Part shown: one piece after another, positions 1 to 64,000 of the stretch | Layout of the letters: the number at the start of each line of letters is the position of its first letter | How positions within the stretch are numbered: position 1 is the first letter of the stretch | NCBI GenBank assembly: GCA_964188305.1 | Contig: OZ076894.1 | Reading direction: 5' to 3' (one strand) | Source: Podarcis bocagei | Taxonomy: Eukaryota | Length of the DNA: 64,000 nt | Notes under the pieces: generated by a model | Told to the model about the DNA's origin: nothing | Seen by the model: only the letters and a program-made list of their open reading frames with translations | Database searches by the model: none | Program-made: the position numbers and the translations under genes

Positions 1-527
1 TCATCTACACTGGTAGGAGTACTCAAGTTAAAAAATGTTACATTATATAAGAGACATGATTAAACTGAGGGTTGTTTTTTTTTTAAAAAAGGCCCAGTCG
101 TATGGAGGAATGAAGGTCTCCCCCCCCAAAAAAAGTGAGTATTTCATGTCCTTGGCTGCCACTGAACATCAAAATTATAATATACTAAACACTCTGAAAA
201 CATTAAACTTTTAAAAATAAAAGGAACCTCATGCCATTCTTGAAACTACAGTAGTACTATGGCATCTTCTCATTAACTGCATATGAGGAAATCCAATTGT
301 GTCGTGCAGTTATACAACTGAATAGATGCTTAAGAGAATTCAAATTTACAAAATATTGTAAAAATACAGATCTAACCCCTGTGATCTTGTCTCCCATTAG
401 CTGATCAATACGTGTTAATTCAAGCTCAATACGAACTGGAGAAAAACTGCACTGCTTAAAGGCTTCCACTGCCCCAAATCTTTATTTGCCAACCGGCAGT
501 GGATGAAAGAAAATTAGAAAGCCTCAC

Positions 528-790
528 CTGAAGTCTTATCAATCTGTCTCGTCACTTTTCAGCATTCCATAATATGAAGTATTCAACCTGGGTGTGCCAT
601 CTTTTATGACAGTCCCGCTTTTCTAAACTAGTGGGGATACTTACTTGCCTTATAAACCAGGATACAACAGCAGGTTGCGTGCAACGTGGTTGGCTGGTCA
701 TTGCACAATAAAGCTTCAAAACTGTTCCTTCTCCTCCTCCTCCCCCCACCCCACCCAAAACTAGAGAATTACATGCGCATTCATTCATGT
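528..790 (-). promoter_or_regulatory. Candidate intronic alternative promoter/exon or conserved element of the - strand gene
   Basis: Two - strand splice donors: CAG|GTGAGG (528/527) and CAA|GTAAGT (645/644). A G-rich tract lies upstream on the - strand (730-756). Hox/Cdx-type sites TTTTATGAC (602-610) and CAATAAA (706-712). More CpGs than the surrounding intron. Confidence 0.35.
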
Positions 791-1970
791 CCAGTTGCTG
801 CTCTACCCCTATTACAGAACGTTCTGAGAGAACAATGCTAAGCTTTTTCCCCAGTTAAACTACAGAGGATGCCACTAAACCTGAATAAGTGATATAGAGC
901 TCTAAGCAGAAATTAATAGCTTTCCACTCCAGTGGTGTAAATTAAGTACTAGACTTTATCCTGATGTTAAGAAATTTATATTCACTGGTAAATCTCAATG
1001 CAAAAATTAAACTAAATTTACTTTTAAAAGTGCTCCTAGTACAGGACAAAATGCGGACAATCAGCTAAAGAAATTATGAATTTATGAAACTTAATAGTAC
1101 AAAATTATAATTGACTATGTAGTTTAGAAATGAGGTGAGCTTTATTGATGCATTGTAATGAATCAGAATAGTTGCTTAATATTGAGACAGATATAAATTG
1201 CAATGAAATTGACCATCTCAAAGTAAATACAATACACCATATCTAATACTACGTCAAATTACAGTGACCTCTTAGCCTCAATAACTACTGAAAAAGAGTT
1301 AAGAAAAACCAGATGAATCCTACTGGATTCCCATTCTGAAATTACAGCAAGTAATAACACCTGGGGGGTCAGAGGAAATACTAGCAGCAGAACCCACATT
1401 TCAGTAACTGTGCAATATTGAAACATTTTGTGGTGAAAAGAATGGTACTATTTTAATTGTAGGAGAATGTACACTAATTTTTCAGTCTTACCGTAGTTGT
1501 TAATAATACACTTAACACTTTAATTGCACATAGTTCAATTTTTAAACTAACTTCAACAATTTGACATTTTGTGAAATTAGTAGCATGCTCCTCTTGTTTT
1601 TTCAGTAGTTATAGCCTATTGATATTAGATTAAAAAATAGAGATAAAGTATTACTGCTAAAGAAAATTTCATTACTTTTGCAGTTTCAGATTAACCAGAA
1701 TTTTGACACTCTATAAGCAAAATTCAGCCAACTGTATTTATACAGCACTACACATTCTTGTTTCTTTCTAAATAGCTAAAAGAAAACTTTTAAATTATAT
1801 TTTAAAGGACAAGGAATTAGTCATTAACCAAAATTCTTCTGCTTGATAATTTGTGTAAATAGCAACACTGTTTTAACATCACTTTGGTTTCAAAAATTCA
1901 CTTCAAAGTAATTTCTATATAATACTGGGGATGGGGAATTTGTGTTCATAAATCCTCTTGATATACGTAC

Positions 1971-2155
1971 CAGAGGCATCCACTAACTGAAGAGGATATA
2001 GTTGATTTCTGCCATCCCTCCTTCGCCCTCCCACACTAACTTCCACCCTGTTGGAGAGGATTCCTCAACTGTCTGGAGCTGATTTGGGGGGAGCGGTGGG
2101 AGAAGGGGGAATTGGCAAAAATTATCTCATCTTCTTCCATTAGCAGATGCCTCTG
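1971..2155. mobile_element. Degenerate palindromic (fold-back) MITE-like element
   Basis: CAGAGGCATCCACTAA (1971-1986) is an inverted match to TTAGCAGATGCCTCTG (2140-2155) with 2 mismatches. Imperfect inverted similarity continues inward. True ends may extend a little further. Confidence 0.55.
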
Positions 2156-2494
2156 TTGAATCAAAAGCCCTTTTGTGAGTGCAAGTGCAGTAATTGGATT
2201 CCACCCAATATTCTAAGTGCTCAAAACACTTCACATGTAGGATATCAGTAATCAGGACCTATACAAGATATCAGGGAATCCAAAGTAGAAAACAGCACCC
2301 AACACATTGAAATAATAACTGACTGATAATTTTCAGGGCATAAAGTCACATGAGACGCAGGTCTGGTCAATGTCTGGATGACTGACCACCTGGGTACCAT
2401 GGTATGAGAAAGGTGGGATACAAACATAAATAATTGCTGATGCCCAAATTCTGATTCAGCTGTCCTACCAGTGATTGTCTTGTTAAAAAGTCAG

Positions 2495-2615
2495 CATTGT
2501 TATTCCCACATTACAAAGCAAGCGTTGAGGCTGAAAGATAGTGGGTTGGCTAAGATCACTCAGTGCAAGTGTGGCTAAACTGAATCAAGCACTTCCTGAC
2601 TCACAGCTTACTCAA
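2495..2615 (-). mobile_element. Old MIR/CORE-SINE-like fragment
   Basis: TTATTCCCACATTACA...TGAGGCTGAAAGATAGTGG..TTGGCTAAGATCAC resembles the reverse complement of a CORE-SINE body. Highly decayed. Confidence 0.4.
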
Positions 2616-2625
2616 CTAACCAGTA

Positions 2626-2848
2626 CAGTGGTACCTCGGGTTACATACGCTTCAGGTTACACACTCCGCTAACCCAGAAATAGTGCTTCAGGTTAAGAAC
2701 TTTGCTTCAAGATAAGAGCAGAAATCGGGCTCCGGCGGCGCGGCAGCAGGAGGCCCCATTAGCTAAAGTAGTGCTTCAGGTTAAGAACAGTTTCAGGTTA
2801 AGAACGGACCTCCGGAACGAATTAACTACTTAACCTGAGGTACCACTG
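2626..2848 (+). mobile_element. Tc1/mariner-superfamily (pogo/Tigger-like) MITE, copy 1
   Basis: TIRs CAGTGGTACCTCGGGTTA / TAACCTGAGGTACCACTG, TA target duplication (2624-2625, 2849-2850), repeated internal TTCAGGTTA motif. A second copy lies at 27781. Confidence 0.92.
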
Positions 2849-3257
2849 TATGTTACCCAGAAAGGTCCAAAGTAATGATCAGCACATGTACGCTCACAAG
2901 AGAATTAAATCTTCAGTCACTTTTCTTTGCAATATTTATAACAAATATTGCACTTTTAATTCTTTGTATGCCACAGTATTTTCAAGGTATCAGAAAAAAA
3001 TTAATTCGAAATTAGACACAATGGTTGTTTCCTTCTTATTTTAAAACTCAGGCTGCTCATAGCAAGCAATGCAGTTATTTGTTATAGCCCAACTGTAACG
3101 TACATCCCACACCCAGTACCTATATGGCTGCAATTCTACACCCAGCTAAGCATACTGGAGTCCCTCCCATTAAAAAACCAGTGTGACTTAAACATTTTAT
3201 TGCAGCCATTACATGAGAATGCTATTAATTCTGATAGAACTTTTTTTTTTTTTTGGC

Positions 3258-3535
3258 AAGATCCTGAAATATATTTACTCAGAAGTAAAACCCATTAAAT
3301 CCAATGGTTTTGATTTTGGGGAAAGTAAGCTTAAAATTTCCGCCTTAAGTACATTATTCCATGTCTGCATTTCTATAATTAATGCTATTTAGCCATTTTC
3401 CTATAATGCTTTAAAATGCAAAGAAACTGACTAGTTTACAGACAGCTGTTTCTTCACTTGAGCTGCAAATCCTATACAGACTTACCTAGGAGTAAATACC
3501 AATTTAACACAATATGACTTCTGAGTAGACATTAA
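3258..3535. repeat. Copies of a short (~80-90 bp) palindromic squamate interspersed repeat (ATCCTAT..TTACT..GAGTAA..CCCATTGA..TCAATGG..ATAGGAT type)
   Basis: Decayed copies at ~3258-3345 and ~3462-3535. Related copies at ~6630-6720, 30355-30445, 34905-34975, 38445-38525, 43340-43420, 46255-46330 and 49780-49880. Family not named. Confidence 0.5.
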
Positions 3536-6500
3536 TATATAACACTGATACTGTAACATTACAACACTTTTTCCTCTGACAAACCAATGCAGTAACTTCA
3601 AGCGAACATAAATACTACACTATAGTTTATTCTCTTCCTTGTAGACTACATTGTTCATTAATATTTTAAATACAGTCATAGAAAAAAGAATAAATATCAC
3701 AGTGTTGCGGGTGTTTTATAAAGCTTTTATTCTCATAAGAAATGTAAAGTCCTATCTTCAAATTATTGTGGTAGTAGTAGTCTCATTTCTTTCAATGGCG
3801 AATTGCATCACCACAATAGCTTGTGCAGACATGCATTCTCAGTTTGTGTGAACACAATTTACACTAATATTGTCCGTAAGATCATAACACCCCACAAAGT
3901 TTGAGTGGAAAGAATATCAAAACAAAAACAAAAGCAGAATGCATGTTTGCATCCTGCAGACAAGTGCCCCTCTGATTAAATGAAAGGATGAAAAGTGTTT
4001 ATTGTACAGACTCTGGGTTGTGCATACATATACAATGACAGGGAAATAATATTCTGCTGCTTTACAAAATAGTATTTTGAAGTAAAGCCTGTTTTGTCGT
4101 ATGGTTCATCTTAGAGGGAAATACTCCTCCCCCCTCAAAGACAAACACTTGTTCACTATGTTTGCTTTTCCACACTTGAACACCAGTTTACTGCAATGCA
4201 TTACTATAATTGTAAAATAAAAAATAAAAAAATTCCGCATGGGATGACTCAGGAAACTCGGATGTTATTTGCATCCATGTGATCATCATATATCAGTGAG
4301 GCTGGATAAGGTCAAATAAGCAACATACTCGGACCAAGCTCTTCCAATAATCTTAATTTTAATGTGTTTGTTATTTACTCCTCAACTCTGAAATTAACAT
4401 GCATTCTAACTTTAATACACTAATATTATATTAGCACTGATTACCAATATCAAACTAATGAAACTTGTGATATTCAGAGTAAAACCATCAACCTGTCCTT
4501 TGTTTATGCTATAAAATATATATTATAAATATCCCTTATACCTAACCATAGTTTGGCACTAATAAAGTAAGTAAAAAGCAGGGTTTTTCTTCTTTGCTAT
4601 GACATTTCCTACATGAATAAATTTAAGAGTCTCTTTTTATGTGAAGAAGGTTTTCTACTAACTTTAATGTTTTGCATATAGAAAATATATATCATCCTGA
4701 TATTTAGAGTCCCTCTGCAAACAATACTGTTTCCATGCACATTCTAAGAACTCGTAAGGGAGTTAAGTGCAGCTACCCCACTAATATATAATATAAACAG
4801 AATCTGCGAAGACAAAGCAGTGCCACAGATTTATGAAACATATCACCTCTACCCCACAAAGGTGTCAAATATTAAACAAAGTAGTTTAGGGGACATTTCA
4901 CAATTGGGACATTTTTGTGGTTTTCTAATTGAATGGAACTGCACTCCTGAAATTTATCCCCCCCCCCCCCATTACTCAAGAACGGAATATAGCCTGAAAA
5001 TGGCATTCTTCAAACTATAAATCATGCAACAACATATTTAATATAAAATATAAGTAATGCCACATAAACAAGATCTCATATTACTGAAATGACCTAAGTT
5101 GACGTGTGTTAAAAGTGCCCTGTTTGTTTTTCTTGGGATCATATTTTACTTCTCTGCTTTATTTTAAAATGCTTATAGATTTCAGTCTTTTCTGCCAGAG
5201 AATAATTTTAGTGAACTGTATATGTGTATCAACCCCACTGTAAAATGTGAATATTTACTTTTTGTCTGGAACTAAATGCTGACAGAGCTGATAGGAATAT
5301 AGACATAGGAGAAAATATGCAAATTTCACAGCAGGAATTAGAGAAGCCACTAAACAGTTCTTAAAAGCAGTAGAAAAAGATAAACAACAACTTTCCTGTG
5401 TATTACCTTTCATCCCCAGAGTAATTACTATTAGCATGCAACAGATAGCCAGGTGACAAACTGATATAAGATTCTTTTAAAACATCATATTTCAAAATAT
5501 TTTTGAAAATAAATGGAAGTGCAGAGGAAAAAAAATAGTATTATCACAAATTGTTTCTTATATCTGTCATGCTTTGGTTTGATGAAGTGTACAAATCTGT
5601 CTCTAATTAGTGACTTAAACACCTGTATTGTCCCCCCTCCCCAAAAAAGAAACTTGTTTCCTCTTCAGTTTTTCTCTCAAGCTTCATTCAGGCCACAATA
5701 AGGTCAAAGTTGCATGACCCAGTGGTCTGAAAATCTTAGAAACCCTAACACTTGTTTTGAAACAAATGACTTCTCAAGATGGAGCAGTCTTACTATCAAT
5801 CACCAACAAGTTAATTCTACATAATAAGGCAAGTTTGGATGCAGACTGATATATTGTGAAATGCTGTATCCAAAACTGATTAGAACAACACTCAAAATGA
5901 ATACAGCCCTCCAAACCACTCCTTTTGCTCAGCCACATTAATCTCAATTATAAGAAAACATTTATGATAATGCCTGCTATGAAGAAAACATAAAATAAAT
6001 CAGGTTTTATAAGACAAAAGCAAGTCATTAGTTTCAGAACCAAAAAGGGGAGAGTATGTCGCTGCGGTGATATCCTCTACAGCATCTCTAACTTTCAAAA
6101 CCTGGCTTCTTAAAAACTGGTAACTGCCAATATTAAGATTATACTTAACATTTAAATATTTTTCAATTTTTGCCAGCCTTTAGGTCATTGCCTGTTAACA
6201 CCATAACTCAATAAAAAAACTAAAATCCTTTCAAACTTGCCACTCTCAAGCAGACAGTATGAATGGAAAACATAACTGAAACCTCCAACTTCAAAGAGTT
6301 ACTGTATATCAAACACACTTGACATAGTAGAGTTCTCTTAAAGCAAACAGATTCCTCACAATCAAGTAACAGAAGGTTTCTGTTCTGCACACCAAATGTT
6401 AAGATCCTCAATATACCTGTTACCACGACAAACCTCACAAACAGGTTAGAGAACCAAACCAAACCAAAGACAGAAAGCTATTCATTTACCTTGAAAATTG

Positions 6501-9500
6501 TAGCCATCCCCATGCATAAAATTGCTCTACTGCTGTATTAAAAAAGTAAAATGTCATAGATGTGTTTAAGAATTATGAAAATTAAAATGTGTATGAACTC
6601 TGCTAAATTACGAAAACCTTGTAATTTTAGGTCCCAATCTGAAAATTATCTATTCTGCCTTAATTCTGTTGAGGTCAATGGGACTACTTGATAGGGTCAA
6701 GATAGATTTAAAGATAGCATTTTTAGTCATTTATTCAGGTAATCCTGATTTTATGACCCTAAATTAAAGCCATTTTGGCTTTTTTGAGGACTACTCATTC
6801 CAATACACCATCGTATATAAGGCCTGGTGGTTCTCTGGGAACTGTGGACTTGCACTGGCAGTAGGATTTAATCTGAATATCAGTGAAACCAACAGCAGTG
6901 TTATATTGACAGTACTGGAATCTTGGACAAGGTTCTATGGAGGTCATAAACCTAAGCTTTTTTAAGCATACTATTTTTTCCCCCACCTATTGCATTCTTA
7001 AGAAAATATTAGAAAATGGCTAAGATTCAATATGACAATTCTTCCAGACATGGGGTGGTGATGGCTGCTAAATATAGAGTGGACAATAAGCATTTTTCAC
7101 TGGTTTCAATCAATAGTGTTGTGTTTCAATTTCACAATTGGATACTTGAGCTTCATTCAATTCAAGATGTTTTATTTTACTGACCTTTGAACGACAAGTA
7201 GCTATATTTTGCATAAAGGAGTGTTACTAATACGAGCTTGATACTGTATCATGAGTATGATTGCAGTCTCCTCCCTGTCCTATAAAATACTTTTCCCAGG
7301 ATACAATTTCTCCTGTACTTTTTCCTATACTATTTCTACTTACCGCAGCCAACCACTTACTCCTAAGTAGTCCTACTGAGCAGGAATTGACTCTAAATAA
7401 CTGGCTTGAGAATCAGAACCATAGTTCCCCTCTATTTCTTCACATGCAGGAAAACACTTCCTCCTTACTTCTTAGGTCAACAGAAATTATACATCGCACA
7501 TTTAAGCCTTCTATCTTCTAATTTATTGAAACTACTCTCAATCTACCACATTAGAAGTGCAATAACTTTAATTTACACCAACTATCATACTATAGACTCC
7601 AATGGGACAACAATGGCTTAAATCCAGTCACTTCAGTTTATTGGAGCAAAGGATCTCAAAGTGAGTAAGCAGTTGTTGACCATAGAGAAAGCAGAACATC
7701 ATAATACAGTAAAAAAGATTTCCTAGATTCTGATATAGGCTGTGTGTATGGTCAAGAGTTCTTATAGTGGCCTAGATGCCCCCACCCTTGCCAGGATATG
7801 CTAACTCTTAAGCATATATGTGCATTTTAAGGGGGTTTAAAATTGTTAATTCTGAACACCTTCAGTATGCATATCTGTATGAGTGCATCACTATAGGTAT
7901 CGATGCATTATAGTTATTGATGCATACTAGGGTTCATACCCAGAAAATGAGCATTTTTAATTGGAGCGCAAGCATTCTTTTGCAGTCTTACTCAGAATTA
8001 AGTGCTTCTTAATCACCTACAGTTTACTCCCAAGTTAAGCAGGAATCAGCCTGCAGTCCTAAATCTGGAAATCAAATATGTGAAAAACTGGATCTCTCAA
8101 AGACATGTTTTAAGGCATTATATGCACTGCTTTAAAACTGCAAATCACAATACAATCACAGCACTGAGATTCCGCATACAGAAACATAACAGGCACATAT
8201 TACAGAAATATATTCTGATTTACCATTAAAGTTATTTTGAGATTATGAAACTTCAGATAACAGGTAGTGAACGCATGGGAGAAAAATACTTTGCAATTAA
8301 CATTCTATAAGCAATTTGTGATTTTGTTCAGACTAAACATATACTGCAATCTGATCTTCTAGAGTATAGACTTCTCTTTTGTGCTTGCTTTTTTGACAGT
8401 TTAAAGAAAGATCAAAATACAGTTTTTCTGTTACTGCACAGTAACAAAAGACTAAGTAAAGTCTGAACGTCCAACTTCCAGAGACCACCCAGTGGATTCT
8501 GCTACTGTCTACAAAGGTTTGACAAATACGTTGTCAACAGATAAGAAGTGCACTGCTATGAAAAGAGACAATCTTATCCATACAGATCACACCACAGATA
8601 ACAGAAACCATACCTAAGTCTACCACAAGTTAAGCCCAGGCTGGCATTTATACTCCTTCAGTTTCCCTTACACACTTGCAAATAAACGTCTGGAGTAATG
8701 AAGGGAGAAGGAAAGAAATGAAATTGCTATGAAAGCAGTAGTTTTGTGCTAAATCTAAAGTATAGAGTCCAGTAGCGTAGAAGACTAGATTTTTGCTAGC
8801 TTAGGAGGGAAATGTTTCGGATAACTAATGCGTATGTACACCTTGCGTGACCAGAGAAGGTCGATAAATCAGCAAAGCGCAACCTACTGAATCCTAAAAG
8901 GCAAAATTCTCCGCTCGCCCTTAGAAATTAAAGGACGCTGGAACGACGACGACACCACGTATGTCAACAGACGAGTGTCCTAGTCAAGGCAACATTTCTG
9001 TCTTGTCTCGCACGAGGTGGCGGCTGATCAAGTTGAAGCAACCATCACCCCCCCCCCGCCCCCCACACGCTCCCCAAACACGCAATGCTACCCTTCCTTC
9101 TGCGCCTCTTGCGGTGTCCACAGTCTCAGAAACATCTATACTTCGCGGCGGCGGCGGAGCGCTGCATCGCTTCCACAGGGCACCGTCAAGACCCACATTT
9201 GGCACCAAACGAAAGTCGCTCTGGGTTCTCTTGTCTCTCTCGCCCCCCTCCCCACCCCCAACTGCGCCCGCTCGCCGTCCCTGCTCCTCTTCCCGCTGAC
9301 AGGCAGCGAAGCCTCCGGCAGAGAGAGAGAGAAAGAACAAAAGCCCAAACCAAAAGAAAAAAAGTTTCCAGGCGACTCAAGGGGAGCTTTCCAAATAGGC
9401 GAGAGTTCAAAGTGAGGGAGCAGGGAAAGGAAGCGGGGAAAGAAGGACCCCTTTTCTCCCCCACCCCCCGCCCCGCCGCGCGCACCGGCTCCTCATCGGA

Positions 9501-9569
9501 ACTCCTCGGTACCTCAGCCTGGGACGCGGGCACTAGGACCAGCAAAGCGCGCGAAACGCAGCCACTTAC

Positions 9570-9900
9570 CCAGGGCGCCTTAGCGCGGACTCTCTCCTCC
9601 GCCTTCTCTCCTCAGTTAGCCCAACAGCGCCGGGAAGAGCAGAAGCAGCGGCAGCGCACGCACCATACACTTTGCCAAAAACGGGGAGCGGGTTGAGGGA
9701 GAGAGAGACAGAGAGAGAGGGAAAATCGCGGGAAAGGGGTGGAGAATGAGGGGAATTGGGGGGGGGGGAGAAGAAAAAGAAAACTGTTACAAGTTCCTTT
9801 CCCTGTCCTGCCAGGGGCTGAAGAGAAGGGGGAGGCTGAAGAGGGAGGGAGGGAGGGAGGGAGGGAGAGAGAGGGGCAAGCCCCGAGGAGTTCACTTTCC
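9570..9900 (-). other. Probable non-coding first exon (5' UTR); the 5' boundary is uncertain and could extend to ~10235
   Basis: Consensus donor TGG|GTAAGT with the exon ending at 9570, inside the CpG island. The leader is pyrimidine-rich on the - strand. No ATG-initiated frame stays open to the donor from the ATG at 9666. Gene identity not recognised. Confidence 0.7.
9616..9666 (-). other. Upstream ORF, 16 aa (MVRALPLLLLFPALLG*)
   Basis: ATG at 9666-9664 with +4 G and -3 T, TAA at 9618-9616, inside the putative first exon. Confidence 0.5.
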
Positions 9901-12117
9901 GCAGCTCCCCGGGCTACTCGTCTTTCTCCTGGCAAGAGTCGCGCGCGGGGAGTTTATTATTATTTTTTCCCGCCCTCTCTCAAGAGATGGAAGAAAGCGC
10001 GAGGACGACCCCCAAAAATAAAGTGCCACAGAAGGCGGGGGGAGGGAAGGGGGGAGGAGGAGGAGCAGCAGCAGCAGCCGGGAGGATCTAACTATAAAGC
10101 GAGGGGGGGAGACCCCAAAGGGAGGCTCGGCAGAGGCAGCCGCTTCAGCTCCTGCCTTCCTCGCCACAGAGGGGGAGAGAGACGCACACGCGAGAGAGGC
10201 GCCTACCATAAAGCGAGGGGAGGTCCATCCCCCTGGCCGAGGCGCTGGGGAATGGACTTGGCCATTTATAATCCCCGGCTCCTCTGCCCCGGCATTTGGC
10301 AAACGGGCAGCCGCTCTCCTTGCCCGAGCTTTTCCCGCCAAGGCGCCCCTTTTGCTGCCTTCTGCTGTCAGATGGACTGAACCACCTCCGCCTCGTCCCC
10401 TTTTCTCTTCCCCACTGCCTCCGTTGGTTAATGTAAAGTGCCGAGGCTCCCATGCTGTGTCCAATCAGTGCATCTACCACTAGTGCCATGATTTAGGGGT
10501 CATCCGTGAACAACACTTCACGCTGATGAATGGCTCTTTGCAGCTTTCTGCCCTGATGAGGGTGTCTGCGTGCCGCTGATTGCAAACACTAATGAACTTA
10601 CAGATCCTCATTATACATGCGCCCAGATCCGCCGCCTGAACGAGGAGAGGGACTCGGGTGTGCACCGCTTGCGATTCGGGTGGAATTTGCCTATTTATCT
10701 CTCCACCTATCCTTATTTATACGTCCTAGAGGGTGGTGCGAGAATAACTGCGCTAAATGTTTGCACTTGACCCTGTGCTCTTCAGAGCGATGGGAAGGGC
10801 GCTGCTATTCTTAGGCAATACTTTGGTGGTGGCGCGTGTTTGTTTTTCTTCTAGTTTCTCCCCCCCCCCCCCACTTTTAATTTCCCTCCTCTTGGCTGTT
10901 GTTTCATAGGCTGGGCATGTTAGGTCAGCTGAGTCATTAGAGCGAGGGTGGCTAAGCAAATGACTGCCTCCGAGATTGATGATGAAGCATAGCAGAGGGC
11001 TGTAATTAAGGCTGCCATCCTAGGCGCACTTCGGAGTGAGTCCTAATGAACTCTGCTGGGATTTAGCGCCGAATGCAAAGGCGCAGGGCTGAGTTGCACG
11101 GCTACGCAAGCCTGGAAGTCGGTCCCTGTCTCATTTCCTCTTAATGACCGGCGGGTTTTGGACCAGCCCTCCCTCTGAAATTTAGGCGCGGGAAACGCGC
11201 TCTTAGCTGGGACGAATCCTCGCTCACTTTCTCTCGCATGCACCCGGACGCGCGCTCTTGCCTCGTTGGGCTACGCGGCATCTGCTGGGCAAGAGACGAC
11301 TCCGCCAACTGCCCGCTCCGAAGCTGAAGTTTACACCGAGACTCCCGTCCGCGTCCGCGTCAATTCTTTCTCCCGCCCCGAGGAAGATAACATGCCACGT
11401 CTTCTCTCTCGTCTCCTCTTACGCCTCCCTGTTAAGATCCTATACAGTAATACTTATGTATACCTTATTTTCTTGGTGGTGCGGATATTTTCTCTCTTTG
11501 AGGCTGCCACACTAACCTCACTCACTTGGGAGAAGCCACTTATTTCTCAGTTAATATTCCTAGGTGACTGCGCCTTTACAGGGAGAAATGGTCTGCTTGA
11601 CATCCTAGCATTTCCTTACTCCTTGCGTCCTGTGTAACACAGCAGCCAGAAAGCCGTCCGCCGTCAAACCACACACACATATACACGCTTCCCCCCCCTT
11701 GCCTTCCCAGGTTTCAAAAACTTGTGATGGGGAAGTGTATTAAATTCACAAGAGAGGATGTACATGCAAACAGATACAGACAGTAGCGTAACGCTCTTGT
11801 ATCGTAATACATTAGAACCATGTAGAATCGCAGAGCACCGAGCTAACTTCCGAGCTTCACAGAACTCTTCGTCAGGATCGAGGCTCAAAACAAACAAAGT
11901 AGGTGGGTGGGTCCGTGGGTGAAAAGCAGGTGTGTGTGGAGTAAAAAGTGCAGCAGGCATGGCAGAAGGCCAGTCTGCCATACAGGGAGCTAGCTCTTCG
12001 AGGGCGAACAGGTAGGTTTGTGGCCACATACTGAGCAATCTCGGTTGGGCTGCTGTCCTGTGGTGGCCGGTGCCTGCGATGGCAGCTGACTTTTTCCTTC
12101 CAAAAGACCTCGCTCAC

Positions 12118-12400
12118 CTTGTCGGTTAACGAATGTGGGCACTACTCTGACCACGTAAAATCCTCTTTCCTGACTGCGCCTTGCAAGCAAAAGGAGTGAC
12201 ACACTCGTGTTTAAACGCCCTTCGGTAGGTGAAGACAGCAGGAAATTGGGCAGCACAGTGATGAAACAAATCTCTTCGCCACGACAGGGGAAGAGGCACG
12301 ACGCCCTCGTAATCTAAACAGCCCGCTCAAGTTCCGAGGCTGCCAACCCGCTCGTGTGAAAAGGGCACTGAAATTACCAGTTGGAGAGAGAGGCGCGTGG
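12118..12400 (-). other. Candidate alternative upstream first exon
   Basis: Strong - strand donor AAG|GTGAGC (12118/12117) in the distal lobe of the CpG island. The 5' boundary is a guess. Confidence 0.35.
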
Positions 12401-13299
12401 CAATGGGCGAGGGTGGGCTCTGAAGGCAGCTTTCGACACCGGATTCCACCATGGTAGTGGAAAGGAAATGGCAAGGTGCAGTTAAAGAAACTTCGAAGGC
12501 TCATCAAAGAATCCTTTCAAGTTCTCGCTCCTCAAAAAATAGCGACGGCCCAGCAGCTTCATCTGCCTTTGGGCTGCCTCCTAAAAGCAGTCGCAGCACC
12601 GATGAGAGAAATGCTCGAACATAAAGCATTTTCTTGGGCTACACTTAAATTTGAGACTGCTATGCGGAGGAGTGAGTAAACAGGAAAGTATAGTGTAGGA
12701 AGGGTATTTTTGGAGGGTGGGGGTAAATTTCCGGAAAAAATTAAGTGTAAATGTAATTGTCACACCCCACACCCCAGTTAGATTCGCTTCTCTGTGTAGA
12801 AAAAAAGAATCTAACATTATAATTGCAAGAGGAAAAGTACTGCAAAGATCCTAGGGAAGGACAAATTTTCCCATCTCTTTAGGCAGATCTGCCCTCTGCG
12901 TTTTCTATCCTCTCCTCTTCAGTGTATTTTATAGCAAGGGATGTAGCGAATATGTTGAAAGCCACCCCTTCTAGTTCAGAGACCGAGTCCACAGGATAAG
13001 TACCTTGCAAAGAAAATACTATTTAAAACAGAGAGGAGCAGTCCAGTCTTAACGTCTTGCTTAAAGCTGTGAGGCTTACTTTCAAGTAATGCGTTTTAGG
13101 ATCGGAGGGTAAGTTTAATACTAGAGGATGAAGCTTACTGGAGTTTAATTACGCTTTAGCCTTTAAGCTAATTTGAAGTGCGTTAAGTCACGTTTCTTTC
13201 AGATCTGATCTGGCTAATATCCTAACATCTTTCCAAAGTCTGTCACTAGACGTGACTGAACTAAAAATATTTAATAATATTTTTATTAAAAAAAACCAC

Positions 13300-14020
13300 A
13301 CCCGTATCTACAGTCTAGCCGGCGCATTAATTTAATAGACTGCTTCTCTTCCCACCCCACGACAACTAGCAATAAACTTTTATATTGCAGTACCAGACGA
13401 AAAAAGGTTGCACGTGTTTCAGCATTAAAGTGTCAAGGAGAGCCTCCCAGTCCCTTTGGCTTCTTAGATCCAAGGTGTAATTGAAAGGAAACAGCAGGAT
13501 TGAACCCCGACGCACGACTTTCTGGCTCCTGCCTGCTGGAAGCTACCCATAAAAACGGGGAGGGGGAAAATCCAGGCATTGGCATGTCCTCTCCAGACTT
13601 GTAAAGTTGCCCTGATGCCCCCCCTCCATGTTAATCTACCTCTTCTATGTAGAAGGGGAGTGGTTGCTGCTGCTGCTGCTGCGCTCTCTCTCTCACTCTC
13701 TCTCTCTTTCTCTCTCTCCTTTTTAAAGGTACTCAAGTGCATTAAAAAAATGCTTGTCAAATGGCACTGAAATACAACTCATATCCGAGGAAATTGTTTC
13801 TAACCACTAAGTTTGCTTTGGGGGTATGCGTCAAGATGTGGTTGAGGATAGTTAGATAAGAGGTTGACTGGGTGGGAGTTAAAGAGCAAGTTCTGTGCAT
13901 TACTGTGGATAAGAAGAAAGCATGATATTAAAAAAAGAAGAAGGGGGGGGGTTGTTTCAGTTGCTCCATCAATCTTATTGGCTGGCCATAATGTGACAGT
14001 TACAATTCCCATTTGTTCTT
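13300..14020. promoter_or_regulatory. Upstream homeodomain-motif-rich regulatory block
   Basis: Pbx-Hox-type AGATTGATGG (- strand, 13966-13975), ATTGG (13977-13981), Meis-type TGACAG (13994-13999), CCATAAAA (13547-13554), E-box CACGTG (13411-13416), and a (GCT)n plus CT-rich tract (13663-13720). Confidence 0.5.
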
Positions 14021-15544
14021 CCTACAATTAGCTCCATGGTTTTTATCCCTGAGCTGGATCAGGCTGAACAGTCATTTAGGACTTCCTCTGGAAAATACAG
14101 CAGAGTTAGGTCATTTTTCTGCCTCCCCTTTAGCCTCTGCCTTTGGGGGCATATTTGCCATGCAGTCTGAGAGCATTCTAGCAGATCAGCGTGGTATCAG
14201 GTTACTCAAAGGCTCTCCAAAGATAACCCCCTCAACTTACTAATTGTACTTTGCTGCTGCTATTTTCTTATATTTGGGAGGCAGGGCAGGTATCCATTTG
14301 TGCCTAACGACAGCTGAAAAAATCTTTCAGCCTGCCTGAAGATCTTGTAATTACATGAAGTTACTATAGACTCTGAATTTTCATTAAGCAGAAAAATCCT
14401 AGAAAAGCCATAGGAAAATAAACCTAGTTATCTTTTTCTATTTTAAAAATGGGGGGTGGCAGGTAGAACATTCAGATTTAATGGGAAATAAATGTTTACA
14501 ACTTAAGCCCCAATTTATCTCTCAACATCTCACAAAGCAGACTGATCCACAATATCATCAAAATAAAGTACTAGGATCTAAGCCAATTAAATAGGTAAAT
14601 CAGTTTAAAATCAAATCTTTCAGCTATGCTGTATGCTGCAGTGCCCTGTCAGTAGCCCATTAATAAATTAGTAAATGGGTCTTTTGATTTTGAGGTCAAA
14701 TATAACAAAACTGTAGCTGCAGCTTTCATTGTACAGGTATTTCCAGTTTACTGCATTAAGAGAGAAATATGATAAGTTTCTTTTTTAAAAAATAAATAAA
14801 ACATCCTTACAAAGAAATATTACTAAGCTGCCATGGGTATTTTGAGAAATTTAGTTTGCTTGGCCATAAATTAGCAAAACAAATATTCTACTCAGATCAC
14901 TGACTAAGCTCTAAAATTAAATGGCTGTCTGCAATGAGAAATATGTCTTAATTACCTTAATTAAGGCAAACTAGGGTCCTACATGCATCCATTCTGGAGC
15001 CACTGAATGTACTGATTATCATACAAATCAACCTTTAAATGGGGGTCATGCTTTTCTGCTACATTAGTTTGTGTTCCACTGCATAAACCAATGCTCTAGA
15101 TGAGGTTGACCTCTAGTGAAAGCATGGTACTTTAGTTTCACCCAGGCATTGACCCTCTTTACTATGGACTCATAAAAGAACCAACTTGACAGAGTCCACA
15201 TATTGCCTGGGGCAGGAGGGATCCAAGTGATCCTCGTGCTGTCATACATCACCACCACTATACTATTGCTACTATTAACTGAGCAAGGCTTTGTACATAG
15301 CCATGGTAATTTCTTAAGTATGCTGTACTCAAAATTTTTAGTCATTGCAATTTCATATTAATTACATATTTCTTTTTAAAAATGTGGTAAACAATGTGGT
15401 TTACAGAAGCAAGAAACAAAAAATATAATGTATATCAAATTTAAGCAGTATAAAACCATAATTCAAAAGTACCAAAAATCTACAGTAAAATATCTACACC
15501 TAGTTTCCAAATGCCCAGTGGATTAAACATAATTTAACCTGCTA

Positions 15545-16272
15545 CCAAAAAATAAATCAAGGAGGAACCTACTGAAACGTCCATAGCTCTGGGGTCACCA
15601 TAGAAAAGTACCTTCATCAAGTAAGATATCATTGCCTTCCTAGAAACAATACCTATCGGAAGGTAACAGTGCCCATTCTTAAAACCTTAGGGAGTTTAAG
15701 ATACTTGAGACCTGAGGCATGTAAAGGATTTAAAGCTCTGTACTTACTATAAAAAATTGTCTAAAAACAACTTTAGCTAATGCTTATGCAGATAACTCAG
15801 AATAGATATGGTATGTTCTCCCCTATCCACACGCATCAATAAACTGGCAGCAAAATTCTTTATCAGTTGCCAAACTGTCTTTAAGGGAATCCTAATGCGG
15901 GTAGCACTGTGGGTTAAACCACAGAGCCTAGGGCTTGACGATCAGAAGGTCAGCGGTTCGAATCCCCGCGACACGGTGAGCTCCTGTTGCTCGGCCCCTG
16001 CTCCTGCCCACCTAGCAGTTCGAAAGCACGAAGTGCAAGTAGATAAATAGGTACCGCTCTGGCGGGAAGGTAAACGGCATTTCTGTGTGCTGCTCTGGTT
16101 CACCAGAAGCAACTTAGTCATGCTGGCCACATGACCCAGAAGCTGTATGCCGGCTCCCTCAGCCAGTAAAGCAAGATGAGTGCCACAACCCCAGAGTCAT
16201 CCGTGACTGGACCTAACGGTCAGGGGTCCCTTTATCTTTACCTTTAAGGTATATCACACATTACAGTAGTCT
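15545..16272 (-). mobile_element. Decayed L2-like LINE fragment interrupted by a Sauria SINE
   Basis: GGGGTCACCATAGAAAAG, AAACTGGCAGCAAAATTCT and, after the SINE, CACATTACAGTAGTC follow the order expected for the reverse strand of an L2 3' region (recognised from recall). Confidence 0.45.
15885..16246 (+). mobile_element. Sauria SINE
   Basis: tRNA-like head with B box GGTTCGAATCC, body CAAGTAGATAAATAGGTACC, and an ACCTTT-type tail. CTTTAAGG occurs at both ends. Closely similar to four other copies in the window. Confidence 0.95.
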
Positions 16273-16699
16273 GCAACGGACACAGGTGTGAGGATCCCAT
16301 GCTCATGTCCATCTCATGTGAGACGATTGCTCATATGTCTATTTATCATACACACTTTTATTGGAAAACTATGACTGACAGCAGGTTCCCAGGACCTACA
16401 GTAAAACAGGCATGTACAATCTTCTGATATGAAATGCTTCAGCTCCCCCTGCCCACACTTGAGTTATTGTGAAGAATCCTTAACACTGGTAGATATTCCC
16501 CAATGGCCACTTACACAACCTTGTTAAATTTAATCAATGGAATTACGTTCACTTTCTCAGGATCTACTGTCAAATATTATACTATAAGGTAATTGCCTAT
16601 AACATCCATGATGGAAAGACAGAGTAGATAAACTGAGTGAAAAATATTATCCAGCCGCTGATTTAGTGTGTAAGCTGGCAAGAGAGTTATTTAGCCAAA

Positions 16700-16740
16700 T
16701 CGTTCTCCCGCAGCCTCAATTCTCTCTCCATAAAATGGGA
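16700..16740 (+). mobile_element. MIR/CORE-like fragment
   Basis: GCCTCAATTCTCTCTCCATAAAATGGG resembles the CORE motif GCCTCAGTTTCCTCATCTGTAAAATGGG. Confidence 0.35.
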
Positions 16741-16846
16741 ACAAAAAAGCAACACAACAAATGTAAATATTTTCCAAGTTAAAAGTGCTACATTAATTAT
16801 GGTCCTTAATTATATATCACTCACTTATTTGTATATATTTGTATAT

Positions 16847-16905
16847 CATAGAATCATAGAATCATAGAGTTGGAAGAGACCACAAGGGCCATCGAGTCCA
16901 ACCCA
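16847..16905 (-). mobile_element. Extremely 5'-truncated CR1 LINE (3' end only)
   Basis: (CATAGAAT)n is the reverse complement of the CR1 (ATTCTATG)n tail, followed by GTTGGAAGAGACCACAAGGGCCATCGAGTCCAACCC. A 15-bp direct repeat TATATATTTGTATAT flanks it (16832-16846, 16906-16920). Confidence 0.9.
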
Positions 16906-17274
16906 TATATATTTGTATATAGTATACATATATTTATGGTATATTCATATTTACTTTTTGGAGTAGAAATAAAATTTGTTTCAACTATGACACCCTCATA
17001 GACTTTCTTAAAGTACCATTTCCTCTGACCACAGAATGCTTGAAATAATTTCTAACAGTTGTTGCCATCAACTGTTAAGCTCAAACATAGCTACAGGTCT
17101 CAGGGACTACATAATGCAAAACTTTCAAGTTGATGCATCCAGCAGTATACACCAGCCTGACTGAAAAGTGGTGGGGGAAATAATTTCTTGGATTGGGGGG
17201 AGGGGTTATACAACTGATCTTATATATGTTTACTAATAAAAATATGAACACAATATTGTTTTCCAATTAAAGTA

Positions 17275-17277
<3 letters not shown>

Positions 17278-17321
<44 letters not shown>
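17278..17321. repeat. (TAA)n microsatellite
   Basis: Perfect trinucleotide run. Confidence 0.95.
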
Positions 17322-18048
17322 GGAAGGACCTAGTATTGCTGCTTTCATGTCTATACCCTGTCAGTCTAGTGGCAACACACTCTGTTCCTGTCTGTCCAGG
17401 AGAACTGTTTCTAATTGATCTGACATGGAATTTAGCTGGAGATGTGTATGTTGCAACCCAAGCACCATCCCTATATGCTTTGTAAAGTGATCACCATATG
17501 GGCCTTATTTGAAATATTTGAGGTTTCCATCAATTTACCTTGGTTAAATTGAGCTGTAAATTCATCTCAAATTTATATTTCCTGAGTTCTGAATACTTTA
17601 TGCATGTGTGTGTTGCATATGTACAGACATTTTTTTAATGGATAAATATTCCTTATAAGTTTTGAACAAAGGAGGCGTACACCAGAACTATTTTCACTTA
17701 TTTATGCAATTAAAACACTCTACAATTACCATGGGGGTTTAAATAAAGGAAGCTAAGCCAAATGGAATGCATCATATTTGAAGCTGCTAGACAGTAATTC
17801 ATTCAGTGCTACTTATTTTGGGTAAGGAGCAATTATGAATTCTAAAATTCTGCAGATTGGCTCCTATTTTAAAATTTAAAAGGTATAGCAACTCTTTGTT
17901 ATAGTTAATAGTACTAAGTTATGAATGCTGATGGCCTTCTACTGCAGCCTTAAATTGCCTTGAAAAAGATACAGTTTCTTTAATTAAAAAAGCTGCACTG
18001 AACTAATCCCTCTAGCTGAAAAAAGAAAAGTTTTAAGCAATCTCTGCT

Positions 18049-18380
18049 NNNNNNNNNNNNNNNNNNNNNNNNNNNNNNNNNNNNNNNNNNNNNNNNNNNN
18101 NNNNNNNNNNNNNNNNNNNNNNNNNNNNNNNNNNNNNNNNNNNNNNNNNNNNNNNNNNNNNNNNNNNNNNNNNNNNNNNNNNNNNNNNNNNNNNNNNNNN
18201 NNNNNNNNNNNNNNNNNNNNNNNNNNNNNNNNNNNNNNNNNNNNNNNNNNNNNNNNNNNNNNNNNNNNNNNNNNNNNNNNNNNNNNNNNNNNNNNNNNNN
18301 NNNNNNNNNNNNNNNNNNNNNNNNNNNNNNNNNNNNNNNNNNNNNNNNNNNNNNNNNNNNNNNNNNNNNNNNNNNNNNNN
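18049..18380. other. Assembly gap (332 N)
   Basis: Run of N. Confidence 1.
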
Positions 18381-19920
18381 TTCATTCCTTTTCTTTTTCC
18401 TGAAAAAAGCTAACTTATATACTTCACTCATGGGAACTTTTTCTTTTTATACACAAGATCTCAAGAAGGGGTCCAATAATTTTTTCTCCCCACCCGGTTT
18501 ACTATTAATTACTGGAGTGCATCTATGCAGCTCGAGTGACAAAAGTATAAGGCATGAAGAAAGCAGGCAGAGAGGACCCTCAAGGCATGCTTAGCCAAGA
18601 TTGTTTCCTTTAGCTATGCTTTCACTAGCCTAAAGATAAAATAAAATCAAATGTGACATATGACAAGAGTCTAAATTTAAATGGCAGTAAAAATATTTGC
18701 AGAGGGAGCTTAATGATATTACTTTCCATACAACTATAAAGTTGAATTGCTATATTTTTTGTATCACATAGAATAGACTCTTCACAAGAGTATAAGGTAC
18801 ACACAACACAAGCACATATAAATTTCTGTAAGATCTTGGGACATCCTTAAAATTGTAATTTAACAGATAAGGCAGTAGATTAAAAAGACAAAAATAGTGC
18901 AGTAAAAATTGTTGTATGCTTCAGTGAGAGGGCTTAATTATAAGTAGGAATACAATAATGAAAGGTCAGTGGGCTGAAGCTGAAATCTTAAGTAAGACTT
19001 ACTAGGAAGCAAGCCCTACTTGATCCAATAGCTGGGACCCAGAGAACTGCTTGGGCATGCCCAGTTGATGTTCCACGCCCCTTTGAATAGCAGACATGTC
19101 ACAAACTACTTTTGAAACCGCCCTTCAGTTCAAAATAAGTTTGTCAAGTGGAATAAGGGGCTGCTGTTTAAGGGAAATGTATCCAAAGTTCTCTTTGGCA
19201 TGTGAAACTAGTTGCACAGTTCTTTGGATTCAGGCCAGGAAGACTTTCTTGTGGATGTTTTGAATCAGATTGTGAGTCAATTTAAATACTGTAAAGGCTG
19301 CATAATTGTAGACAACATTTTTTTAAAAAAATCTGAGGATATAGAATCTATTATCACACTGACCTCTCATATGGTATTTGCTTTGATAGTCCTAGATGCT
19401 GAGGTCAAATACCGAGATGTTAGCAAGAAGGCTGGCATAATACACAAAATGCATTAGCTTTTCGTATACTTTGTGAATGTTCAAAACAACATACCTGCAG
19501 CAGTTTTCAAAAAAGAAATAATCATTGAGCTCTACACATGGCATTAGACTTGACACAATAACTTCTGAAAGTGGCACTAATGGTGCAAAATCGGTATGCA
19601 TAGCAGCTAGAGTGGGTCAAAAGAAAAGGGTTGAATCCAAACCAAATTAGGGAGCAATCCTAACTCCTGACCAGGGACCAGTGGGGCTGAACAGAGCAGC
19701 AGAGCCACCATCATATCTGAAGCCCTGCCACTCATGCTGGCCAGAGCAGAAGGTAGGGTAGTGTGTCTTCCCCACATTCTGAGGTGGGGGGCGGGGCGGG
19801 TGCATCAGCTCTAGGGTAGCACATCAGAGAGGCCCAAATCTAGTCCATCACTGATAGCTGGGCTTAGGATCCAGCAGAACCTTGGCTAGTCCAATTCTTC
19901 CCCCTCCTTGTAGCATTCTG

Positions 19921-20451
19921 AGGGTTTACACTAGGTACTGGCAGTGGTGGGGGACAGCTCCTTCTGGGCTGTCCACCTTTGGTCCACATCCTGCACTCAG
20001 CTCACACCTGTGGCTCCCAGAAGCTGTCAGCATGTGACAGCAGTCACATCCTGGTAAACAGCTTATACTGGCCAGCTAAACCAGGTAAGGGTTCTCAGAT
20101 CCTTAACCTCTGTTGCCTTGCAGGATATCTTCAGGAGAAAAAGCTAAGGAGGAAACCCTACACAAATCAGGAGTGGAGTCCCTAAGACTGTTGGATGGGG
20201 CCTTGTACACCTTCTTCTGGCAACTCCTGCAGCCTAACTGGTGGCAAACCGATTGCTCTGCTTTCCTTTGGACCTCATCAGCATGGCTGATGAAGAAGGT
20301 ATTGTTATCTGGGCAGTCCAGGACCTCCATACACACTGCCTAAGCTTGTGCTCCGGGGTAGTGATTTCGGTGTTGCTAATGCAGCAATTTGACTTCATCT
20401 CCGGGGCTGCACTCCGTTGTCTCTTGAGACAGACAGATGGCAACAACAACA
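19921..20451 (+). mobile_element. Non-autonomous RTE-type retroelement (5' UTR plus 3' tail, no ORF), copy 1
   Basis: Collinear with 48148-48841 and 55139-55921. Starts AGGGTTTA and ends in a TGTCTC-TT-GAGACA stem-loop plus (CAA)n. Has internal deletions. No clear TSD. Confidence 0.8.
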
Positions 20452-21813
20452 GATATAGTCTTGGACTCCTGGCACTGAAAACAGTTGTCAAGACTGAGAT
20501 CATGGTGAGACCTGGCACAAATTAAATCCTGAAAACCAGGGCATTGCTACCTATTCAACAAGTGGATGGACACAGAGATATCACCCGTTTAATGCTTCAG
20601 GATGCTACTACATGGGCTCAGTTAACAAGATACAGATGAAATGGGGTAAAAGGAGCTCCATACGAATGCTAGCCTCATAAACTTTGAAAATTATGGGCCA
20701 CTAGCAATGTACACATAGGGTTTTTTAGGGGTATGTGATTAGCTTCATTATTCTGGAGATGGCCTCAATTTTCAAAAGTCTAAGAAGTAATTCCCTAGGG
20801 GATGTAGAGGAAAGGATTCTCCCCTACATCTAAAGTTTAAGACAAGAATATTCTCAGATAAAGTTTTAATATGTTTTTAAATGGAAGCTCTTTGATGTTG
20901 CTCAGAAGTTTGCAACTCTAGTTGGAATCTCCAAAAGACTAAATTAGTGGGCACAGTACAGGTGAAATATTCAAATGTACATTATATAATTATCTGTTTA
21001 AACCAAAACATGCTTCCATTTGTCCAAATTGCTATAAAATTTAATCAATCTGTTTGTCTATACAGTACACACAGAGTTTCTTTCTATCTCAGACATGTTG
21101 CATTTCTGATTTTCTAAAATGGAAACCCTTCCACACAGTTCTAATTATATGGCAGGAAAATTCATGTGACTGCGGTCAGCAGAACTTGGACGTGAGTCTC
21201 TAAATATCATTCCTCATCTGAATGGTAGACTGTGAGCTTATAATGGGTTTTATTATAATGGAAGACAACTCCTTACTGAATGACATCATTTGTTTTGCAG
21301 GAGATATACTGATAGACTGGGGCAATCAGACGAAGTTTTTTTTGTCAACATAATGGTATTACTAATTCCCCCGTGGGTAACCTATTATGTACACATTAAT
21401 ATACTGATGTATGGTACTCATCGTATTGTTAAAGATTTAGGATCCTAAGCATATTTCTGTACTTAAAGGAAAGTGGAACAGACTTAGCTGCGGAGAAGGC
21501 TATATAAAATGGTTGGTGCCAGCTATATTATCCCAGTACTCTGATATGTTTTGGTTTTTAAACTAGTACTCACACTCCCCAACCAGACTCCCCAACTATA
21601 GTGCTGGAATTCTTTAAAAACGGAGGTCTGTAGAGTGAGCAGGAATGGGTGTCAGATTCTTGGCAGGAAAACCAACGTATTATTCCCATAAGAGTTGGAA
21701 AGAATTATTAAGAGAATTACACAATGTAAATATACATGTTCAGTTGAAATGGTAGCTTACTGAAAATAAGGTACTGAAAGATATTTAATTCACATGGAAA
21801 TTCTAAGCCACAC

Positions 21814-22194
21814 TGGCCTGGTTTGCAAGACACAATAAGCCAAATGATAGCTTGCCAAGACTATGCAAGCAAGCAGGCTCCTGGATAGGAGTTTGCAGCT
21901 GCTTTGCTTCTCTCTGGCCTTTTTACTACTTCTATGATAAGTCAAGATTTAGCTTAGTGGGTAGTCCAAACTCAAACTTGTAGTTAAGCTGTAGCCAAAG
22001 CTTGTTTGTGAGCAGAGAACTTAACCATGAGCCCATGTTTGGAGGGCGTGTTCCACAAAGCCAGGCCTTAGCTAAATGCACCATGGGAATAAAAAGGACA
22101 GGGAGGAGCAAAGTGGTTGCATGCTTCTCTTCAGGAGTATGCACATTCACATGCAGCATGTAGTTTAGCTTACTGTGATGTGCAAACCAAGCCA
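21814..22194. mobile_element. Palindromic MITE-like element
   Basis: TGGCCTGGTTTGCAAGACACAATAAGC is an imperfect inverted match to GCTTACTGTGATGTGCAAACCAAGCCA. Inner arms GCTGCTTTGCTTCTC / GAGGAGCAAAGTGG also match. Confidence 0.7.
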
Positions 22195-25145
22195 CAACCT
22201 AATTTGTGTCAGCAGATTCAAATACCTTGATTTCACATCATGGTCACAATTATGATAACGGCTGCTTTATCAAACCTGTTGCTACTTCTGTCGTTAGCAG
22301 CTAAAGATAGGTCTTTTTTAGGTTATCCTGAAGGACATTACTGATGGCCAAGGCAATATTAACTCACAAGTTGTGTTGGCACATAGTATAACTTCTGATT
22401 GATTGGTGGAATGAATGATAAATGGGACTGATTAGTATTTTATCTTGTTCCCCAGGTCATGAACCTTTTAATCTTATTCAGCTATACTAGAGAATATTCA
22501 ATGTCTCTGAAATTTGGACTCTGAAGTCTCCACTAAACACAACAAATGTAAAGGTTTGTATTTTCTATTTCATTAATGTGTTTGGGTTCGTCACTATAGT
22601 GTAGATTTAAGCCTGACAAATCTATTTATTGTTCCATCAAAAGTGTCCAGTTGATGTTCTGTTCTTCACTCTCCACTTGCGTCTTCATGTGGAAACATTA
22701 CAAAACTGGGATCCCATGTAATTATCCCTTTTGCTGAGATTTATTATTAATAATCAAAATGTTTGTGCAAAGGCAAACAACTTTTTGGCCATTTCAGACA
22801 CATGCAAGGAAACAATATGTAGCCTTAAGAGATTGGGGGGGGGGGGGCAGAACTGCAGTAGAAAGATAGAGGAAGCTCAAGCTGGAGTTTTAGGCTTGCA
22901 GTCTAGCCGATATTCATAATGTTCTGTTCGTAGAAGTGCCAGAGAATGGTAAGAGGAGGGATGCCCTGGTCCCGAAGCAGGAAAATAAACATATTTCCAG
23001 TTCTTGCTCATTTTGTACATGCAGATGCATATCAAGCTACAGTATGTAAATAAAAATTGCACAGTGCCTAACACTGAATCTAATATTGCAAATCCTGATG
23101 GGCAGGAACCCCAATATTAAGCAGGTCAAAAAAATGGCGATTCTTGCCAGAACTAAATTTAGTGCCATATGCAAAAGCAACAGGGAGCCAGAGCCCTCTC
23201 CGCACATTGCAAGCTGTGAACAAGGCTAAAACAGAACCGAGCTTATGCTAGCATCTCCGCAAGTTCAGCTAAATACTTGTTTTGAGATAACACTTAAGTT
23301 CCAGTGGGCTGCTTAAATGCCTGAGAGAATGAGACCTAACCGAATGGAGTAGTCCCTGTAGAAAACCTAAGTAAATTAGAGAAGACATAGACACAGCAAT
23401 GATCACAGTGAAGATGTGCTGATAAGACTGTGATAGTACTAATATAAACAACAAATATTTGCTGCATTGTTGGAGGAGGTGAGCATCGGGCAAATTATTT
23501 TCACTTGCTGTATATAAGTTCATATTATTAGTTCATTCCTCCCAAAAGAAATAGTGATGTAATGTTCTGTTTTTTCACATTATTTTAAAAACTGTGCAGT
23601 CCTTGTGTCTTTTTTGTTTATTTCAAATACTTTATCAGTGAACAAATGATGCAGCTGAATGAGACATACAAACTACAATTGATTTAGAAGACTCCATCTA
23701 TATATCAATATGAAATACTAAACATATTCAGATAATAACAGAAAGAAAGCTGCTAAAAGAAATACCTAGTGCCCCATAACCTATTTATTTAAACAATTTT
23801 CACTACTAATGTAATATTAAGAATGGAAAGCTGCCAAAACTTGGCAATCAGGAATCTCTCTGGCATAATAAAACCATGCCCTAAAACCGTAGCGGTAGAA
23901 ATCAACACAGTCACTTTGTCTCCACAGTACACTTAACCATTTGCACTGGGAAGGTATCAACACAAAGACTGCAGAAAACCTACACCAGCTAATGCAAATA
24001 GTTTCCTGATATCAACAAAACTGTACTGAATCCTTTTCTAATCCCCAAAAGTCAAATTAGGAGATCAGGAACTATCAGAATCATTGCAAAAGGTACAAAG
24101 CTATTTCTTGCTGCATCTTGGATGTAGCACTAAAGTGAATCTGCACTCAGAACATCATCACAATTAAACATCCATGAGGTGTTTTCTTTTTTAAAAAGAA
24201 TTCAGAAATCAACTACTTTGGCATTACTAAATGGCTAAATCATGTTGTGGATGTCACAATTGTAAGTGCGAATTAGAATTACAATGGCAGGTTCTCCATT
24301 TTATCATGTTTTTCTAGTGTTGACATAGACTTGGACACCTTGCAGGTATGTATCACAGCAGCCCAGGGAGATAGGAAGTAATTATCAAAGGCTAGGAGTC
24401 AAGTCAATACTTAAAACTGTAAGCCGTTTTTATCTTATTTCCATGAATAATGTTTCTTACTTTAAAGTGCACATGTCACACTTGGGGTGGGTGGGTAAAA
24501 GAAGCATAGCATAAACAGTGGTAATAAAAGTAGTCACTTAGCTGAAGATGACTTGAATGTTAAAATATTACTTTTAATAAAATAAAGTTTCCCCAAATGA
24601 GTGCATAACAATTACAATACAGATTAATGAATGTAAGTGGAGTTTGGGGATTTTCTCCCCTTAAAAAACTAATCTTATCCAAAAGACTAGATCTTCATCA
24701 TAATTTGTCCTAAATATTTTATTGATTTCATAGGAGCTGCTTGAGTCCCCTTTTTAACACAGCGATACATGGACGGAGCAATCTCATTGATCTAACTAGG
24801 TCAGTGTTCCAACTAGGTTTTACACAGGGTGTAATACAGCTTCTGCTGTCTCTGCTTCTCACACAGATACTGATACACAAGCAGCACAAGGCAAAAATAG
24901 CCTCATTTTTACAAACATTTCTTGTTGTATGAATAGCTCACTTACCAGAATAGTATAATATGTGCTCAAGATGAGAATGTACAAGGTGCAGCTACAGCAA
25001 TTTTCCTGGTCAGGGATGTACCTTCTGTAACTTCTCTGATGGTTGAAGTTGGAGCACTTATCTACATTACACTTCTCACAGAAATATATTATTTGTATGA
25101 GGAAAATGGATGAGAACAAAAAATACGATGTGCTAATTGACTCAA

Positions 25146-25423
25146 TGCTCACTGGAAGGACAGATCGTGAAGCTGAGGCTCCAATACTTTGGCCACCTCA
25201 TGAGAAGAGAAGACTCCCTGGAAAAGAGCCTGATGTTGGGAAAGATGGAGGGCACAAGGAGAAGGGGACGACAGAGGACGAGATGGTTGGACAGTGTTCT
25301 CGAATCTACCAGCATGAGTTTGACCAAACTGCAGAAGGCAGTGGAAGACAGAAGTGCCTGGCGTGCTCTGGTCCATGGAGTCATGAAGAGTCGGACACGA
25401 CTAAATGACTAAACAACAACAAC
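25146..25423 (+). mobile_element. BovB (RTE clade) LINE, 5'-truncated 3' end
   Basis: Frame 25137-25412 reads SLEGQIVKLRLQYFGHLMRREDSLEKSLMLGKMEGTRRRGRQRTRWLD, the BovB ORF C-terminus. (CAA)n tail and perfect 11-bp TSD AATTGACTCAA (25135-25145, 25424-25434). Confidence 0.96.
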
Positions 25424-25511
25424 AATTGACTCAAACTTTGTCTTTCCAACAAAAACTTCCAAATGTGCCAGTTTGGGATTTTAGTGACCATTAGATCGTG
25501 CAGAAAACAGA

Positions 25512-25707
25512 GAGTTGGTGATTAGAGTTTGGACTAGGACTTAGGAGAGCATGATTCAAAACCCCACTCAGCCATTGGGTAACCTTGAGCCAGTCTCTGT
25601 CTCTTAGCATAATCTACTTCACACAGTTGTTGTGAGGATAAAATGGAAAAGGGGAGAACCATGTACACCATTTTAAGCTCCTTGAAGGAGAGGGTGAATA
25701 TAAAATG
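25512..25707 (+). mobile_element. tRNA-derived CORE-type squamate SINE (Squam3-like)
   Basis: A/B-box-like head (GATTAGAG...GATTCAAAACC), body CACACAGTTGTTGTGAGGATAAAATGG, and tail AGCTCCTTGAAGGA...ATATAAAATG. Confidence 0.75.
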
Positions 25708-25739
25708 ATAATGGTAATAACACACACATATACACTAAT

Positions 25740-26095
25740 GGGACACAGGTGGTGCTGTGGGTTAAACCACAGAGCCTAGGACTTGCTGATCAGAAGGTCG
25801 GCGGTTCGAATCCCTGTGACGGGGTGAGCTCCCGTTGATTGGTCCCTGCTCCTGCCAACCTAGCAGTTCCAAAACACGTCAAAGTGCAAGTAGATAAATA
25901 GGTACCGCTCCAGCGGGAAGGTAAACAGCGTTTCTGTGTGCTGCTCTGGTTCACCAGAAGCAGCTTAGTCATGCTGGCCACATGACCCGGAAGCTGTACG
26001 CCGGCTCCCTCGGCCAATAAAGCGAGATGAGCGCCGCAACCCCAGAGTCGGCCATGACTGGACCTAATGGTCAGGGGTCCCTTTACCTTTACCTT
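25740..26095 (+). mobile_element. Sauria SINE
   Basis: Full length with an (ACCTTT)n tail. 11-bp TSD TATACACT(A/C)AT (25729-25739, 26096-26106). Confidence 0.96.
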
Positions 26096-27183
26096 TATAC
26101 ACTCATAGGAAAAGGGAAAGCAGTTGGAAGGGAAGAGAAGGAGAATAAGATTGCATCTGGCCTGCTAGTTCCAAATGCGCCTTTTGGTCTGAACTATGGG
26201 GAATGAGAGACACAAGATGTCCCTATGGTACTATGGCCATCCTCCAATGTTTTACTTTATTGTACGTTTTGAAAATAATTTTTATAGTTTTTCATATCCC
26301 CATGTGTAACTTTCAGGTAGGTATCTGCAAAGGCGTCCACTATGCTTCTTAACTGGCATACTATTAAAATATTTCAAAGAATTACAGAGAAGCATGAAGA
26401 ATTGAGAAAGGGTATAGCCTGCTTAAAGGGGAATGTGGTGGAGCAAAGGAACTTTACCTGAATCAAAATGTATGTTAAAATAGCAGCATAAAGTGAACAA
26501 GGGCATTATTATTATTTTTTAAAATGTGGTATCTAACTCCTGCCCTGGTGTAGCCTTTTTACACTACATCCATTACATTTTGACCTACAGCCAGTTCAAT
26601 GCTGGATTATAAGATGAGACAGAGAAGGAAGAGAACTCAATACCCTTTGGTTAGGGTATAATCTCTTAGTGAAACAAATCAAATAACTATGAAAGGAAGT
26701 TCAGAACTTCTGTTATTTGGTTATTCTGAATATCCAGTGGGGCAAGGCAGAAGGATATTTTCACTGAACCATCCCTTGCAGCTGCCTCATGTTCAAGACA
26801 GGTATTGTGAGGTATGCCTCCACTGTGATTTACTGGAAAAAAAGAAAATTTTCCAAATCACCTACCTCTTAGCAAGGACATGGCTTATTCTGGATCAACT
26901 GAGATATGAAGTTGCAACTGAATTTAGATCTCTTTCTATTGCTACCACAATACGATTTAGTGGGATACAGGCTTCTCATGCCTATCTAATCAATGGAACT
27001 TTTGCTAGCTTTTTTTATTTTTTACATCAAATCTTTGTTAAAATATTCACTTAGAATCAGCTGCTGCATAAGTCAGCATGTATTTTTTTTTAATTCATCC
27101 TTGTTAAAGTCTTCTAAAAACAAAATTAAATAATCACCACCACCACATACAGCCAATAAACTTAAATGGAAACATATATTATG

Positions 27184-27219
27184 TATAAACTATTACTAAA
27201 TATAAACTATTACTAAATA
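27184..27219. repeat. Perfect 17-bp tandem duplication
   Basis: TATAAACTATTACTAAA occurs twice in tandem. Confidence 0.9.
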
Positions 27220-27780
27220 GACACGGATGCTTGAATTTTTACTCCATTATGCCAGTCTATCAAAAAATGGCCAAGGTCTCCCTGTACATGGTGCCCACAC
27301 TGATGTTTCCACAGAGAAGACCTACAGATGCATGCCATCATTTTAGTTATACTGCTGTGTCTAGGCAGTCACACTCATTGTCACAGATTGTCTTGGATTT
27401 TTCCTCCCCAAGGAAACTACTCCTATGAAGTGTGAAGCCCTTACCTGGCATTCTGTATGAAGACTCAACATTTATTTCTACAACCAGAAAAAAGCAAAAT
27501 TGAAGAATATTATAATTCCATTTTTATTTAACCCTGGGGTATGCAATGTCACAGCAAAAATTCTTATTAACATAACTTCAAGTTTGTGTACATCGTAGTG
27601 CTTGGTTAAAGTATTCAGCCCAAACTTCTGTGCATTTCAGGGTTCAGGTGGGCAAAACAATCTCTTAATATTTTTGTGATATTTGGGTAAATTTTCTCAG
27701 ATTTTTCTCTGTGTGTGTTTCTGTGTGCATGGCTTAACACAATAGATATGGCGTGGCAAATGGCTGCTGTCTTTCTTTTA

Positions 27781-28027
27781 CAGTGGTACCTCGGGTTACA
27801 GACGCTTCAGGTTACAGACTCTTCAGGTTACAGACTCCGCTAACCCAGAAATCGTGCTTCAGGTTAATAACTTTGCTTCAGGATGAGAACAGAAATCGTG
27901 CAGCAGCGGAGCGGCGGCAGCGGGAGGCCCTATTAGCTAAAGTGGTACCTCAGGTTAAGAACAGTTTCAGGTTAAGAACGGGCCTCCAGAACGAATTAAG
28001 TTCTTAACCCGAGGTACCCTACCACTG
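27781..28027 (+). mobile_element. Tc1/mariner-superfamily MITE, copy 2
   Basis: Same TIR as 2626-2848 and TA flanks (27779-27780, 28028-28029). The 3' TIR carries a 5-bp duplication (GAGGTACCCTACCACTG). Confidence 0.92.
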
Positions 28028-31000
28028 TACTGGGAAAAACTTTTGTCACCGCTTTAAGTGGCAGCAGAGCTGCAATTAACAACAAAGGTCATACAGTGTT
28101 CAACAATTGCAACACAGAGCTCATCAGTGAGAACAGCCCAGAAGAAATGAAACAAAGTTGTCCCATTCGTATTGGGACATTCTCACTGAGGAACAATATC
28201 AGTCTCTGTTGCTTCTTATTGTTGTTTTGCCACCTAAAGGAGTGATAAAGCTTTTAAAACCACTTTTGCAAACACCCTGCCACCTCATATTTATCACATT
28301 AACTGCCCCACCAATAAAATAAAAGAAATTTCTCCAAATCCCCACCACAAGAATTTGAAAATAAAAAGGTGTGTGTGACTAATGGCTGGGTTGGGGAGGA
28401 TTTTTCACCTAGCTGTATATGTTGTGCTGGTTGGGTAGTTTCTGAAGGAGGTGGGAGAGGGGGCATGTGCCCTGAGTGGCGGGTTGGTTGGAGGGCGGGA
28501 GCAAACAACTGCCCTGATGATGACATGCTCAGTGACTCTCCAGTTTCATAATCCCCAGCTGCTTTCATTTGTCAGTGATCCCACGGATACAGCAAGTGTG
28601 TCTTTCTACAGCCACTCACCTCTTCTAATAAGTAGAACCTGGCTGGCATCCTCAAGTATTTGCTGTGGTGGCACAACATTCTCCTCTCACCCCCATGCTG
28701 CATTGTCGTTCCAGTTGGCTTTTGGTTATTAGAAGATGTGAGTGAGTGGGTTTGTACCCAGCCACACTGTCATTGTCAGGGCCTGACTGGGTGATACATC
28801 CTTTACGTTCCAGCACTGAGGATGGACCCACTTGTCAGAGGACGTTAACGGCTTCTGCAAATGGGGAGGAGGGGCAGCAACAACCTTTGACTCAGCATAA
28901 TTCCAAGGATGCCCCCCATCCATTAGGAACTGTAGTTGACACTGATTAAGGGTGGCCAAGCAAGGCAGCAAGCAGCATGTGTGCTGGTATTACATTAGTG
29001 GGGAATTTGCAAATCGGAGATTTATGCAAGGCGATACATGGCTCAGGACTGGCTGCTGAGCACATATGAACAAATTGTTCAGTCAAAATGAGTATGAGTT
29101 TTTTTCTTTTTACCTAGCCAAACTCTGAGCTAGTAGTTTCTCCAATTCCTGTAAGAGCTTCCAGTCAGAGTTGCTTCATCTCTTCCAACCTCTAGCATCC
29201 TTTGGAAATTGATACCATCCTGAGTGTTAGGGATGGGACAACTAAAATATCTACACATATTTGTATGAAAGCCTTCGTCTAGTACTACCTGAACTCATCA
29301 AGTGTTTCGTGAATAATCACAATTCTAGTCCTACATATTAGGTTCATGGAGACATACAGAGGTGAACATTATTCTGCTTGTAAAAGAGAAAGAGGAAAGT
29401 AATTCACTTCAAACAATAGGTGATATGCTATTTATACTTATGCATCACACCATAATATGAATTATCCACACTTGATCATAATTTAATTTAGGATGTGGAC
29501 CAAAGGGAAAAAAATAAAAGTGGCATAAAATATTTGGAATACATTATTCAGATAAAAACTTTCAGTCGTTGACAAGAAATGCCTGCTATTTAATAAGACA
29601 TATGAAATACTTTAGTATGGTCTTTTTCATTATGTTTTATTTAAAATGTTAATGGAGCTTTTCTACAATTCAGATAATTTATTTTTGAATCACTTTCCCC
29701 TGGAATGATTCATCGTGTGTATGTACAGTAATATACAGTCAAGTCCCCTTAAAGAACATGCATCAATCCAGTTCCCTTTTGAAGCCTACAGTAAATGCCC
29801 TCTAACAGAGCACAGCAACATTACATAAATCATCTTATATGAAAAATTAACATGACATCAAATATTTATAAATATTAATGTGTATGTTAATATAACCAAA
29901 GCTGTAACAAACAATCATAACCTTGCCAAGTTTCCTAGGACAGGCGCCGTTGATAATGATATCCATTATCTCTGGAGGACTGTACAATTATGGAAGAATA
30001 TGTTGGATGCTATATTTCTTATCTGTTCTCAAATTCCTCCACTAAACACTCTACTTTATGTTTTATATTAACCCATTATTCACTGTTGTAATTATTCTTC
30101 CAGGGAAACAATTGGCTCTGTATGAGATATAATTATGGTTGTGAGTGGACAGGAGACCTCAAATAGCCCTAGATACAGTGATAGTAAATAAAATCCCATT
30201 CTTTTTCCTACAGCATTTTTCTCTAGGTTATCAGATGCCCAGAGAACTTGTACCTCTGTTACTCACTGCCAAACTCTTAAGAGAAAATTTAAATGAACTG
30301 CAGTGCTTTGTTTTTAAAAGCAAGCTGTAAGTGCCAATACTTATTAGAAGCCGTGGAGTGGAATCCTATGCATGTTTTTTTCAGTAGTAAATCCCACTGA
30401 TTTTGATGGGATTTACACCCAGATAATGCATAGAGCACTGAAGCCTCATCTCTTTTTTTAAATAATAATGCTTCACATCACATGCAATTCTACTGTTCAA
30501 AATGTGATCCTTTATAATTTATCTATCATCGTGTATACTCAAATTGTTTATAGAATAGTTCAAATCCCTTATCCTTGCTCCCTCATCACTCTTTCCCCCT
30601 GGTAAAAAGGAGAGGGCACTGGAGAAGTGTTTCCTTATAGCATACATTGGCTGATCCTCGCTTTCCCCTGCACACCCCATAGAGATTCAAGAAGAGGCAC
30701 CATCTTGCACCTAAGATTGAGTGGGCCTAGTGCACATTGCGCGTGTGTGATGTCAGGTTCCTGAGAGCAGAGTCCGTTGCAGGGTGGCTTCCTCTCTCGC
30801 ACTCAGGAGCAGCCAGCCACTGAACCACATTGTGCCCGGCTCCCCGCTTGGCCTCCTCTGCCCCCTCAACACTGAGGGGGCCCAGCCCCCTGCCAGCCAA
30901 TACTGAGGGGTCCGAAAACACCTCTGCCTCTAGGAGTTGGCATGCCTGGGTTGAAGCTTGGTTTGAGGTCATAATTTCCTCCCACTTTCTTCTCTTGATA

Positions 31001-31547
31001 TTGCTTACTGCAACTTCCGATGGAAATTGCTACCACTGTTGCTTCTATTGGGAACTCTGAGCCGCATTCTGTTATTGTATGTGCTTCTGTTCCCTTCTTC
31101 TTACTGTAATGAACTGAAATGCTCAGAAGCTGGATGGAAGGAGCCCTGATTTTACTGGTATTTCCAGGCTGTGGCAGCAACAGCCTTTCTTAGGGGAGAT
31201 ATCTATGGCTAACTGGTTGCCATGCACCTTTATCCCACCCTTTCATTTATAGACTCTACCTTGCGGTTTTTTATGTTTCTCTAAAACACAGAATCAGGAT
31301 CCAGGAGCCAGACGGCCATTCAAGAAGAAACAAGCTTCCATTCAGTTTGGACTGGGAACCATTAATAAATAAATAAAAACTTTTATGTTTCATATTCACA
31401 TTCTTTAGATTGTGGGCATGTATGTGTAATCACTGTCATAAACTGCAGTTTCGTCTCTCTTTGCCTTTCAATCTTAAAAAAAATGTTTTGAAGAAGTTTT
31501 ATTTTGGACATCATGGACATAATTATACATATCAACACAATACAGAA

Positions 31548-31660
31548 AAAGCTGCCTTATACCTGAGTATGCCTATCTAGCCCATTACCTGCTCTGATTA
31601 GCAGCCGCTCTCCATGGTCTCAAGCAGGGGTCTTTCACATCACCTGCTACCTGATCCTTC
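31548..31660 (-). mobile_element. Decayed squamate tRNA-SINE 3' part (Squam2-like)
   Basis: AAGCTGCCTTATAC-TGAGT...GCAGCCGCTCTCCA...GCAGGGGTCTTTC. A related fragment lies at ~55956-56006. Confidence 0.55.
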
Positions 31661-34600
31661 TAAACATGACACAGGTGCACAAAAGCAGAAAGGGTTGCAG
31701 AGGCTGCCTAAGCATCAAGTAGAAGCCTGACTCCACTCAGGGTTGTAGTGAAGAGTTTTGGCTTGAATTATTCTAAGCAGTTTAGAATAATATAAATTAC
31801 AAAATTGGTATGTACTTGAAATACATACACAATAAAATAATTATCATCCAAGCCTGACTCTTCTCAAGGTTCTTATTTACAATAAAACAAGCCTGTCAAA
31901 AAGCACTATGATTAAAACAGTTAAAAGAACAATTAATTAGAACAGGAAGTTCAAATTTAGGGAAATGCTTGAAAACAGGTGTGTCATCAAGAATCAGCAA
32001 AACACCAATACTCTCGAATTTTAGCAGGGAGGGCAGTCCATAATACTGGTGCCACCAGTGAAAAAGTTTGTTTCTATTTGCTGATCTTAATGCCCTTACT
32101 CAATAGTTGAGGCAAATATTTTTTCAGGTAACCAAGTCCAGTTATGCGGATGCAGCACCAATGCAGTTGGCATTATGATGACATGCGAGAGAATGAGAGG
32201 CAGTTACGCCAACAAAAGCCTTATAGGAATGAGGTGTAAATTGCTTATGCTGCAGAATTCAGTTAAAAGAGTGTACACCTACACCCACCCACCCACAGGA
32301 ATGGTTTGACAGAAGGTGAAATGAAAAGGAATATTTTTAAAACACAGTGAAACAATCATGAAGGTCCCTCTCACCACAAATTTGGCAACAATTTATTATT
32401 AGGTTTCATTTTCTTTAGATTTTCCTCCTAGATTGAAGTGAGACTTTGTATCAATGGGGGGGGGGAATGCACTAATGTAAAACTGATGGGAATCACTGTG
32501 TCGCAGAATTTCTATGACGGCAGAGAAACATTTCTGCACCTTCACAAGAAATAGTAGGCTGCTTTTTGCTGCATCCTTATAGCACTTAATGCAGCAGCAG
32601 CTGTAAGAGAGAGAAGACAGGACATGGAGTCCTTGTGCACATAGGCTATGCCCATGTTTCATTTCCAATGTACAATACAAGGGTCCTTTAACCATCTTCT
32701 GTATAGTTTCCCTCCCCCCTTTTTATTAATTTTCAACAGTTATCCAGGTTAGCTTTTTTACAGCAAAATAAAAAAGGCTATATTTTTCATATGACAGATA
32801 TAGCATTTGTTTTTACCCTTCTGATTCTTACTGTAAACAGATTATATGCATGTGGTCAATGCAACTTTTTTGGTAAATATACTTGAAATGATATGTACTG
32901 TTCACAGTCAAACAAGGAAACCACATCATCCCATACTCATGATATATCTTTGCTAAATAATGTAATCCATGGCAATAAATAATGGACACATTTTATTGCA
33001 ATAAAACCATGCAAAAATCACACACACTTACCCATATCCTGTTTACTTTAATCTAGCATTTAAAATGACATAGTAAAAGAGCACAGATGAACATAATTTC
33101 TGTAGTAGAAGCTATGCTATTTTAGCTGGTTGTTTTTTGGTTAAGTAGGTAGAAACTATTATTTACATCGTAGAAGAAGAAGAAAAAGATTTATTAAGTT
33201 TCTCCTTATTAATGCATACAACCCAGTCAAAGCCAATACTTTGAAGTTCCAGAATCACAATTTGAGAAATGCAAGCATACATTGATGACACTTCAAAGTA
33301 TTTAATTTAGGCTGGATCTTGGCCAGTGTTATCCTTCATAGCCCTTAAAGGTTTATGGAAATAAGTAAATTAATCCGAGTTTAAAATGTCCAGATATGTT
33401 CTGTTTGGAAAACGTGCCCTAATTGCACAGAAAAAAACAGAATATTTCTATATCAGAAACAATTACATCAAGAAACAAACATCAAAAAGAAAAAGCCAAG
33501 TGTAGTTAGTCAACCAATGATATTTTATCAGATCTCCCCAATACTTTACCAGAGTTTGCTGCTCATACCAAAATAAAAAGGGGAAACATTAGTATAATAG
33601 TTTGTGGTTCCCTTTAAAACGTTAAATTTGTAATGTACAATAAATCATTGAGATCTTAGTGGGGTGGGGGGCTTGCTGGGGGTTAGACATGATAAAAAGG
33701 GCAGAGCATTTTACTTAAAATAGTAAAAGCACAACATGTTATGGTTAGTGAAGAATTAGGTTTAGAAATTATTAAACATCCTTGATAGCAGAAGTTATGC
33801 ATGTTTATCAGGGTGGTAGTTTATCTTCCTGCACAGCTCTGAGGCATCCCATCAAATATTCCAAGCAATTTTCTGGGCACTAAGTAAGGGGCCATATTCC
33901 CCCATGGAAAGATGTTACTGCTATACAGCAAGATGTGCTATCACAACCAAAACACTCAAAGAACTGAAGGCAAGAAGAAGGTGGCAGTGAGGGGAAAAAT
34001 GCAATAAATGTTCTGGATTAACAGAAACCATTCTGCTATCAACGCAGACACTCTGTCCTTTTTCCATTAATACAAATTATTAGCTAGTCAATTACCATTA
34101 AATGCTCAGACATAAGTATTGTCCTAATTGTACTATAATAGCTAATGAGTCCTTAACAGCAAGGAATAAGCTTCAAGAGACAGAGTTTCCCCAAAGTTAT
34201 ATAAAGGGGCCTCTCTCCCTTGGTGTTACTGACAGAAGGCAGAAGGGACTGCTGCAGGCACAGAGAGCAACAGTCACTTTCTCGAAGGCAAAGGCTTTCT
34301 TCAAGAGGAGATAGGAGGCTCTGCATAAACAGTGGGAGATCTCTGTTCAAAGTAAGAGAGTCAAGAGCTCTGTTCTCACTGATTAACATGTATAATAACA
34401 ATTCTCTGCTCTTTCATTCATAATTATATTTTAACTTTTTAACTGGGGATTCTTATTAGCAGAAGTACTGTATTAGGCAAAAAGATGCAGAGTCAAGCGG
34501 TGGGATTATCTTTAATTTATCTCTGGAAATGAGGCTCCTGTGCAAGATGAGGACAAAACTGATTATGATTGTATTTATTCCTTCTTTGTTGCCCCTTTTA

Positions 34601-34980
34601 TAGCACTAGTTTAAGCAATCAGGCTGAGCTCATACAGAAATGCTTCCATTAATTCTCTCTCTAGGTTGCACAAATATTTTCAGTTCATATGCATCGAATG
34701 ATGCTTTGTGAAGTGATTCTGCTCAGGAAATAAAGGGACAGGGCTTTCCGCACATATGCCAGACATATGAATAATGGTGTATAAACTGAAGCTATAGCTT
34801 TGATATGTCCATACAGCTTGGTGACTGTATTTCATGCTGAACATTATTAAGATGGGCACGCTGTCAAGTACAGGAAATAAAGATGTTAAACAGCTTACTG
34901 TGGAAGCCGATACATGTCTACTCAGAAGTAAGCTTCATTGAGTTCAATGGGACTTATTCCCAAGTGAATGTGTATAATAC

Positions 34981-35047
34981 ATAATAAAAAATAATAAAAT
35001 TTTATTTATATCCTGCCCTCCCCAGCTGAAGCCGGGCTCAGGGCGGT
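34981..35047 (-). mobile_element. L2-type 3' tail fragment
   Basis: TTTATTTATATCCTGCCCTCCCCAGC..GCCGGGCTCAGGGCGG preceded by an AAT-rich tail. Confidence 0.6.
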
Positions 35048-35966
35048 ATAGCACTGCCACTAAGTTCTACAATATTTAATGTTGTGTGCATAGAATGTTG
35101 TTGAAATTGTTTGGATTATCAGGACTATCATAATGTATACGTACAACATTTTGCACTATGACCAAAATTTTTGAGATATATTATATATGTCAGAGAGTTG
35201 ATAATGCAGCAAGTAAACTAGGATCAGCAGCTTTTTAAAAATGACTTGACAAATACACAGAGGATTGGTTTTGCATGCAGAACAGTCCTATGCATGATTA
35301 TTCAGAAACAAGCCTGACCGTGTTCAATGCAACCTTGCTAGCCATATCTGCAACAGGGGTTTAATAACACCATCGTGTATTAAGTGGAGTTGCACCTAGA
35401 ACGTTTGGCTCAAACAGACGTTAGACAGAATGACTGACTAAAGTGACCTTTGGTCTGATCCAGCAAACATTCTGGTGGCAGTAAAGGGACGTACAGTGAT
35501 CACCATTTCCTAGTTTCTCTGTGTACTCTGGATCTTAATTTTAGTACCCAGAGATTGGATCAAGTGTTATAGATGGACTAACTCCTGGCCAAAACAAAAT
35601 TATTGCAAACTATGTCTCAAACAAAATACTAGCTGAATTGTTATTGGTGTAATAACCTTTTTTTATTACTGTAATACAAATATAGGTAACATAAAACTGG
35701 GTTACAGAAATGGAGTATGATCCAACTACATTTTAAGCACCTTTAATTTCAACTATAGAGAATTCAGTTCATACTTAACTCTCCTAGTAAAAGTAAGGGG
35801 ACTTTAAAATGCTTTGCTTTGGCTGGACCATGCCTTCTACGCACCAGTAAAGGTATTTTAAGACATAGGACTCTACTGATTATTCTAATCAGTCTCAAAT
35901 AGAGACAACTGCTGATAAATCCAATACTCAACTTGGCATTATATGCACAGGTTTCTAACACTTCCC

Positions 35967-36026
35967 TGTTTGTTTGTTTGTTTGTTTGTTTGTTTGTTTG
36001 TTTGTCTGTTTGTTGCTTGCTTGCTT
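35967..36026. repeat. (TGTT)n/(GCTT)n compound microsatellite
   Basis: Seen directly. Confidence 0.95.
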
Positions 36027-38138
36027 TTAACCCCAGGAGGCTACTCTTCAGAAGCTTGGGAAAGGGATTGCACCCTTTCCCTGATGGTCTTTTTTGTGTG
36101 TACTAAAAATTGCTTTTCAGAACCCTGTGGGAGGAAGTGCAGTTCAAGGAAGGGCATATTCAATGAAAAAAAACAAAACCAAAAACAGACAGCAGGGAAA
36201 TAATTAAGCACCTCATCTCCCCTGCTATCCTCTGCCCCAAACCTCAGCCTTCTCAAACTGTTGCTGCTAGTGGTGGCTTTTCTGATTTTATTCTAAATCA
36301 GAGTGATGTTTACACACACCTGCTTGTAGCAATTGGTTTGATATTTAGCAAATACAGTAGTGGGAAAACATTACCTTTTTGCCACCCAACCATTCTTAAC
36401 CTGTCTGAAGAAACGAGTAGGACCTGAAAACAAAGAACTCTCTTTCCAGAGTCTGAATGCGTTTTGGGAAAATGTATCAATATATAATACTAAATACTAA
36501 TTTGAAGAGAGTTAACTTGAGAAGCCGCACAAAACTCACATGCCGCTATCCTGCATATATGTACACAGTACACACAACTGGGATGTGTAGAAGTAACCAT
36601 TATTCAGAAGACAACAAAGCAACTTGAGTTTGATCTAGTTATCAATGGACTCTGCTTGTAGTCGCTTTGTTCCTACATTTCACTTTATGACATTCATAGG
36701 TTTTATTCTCATATGCACTGCACTTTCCTCCCATTAATCATAACAACTGAAAGTTGCAATATAGGAACCTATGTTTGTATTTTTTTTCTAGATCTAGAAA
36801 ACTGGTGATGCTGGTTATTACCCTTTAGTATGGTTGGAACAAGGTTATTATCCCTGTGAATGTTGAAAACTGGCAACTCTGGTAGCTGTTTCCATTTTGT
36901 GATCACACACTTCCAGTTTTTACATGCACACCCAACAGTGTTGTTTTGTATATATATTTCAAAACACTCAAATAGAAAAGTGGACTTAGTTTTGTACCTG
37001 TCAAATAAAACAAACAAACTAGTCATAGTAGACCTATATGGCTCCAAGGGTTTAAAATATTTAATCTCAAGTTATATTTTATGAGTCCAAAGGTACAGCC
37101 CTGATCATGAGATTATTAATTCTGTAGAAAAAATTAATCTACAGGGATTATTTCCACCCTTAATAATTACAAATATTTTTTTTCACTGGTCGTCCAGGAA
37201 CCGGTTGAGTTCTGAGTCAATATTGCTTTTATAAATTGCACAGTACCAATTTTAAAGACAAAGCAATAAACTGAATCATTTCCCTAATGACTCTGCCAAA
37301 TTATTTCATATATATTTACACTTGGGAGCCTTTCAATGAGTCCTATTAGTAAACATCATATTCACAAAAAAGCTTGGCACAGCTGTACCATTTCTGATCC
37401 ATTTATAACACTTTCCATCAAAAGCAGAGCAATTTTAATCACAAACATTTCATATGAGAAAAAGAAGAATCATCAGTGGTTACATCTGAGATAACATCAG
37501 CACACAGGTCAACTTCAGCCATCATAGTGGTCACATGAAGGCGTAAGTGTAGCAAAGGTCAGGTTAATCAGTTTCTGAATAGAGAGTTACTTTCTTTTTT
37601 TTATTTATTAATGTGCATTCAACTCAGCTAATGGATTTAATATAAGGGTGGTGCAGGAAGGGAACAAGAGTCACTAAATCTCAGACTTCCATTTTTTCAT
37701 TAATATTAATATGGTCTTCAGCCGGAGCATATTGGTATTATACAAACTAAGAAGTTATTATGGGACAAAGTGCTTGCGTTCTTTTGGTATGTGGGTTTGT
37801 TTAAAAGGTCGAACATATGAAAGCAGAAATAATTTTCTTCAATATTCCTAGACTATGGGAAGCTGTGGAGATGCATGTGCCAATCAAGCAGTGTGCTTGT
37901 TAGGAATAAATGTATTTTAACAGGATGTGAAAACCTCACTCAGTGGTTCAACTGAGCAAGGAAGAATCTACAGGAAGGGGCATGCCAGCCCTGCAACATC
38001 TGATTTGCAAAAAAATAGGTGGTGCTACTCTTGTGTCACCTGGGACTTCTACATAAATAGAAATATAGCTGGCCTTGTTTTCTTGCAGATGAGGTGTATT
38101 TGATAGCCTTGGTCTCCATAAGAACATTTAAATATTTA

Positions 38139-38205
<67 letters not shown>
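38139..38205. repeat. (TGTC)n-(TC)n compound microsatellite
   Basis: Seen directly. Confidence 0.95.
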
Positions 38206-38206
<1 letters not shown>

Positions 38207-38251
38207 ATTTGTTCATGCAAAAATACTTTTACTTCTACTCATACTTTAAAT

Positions 38252-38426
38252 CAGTGCTTTTTTCTGGGGGTACACAGGGGTACGCATACCCCTAAACATT
38301 TTGTGATTCTTTGTACTTTTGTCCATTTGCTGTATTTATTTCCCCCGATTTGAACTATAAAGTCTTGTTTTTCTTGAGTCAAAATGAGAGTACCCCTAAA
38401 CATTTTTTAAAGAAAAAAAAGCACTG
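38252..38426. mobile_element. hAT-superfamily MITE (175 bp)
   Basis: TIR CAGTGCTTTTTT / AAAAAAGCACTG, perfect 8-bp TSD CTTTAAAT (38244-38251, 38427-38434), and an internal direct repeat TACCCCTAAACATTTT present twice. Confidence 0.93.
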
Positions 38427-39975
38427 CTTTAAATTATGTTAGACCGCAATCCTTTTCACACTTAACTTGAAGAGAACACAGAACTCAATTATACTTATTT
38501 CCTACAAAATATGTGTAGAATTGGGCTAAACATTACACAAATAATATCTATTTTGTGTATGCACCAAAAAGTCTGTGCATGCAGGAAAACTTCTATAGGA
38601 AGTGCAAAGAACAAAATATTAAATAACAAATGCGGCATTCAAAATGGCAAAAGTGAAAGCATTTTTTTCAATTCTCACAAGCACCAAGTGGGCAATGATT
38701 TAAAGGAAATGTCATCTGGTTCAAAACCACTCCAGATTGCTTTAAACATGTATCCAGTTTGAAGTTGTTCCCAACTGTAGCAGTTTCTTATTACATATTA
38801 ATTAATTTTAATAAATAAATGACAATTTATGAATACAGAGGGGATGTGGCATATCAACAACAACCTAGAGGCACAAGTACTGTGACTGTGACTGTAATCG
38901 TTTTCAAACTCTGCTTCTGTAAGAAAAGAAAGACTGCCAGATGGGAAGAGAGCATCTACAAACACAACAAAGAATTGTGTCAAATGTGTTGGATTGTTGC
39001 CTCTTGTATCTCCATCATGTATTTGCTGGGCATCCCCTTCTTCCTGGTGGACAATGAAGGGATCTATTGTTTTATAATATTACAATACAATTATTTTATC
39101 CTAGTAAAAGTGAGGCATGATCTACATCCCCTAAAGTAATGGTTTTTTTTCTCTTACCCAATGCCATGCCTTTTTTTTTGCTCTTTATGCCAGATATATC
39201 CCTTTGCTATTATATTAACATAAAAGACAACATGCCTATTTTATTTACTTTAAATATGCTGTTACCTGCTGGAAGGAAAGTTTAAATCTTCAAAACTCCA
39301 ACTTTAACAAACAGGTCACAGAAATGTAGGTGAATGGGTAGGCAACAGAAATGCTCAAATTGCTTTTGCAAGTAAGTTAAATATAAAAAAGAGAAATGGT
39401 TTTTAATACCACGAAAGATGCTGCAATCGATATGTAAAAAAAGATGTTTCATATCAATTAGCATGTACATGTGTTGTAAGCTAAAGTAAAATATGTTTTT
39501 CATTATTTTACTAAAATTAAAGAATGGGTATTCAGCAATATCTTTAAAATTTCATATAGCTCGGGCTAGTTTCGGCATGCCAGATCATTTTAGCATAATG
39601 AATTTCTTTGCATGCATCATAAGGATACTTACAGTCATAGCAATATTTTTCTTTTAAATGTGAATCTAAGGAAAATATTAATAGGCTGTCTCATTTTTAT
39701 GTAAGCCATTATTACATTTTACTAATGAGAAATCTGTCAAATTATTTCCTATTGCTTTAATATAAGCTACGTATCGTAACACATCTGTGTTGCAATATCT
39801 TTATTACAATTGCTTTACCTATGATGCTAGAAACAGTATGTGGCAAAAGCCCAGAGTAGGAAGCAAGGAGGTTACGGCAGGTAATGTGACCTCTGTTGGA
39901 CCAGCTGAAACAAACCATTTTACAGGCAAAGAGCCATGTGAATTCACACTTGGGAGAGAAAAATCAAAACGGCAC

Positions 39976-40024
<49 letters not shown>
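39976..40024. repeat. (AAT)n microsatellite
   Basis: Seen directly. Confidence 0.95.
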
Positions 40025-40027
<3 letters not shown>

Positions 40028-42613
40028 GCAGTTGAAATCTTTCAGCCAGACAATTTCATGCTGTTTTAGGATCTAGACCACCACTGCATATCTCCTTCTT
40101 TTTGTTTTGTTTCGTTGTCCCTCTGTAACACCATTAATTTCAATACAATTACGGCAGTGAAAATGTGAATAGCTTGAAGTACACTTGAGAATGAAGAGAT
40201 GGTATATACGCCTCTTAATCAAACAACAGCTTTATAGCAAAGCTGTAAAGGACAATTGCTTGTGTATGTGTACCAGAGTACCACAAAGCACTGCAGAACC
40301 CATACAAAATGTACATTTATCTCCTTCACCCCCTTTGCCTCCATGGGTCACCCTAATGAATTTAAGTAACTTTTATTCAGATTTTCAAAACGCTTAGAAA
40401 TTAATGTTATTCCAGAAAATTCCAACCCTGTTATATATTGGCACTGGCAATTTTTATGTTGCTCAAGGTTATTTTAGGTTGTTTATGGGCTTTCATAAAT
40501 ATTGTCTATTTCCGTAGACTTTTATCTTTCGCTCAGTTTTGATTGAAGAATTTATGGGATTTTATCTGTCTTCCTAGGAAGGATGTACAAGTGTCTCAAA
40601 ATTTTATATGAAAGCGGTCTCACATTAACAAATAAATCTACTTATATATTCACATACTTTAAAAGCAAGTTCTTTGCATTCCCCCCTGTATTTTCTGAAG
40701 GCAGAATAAACATGTAGGAATGGGAAAATGTTTTTTGATAAAATGTAACTATAAATATTTAGGCGGGGGGGGGGGACATGTAAACATTATATGATGCAAC
40801 AAATAGAACCATAACAGTAAGTAATCCATAGACTATAAGAATTTATTTGTTCCGTCCACCTATTCTTTACTTTTGCATCAAGATTATTTGCATGTGCATA
40901 TCAAAATAAGAATCTAAACCAAGCCATTTGCTGCAATCTGGTTCTTTAAAGGTGTCAGAAATATTATTCGAGAACGATTCAAATGACACACAATGAGAAT
41001 AAAACTGCCATTATTCTATTTGTCTATCTGGAAATCATTTTACATCCATGACCACAACACACAAGAGATCAAGGTCTACAATACTATACCTGCTTATCTG
41101 AAAGTATTGTAGAACTTCATGGGGTTTACCAAACATGCACCGGATTGGGCTGCAAGATTGACTATTACAGATGTTACACACTACATACACACTGATCAAA
41201 GCGAAATGGAAACTACGCTATAGAAGGTTTTGTGACAATTATTATTTAAAGACAATGGAAAGCCTTCTGCTGGTAACAATGAACAATCAAATAATACCCT
41301 TCCTTTTTGGTACAGTCAAGCACTCAAAGCTACTGTGAAACAGGATTGGACAGAACATTCCATCTCATATGAGAATTAGTTTCTTACCGGCAGTTAGAAA
41401 AAAGGTTTTGTGGGGTTTGGTTTTTTTTGCAACAAGCTGCTAGAAACAAGTCCGTGGGGCCCCCACACTTCTTTATAAAACACATTTATTTTATTACTAA
41501 ATAAGGGTTAGTCTTAAGAAAGCACTCTTAAGATAAAGTCTCAAGTGGAATACATCCAGTTTCCAGCATGGCCAAAAAGAAAAAGGAAATAAAAATGGCA
41601 AAGCTATTTTATTACAAATTTATGTTCCAGACTGCTTTCTAAAGCTGAATAAGGTCATTTTTCTGCTGGTCTCTAAAATAACTTCATTTAAACTTTAAAG
41701 TGTTAGATGAAAGGGGATGACATTGCTTTTCTGCTTACTCATATTTTCCCCAGGAAGTAAAACATAATATAACCTCACCTTTTGACGAAGTAGGATTGTA
41801 GCTGTACTGCTTAGAATCATATCATCTTACAGCTTGTTGGAGAATTGCTAGTGACTATATAAAAGCAAAAATGCTTTTCTGTATTGTACAGTTACTTCCA
41901 CAGTTTCAATGTAAATAATTAGAAATGAAAACTCAAAATTTATGGTTGTATCCTATAACGCTTGTAAATCACTCTTAAGCAATATATTTATTATATTAAT
42001 GCATTTTGGGGGGAAGTGCTGAAAAATTATTCCAGTGTTATAACACAGGAATGCAAATTATTATAAATATAATTATTATTACTTGTACCCCACCCATATG
42101 ACTGGGCTGCCCCAGCAATGAACATGGCAACCTTAGATTACAGGCACATGAAATGAATTACACTATCTAGGTTTAAATTTTTATTTTGTATGATTTTAAA
42201 ATAATTTTAACAGCAGCTACTGGGGCTGCTTATTTCTTTACTACCTTTTGTCTTTCCACAATATTATCCTACTGAAATGTCAGTGCTCAAATGACAGCAA
42301 AGACAGTTGAAAGTTGTCAAATCAATTTTTAAACATACTCTTACTGTATCAGTGGAGAATCTTGTATATGAGGCCTTACCACAAAGGTAGCACTTTGGAA
42401 GCATCAGTCTTTTTGTTGTGGTATCAAAAAGGACATTACCTATGTTATACTGGTATCATACTCTTTACGCAACCAGCTTCAAGGGTGTCCTGAGACATGC
42501 ACTGGCCAGTTCCAGATCAGCTTACCTTCACAGATAGACACTGACACATTGGTCAACTTTAGAACACTCCATTGAGAAATGTAAGGCAGTCTTCCTGGCT
42601 TCTACTGCTTATA

Positions 42614-42963
42614 AAGGTAAAGGGACCCCTGATAGTTAAGTCCAGTCGCGAACAACTCTGGGGTTGCGGTGCTCATCTCGTTTTATTGGCCAAGGGAGCC
42701 GGCGTACAACTTCCGGGTCATGTGGCCAGCATGACTAAGCCGCTTCTGGCAAAACCAGAGCAGCGCACGGAAATGCTGTTCACCTTCCCGCCAGAGCGGT
42801 ACCTATTTATCTACTTGCACTTTGGCATGCTTTCAAACTTCTAGGTTGGCAGGAGCTGGGACCAAGCAACGGGAGCTCATCCCGCTGCAGGATTCGAACC
42901 GCCAACCTTCTGACTGGCAAGCCCAAGGCTCAGTGGTTTAGACCACACCGCCACTCGCGTCCC
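42614..42963 (-). mobile_element. Sauria SINE
   Basis: Reverse complement of the + copies. 11-bp TSD TACTGCTTATA (42603-42613, 42966-42976). Confidence 0.96.
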
Positions 42964-43013
42964 TGTACTGCTTATATCAAACAGCAAAAGCAAAGATGCT
43001 GCTATAGAGAGGA

Positions 43014-43095
43014 ATAATAATAATAATATTTTTTTACCCCACCCATCTGGTGGGTTTCCCCAGCCATTCTGGGCGGCTTCCAGCAAAAGATTAAA
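43014..43095 (-). mobile_element. L2-type 3' tail fragment
   Basis: TACCCCACCCATCTGG..TTTCCCCAGCCATTCTGGGCGGCTT is the reverse complement of the tail seen at 50035-50060. A shorter copy lies at ~42075-42118. Confidence 0.7.
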
Positions 43096-44427
43096 AGTAC
43101 AATGGCAAAGATGGACCAAGGAAACCCCAATCCTCCAAAAGAAAGTTTAGGGAGATAGGAAAGGAAAGGAAAAAATGCCTTCTCCCTTTTTCCAGTGGGA
43201 ATGTTCTGTGAGCAGAGTTTCAATTATGATAAGTCTGGAGTAAATGCTCCAAGGACAAAAATAATATAGAAAATAATTGTGCATATGGGTCTGTGCATAC
43301 AAATATTTAGAAGAAAGCTATATAATTGATTTAACAGTACGATCCTATACATGTTAACTCAAAAGTAAGTTGTATTGGCTTCAACAGAGCTTACTCTCAG
43401 GTAATTGGATGAAGGATTTCAGCCTAAATTATCTATTCTTTGTACATAAACCAAGCAAGCCTGCCACCTATTATGCATCTACCAGGAAACTATCATACAA
43501 ATGTGCTGTTATAAGAGAAGTGAAACCAGCAGTTTCAGATAATTTAATTAAGTCATGGGTCTTCTAATATAATTCAGTAAGAATGTGAACTTTTAACTTG
43601 TGTTAACTCAATTTCCTTATGCTTTCATTTACCATTTGTTGGGGACATTATAATGATTAGCCAAAGTCCTTCCAGCTCTTAATGTTCGCAATAAATTCTG
43701 ATTGAAATTGACTGTCATTTTCTTGCTATAATAAAGTAGGTATCTGACATCTCAAAAAGAATCACGATAGCTTATTGCATACTTTTGAAGCGACCTGTCC
43801 TATCACATAGCATCAACACAAAACTAGTCTTAAGAGCTCCAGTGGGAAAGCAGAAGTCACACTTCTGCTTTAAAAAAAACCAAACCTGCAGTGATAATGT
43901 GGGCCTGTAGTATCACAAGTTAAATGACACTACATTCACATTTAATTGTTATACTACTGAAGTTACTACAAGTTTCTGAATACTGTGGGTGAAAACAAGT
44001 TGTTCAGCTTGTCAGCACAGGAAACCTACTGTGAAGAGCTACAAAAGCAACAGCTGTGTTATATTCCAGTTGAGTTCAAAGGCAACAGTGACTCAAGTGG
44101 TTTGGCTGCAAATCTAATTCCAACACTTCTCTGTTCAGATAACTTAAGTGGTAAATCACACAATTTAAACTGAAAACCCTGGAGGCCCATGTTTATATGT
44201 TATAAAGTTTCCCCAATTTATGCTAATTCTTATCTAGTACAACCCTTGTCTTTGTGGATCAATGTTAAGCTGCACTCATCGGTATTAATTTTACTCAGGC
44301 GTCACTAACACAGCACCCATGGATGCCCATGCGCCTGCAAAAGCCTTCCCTGGAACTCGCAGCACCCCGCCCCCGAAATCAGATTTCAAAGAAACATTTT
44401 ATCGCAACCAATACAACAGTTTATGGT

Positions 44428-44618
44428 TAGGGTTGCCATATTCCAAAAATATCCTTTGATTCCCCCCCCCCCCAGAATTTCTTTATAAAAAAATAGCCCA
44501 ACTTGCCATATGTCTGGGTTTTCCAGAACATTTTGCCGATTCAGCAAAAATCCACCCGGATGCCATTTTTCTGAGCTATTCTCGGATGTGTCCAGAACCC
44601 GGATGTATGGCATTCCTA
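44428..44618. mobile_element. hAT (Tip100-like) MITE
   Basis: TIR TAGGGTTGCCATA / TATGGCATTCCTA, decayed 8-bp TSD TTTATGGT / GTTGTGGT, and repeated CCGGATG motifs. Confidence 0.75.
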
Positions 44619-47250
44619 GTTGTGGTGTACACATTGTGTATACTGCGAAGTTGCCCACAGGCCCAAAAAGGTTGGTAACCTCTTATTTAACCAATTAACA
44701 ATAAACTTTGAACTGTGGAAAATGTCTCTCTCCAAACTCTCTAGTTTAATGTCATGCTTATCAGTGTTTCAGAAATGTTCAGACTATTTCTGTAAGACAA
44801 ACTGTGTATCTGAAACTAGTACCTTGAAAACAGCTACCTGAGGCAGGATATTTCATGCTACCTAGGGGTAGAAAAGTCCTGGTACCCACAAAGACAAGGC
44901 ACGCTACAAAGAATGCACGTTTATTTTAAAGCTTTTTTTTTTTTTTACGTGACAGCAAGATATATAGCAATTTTTTTTAAAGCATACCTGTCTAGGAGGG
45001 CAAATTCAAATGACTAGATAATTAGGACATACAGACAATGATAGACTTGTGAACTTTTCCTCTGCCTGCTACTGCCTGTTAATGGTGGGAGAACTACCAC
45101 TTTTCTCATTGGGGGAAGGAATGTATAACTGAAAACTGTGCAAAATTAAGCTGTACATTTCTATTAGCCCAGTTCATAAGGCTATACAGTTAACCATCCC
45201 TATCTATTCCATTTATATACCACCTGTCTGCCAATGTGGTTTACATGTCTGCCAAGTTTGCGTTAGAAAGGGACTGCAGTATTAGGACCTTCATGAGAAC
45301 CACCAAATTTATTAAATAGAATTGACCCAAAGCATGATCCCCAAGGATCTTATCTGATGACTTCTATGTAATCTAAAGGTTTATTTTCAAAAACAATCCT
45401 TTGTCATCTTTCACCTGTCAACCACAGTTTTTTGAAGGTCAGATAGGTTAGGTTAGGTCATCTGCATTTCCTATAAACACATTTTCTTGATAAAGATTAA
45501 TCAAGCAAAATCTAGCTTTACTGAATCTATACTACCTTACATTCAGTTGCTGTTTTCTTCTACATATTTATTCAATATTGGATCTCGTGCTCTATATGCC
45601 ACTGAAGTCAAATTAACAGTTCTGTATAAAGCTTGTTATACTTTCCATTTAAAGCATCTAACATATACTCCACAAGAATGCTTGTTTTTAAATTGCTTGC
45701 TCTCTCAGAATAATTAAACCAAAATTATCAGCTGTGTTTATCTCATTAAATTGCAACTCAAAAACACAGTATCAAGTTAATTCATTGGTAGGATTTGGTG
45801 TTAAATAGTATTCCATCTATAATCCCATTTCAATAAAGTACTGGAAACATTTACTCACCTTTGCATTTGTAAATTTGCAAAGCTGAGTGCTCACAAGAAT
45901 GAAGAAGGCAGACGAGAAAGAGGTCTGAATTCATGCACATCAATGTATGCCAACAGTTCCTAAAGAAGGATTGGAGTTCATGTAAGCCGGTCATCCAGCC
46001 AAGATTTTATCTGTGCATTGAGTCCTCATTTTGAGAAGCTGATGGAATTTTTTTGGCTCAGAGCACAAATAAAGAGATAAAAGTAAAGTCTTATAGTAGA
46101 GGATGGTTGGACAAAATTGGAGAATGCTCTTGAGCTTCATCCTTAATCTCTTTCCATGCACCTTAGTTCTGCCAAACTTTAGATCCCAAAGGTGATTCTT
46201 ATATTTTCAGGCATTCCCATAGGACACCATCAGATAATAATGCAATGCTGGTTGAGGCTGGGATGCTATACTCACTTACCTGGGAGTAAGCACTAATGAA
46301 CTCACTGAGTAAACATGTATAGGATAGTGTTGTAAAGAACTCCTCCTCCCAAATACCCTAATCAGAACACAGATATTGAATTGTTCTTTCAAGACTATAC
46401 ACTGGGAAAATGGAATGGTTATTCAGTTTAAAGAAACAGAGTGTGAGAGAGAATACAATAGAAGCAGAAGCCCTCATTTTGTTGCTGGATCTAATATTTC
46501 AGTTCTTTAGGTTCTGCAAAAAGTGTTTGATAATCCTAATATGTAGCAAATGATTGCATGCATATGAAATTTAGCACCATTTATTCAAACACACACATTT
46601 ATTTGTTTTAAATATTCAAGTACCAACAACAACAAAGGGACTTACAAGAGAGAGAAATCCTACAATTAAATAAAGTACAAAAATAAAATAAAAACCTCAA
46701 TAAAATGTTTGTCAGAAAAGTCATTGTAAGGAGAAATACCTGTCCTCACTCCAACCCAAAACAGGACAAAAAGTGCACTTACTGATGAGTAAGGAAGTGA
46801 TATTTTTTATTAAAGCAGCTTAATGATTCATACTCACAGGCATGAAAGAGCAAGATACAGCCCAGAAGCTCTCATAAAGGGTAACAAGAATTCCAAGGCC
46901 ACATGAGAGTTGTTAAGTTGTTACAACAAATATGTCCACCTACCTGCCCAGCTAGTCATCTTCCTAGTCCACACATGTGAGTATTAGCTCTTTTATTTGA
47001 GCTGCAATTCCTCTACTCACTGGCCACACTAGTAATCCTTCCCTTGTGTTGACTCAATCCACTGTGTGTGCATTTGATTTCGCCTTCCAATTTGTTAAAT
47101 TTACCCCCTTGATTAGACCAGAAACTGGGATGCATGATGGCTAGCCACACTTGTGGTCTTCAAATTCACATTAAAATCTAATGAATACAAGCCCATCATC
47201 TCAGGGTATGGTTTGGTCTTATAACAATATACTGTATTACAGTTACTTAT

Positions 47251-47593
47251 GGAATGCGGGTGGCACTGTGGTCTAAGCCACTGAGCCTAGGGATTGATGA
47301 TCGGAAGGTTGGCAGCGGGGTGAGCTCCCGTTGTTTGGTCCCAGCTCCTGCCCACCTAGCAGTTCGAAAGCACATCAAGTGCAAGTAGATAAATAGGCAC
47401 CGCTCCGGCGGGAGGGTAAACGGCGTTTCAGTGTGCTGCTCTGGTTTGCCAGAAGCAGCTTAGTCGTGCTGGCCAAATGACCCGGAAGCTGTCTGCAGAC
47501 AAACGCCAGCTCCCTCAGCCTATAGAGCAAGATGAGCGCGCAACCCCAGAGTCATCTGCTACTGGACCTTATGGTCGGGGTACCTTTACCTTT
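47251..47593 (+). mobile_element. Sauria SINE (B-box region deleted)
   Basis: Collinear with the other copies but lacks the TTCGAATCCC segment. TTACAGTTAC flanks both ends (47237-47246, 47594-47603). Confidence 0.93.
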
Positions 47594-47769
47594 TTACAGT
47601 TACAGTTTCCTGATCAGTCTGTTCAGATCCTGCTGCGTATTTTTTCTGAGGGAACCAACCAAATAGAACAGGTGGCTAAATGTATTAATATAGCCAGTTC
47701 TTACCTTGTCTTCCTTTCCTCCACTTTTAATCGTTTCACAGAGACTGAAATTCTGTTTTTTGTATTGAT

Positions 47770-47945
47770 GGTAGTGTGAACCATGAACTAGGCCCCAAAG
47801 CTCATTTCCAGCAGCAGAAGCTTGAAACAAAAGGCCCACATACTCCTATTTCCTGACAGCACCAGAAGAAGAGCTACAGCATAATTGATGGAAGCCCCAC
47901 ATAAAGCACATTACAACAGTCAAGCCTGGAAGTTACAAGAAAATG
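47770..47945 (-). mobile_element. Decayed L2-like fragment
   Basis: AGCCCCACATAAAGCACATTACAACAGTCAAGCCTGGAAGTTAC resembles the reverse strand of the L2 'SRLDYCN' region. Confidence 0.45.
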
Positions 47946-48147
47946 AATGAAAAGCTGAATAGAGATATTTATGTGTCAATAGCTTATGTGACATCTGTTT
48001 ATACATTGGATTTGTACTGTGCCAATCATTTTCTTATAGAAGCCTTTTATGTGTAATGGGTTAAGAATTTCCTTGTTAAAAATACAGGTGTGCTTCATAG
48101 GCATACATAACATGACATTATTCATGTCAGCATGTTAAAGCATATTT

Positions 48148-48841
48148 GGGGTGTATGCGGTGTTAGGGGAGAGGTAGTACCTCTGGTGGAGAATATGGCA
48201 TGCTCTGTCTGGGTTAGTTTGAACACCTTTGGTCCCCACCTTGCACTCAGTTCTCACCTCTGACACCTAGGAGCTGTCAACATGTGACAGTGACCACATC
48301 CCGGGAATGGCTTCAACTGGCCAGCTAAGCCAAGTGAGAGTAGCTGATGGGCTTCAAACCCTGAGTGAGTGAGGAATTTCCCCTGCATGTGAAAAAGGGC
48401 TCCAGTGTATTGAGCGGACAAGACCAATAGTCTGTCCAACGGTCAAGAAGGTGGTTTCTGCACATGCCATAGGGAGAAGTGAGGGGCAAATGAGGCTCAT
48501 CTAGGAAAAAAGAAAACTCTGGTCCTAAAACTTCACTACCTTGCGGGAGTAAAGCCCTACACAAATCCAGAATTAAGTCCCTAAGGCAGTGGGATGGGGC
48601 CGTGTACACCTTCTTCTTGCAACTCCTACAGTCAAGCTGGTGCCAAACATATTGCTCCGATTTCCTTGGGACCCCATCAGCGTGGCTGAAGTAGGGGAGG
48701 GAGTCTTGTCATCTGGACCTCCATACACACTGCCCAGGCTTGTGCCCTGGCAAGGTCACTTTGCTGCTGCTAACACAGTGATTTGACTTAACCACTGGAG
48801 GCGCACCCCATTGTCTCTCAAGACAGACAAATGCCAACAAA
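48148..48841 (+). mobile_element. Non-autonomous RTE-type retroelement, copy 2 (both ends intact)
   Basis: Perfect 12-bp TSD TAAAGCATATTT (48136-48147, 48842-48853). Begins GGGGTGTATG and ends TGTCTCTCAAGACAGACAAATGCCAACAA. No ORF. Confidence 0.9.
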
Positions 48842-49929
48842 TAAAGCATATTTTCACTAATATCTGACACATTATACATAAAGAGATAGGAAAGTAGAGT
48901 GCATTTTAAAGCACTAATACTGAAAATGGCTCAGTTCAGATATGTTACAGATTGATTTATAATTAATACCCAGCTAGGTATTGCCTTTACGTTAGGTATT
49001 AACAGCACAAGAAGCACCACTCACTGAAGTGGATGAGAAAGCTTCTGATCATGTGTGCAACAGAGTGCATTAAAGGGTCCGGTCTTTGTCTTAGAGCAGG
49101 GATTTACAATATCTGTTACAAATCAGCAGGATTTTATAAAGCAGCTGTAAGAAATAATTCTGACCCATCTTAATTGGACAGTAGGATATGCCTGAATGGA
49201 ACAGCAAATGCAGCCTAATGCTGATATATGCAAAAATCAGATTTGCATTTTTTACTTAAGGAAAGCTCATTACCAATGCTACATTTCAAGCAAATAAGAA
49301 CTATGAGTACTCAACAAAGCTCAGTTTTAAAGTTTTTAAAATTTGTATAAAGAATTGGAGACAGCCTTATATTGTGTGTAGAAAGAGCCATCTAATTAAA
49401 ACTAATTGTGCTAACTGGATCTTCAGTGTGGAATTATGTAACATGCATTCAACAAGCCTATTATCAATACCTTGTTGGTTCAGAAAGAAAAACATTCTGA
49501 TGTATTAGTGCTTATGGGCTTTGTTGGCCTGGTTTGGATGTTCATATCTTTGTTCAAGATACAAATTCATGGGATAGCTCATCTCCCTTCTTCAGCTTGT
49601 CCTGCAAGTCTTCAATTAACCACAGGTAGGGAAGGAGGAATGGTGAAATAAGGACTTTATATATAGGGACTTTATCAGGGGGTGGCCCAGGGGACTTCAG
49701 CTTTAGGTCTACTGCGGGACTTCGATTTTGTCCCTTTGCTCACTTCTTTTTTCTTTAAAAATGCTTTGAGTGGTGTTCAGACCCACTGAAGTTAATGGAC
49801 ACGACTGATTTAGGTGCATTTATTTCAGTAGGTTCATTAATTTCAGTGGGTCTGTTCTGAGTAGGACTTAGTTGAATGCAACCCTTTACTTGTGTAGTGG
49901 TGGTAAGCACTGTCATAATTATAATACTT

Positions 49930-50067
49930 ATCAAGGAGATAAAGAACTATACAACGTTTAGAAGACATCTGAAGGCAGCCCTGTATCGGGAAGTTTTCAA
50001 TGCTTGATGTTTTACTATGTTTTTATATATGCTGTAAGCCGCCCAGAGTGGGTGGGGTATTAATAAT
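49930..50067 (+). mobile_element. L2 LINE 3' end
   Basis: Translates as IKEIKNYTTFRRHLKAALYREVFNA*, an L2-type ORF2 C-terminus, followed by the TGTAAGCCGCCCAGAGTGG tail. Confidence 0.8.
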
Positions 50068-50604
50068 CAACATCATCATCCCGTAACCTAGAGACCTTGC
50101 AGTGCATAGTGGATGACTCTGATAAGGATGAAGTTCAGGCTGCTTCCTTGGGAGCAGAACCACCAGTACCTTATTCATGGCCCTTCCAACTGGAGGACAC
50201 ACTTCAGTTGCCATCCTCTGAATGAGATAATGGCTCCCCTGGGGTATCACTGTCTCCTCAGCCTTAAGAAGTCAAATACTACAAAAAAATAGTGAAGAAC
50301 TTTTAACTAACCATTCAGTTCCTCCAGGGAAGCAGAACCTAGCATACTACAGGTCTGGTCAGCATACACAAAGCTTCAGTTGTCTCTAGCTGCCTGCAAA
50401 GACAACAACTACTGTAATAGTTGCCTTAGCAGGGCCCTTTGGAGCTGGTCCAGGTCCTTTGTGTTCTCTGTTTGTCTTAGACTCTTGGCTGAACACTGCC
50501 TACTTCCCCTGTGAGCCTCAAGCTCCCAAAGACTAGGGCATAATGCAAAGGGCAGACCCCAGGCACCCACCACCTTAATTTACCCAGAGGCTTCTGCACA
50601 TATA

Positions 50605-50947
50605 GGTAAAGGGACCCCTGACCATTAGGTCCAGTCGTGCCCGACCCTGGGGCTGCGGCGCTCATCTCGCTTTACTGGCCGAGGGAGCCGGCGTACAGCT
50701 TCCAGGTCACGTGGCCAGCATGACTAAGCCACTTCTGGCGAACCAGAGCAGCGCACAGAAATGCCGTTTACCTTCCCATCAGAGTGGTACCTATTTATCT
50801 ACTTGCATTGTGCTTTCGAACTGCTAGGTTGGCAGGAGCAGGGACTGAGCAATGGGAGCTCACCCCATCGTGGGGATTCGAACCACTGACCTTCTGATCG
50901 GCAAGTCCTAGGCTCTGTGGTTTAACCCACAGCGCCACCCGCGTCCC
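50605..50947 (-). mobile_element. Sauria SINE
   Basis: Full length with a perfect 12-bp TSD TCTGCACATATA (50593-50604, 50951-50962). Confidence 0.96.
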
Positions 50948-51187
50948 CTCTCTGCACATATACATTACTATAAACAACCTTTATGAACTGGGGAGTTGTT
51001 TCTTCCTTCATATTTCAGTTATGACTGTCACATGATCCTCATATAGAGGACTAATCAAGTTTACTGATTTGGGGACTTTCAGTGAAGGCTTAGGTGTGGC
51101 AATGGATCAGGCAATCTCCCTGGGCCACATATCCACAACTTGTACAACCAAAGACACGAAGAGGTGTTTTATTTTAACTTTTTTTTA

Positions 51188-51649
51188 AGGTCACTAGCAT
51201 CACTAGCATCTTACGCAAGGGTTCGGTTCTGGGGTTCACATACATAAACAAAAACAAAAACAAAATGCATAAAGCCAGGAACCTCTAGAACCTCCCATCC
51301 TGCAAGGTGGAGGCTTTGGGAAGGTGGCACGAGGGTTCTGGCAGTGTCCCAGAGCCCTTCCTCCACCTTCCCAAAGCTTAGTAAACTCTTGCCCAGCTTT
51401 GGGAAGCAGGTGGGAGGGCTTGCACCATCCCCCAAAGCCCAGCTTCTCGCTTACCCAGCTTTGGGATGGCAGTGTGAGGGTTCTTGGATGCAGTCACAGC
51501 TTTGCATGGGTGAAGCGGATAATAAATGGAGAATGGATTTCCTCCACATTCTTTTTATTTAATTATTTACTTACTTGCTTACTTACTAACCACAACCGGC
51601 ACAAAGTGCAATCACGTAAGTAAAATAAGTGTAAAATTCAAGTTATGTG
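51188..51649 (+). mobile_element. Tigger/pogo-like non-autonomous DNA transposon, copy 1
   Basis: Shares GGGTTCGGTTC.GGGG, CCTGCAAGGTGG, CTGGCAGTGTCC, CCCAGCTTTGGGA and the GTAAGT.AAATAAG.GTAA end with 59647-60057. Decayed TIRs and TA flanks. Confidence 0.7.
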
Positions 51650-52729
51650 TATGTGACATTGTCTTATACACAAACAAAAAGAAATCCGTAACACTTTGTG
51701 ACATAATGAAGATCCCATTTTAAAATGTATATTATTTTGGAAATAACTATTTTATTTTATTTTCATAGCAGAAATAAGGTGGCCTTTGTCCACAAGCTGG
51801 AATCTAATCTTTGCCAAGAATCCAAAACTTTGCAAAAACACTTGACTTGAGTTCAAATTGGATGGATCTTCTTGATGGAACTCATCTCAAAATCTCTTGG
51901 AACCCAAAGCATCTATGCAAAACTATTAATCTCAGAATGTGTCTAAACACCATCCTGGAGACAGGCTGCAATTTACCGTTCTCTGTGACAGACAAATAAC
52001 TATTGGAGCGCTGTCATTTAACCCCAGTGATTTCTTTGGTAGTCATGGAAGAAAGGTTTTTATGCCACCATGTCACAGAAGAGCTATAGAATCTGTCAAC
52101 ACTGTATAACTTTACATACAGAAATAATACTATGCATAGGCATTTCAGTCATCAAGAAAGATATAAACAAGAAGGGGTTTTGATCAGTGCACTGACACAC
52201 ATTTAGTATTGGAAAATCTAGAGATGGAAAGTATATGGGGCTAATATGTCAAGTGTATGCCAGGATTTTGTTCTCTATACTTTAAATGAAAGAGGGCTCT
52301 CTCTCTCCCCTTTTACAAGTGCAGATAGGAGCTTTACTCTCTCAAGGTGTCTGACACACCTGTCTCATAGCAGCAATACACACCATAATGATCACTGTGT
52401 ATTCATCAAAGCATACCTATCTTGCCAAAATTTGAAGAGTCTTGAATGGTCAGGGTTCTGTCTATTTTAGAAAGGAAAATAGGAGAAAATATTTTGTCTC
52501 CTGGGGTATTCTTTCTGGTATTATCATGGATGAATCCTTTTGTGTTCACCATTGCATGTATAAACCTTGCTGTGCCAATCCAAGCATCACTAATCCAAGT
52601 GAGCATTCTTAACAGCTCTAAGACATTCTTTTTGAGCTATGCCTTAATTTATTTGAGGATAAGCATTTGACACTTCATATAATAATAGATCTCTAGATTT
52701 CTAAGGCCTTACATCTCTTGTCCTTACAT

Positions 52730-52955
52730 ACAATACTTTTCTGTGTATTAGACAAGGTTTATTTTTTACTTCTGCAATTTGGCTTGCGTCGCTTGCGATT
52801 GTTAGCTTTTTTCAGTTGGTTGAATGATTTTTGGCATTCCCCCCCCCCAAAAAAAAGCTCAACAGCTCTGGTCAATCTCCCCCCCCCCCACAAGCTCTTT
52901 AATTTTAGTTCCCCAAAATAGGGGGCATCTTATACATGGGGGTGTGTTATACATG
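52730..52955. mobile_element. Decayed Tc2/pogo-like MITE
   Basis: TGTGTATTAGAC at the left end versus tandem CATCTTATACATG / GTGTTATACATG at the right end, consistent with subterminal inverted repeats. Confidence 0.45.
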
Positions 52956-55138
52956 TTCCAATTTGTCTCCCATCTTCAGAAAACATACCAGTAAAGCCTA
53001 ACTATGTAGAAACATAAATTTCAAAATAATGATTAAAGGCAAGCCTGTGTGTGATGCACTGCAAAGAGATCCAGGAATCTCTACTCCCTGTGGTGTCTGG
53101 CCAAGTGAGGGACCTGCATCTGACTAACAAGCATTGGAATCTGGGCATAAAAATGCTACCTATCTGCTCTAAGTCCACCTGGGAGAAGAGTACCCCTTTG
53201 ACATACTTAATGGCATGCCTATTTTGTCCCTGAGGCACAAGGTTCCTCTGAATTACCAGCAGCACATTTCACTTGGGGCCCCAACATGGCATATTGCCCT
53301 TTGTTAAAGGTAAATTGCATTGTATCCTTCTGTACACAGAGGATTCTCTGAACAAGTCCAGAAGAGATTTATGTGATTAAAAGGATCAGGGAGGCAATAT
53401 ATCCTTCTTTCTGTATCTTCCAAATCTGCTCCAGAGGGTTGGAAGAATCTTTGGAACAGAATGAAAAGTAGCATCCGGGGAACAAACCAGAATTTTCAAA
53501 AATAGCTTTCCTCCCCTTCCATTCATAGAAACCTCTATCAAATAAAACAACTTTCTGTGAATGGAATGAGACCACACTGGAACAGCCCATGACATAAAAT
53601 TAATTTGTGAAATACTTGTTTTCTCTGAATCCACACAGTGAATCATTAGTGAAATTAACTTCTAGCCAGAGGTCCATTTTGTTTAACAATTGGTCCATTG
53701 TGTAGTGTTTATGTATATACACGTTTGTGTTTCAGGATGCACAACTTGAAATGCCTCTTCCTATTAACACTGCTTACTAATGCACTACTTCAATATCTTT
53801 GAAGAAGTGTCTAAAATCAACACCTGTAGACTTCTCAAAGACTTCTGAGCAGAATGCAAGTTCACTGCCCTCTCATCCTGTTTCACATATCTGTTTATGT
53901 AATACAATGTTTCTAGACTGTAATTGACACCAGTAAAGGAAATTCACACAAAGATATTATGTCACAGCAGGCTCTGCACTGGCAAATCAGAGAAAACACA
54001 CACACAAGCGAAACCCCTTCAGAGAGCACTGCAATGATTTATAAATGAAGCTGAGAGCAGAGGTGTGATATATGAGAAATATAAGCAATTAAATGTGGGA
54101 TATTGCTGGGTGTTGACAACAGACCGTGTATAGTACATACAATTCAACACCTTCATGTTCCCATGAGGTGTCAAGATTCTCATCCTCACATTATTCTACA
54201 CCTTTAACAGGAATTGCATGGTATAGGCACTGATGCCCATGTGTGGTTCTGCCATGTTTCAAATAAAGCAACAAAGGAATTAGATTATGAACAAAGCAGG
54301 TAATTTTAGTCAGCTTGGCTAGAAAAGCTGTGGGGGAACTATAAGCAACATTCATAAACTTATAAATATTAACAATTTAAGTAATAGGCTATACTACAGG
54401 TTTAACTACTGCAACATGGCCAAACATTCAGAAGAACTGTAATGGTTGTGAATATGTGTTTGAGAGTGTTCCCAACAATTAAACGAAATGAGTGTGCCTT
54501 TAAAATATTCTCTCTTTGATTCTGTTGATCAGTTTGTCATATGTTGTTAAACCACTGTCTCACATGAACTAGACAATCTAACTGATATTACACTTTTATA
54601 TGTCTGCATGATTGTGGCTCTAGGAACAAGAGGTAAGTGTAAAATGCTCCAATTCTTCAGTACTCTGATGGTAGTGAAAACCTCCATCCAGCCTCTCAGA
54701 GCCAAAGTCTATTCTATACACTTCTTTCACGCTAACATCTAATATACTGAACAGCAGGGAGTTGTAGACTGCTATAATGACTCATGATTTAGTGAGATAC
54801 AGTGGCATGTTTAAATAGATTCCAGACTAAATACCTGTGGGCAAACAGCATTAAGAAGTGGTATCAGTACTACTGATTATTCAATGAAAATGTATCTTAG
54901 TTCATAAACTAATCAGATTCCTAATGATTATTAGTCCCCCAGGGGAGAGAAAATTAAGATAGAAGTAGTTTTTAAAATTACCTTTTGGACTAAATTCTAT
55001 TTTATTTTTAATAAGTATGTATATTTTATTTTCTAAAGCATTATGTAGTAAGGTACTCTGCAGCTCCAGCTGAAAGATCTGCTGCAGGGTTACAGGGTAG
55101 CCCCAACTCCACTACAGCAGTGTGGTTAATCCTACCAA

Positions 55139-55921
55139 GCCACAAGGCAGTAGAATTTTAGGATCAGATCTTTCCTCCACCTAGATGGGCTACCTTCCCA
55201 GGTTGACAAGCCCCATCTGCTCCTCGCTTCCCTTCTTTATTGCTGGACTCACTACTAGTCTCGTCGCTCAATCCACCAGAGCCTATCTTTGCATGCAATG
55301 AAAGTTCCTAACTCACGGAGGGTCTGAGATCCATTGGCTACCCTCATCTGGTTTAGCTGGCCATTTGAAGCTGGGATGTGGTTGTTGTCACATGTGGAAT
55401 GCAGGATGAGGATCAAAGGTGGACAAACTACTCCAGAAGCAGCATGACTTCCTCCACACCAGAGGTACTACCCCTCCTCTAACACACCATATGGCATAAA
55501 CCCCACCAGCTTCAGGAGTAAACCCCATGGGAACATCTCTGGGAGAAGAAAAAGCTAAAGAGTAAACCCTACACAAATCCGGAGGCTGTTGGATGCCTTC
55601 TTGTACACGTCCTTCCGGCAACTCCTGCAGCCAAGCTGCTACAAAATGTATTTGGTCTGCTTTCTTTTGGACCACATCAGTGAGGACGAGAGGGAGATAT
55701 TGTCATCTGGGCAGCCCAGGACCTCCATACACACGGTCCAGGCTTGCACCCCAGAGATATCACTTCGGTGCTGCTTTCAGCAAAAAACAATGCGGGAGGC
55801 AGCAACTATGAGTTACCATCTCTGATGTAACACCAGGTGCCGTGATTTCCCAGTGGTTTGACTTCACCTCCCGAGGCACACTCCATTGTCTCTTGAGACA
55901 GACAGATGCCAACAACAAAAA
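55139..55921 (+). mobile_element. Non-autonomous RTE-type retroelement, copy 3, with an inverted 5' half
   Basis: 55139-55504 is the reverse complement of the 5' half of the 48 kb copy, and ~55505-55921 is the 3' half in + orientation. An 11-bp TSD AATCCTAC(C/A)AA bounds it (55128-55138, 55922-55932). Confidence 0.88.
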
Positions 55922-56821
55922 AATCCTACAAACCTCCCTCAATACAATCTTTATAACATAAGGAGCTGCTTTATACTGAGTCACACCAATGGACCTCTCA
56001 GTATTGTGCTTAAATGCTTAAATATTCTGCCAGCCCCAGAGACAAAACAATGCTGGGTACCTGGAGACCAAATGGTCCCAAAGATTCCTTCAGCCATTCG
56101 CAGCTGCCTTAGCACCGAGAGACTGCATGGAGGCAATCACTTCACCTCCACCAAAATGTCCTGAGTGCTTGTTAAACTATATTCTATTTCTTACCCTGGT
56201 CCACACTATCCCAATTACAAGAAGAGCTGATTTTGCTTGGCATTTGACTGTCCATTGCAGTCTTTAGACAGGGTTGGCTAAACCCTAGCCCAGGGGCCTG
56301 AACCACACCTGCAAGCCATTTTTTTTGGCCCCTGGAAATACACCAATTCTGGTGCTGCCAGTAACAAAAACCCAAAACAAAGCAAAACACCACAGCACAG
56401 TGGTGGCTTAAATTTCTCTCCTCAACCCAGCACCCTGAATGAGAATGCAAATCGCCCCTCCTAATCATTAGATTGATAATTTGACAAGCAGAGGGAGAAA
56501 AATTCTACTTCTCCCTCAAACTAGGAATTTTTAGGGATGCAAACCCTACTCCAGTGGTCTGCATTGGGGAAGGATGTGTTTTTTAAGAGGATAAATTTTC
56601 CAGGAAAGATGGATGGGGTAAACATCATCCCACAACACAAACCCTATTACCCCAAGAGTAGTTGATGGCAAGTGTATTTTTGTGGATACAGCCTCTTTTT
56701 CCTGGGTGAGAGAGATCTCTCAATTGACAATTGACTTGTCCATCAAAATGAAAGATTCCCTCCTTTTCCACTTCCTCCCCACTCAAGCATAGTGCATTTT
56801 CCTGGTCATCATGCCTTGACC

Positions 56822-56887
<66 letters not shown>
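56822..56887. repeat. (AAT)n microsatellite
   Basis: Seen directly. It accounts for the poly-N and poly-Y ORFs here. Confidence 0.97.
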
Positions 56888-56888
<1 letters not shown>

Positions 56889-59646
56889 TAGCACTTGCCT
56901 TAAATGTTAAGCATTTGATGGCACCTGAGTATACAGACAAAACAGTATTTAGTACCCCATTCAAGATAACTTGTTAATGGCACAATCTGATTTTAGAATG
57001 TGAGTATGTCATCCAAATCACCCATTATTTGCCTTGCAGTCTGGGAAGAATACAGAGCTGACCCCCCCCCCCCGTATTTAATCTCTTATGTTATACATTT
57101 CTATTAGATTTGCAAAGAATTAGCAACAAAAAATGCCAAATCAAAATAAGTGATAAGTACTGCAATATCTTGCTCAATTCCAGATTAGTCACTATTCTTA
57201 CTATAAAGATGGTGGTGTCATAGAACTTTGGACTTGACAAAGTGAGGAGGAGTTTATTACACCGTGAATGCCTAGCACAAGAAAGTCCTTTGGTACAGCT
57301 AAAATAAGTGTGTTCTATTATGACTAGTAACACCCTTCTCTATTCAATCTTCTCAGTTCTTCTGACCCTTGACAATCTGCATCAAGTATGTGGATAAACA
57401 TCACTCTATCAGTGAATCCCCATCTTCTTCTTCCTTTCAAATTTGAAGTAAGAGGTTCAAAAAAATGTCAACCAAACCCTGAATAAGATATTTTGTGTCC
57501 TGCATAACACTAGATTATTTATTCTGCCACTTGACACAGGCTTTGCCTTTTTTCTGTGTATGAGATTTCCCACCTTAACCTTAAATTATTCTCTCCCTCT
57601 GGTATTCATTGATAGTCTCTGAAGCTCAGGCTTTATTCCCCTTCAAGGTTTATTCATCCTCTAAATACTCATCAGCCAGTGCAGGCTATAAAGAGAGTTC
57701 CCAGCAGTAGTTTTTAAAAATAAAAAAGATAAAATGCTCAGCCTCTGAACACTGAAGGCTCTAGTGACAGTACCTGGAATGCCTCCTGTTGACAATGATG
57801 GTTATCACTGGGGGCAACTGAAATCTGTTCATTCTGAACTGTCTTCAGAAATCACCCTTATCTGATTGTTCTTTCAGATCAAAAGAAATAAGAAGACAAA
57901 GTAAGCCATGCATATTCTTGCCCTGTGCACTTTGTTGTTAAAAGAGGGAGGAATCCCACTAGGAACCCTAAACCACTTTTAGATATTACTAATCTTTTCT
58001 GTGGATTTCTGTTTTCTCCCCCTTCATTTACTGCCAACTGCCATTGATATTTTAATGGCACAGAGAAGCAACTGTCAGGAATTACCTGTGCAAAACACAT
58101 AGCAGAATCTTGATAGACAAAGTAACATATCTTGCTCTAAGGGAAATTACATGTAATTCACAGTATTTACTCCCAAGATTAAACCATTTCCCCTTGTTTA
58201 ATAAGGTAACTGTAGGTCTCTAAAAATAACTTCCTGAGCTTCTGAATGTGGTATTATTCACCCTATATTTTAGGCATTTCTGAAGTGTGTTCATATGTTT
58301 GCTTACATCATGTTCAGTTTCAATTATGTAACTATGCTGTCCTGTTTAGAAGAGATGAAATTACATACCAGAATATGCCTATTACATCAACAGAGCCAGC
58401 ACTACTTTATGGCAAATAATCTTTCTAATACAGAAGGAACTGCCTGCCAATTTAATAGAAATAACATAAGAGTACTTGGCATTCCCTTAAAAATGTGTTT
58501 CTTATCGGACACAGGAAGTCACTTTACATTAAACTGGGATTTAACACAATGTAACATGTCAAATGCTTAGTTGAAAAACAAATTGGAATAGAGTTGCATA
58601 CAGTACATCTGAAGTATTGCAATCAGCTTCATACATTAAGACACTCACACATGCAGAGTTTAGGAATTCAAATAGTGAGGCAGTTTTTGGACCACTTCCC
58701 AATACCCAGTGGGATCTTAATGGGACCTCTGCAAATATAAAAGCAACCTAAGCCCCTGAAAAACATCTGAACAAATGAAAGAATTTGCTCCGGTAAAGGT
58801 CTCTAAGCCTGTAATACAATTGCTATAATAACATATTTCAGCATGTTTTCATTAACCCATTTTTCATTTTATGATTTCTTATTTTGACATTAATTGAATC
58901 AAGGAATTAATTTTTCAGCTACCGATGTGTATCCTGAATATACTCTTTTGTTCCAGAAGAAAGTGGTACTTTGTTGTTGTTGTTGTACCAATGCACCTTA
59001 ATGAAGTGTAGCTGCATCTGACCCTGCTATTTTCTGTCTTTGTTCAGCAACACATTCAAGTGCCTTTCTCATTTTTTCAATTTCCACTAAGAAGCAGTAA
59101 GATCATGAAGTGCTGACCATCTTGCCCGTCAACTTCCAACTTCCTTCTCATTACGGTCATATTTTTTTTTAAGCCTAGCAGTAATGTTGTTTTAAAAAAC
59201 AATGGCCTGCCTTGTACACTAACTCCTTGTATGCTGAGTCAATGCACTTGCACTTCTGGTTCAGGTTTTGATATTGGACTAAGGAACATGGATGACAACT
59301 CTCTAGGATACTAGGCTACCATTAGCTACAAAGAAGAGAATGAATGAAAATGCCTCCTGCTGTCCTTCTTCATTAAATAGGAACTGGCCTGTTCTAAACC
59401 ACACTAGTATAGGTCCTGGGGTCAAATCCTGATATAGAAGGGGAAAGACTGTTACAGTCTTTCTTTTTCAAACACTCCACTCTTTCCTACAAAAAGAGCT
59501 TCTACATTAAGTACAAACTTACCACAACCTGACACTTGGAACAAAATAACTGTCATTATTGTACATGAAATGTACAGATGTTATAAACTATTTCAATAGA
59601 GTCCCAGGATGTTGAACAAACAGTCCAATTCTCAGTTCTTGCAATA

Positions 59647-60057
59647 CAGCACACCTTATGTGAGGGTTCGGTTCCGGGGGTCCATGTGTATATGCAAAAC
59701 CACATGAAGTCAGGAATCCCCAGAACTGGTCCCCCTGCAAGGTGGGGGGCTACCTGGCTTCCAGAAGGTGGCATGAAGTCTCTGGCAGTGTCCAAAAGCC
59801 TCCGCCCTGTGTCTCCAAGGCCCTGTAAGTGAATACCCAGCTTTGGGAAGGAGGCAGGAGAGCTCTGGGATGCTGCCAGAGCCCTTGTGCAGTCTTCCCA
59901 AAGTCAGGTAAGCCTGCAATTGAAGATTTGCACAGGTGTGTGTAGGGAAATAACTGGAGACTGGGTTTCCACTACTCTCCATTTACCGGTAGTTATTCCC
60001 CTCCCCTGCAGACCTGTGACTGAGTAAGTTAAATAAGCGTAAGTTGCAAGTTACCTG
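59647..60057 (+). mobile_element. Tigger/pogo-like non-autonomous DNA transposon, copy 2
   Basis: TA|CAG...CTG|TA ends. Homologous to 51188-51649. Confidence 0.72.
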
Positions 60058-61567
60058 TATATATATTCACCGAGTAGCTTCAGGACACAGGTACTGACAC
60101 TCTTGATTTCTAGACTGACTAGTTTATTTCCCTGAGGCAATGAAGGTCAGAGGACTACATGAAAACACATACAAAAATCACAACACAAAATGGTTCAGAG
60201 TTTGTTTTTCAAAGAGTAGCCTCTTGCATATAAATAGCATGTTAATAGTAGAGCAGATTAGGAAGCCACAATTTTTGTTCTTCAGAACTAAGTTTAAAAG
60301 TAAGTCCATCATCAAAAACATTAATTGGGACTTCTTAGAAGGAATATTGCTACAATGCTGAAACAATGAATATGTATGTCTAAATTATTTGCTACACCTC
60401 TAAAAAAAACTACAGGTTATGCCAGTATTTAAATAAGTGTTCTGAAAAGCAGAGAAAAATTGTTTAGAGGTTGAAAATTATTATTTATATGTATTTTTTA
60501 AAACTGGGCCTGCAATATTTTATGATTCACATTTTCTGTTTCTTTGAAAACATTTCTCCTTTTATGCATATTCAGTGACACTTTAACAATGACCGTTTTC
60601 ATTATAACGCATAGTTAAATCTGATTTTCAGAACAAGGATTAGATTTGAGTAATGTTGTTGGGAATTGCAAACTGAAATGCAGTAAAATGAAATAGTTTT
60701 TGTTTTGTTTTGTAAGAAAAGGGTCTTTAGAAATGTTCACATGAAGTCATGTGTTGGCTGTGGTGCCGATGAAAATTGCCCACCTATAGGCATTTCCCTT
60801 CCTCGGTTGTGGTTTCAGGAGTGGGATTTATTTATTTTTGTCTGGTCCACAGTTGGGGAAGAAGGGATTAAAACTTCTCCCTGCACTAATCTTATTTTCC
60901 CCAACTGCTTTTTTAAAAAATTAGAAGTGTGAAGTGCAGCCACACAATTCATGTATCTAGTTTGGCCCTTAGCCATTTCATCCCAAACTGCAAATGGCTA
61001 GGACTCTTTCCAACTGTAGATTTCTCATGCTCATACACAGTCAGGAGTAATTTGATAGAGTCCTAACACAGCTTCAAATTCTACTGTGTGATAAATATGA
61101 AAAATGTTCCTGCTTCTCAAGTCACTTCTGACACGGCTTTGCATCTTTTGTTGTCACATTTTCTCTGCCATCCTGCACCTTCAACAGGAGACAAAACAGG
61201 CAAAAGCTTTCTACTGCACTGCATGCTGGGAAAGCTTTTCTTGATGGATTTCTATCCTGCAATTGTTACAGGCAAACCTTCCCCCGCCCCCCCATACAAG
61301 ATCTATTTCTCTTTGTTAAACTTGGAAGGTGTCCCATTATTGTTATCTATTCCAGGAAAAGGCTTACAGGAACACAAGAAAATTGGAGGGATTTGGCAAG
61401 CCTGCATTGTGCAAGTAGAAGTGCTCTTCTTGTACATCACTGGATCCAGGCCACTGAAACTACTATGGCTTACTTCTGAGTAAATATATGCAAATGAAAG
61501 TATCCTCCTGTAACTGGAAGTGCATACGCAAAAGACTATACCATGGACATAAAATACTACACACTGT

Positions 61568-61691
61568 AATTCAATATAAACTTTGTAATGATAGATTTTA
61601 AAATTATATATAATAGTTTTAAAATCTATCATAACAAAATCTATCATCATTATATATACAAAGTTTATATTGAATTCAATTATATTGAATA
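61568..61691. repeat. Nested AT-rich inverted repeat
   Basis: Perfect 20-bp arms (61568-61587 / 61657-61676) enclose perfect 16-bp arms (61588-61603 / 61617-61632). Confidence 0.9.
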
Positions 61692-64000
61692 CACACACAC
61701 ACTTAATCTATACATGGCATGTTATAATAAATACGTATACAACAGATTTACTTGATATGTTAATTCACATGTACAATGCTATAAAAACATCCAGAAGATG
61801 CAACCTAGGTTCTATAAATTGTTACAAATATTCTGTTCCTCATCAATATAAGAAAATTCAAGAATTCAGGAAATGATTTAAACCACGCTTTTCTGCTTTT
61901 GTTAGTGTTGAACTAGTATAAGAAATCCACAATAAATTTCGACCATTTACAGGTGGATGAGTTGCCAGTTTGGATGTTTCTGCACTTGGAAACCACCCTT
62001 TTGAACACTTTAACAGAAATTATGGTTGGTTCCTGCCAAAGGTGTGCACCTTTAACACCCACCTGTCTTTTGCTCAGCCCGTGAAGTCAAGGATTTCAAG
62101 CAGCAAAGCTTTTACTCAGAGGAACATTTTGCAGATTATAAGTCAGAAAATACTTTTTTCTAAATACCTTAATAACCATTGCCATACAATGCCTTGTTCC
62201 ACTTTATGATGCTAAGAATATATTCAGTGTAGCAACTGCAGTCTAGCCACACTAACAATAGGTGACATTTTAACAGAGACCTGTGAAAGTGAGTGCATAC
62301 ATAGGAAAGCATACAGCACATGCTAACAAGGGGAAAAAATACTATGGCTTTATCCCTGGCAGATGTAAGGTAACTTTCTACTCCTCCGTTTTATGAAAAG
62401 AAATGATTGTATTGGTTTTGTTAGGAAACAGCATATCCAAGGAACCTCCTCTCTTTCCCAAAAGGATAGACAGTTATGAATAGTTATCTTTCAACGTGCC
62501 TCTCATAGGAGCACTAGAACATTCAAGTCTATACATTAGCTATTAAAGTCTAAATGCTAACCCTGGAAAAATTCACCACAAGAGAAGAGCAATTTTCATA
62601 TAACTGACAAAAGACAAGTTTGAACAGAGGATACTTAAAGGTTGACATGCTTTATTATAGTGGTATTCACACAGATTGCTGTTTCTCTGAAGAAACAAAT
62701 AGAGACCAGACCAAATGTTAGGGAACTGAAATAATATTATCAACAATGCACTTCAGTAGAAAATAGGACTGCTTTTGTATCTCATATAGAGTTATATTTT
62801 TATGGCAGAAAGCCCACACAAATTATTATGTTCCTAGTACAGGGTGCCTGAAATTAGCCACAATAGCACCTATTAGCAATAATAGGAGCTCTTCACCTTC
62901 TCCTCTTGCACACCGCAGACAATCTACCCCAAGGAGAATTATAGATAATGTATCTTTCTCAGGATTTACAGGTTTGCAGCACATGTAAAATATGTAAGGG
63001 GAAATGGATGGTATAGTCATTAATTTGCCATTCTTTTCCAGGCACAATTATGTGCAATTATGAGAGTTTCTTATAGTTTGGTATGAGGATAAACTTATAC
63101 AAAACTTTCTAAGCACGATTAAAGACAAAATTTATCACAGTGAAACACTTTTCCTAAACTGGTTTGATTCTTCCTGCACATGGAATACAGAACAATGCAG
63201 ATGACTTGCATTGCATACAAGATGCTCAAAACCCCCATCCTTTCCTTTCACAAGGTTTTGATTAATTACTCACATTATTTTTCATGAAGGCCTATGTTAT
63301 CACTTTTCTCATAGATCCCAATGGTAGAAAATAAGACTTAGCGCCTGAGAGAATTATTAACAAGACCCCTAGTGATTAATGCAGGTGAATGCAACACTCT
63401 GCTCCTCTGTGACTTAGCAACCTGAAGTCTGAACTGCTTACATATTTTGAAAGTTAACTTAAAATAGAAAACTGAGCTTTTACAGCTCAGTTTAATAATG
63501 ATAATGTAGGTGAATGGAGCCCTTTGGTGTGATAGTATAAACATGCATGCATCAAGTGGCAGCTACTCCGTGCTGCTTTCATAAGCTGTTTTTAACAGCC
63601 TCACAACCTAAATACAAATAATTGCAGGCTGGTTGGCAACAGTCCCTTCCTGGGCTTTTTGAGTGGGTGATTGTTGACCAACTCCAGGTGCTTTTGAATC
63701 AGAATGACTTTCTGGTCCCTTTTTAATCAGAGTTTCGCCTCCACTTTAGCACTTGATCACTCTGTATAATGAGCTATGTTGGAAAAGAGACAGAAGGGAT
63801 GTGACCTGTTATTGATCATCCTAGATCTGTCAGTTTTGAAAAAAAATATCAATCATGGTGTCCTTCTGGGTAGGTTGTCAGAGCAGGGGGTGGGAAGTAC
63901 TGCTTTTCAGTGATTTTGCTTCAACCTGGGTGGGTTAATCCAGAAGATGGTACCTGGCAGGTACCTGGCCCATGAAACCTCCAGTATGGGGATTGTACTG

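Follow-up and report, generated by a model that had tools for sequence, protein, structure and literature searches.

A candidate HDV-like ribozyme with a hairpin in L3 at the 5' end of an ORF-less lizard retroposon family

How a non-coding retroposon with no Pol III head obtains a uniform 5' end is the question raised by a 694-bp element in Podarcis bocagei (contig OZ076894.1), which lies in a 64,000-nucleotide stretch of DNA analysed here as a whole (the window). The original prediction had placed a self-cleaving ribozyme of the hepatitis delta virus (HDV) type, with a hairpin inserted in its loop L3, at the exact 5' end of this element and its relatives. The first ~190 bases of the element, copy A, can be drawn as an HDV-type self-cleaving RNA cut at the first element base, an unproven candidate suggested by the letters. 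We treat the HDV-like reading as a legitimate and statistically non-trivial hypothesis for the source copies of the family, and not for the decayed copy A as an active RNA.

The family and its 5' end

Three copies were found in the window, and a search of the window with a profile of the three (nhmmer) detected no further copy. Their coordinates and flanking target-site duplications (TSD) are as follows.

48136-48147, no strand: left TSD of copy A, TAAAGCATATTT, an exact 12-bp repeat of 48842-48853
48148-48841, + strand: copy A, ORF-less retroposon ending ...GCCAACAAA, defined by its TSD and an ORF scan
48842-48853, no strand: right TSD of copy A (TAAAGCATATTT), an exact match to the left TSD
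19921-20452, + strand: copy B, without the stretch equivalent to 195-398 of copy A
55128-55932, no single strand: copy C, with an 8-bp TSD AATCCTAC, its head inverted and its body (55560-55915) on the + strand

The perfect 12-bp TSD fixes the first base of copy A as G48148, as originally proposed, and the 3' end reads ...ATGCCAACAAA. The longest ORFs of this copy are 65 aa on the + strand and 94 aa on the - strand, and it is probably a dead, decayed insertion that is itself no longer active. The head of copy B (19921-20086) starts with AGGGTTTA at 19921; no TSD was detectable around this copy. In copy C the first ~270 nt are inverted (55504 down to ~55231 on the - strand) in a twin-priming-like arrangement, and the inverted part still extends to the usual first base of the family, with the start GGGGTTTA at 55504. 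Copy C has also lost 30 nt to a deletion, which took away the P2 and P3 5' strands, the initial 8 nt of L3 and the greater part of the L3 hairpin's 5' strand. The three copies share the start (G/A)GGGT(G/T)T.

An exhaustive search of representative proteins with the 94-aa antisense ORF gave one match, P0121 (153 aa, Podarcis lilfordi), which led to a fourth, 5'-truncated copy in that species (OX395143.1, locus L010, 10001-10462). P0121, annotated as a 'hypothetical predicted protein', corresponds to an antisense-strand ORF of this truncated copy, and the annotation is most likely an artefact; used as a query, it matched only itself in the protein search. A word search gave no match for a spurious 61-aa ORF of the element, and a BovB-derived Podarcis lilfordi locus (L008) contained no copy of the retroposon. 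Searches of metagenome, genome and viral collections with the head pattern, and of the viral collection with a 3'-body pattern, returned chance matches only, none of them extending beyond the pattern.

The claim that the family lacks both an ORF and a Pol III head held up, with no tRNA or other Rfam-recognisable head detected. ARAGORN detected no tRNA head in the element, and an Rfam scan of copies A and B, its HDV, CPEB3 and drz families included, returned nothing at gathering score or at E values up to 10, with models that encode no pseudoknots and penalise inserts. A Pol III head derived from tRNA, 7SL or 5S RNA was rejected for the family, since none was recognised by ARAGORN or Rfam.

At its other end the element is like a BovB LINE fragment of the same window (25137-25429) at the very 3' terminus only; the comparison with the BovB 3' end at 25350-25429 leaves only the terminal ATG.C.AACAACAA in common. 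This BovB/RTE LINE 3' end carries a 91-aa ORF, the C-terminus of ORF2, followed by ...ACTAAACAACAACAACAA, and the ORF is 84% identical to the Podarcis lilfordi 'hypothetical predicted protein' P0023. Elsewhere the window contains a CpG island at 8900-10500 (60% GC versus 39% for the window, 100 CpG, many overlapping ORFs that match nothing in Pfam), which probably marks a promoter or first exon, and a run of 332 N at 18049-18380 (assembly gap or masked).

From public DNA runs of this lizard and its relatives, 4,900-5,800 related contigs were placed on the element. Read depth over the first 22 nt was ~30,000, versus 77 in the single-copy flank, and was about the same over the next 37 nt and in the element middle. 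Such even depth from the first 22 nt onward, far above the flank, indicates that the 5' end is real and shared and that the family is abundant. Together with the three copies it bears out the proposed 5' end common to the family. The last 230 nt of the element were ~10x deeper than the head, and the deepest head region in the reads was 48207-43, within the candidate J1/2; this unevenness suggests modules common to other families, or many 5'-truncated copies. As a separate observation, the block CCACCTTTGGTCC in the proposed J1/2 had ~5x the depth of the proposed catalytic core (uneven depth was noted at 48207-48243 and 48614-48650).

The candidate fold, part by part

The HDV-type fold is a composite across copies. 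Its candidate parts, in the coordinates of copy A, are listed here in 5' to 3' order.

48148-48154, + strand: candidate P1 5' strand, GGGGTGT, with 7/7 pairs to 48296-48302, one of them G-U; seen in the minimum free energy (MFE) fold of copy A
48155-48251, + strand: candidate J1/2, 97 nt, with a possible internal stem
48252-48260, + strand: candidate P2 5' strand, pairing with 48331-39
48262-48264, + strand: candidate P3 5' strand, GAC in copy A, GGC in copy B and the Podarcis lilfordi copy
48265-48292, + strand: candidate L3, 28 nt; first 8 nt ACCTAGGA, then a hairpin (48273-79 / 48285-91, loop ACATG)
48293-48295, + strand: candidate P3 3' strand, ACC in copy A, GTC in copy B, ACC in copy C, GCA in the Podarcis lilfordi copy
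48296-48302, + strand: candidate P1 3' strand, ACATCCC, nearly invariant in the three window copies
48303-48304, + strand: GG, candidate P1.1 partner, which would pair with CC at 48266-67
48305-48323, + strand: P4 region, TGGC/GCCA (48308-11 / 48320-23), 4 bp, private to copy A
48324-48330, + strand: candidate J4/2, GCTAAGC, with the candidate catalytic C48325
48331-48339, + strand: candidate P2 3' strand, pairing with 48252-60

Every motif of the original prediction was found where it had been placed: in copy A P1, P2, GG, P4 and GCTAA with C48325; in copy B ACCTG/CAGGT of P2 (20006-10 / 20082-86), GGC/GTC of P3 (20012-14 / 20043-45), TCC (20015-17), GG (20053-54), GCTAA (20075-79) and the 7-bp L3 hairpin (20023-41). 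The proposed HDV order, P1-J1/2-P2-P3-L3-P3'-P1'-GG-P4-CUAA-P2', stands for the head of copy B, the least decayed copy, and fails in copy A, which is without P3 (one of three pairs, GAC/ACC), without the first uridine of L3 (its base is A) and with two P2 pairs broken. The two helices called P2 were correctly read as letters, and they turn out to be two halves of one helix in one register, the distal six pairs (TCTCAC/GTGAGA) being kept in copy A and the proximal five (ACCTG/CAGGT) in copy B. The sequence elements, their order and the 5' end are observations.

The proposed cleavage position is 5' of G48148, which pairs with C48302 as the G1-Y rule demands. In copies B and C a T at P1 base 6 leaves one mismatch (6/7 pairs), and the basal pair is A-U in copy B; this mismatch and the decay of copy A had been rightly conceded from the start. 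Within J1/2, GGGGAGAGGT (48167-76) may form a stem with a 3' strand inside the conserved block ACCTTTGGTCCCC (48226-38), with one two-sided change (alifold, 3 copies).

P3 is complete in copy B only. It keeps two of three pairs in the Podarcis lilfordi copy and has lost its 5' strand in copy C; its 3' strand reads GCC in one further copy, the fifth, which is expressed and known from a loose-end consensus alone (before 48298). In the candidate fold the 3' strand of P1 follows directly after P3'. L3 has 28 nt versus the usual ~7-8, and the excess is a 20-nt insert with a clean 7-bp hairpin, which begins past the eighth L3 nucleotide and is followed by one nucleotide and then P3'. The conserved L3 cytosine is replaced by A in every copy that retains L3.

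The CC/GG pairs of P1.1 are present in copy A, copy B and the Podarcis lilfordi copy, 100% paired and invariant, hence uninformative on covariation. C48302 and G48303 form a CpG, and G>A at 48303 was seen in 37% of the family read depth, as expected from CpG decay. P4 was found as proposed in copy A; the other copies have only two pairs. GCTAA is present in copies A, B and C, and GCTAT in the Podarcis lilfordi copy; J4/2 is 6 nt, with CUAA followed by two nucleotides before P2', and a catalytic role of its cytosine is putative.

Two other readings of the L3 region were considered. The hairpin could be extended by 48270-71 / 48294-95 in place of P3, which pairs in copies A and B; this was rejected, since the 5' side is GA in copy B, the Podarcis lilfordi copy and the expressed copy, and the GG of copy A looks derived. 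The L3 hairpin taken as P3 itself was also rejected, with a loop lacking CC and 4 nt between P3' and P1'.

The family reads provide majority letters, given here for the reported single positions and not as a full-length consensus. Five of them disagree with copy A, each in ~80-95% of the depth: G at 48260, T at 48265, A at 48329, G at 48333 and G at 48339. With these letters P2 has eight Watson-Crick pairs plus a U-G (8-9 bp), L3 begins UCCUAG and J4/2 reads CUAAAC. The majority letters thus mend P2 and L3, so that both broken P2 pairs and the missing L3 uridine represent decay confined to copy A. Separately, the majority-form P2 3' strand with its following bases (48331-48342) resembles a strong 5' splice donor, CAG|GTGAGG.

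Pattern rarity, folding energy and competing explanations

The HDV-like drawing may owe its resemblance to chance. The head would then be a leader, like a 5' UTR, of a non-autonomous element that depends on RTE/BovB, and its uniform 5' end would stem from the start of transcription at a promoter, internal or upstream, in a few source copies; we consider this doubtful and still a substantial possibility. To weigh it, a descriptor was applied with P1 of 7 nt (at most one mismatch, its start no more than 2 nt from the 5' end), a 3-bp P3 abutting P1', GG immediately after P1', CC at L3 positions 2-3 with L3 up to 40 nt, a 5-bp P2 located 0-2 nt upstream of P3, and C.AA 0-3 nt before P2'. A strict form added L3 = UCCNNG, the published U...G signature. 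Only copy B passed the descriptor; copies A and C failed.

In the loose 5'-anchored form, 66 of 20,000 dinucleotide shuffles of copy B passed, as did 45 of 126,638 genomic anchors in the window (~20 loci). The strict 5'-anchored form was passed by copy B and by 17 of 60,000 shuffles (~3 in 10,000), a rate to be read with the fact that the descriptor was composed after the match had been seen and that many repeat families and several ribozyme motifs had been inspected by eye. The 5'-anchored HDV-like pattern is rarer than chance. The unanchored loose core is common, at ~1 per 6 kb of window. Across 128 kb (both window strands) the strict core with the catalytic C was found in copy B only, and decoys with that C changed to A, G or T were found at 0, ~3 and 3 loci, one T-decoy locus being copy B in another register.

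These counts bear on the chance explanation in both directions. A drawing chosen by eye among many repeat families and ribozyme motifs, a fit in one of three window copies, loose cores every ~6 kb and decoys about as many as true cores all speak for it, as do the lack of covariation and of an Rfam match, the ordinary folding energy, the non-canonical L3 and the A at the conserved L3 cytosine. It is opposed by the strict 5'-anchored match rate of 2.8 in 10,000, by majority letters that improve the model and do not erode it, by extra L3 nucleotides that form a clean hairpin, and by the absence of a promoter-type head.

Folding energy was ordinary (z = +0.15 for copy A and -1.63 for copy B), and P1 was present in the MFE fold of copy A and in the alifold of copies A and B. 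On the four-copy alignment 81% of cells pair under the HDV model, versus 31-47% when the model is slid. Covariation in the helices, to which the original prediction had looked for confirmation, gave no signal beyond shuffles in the four copies: two two-sided changes were found, 261 of 500 shuffles equalled this, and every measure was reached in about half of the trials. The sole two-sided change in P1 (G-C in copies A and C, A-U in copy B) is given no weight, because it involves the CpG at 48302-03 and the copy without a TSD.

The MFE fold of copy B suggests another possibility, in which 48252-48339 is one long imperfect hairpin with 'P2' at its base, a non-catalytic RNA structure that would act, for instance, in stabilising the RNA, binding protein or packaging for retrotransposition. 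The 3' half of this MFE fold is indeed a long nested rod with P2 at the base (-67.7 kcal/mol), which pairs in 79% of cells on the same four-copy alignment, with its helices 2 and 3 at 89-91%. The HDV-type fold of copy B reaches -46.3 plus about -5 to -12 kcal/mol (P2), ~9-16 kcal/mol worse; keeping P1, P3 and the hairpin costs ~21 kcal/mol versus the MFE, of which P2 gives back 5-12. This gap weakens the HDV model without excluding it, since nearest-neighbour rules ignore tertiary contacts. P2 is common to both structures, so the mended helix of 8-9 bp favours both. The rod has no covariation either (one two-sided change, a score reached by 471 of 500 shuffles), and it leaves unexplained the exact 5' terminus pairing with 48296-302 and the arrangement of UCC...G, GG and CUAA. 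We regard a purely structural rod as unlikely.

Two RNA-seq runs of a close relative (X23 and X24), ~12% of each run being read, covered the head at a depth of ~3-10, with 5' ends piling up nowhere in it, an outcome that carries no weight either way. RNA libraries of this kind may under-sample uncapped RNAs without a poly(A) tail. One strong RNA signal was observed at 48298-48362, a 64-nt island (~110-fold, ~100 reads per run) whose source is a single diverged copy inside an unrelated transcript (flank consensus agreement 0.79-0.88); its RNA is probably antisense to the element, since the first mate lies on the + strand.

Weighing this evidence, we hold it to be nearly an even call, leaning slightly against, that the family head is, or was in the source copies, an HDV-like nested double-pseudoknot self-cleaving ribozyme.

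Known ribozymes and retroposons, and a possible route of release

The genomic HDV ribozyme has an L3 that starts UCCUCG, and the antigenomic J4/2 is CUAA. The lizard candidate resembles HDV in its G1-Y pair, two C-G pairs of P1.1, an L3 start of UCCU.G with a U...G pair, and a CUAA J4/2, and the first 8 nt of its L3 have the length of the HDV L3. It differs in an L3 of 28 versus ~8 nt, an A for the conserved C, a J1/2 of 97 nt, an almost absent P4 and a J4/2 of 6 nt.

Among squamate retroposons, the Sauria/Squam SINEs are short non-coding elements mobilised by BovB, with a BovB-like (CAA)n-type tail and a tRNA-derived Pol III head. The present family is similarly a short non-coding squamate retroposon, whose tail resembles BovB at its extreme end; in contrast to the Sauria SINEs it is ~700 bp long and has no tRNA head detectable by ARAGORN or Rfam.

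A published comparative descriptor of HDV-like ribozymes requires G1-Y, two fixed C-G pairs in P1.1, U19, C23 and G24 in L3, and CRRA in J4/2 (PMC6326823). The candidate shows G1-Y, P1.1, the L3 U and G at HDV spacing, and CUAA, and departs in the conserved L3 C and the short L3. The U...G reverse wobble of L3 has been described (PMC6326823, PMC13635239); it adjoins the active centre, whose Mg2+ it binds (PMC13635239). An inactive R2 ribozyme of a sow bug carries C-to-A and G-to-A changes at conserved L3 sites (PMC3774820). In R2 ribozymes 23 to more than 700 nt separate P1 from P1' (J1/2), some have no P4, P2 has 5 bp or more, and a quarter have one or two mismatches atop P1 (PMC3774820); large J1/2 domains are also known in the RTE-type mosquito ribozyme (PMC4908430). 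The long J1/2, weak P4 and P1 mismatch near the top therefore lie within the published range of retrotransposon HDV-like ribozymes (PMC3774820, PMC4908430). A limited literature search found no described HDV-like ribozyme with a helical insert in L3.

Closest in position are the RTE-clade ribozymes such as mosquito drz-Agam-2 (Ruminski et al. 2011, cited in PMC3774820), which share the extreme 5' location and cleavage at the first P1 nucleotide; drz-Agam-2-type ribozymes also have the same helix order and a large J1/2 (kinetics in PMC4908430). The lizard candidate differs from these in belonging to an ORF-less vertebrate element and in its 20-nt L3 insert. R2 and the R2 SIDEs (PMC3774820, PMC3414825) are likewise relevant, the latter being short, internally deleted, ORF-less and non-autonomous R2 derivatives that keep the ribozyme at their 5' end and have their 3' end recognised by a partner reverse transcriptase; release from a co-transcript, a long J1/2, a dispensable P4 and tolerated mismatches at the P1 top are features to which we propose a resemblance. 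In contrast, R2 targets a specific site in 28S rDNA and is transcribed along with it by Pol I, while the lizard family is dispersed, with TSDs, and the P1.1/P3/L3 region of R2 is a compact 15 nt, unlike the lizard candidate. In trypanosomes the autonomous and non-autonomous pair L1Tc/NARTc shares a common 5' HDV-like head, Pr77-L1TcRz (PMC3185411, PMC3383444), a 77-nt sequence which doubles as an internal promoter and contains a minimal ribozyme without an insert. ORF-less elements that retain a 5' HDV-like ribozyme are thus known in both the R2 SIDEs (PMC3414825) and NARTc (PMC3383444).

By analogy, the element, having no recognisable promoter of its own, would be transcribed within a longer host transcript. 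Its head would fold, and the CUAA cytosine (C48325 in copy A) would act as general acid in a cut 5' of G1, yielding the uniform GGGGT(T/G)T start. An RTE/BovB-type reverse transcriptase that recognises the tail ...ATGCCAACAA would then copy the released RNA. The fold would be a variant one, with a self-contained 7-bp hairpin after the eighth L3 nucleotide and just before P3'. Folding, catalysis, read-through transcription and the partner enzyme are what we infer here, and the release from read-through transcripts is pure inference, the RNA reads showing no ends. The fuller proposal, that an HDV-type ribozyme with a whole extra helix in L3 is used by a promoter-less, SINE-like vertebrate retroposon to exit read-through transcripts and represents a structurally distinct new subclass missed by standard descriptors with their short L3, is put forward tentatively, as possible and somewhat doubtful.

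The proposed biology would have precedents in the R2 SIDEs (PMC3414825) and NARTc (PMC3383444), and the helical insert in L3 would be the new part, if true. If the head does not cleave, the family provides a calibration case, in which a 5'-anchored HDV-like pattern at ~3 in 10,000 can mislead. If the head cleaves, HDV-like ribozymes would extend to an abundant ORF-less squamate retroposon, the L3 of the catalytic core could bear a helical insert, and searches that fix L3 at ~7-8 nt would miss members; self-cleavage would then concretely explain the uniform 5' end of an element that codes for nothing and has no Pol III head.
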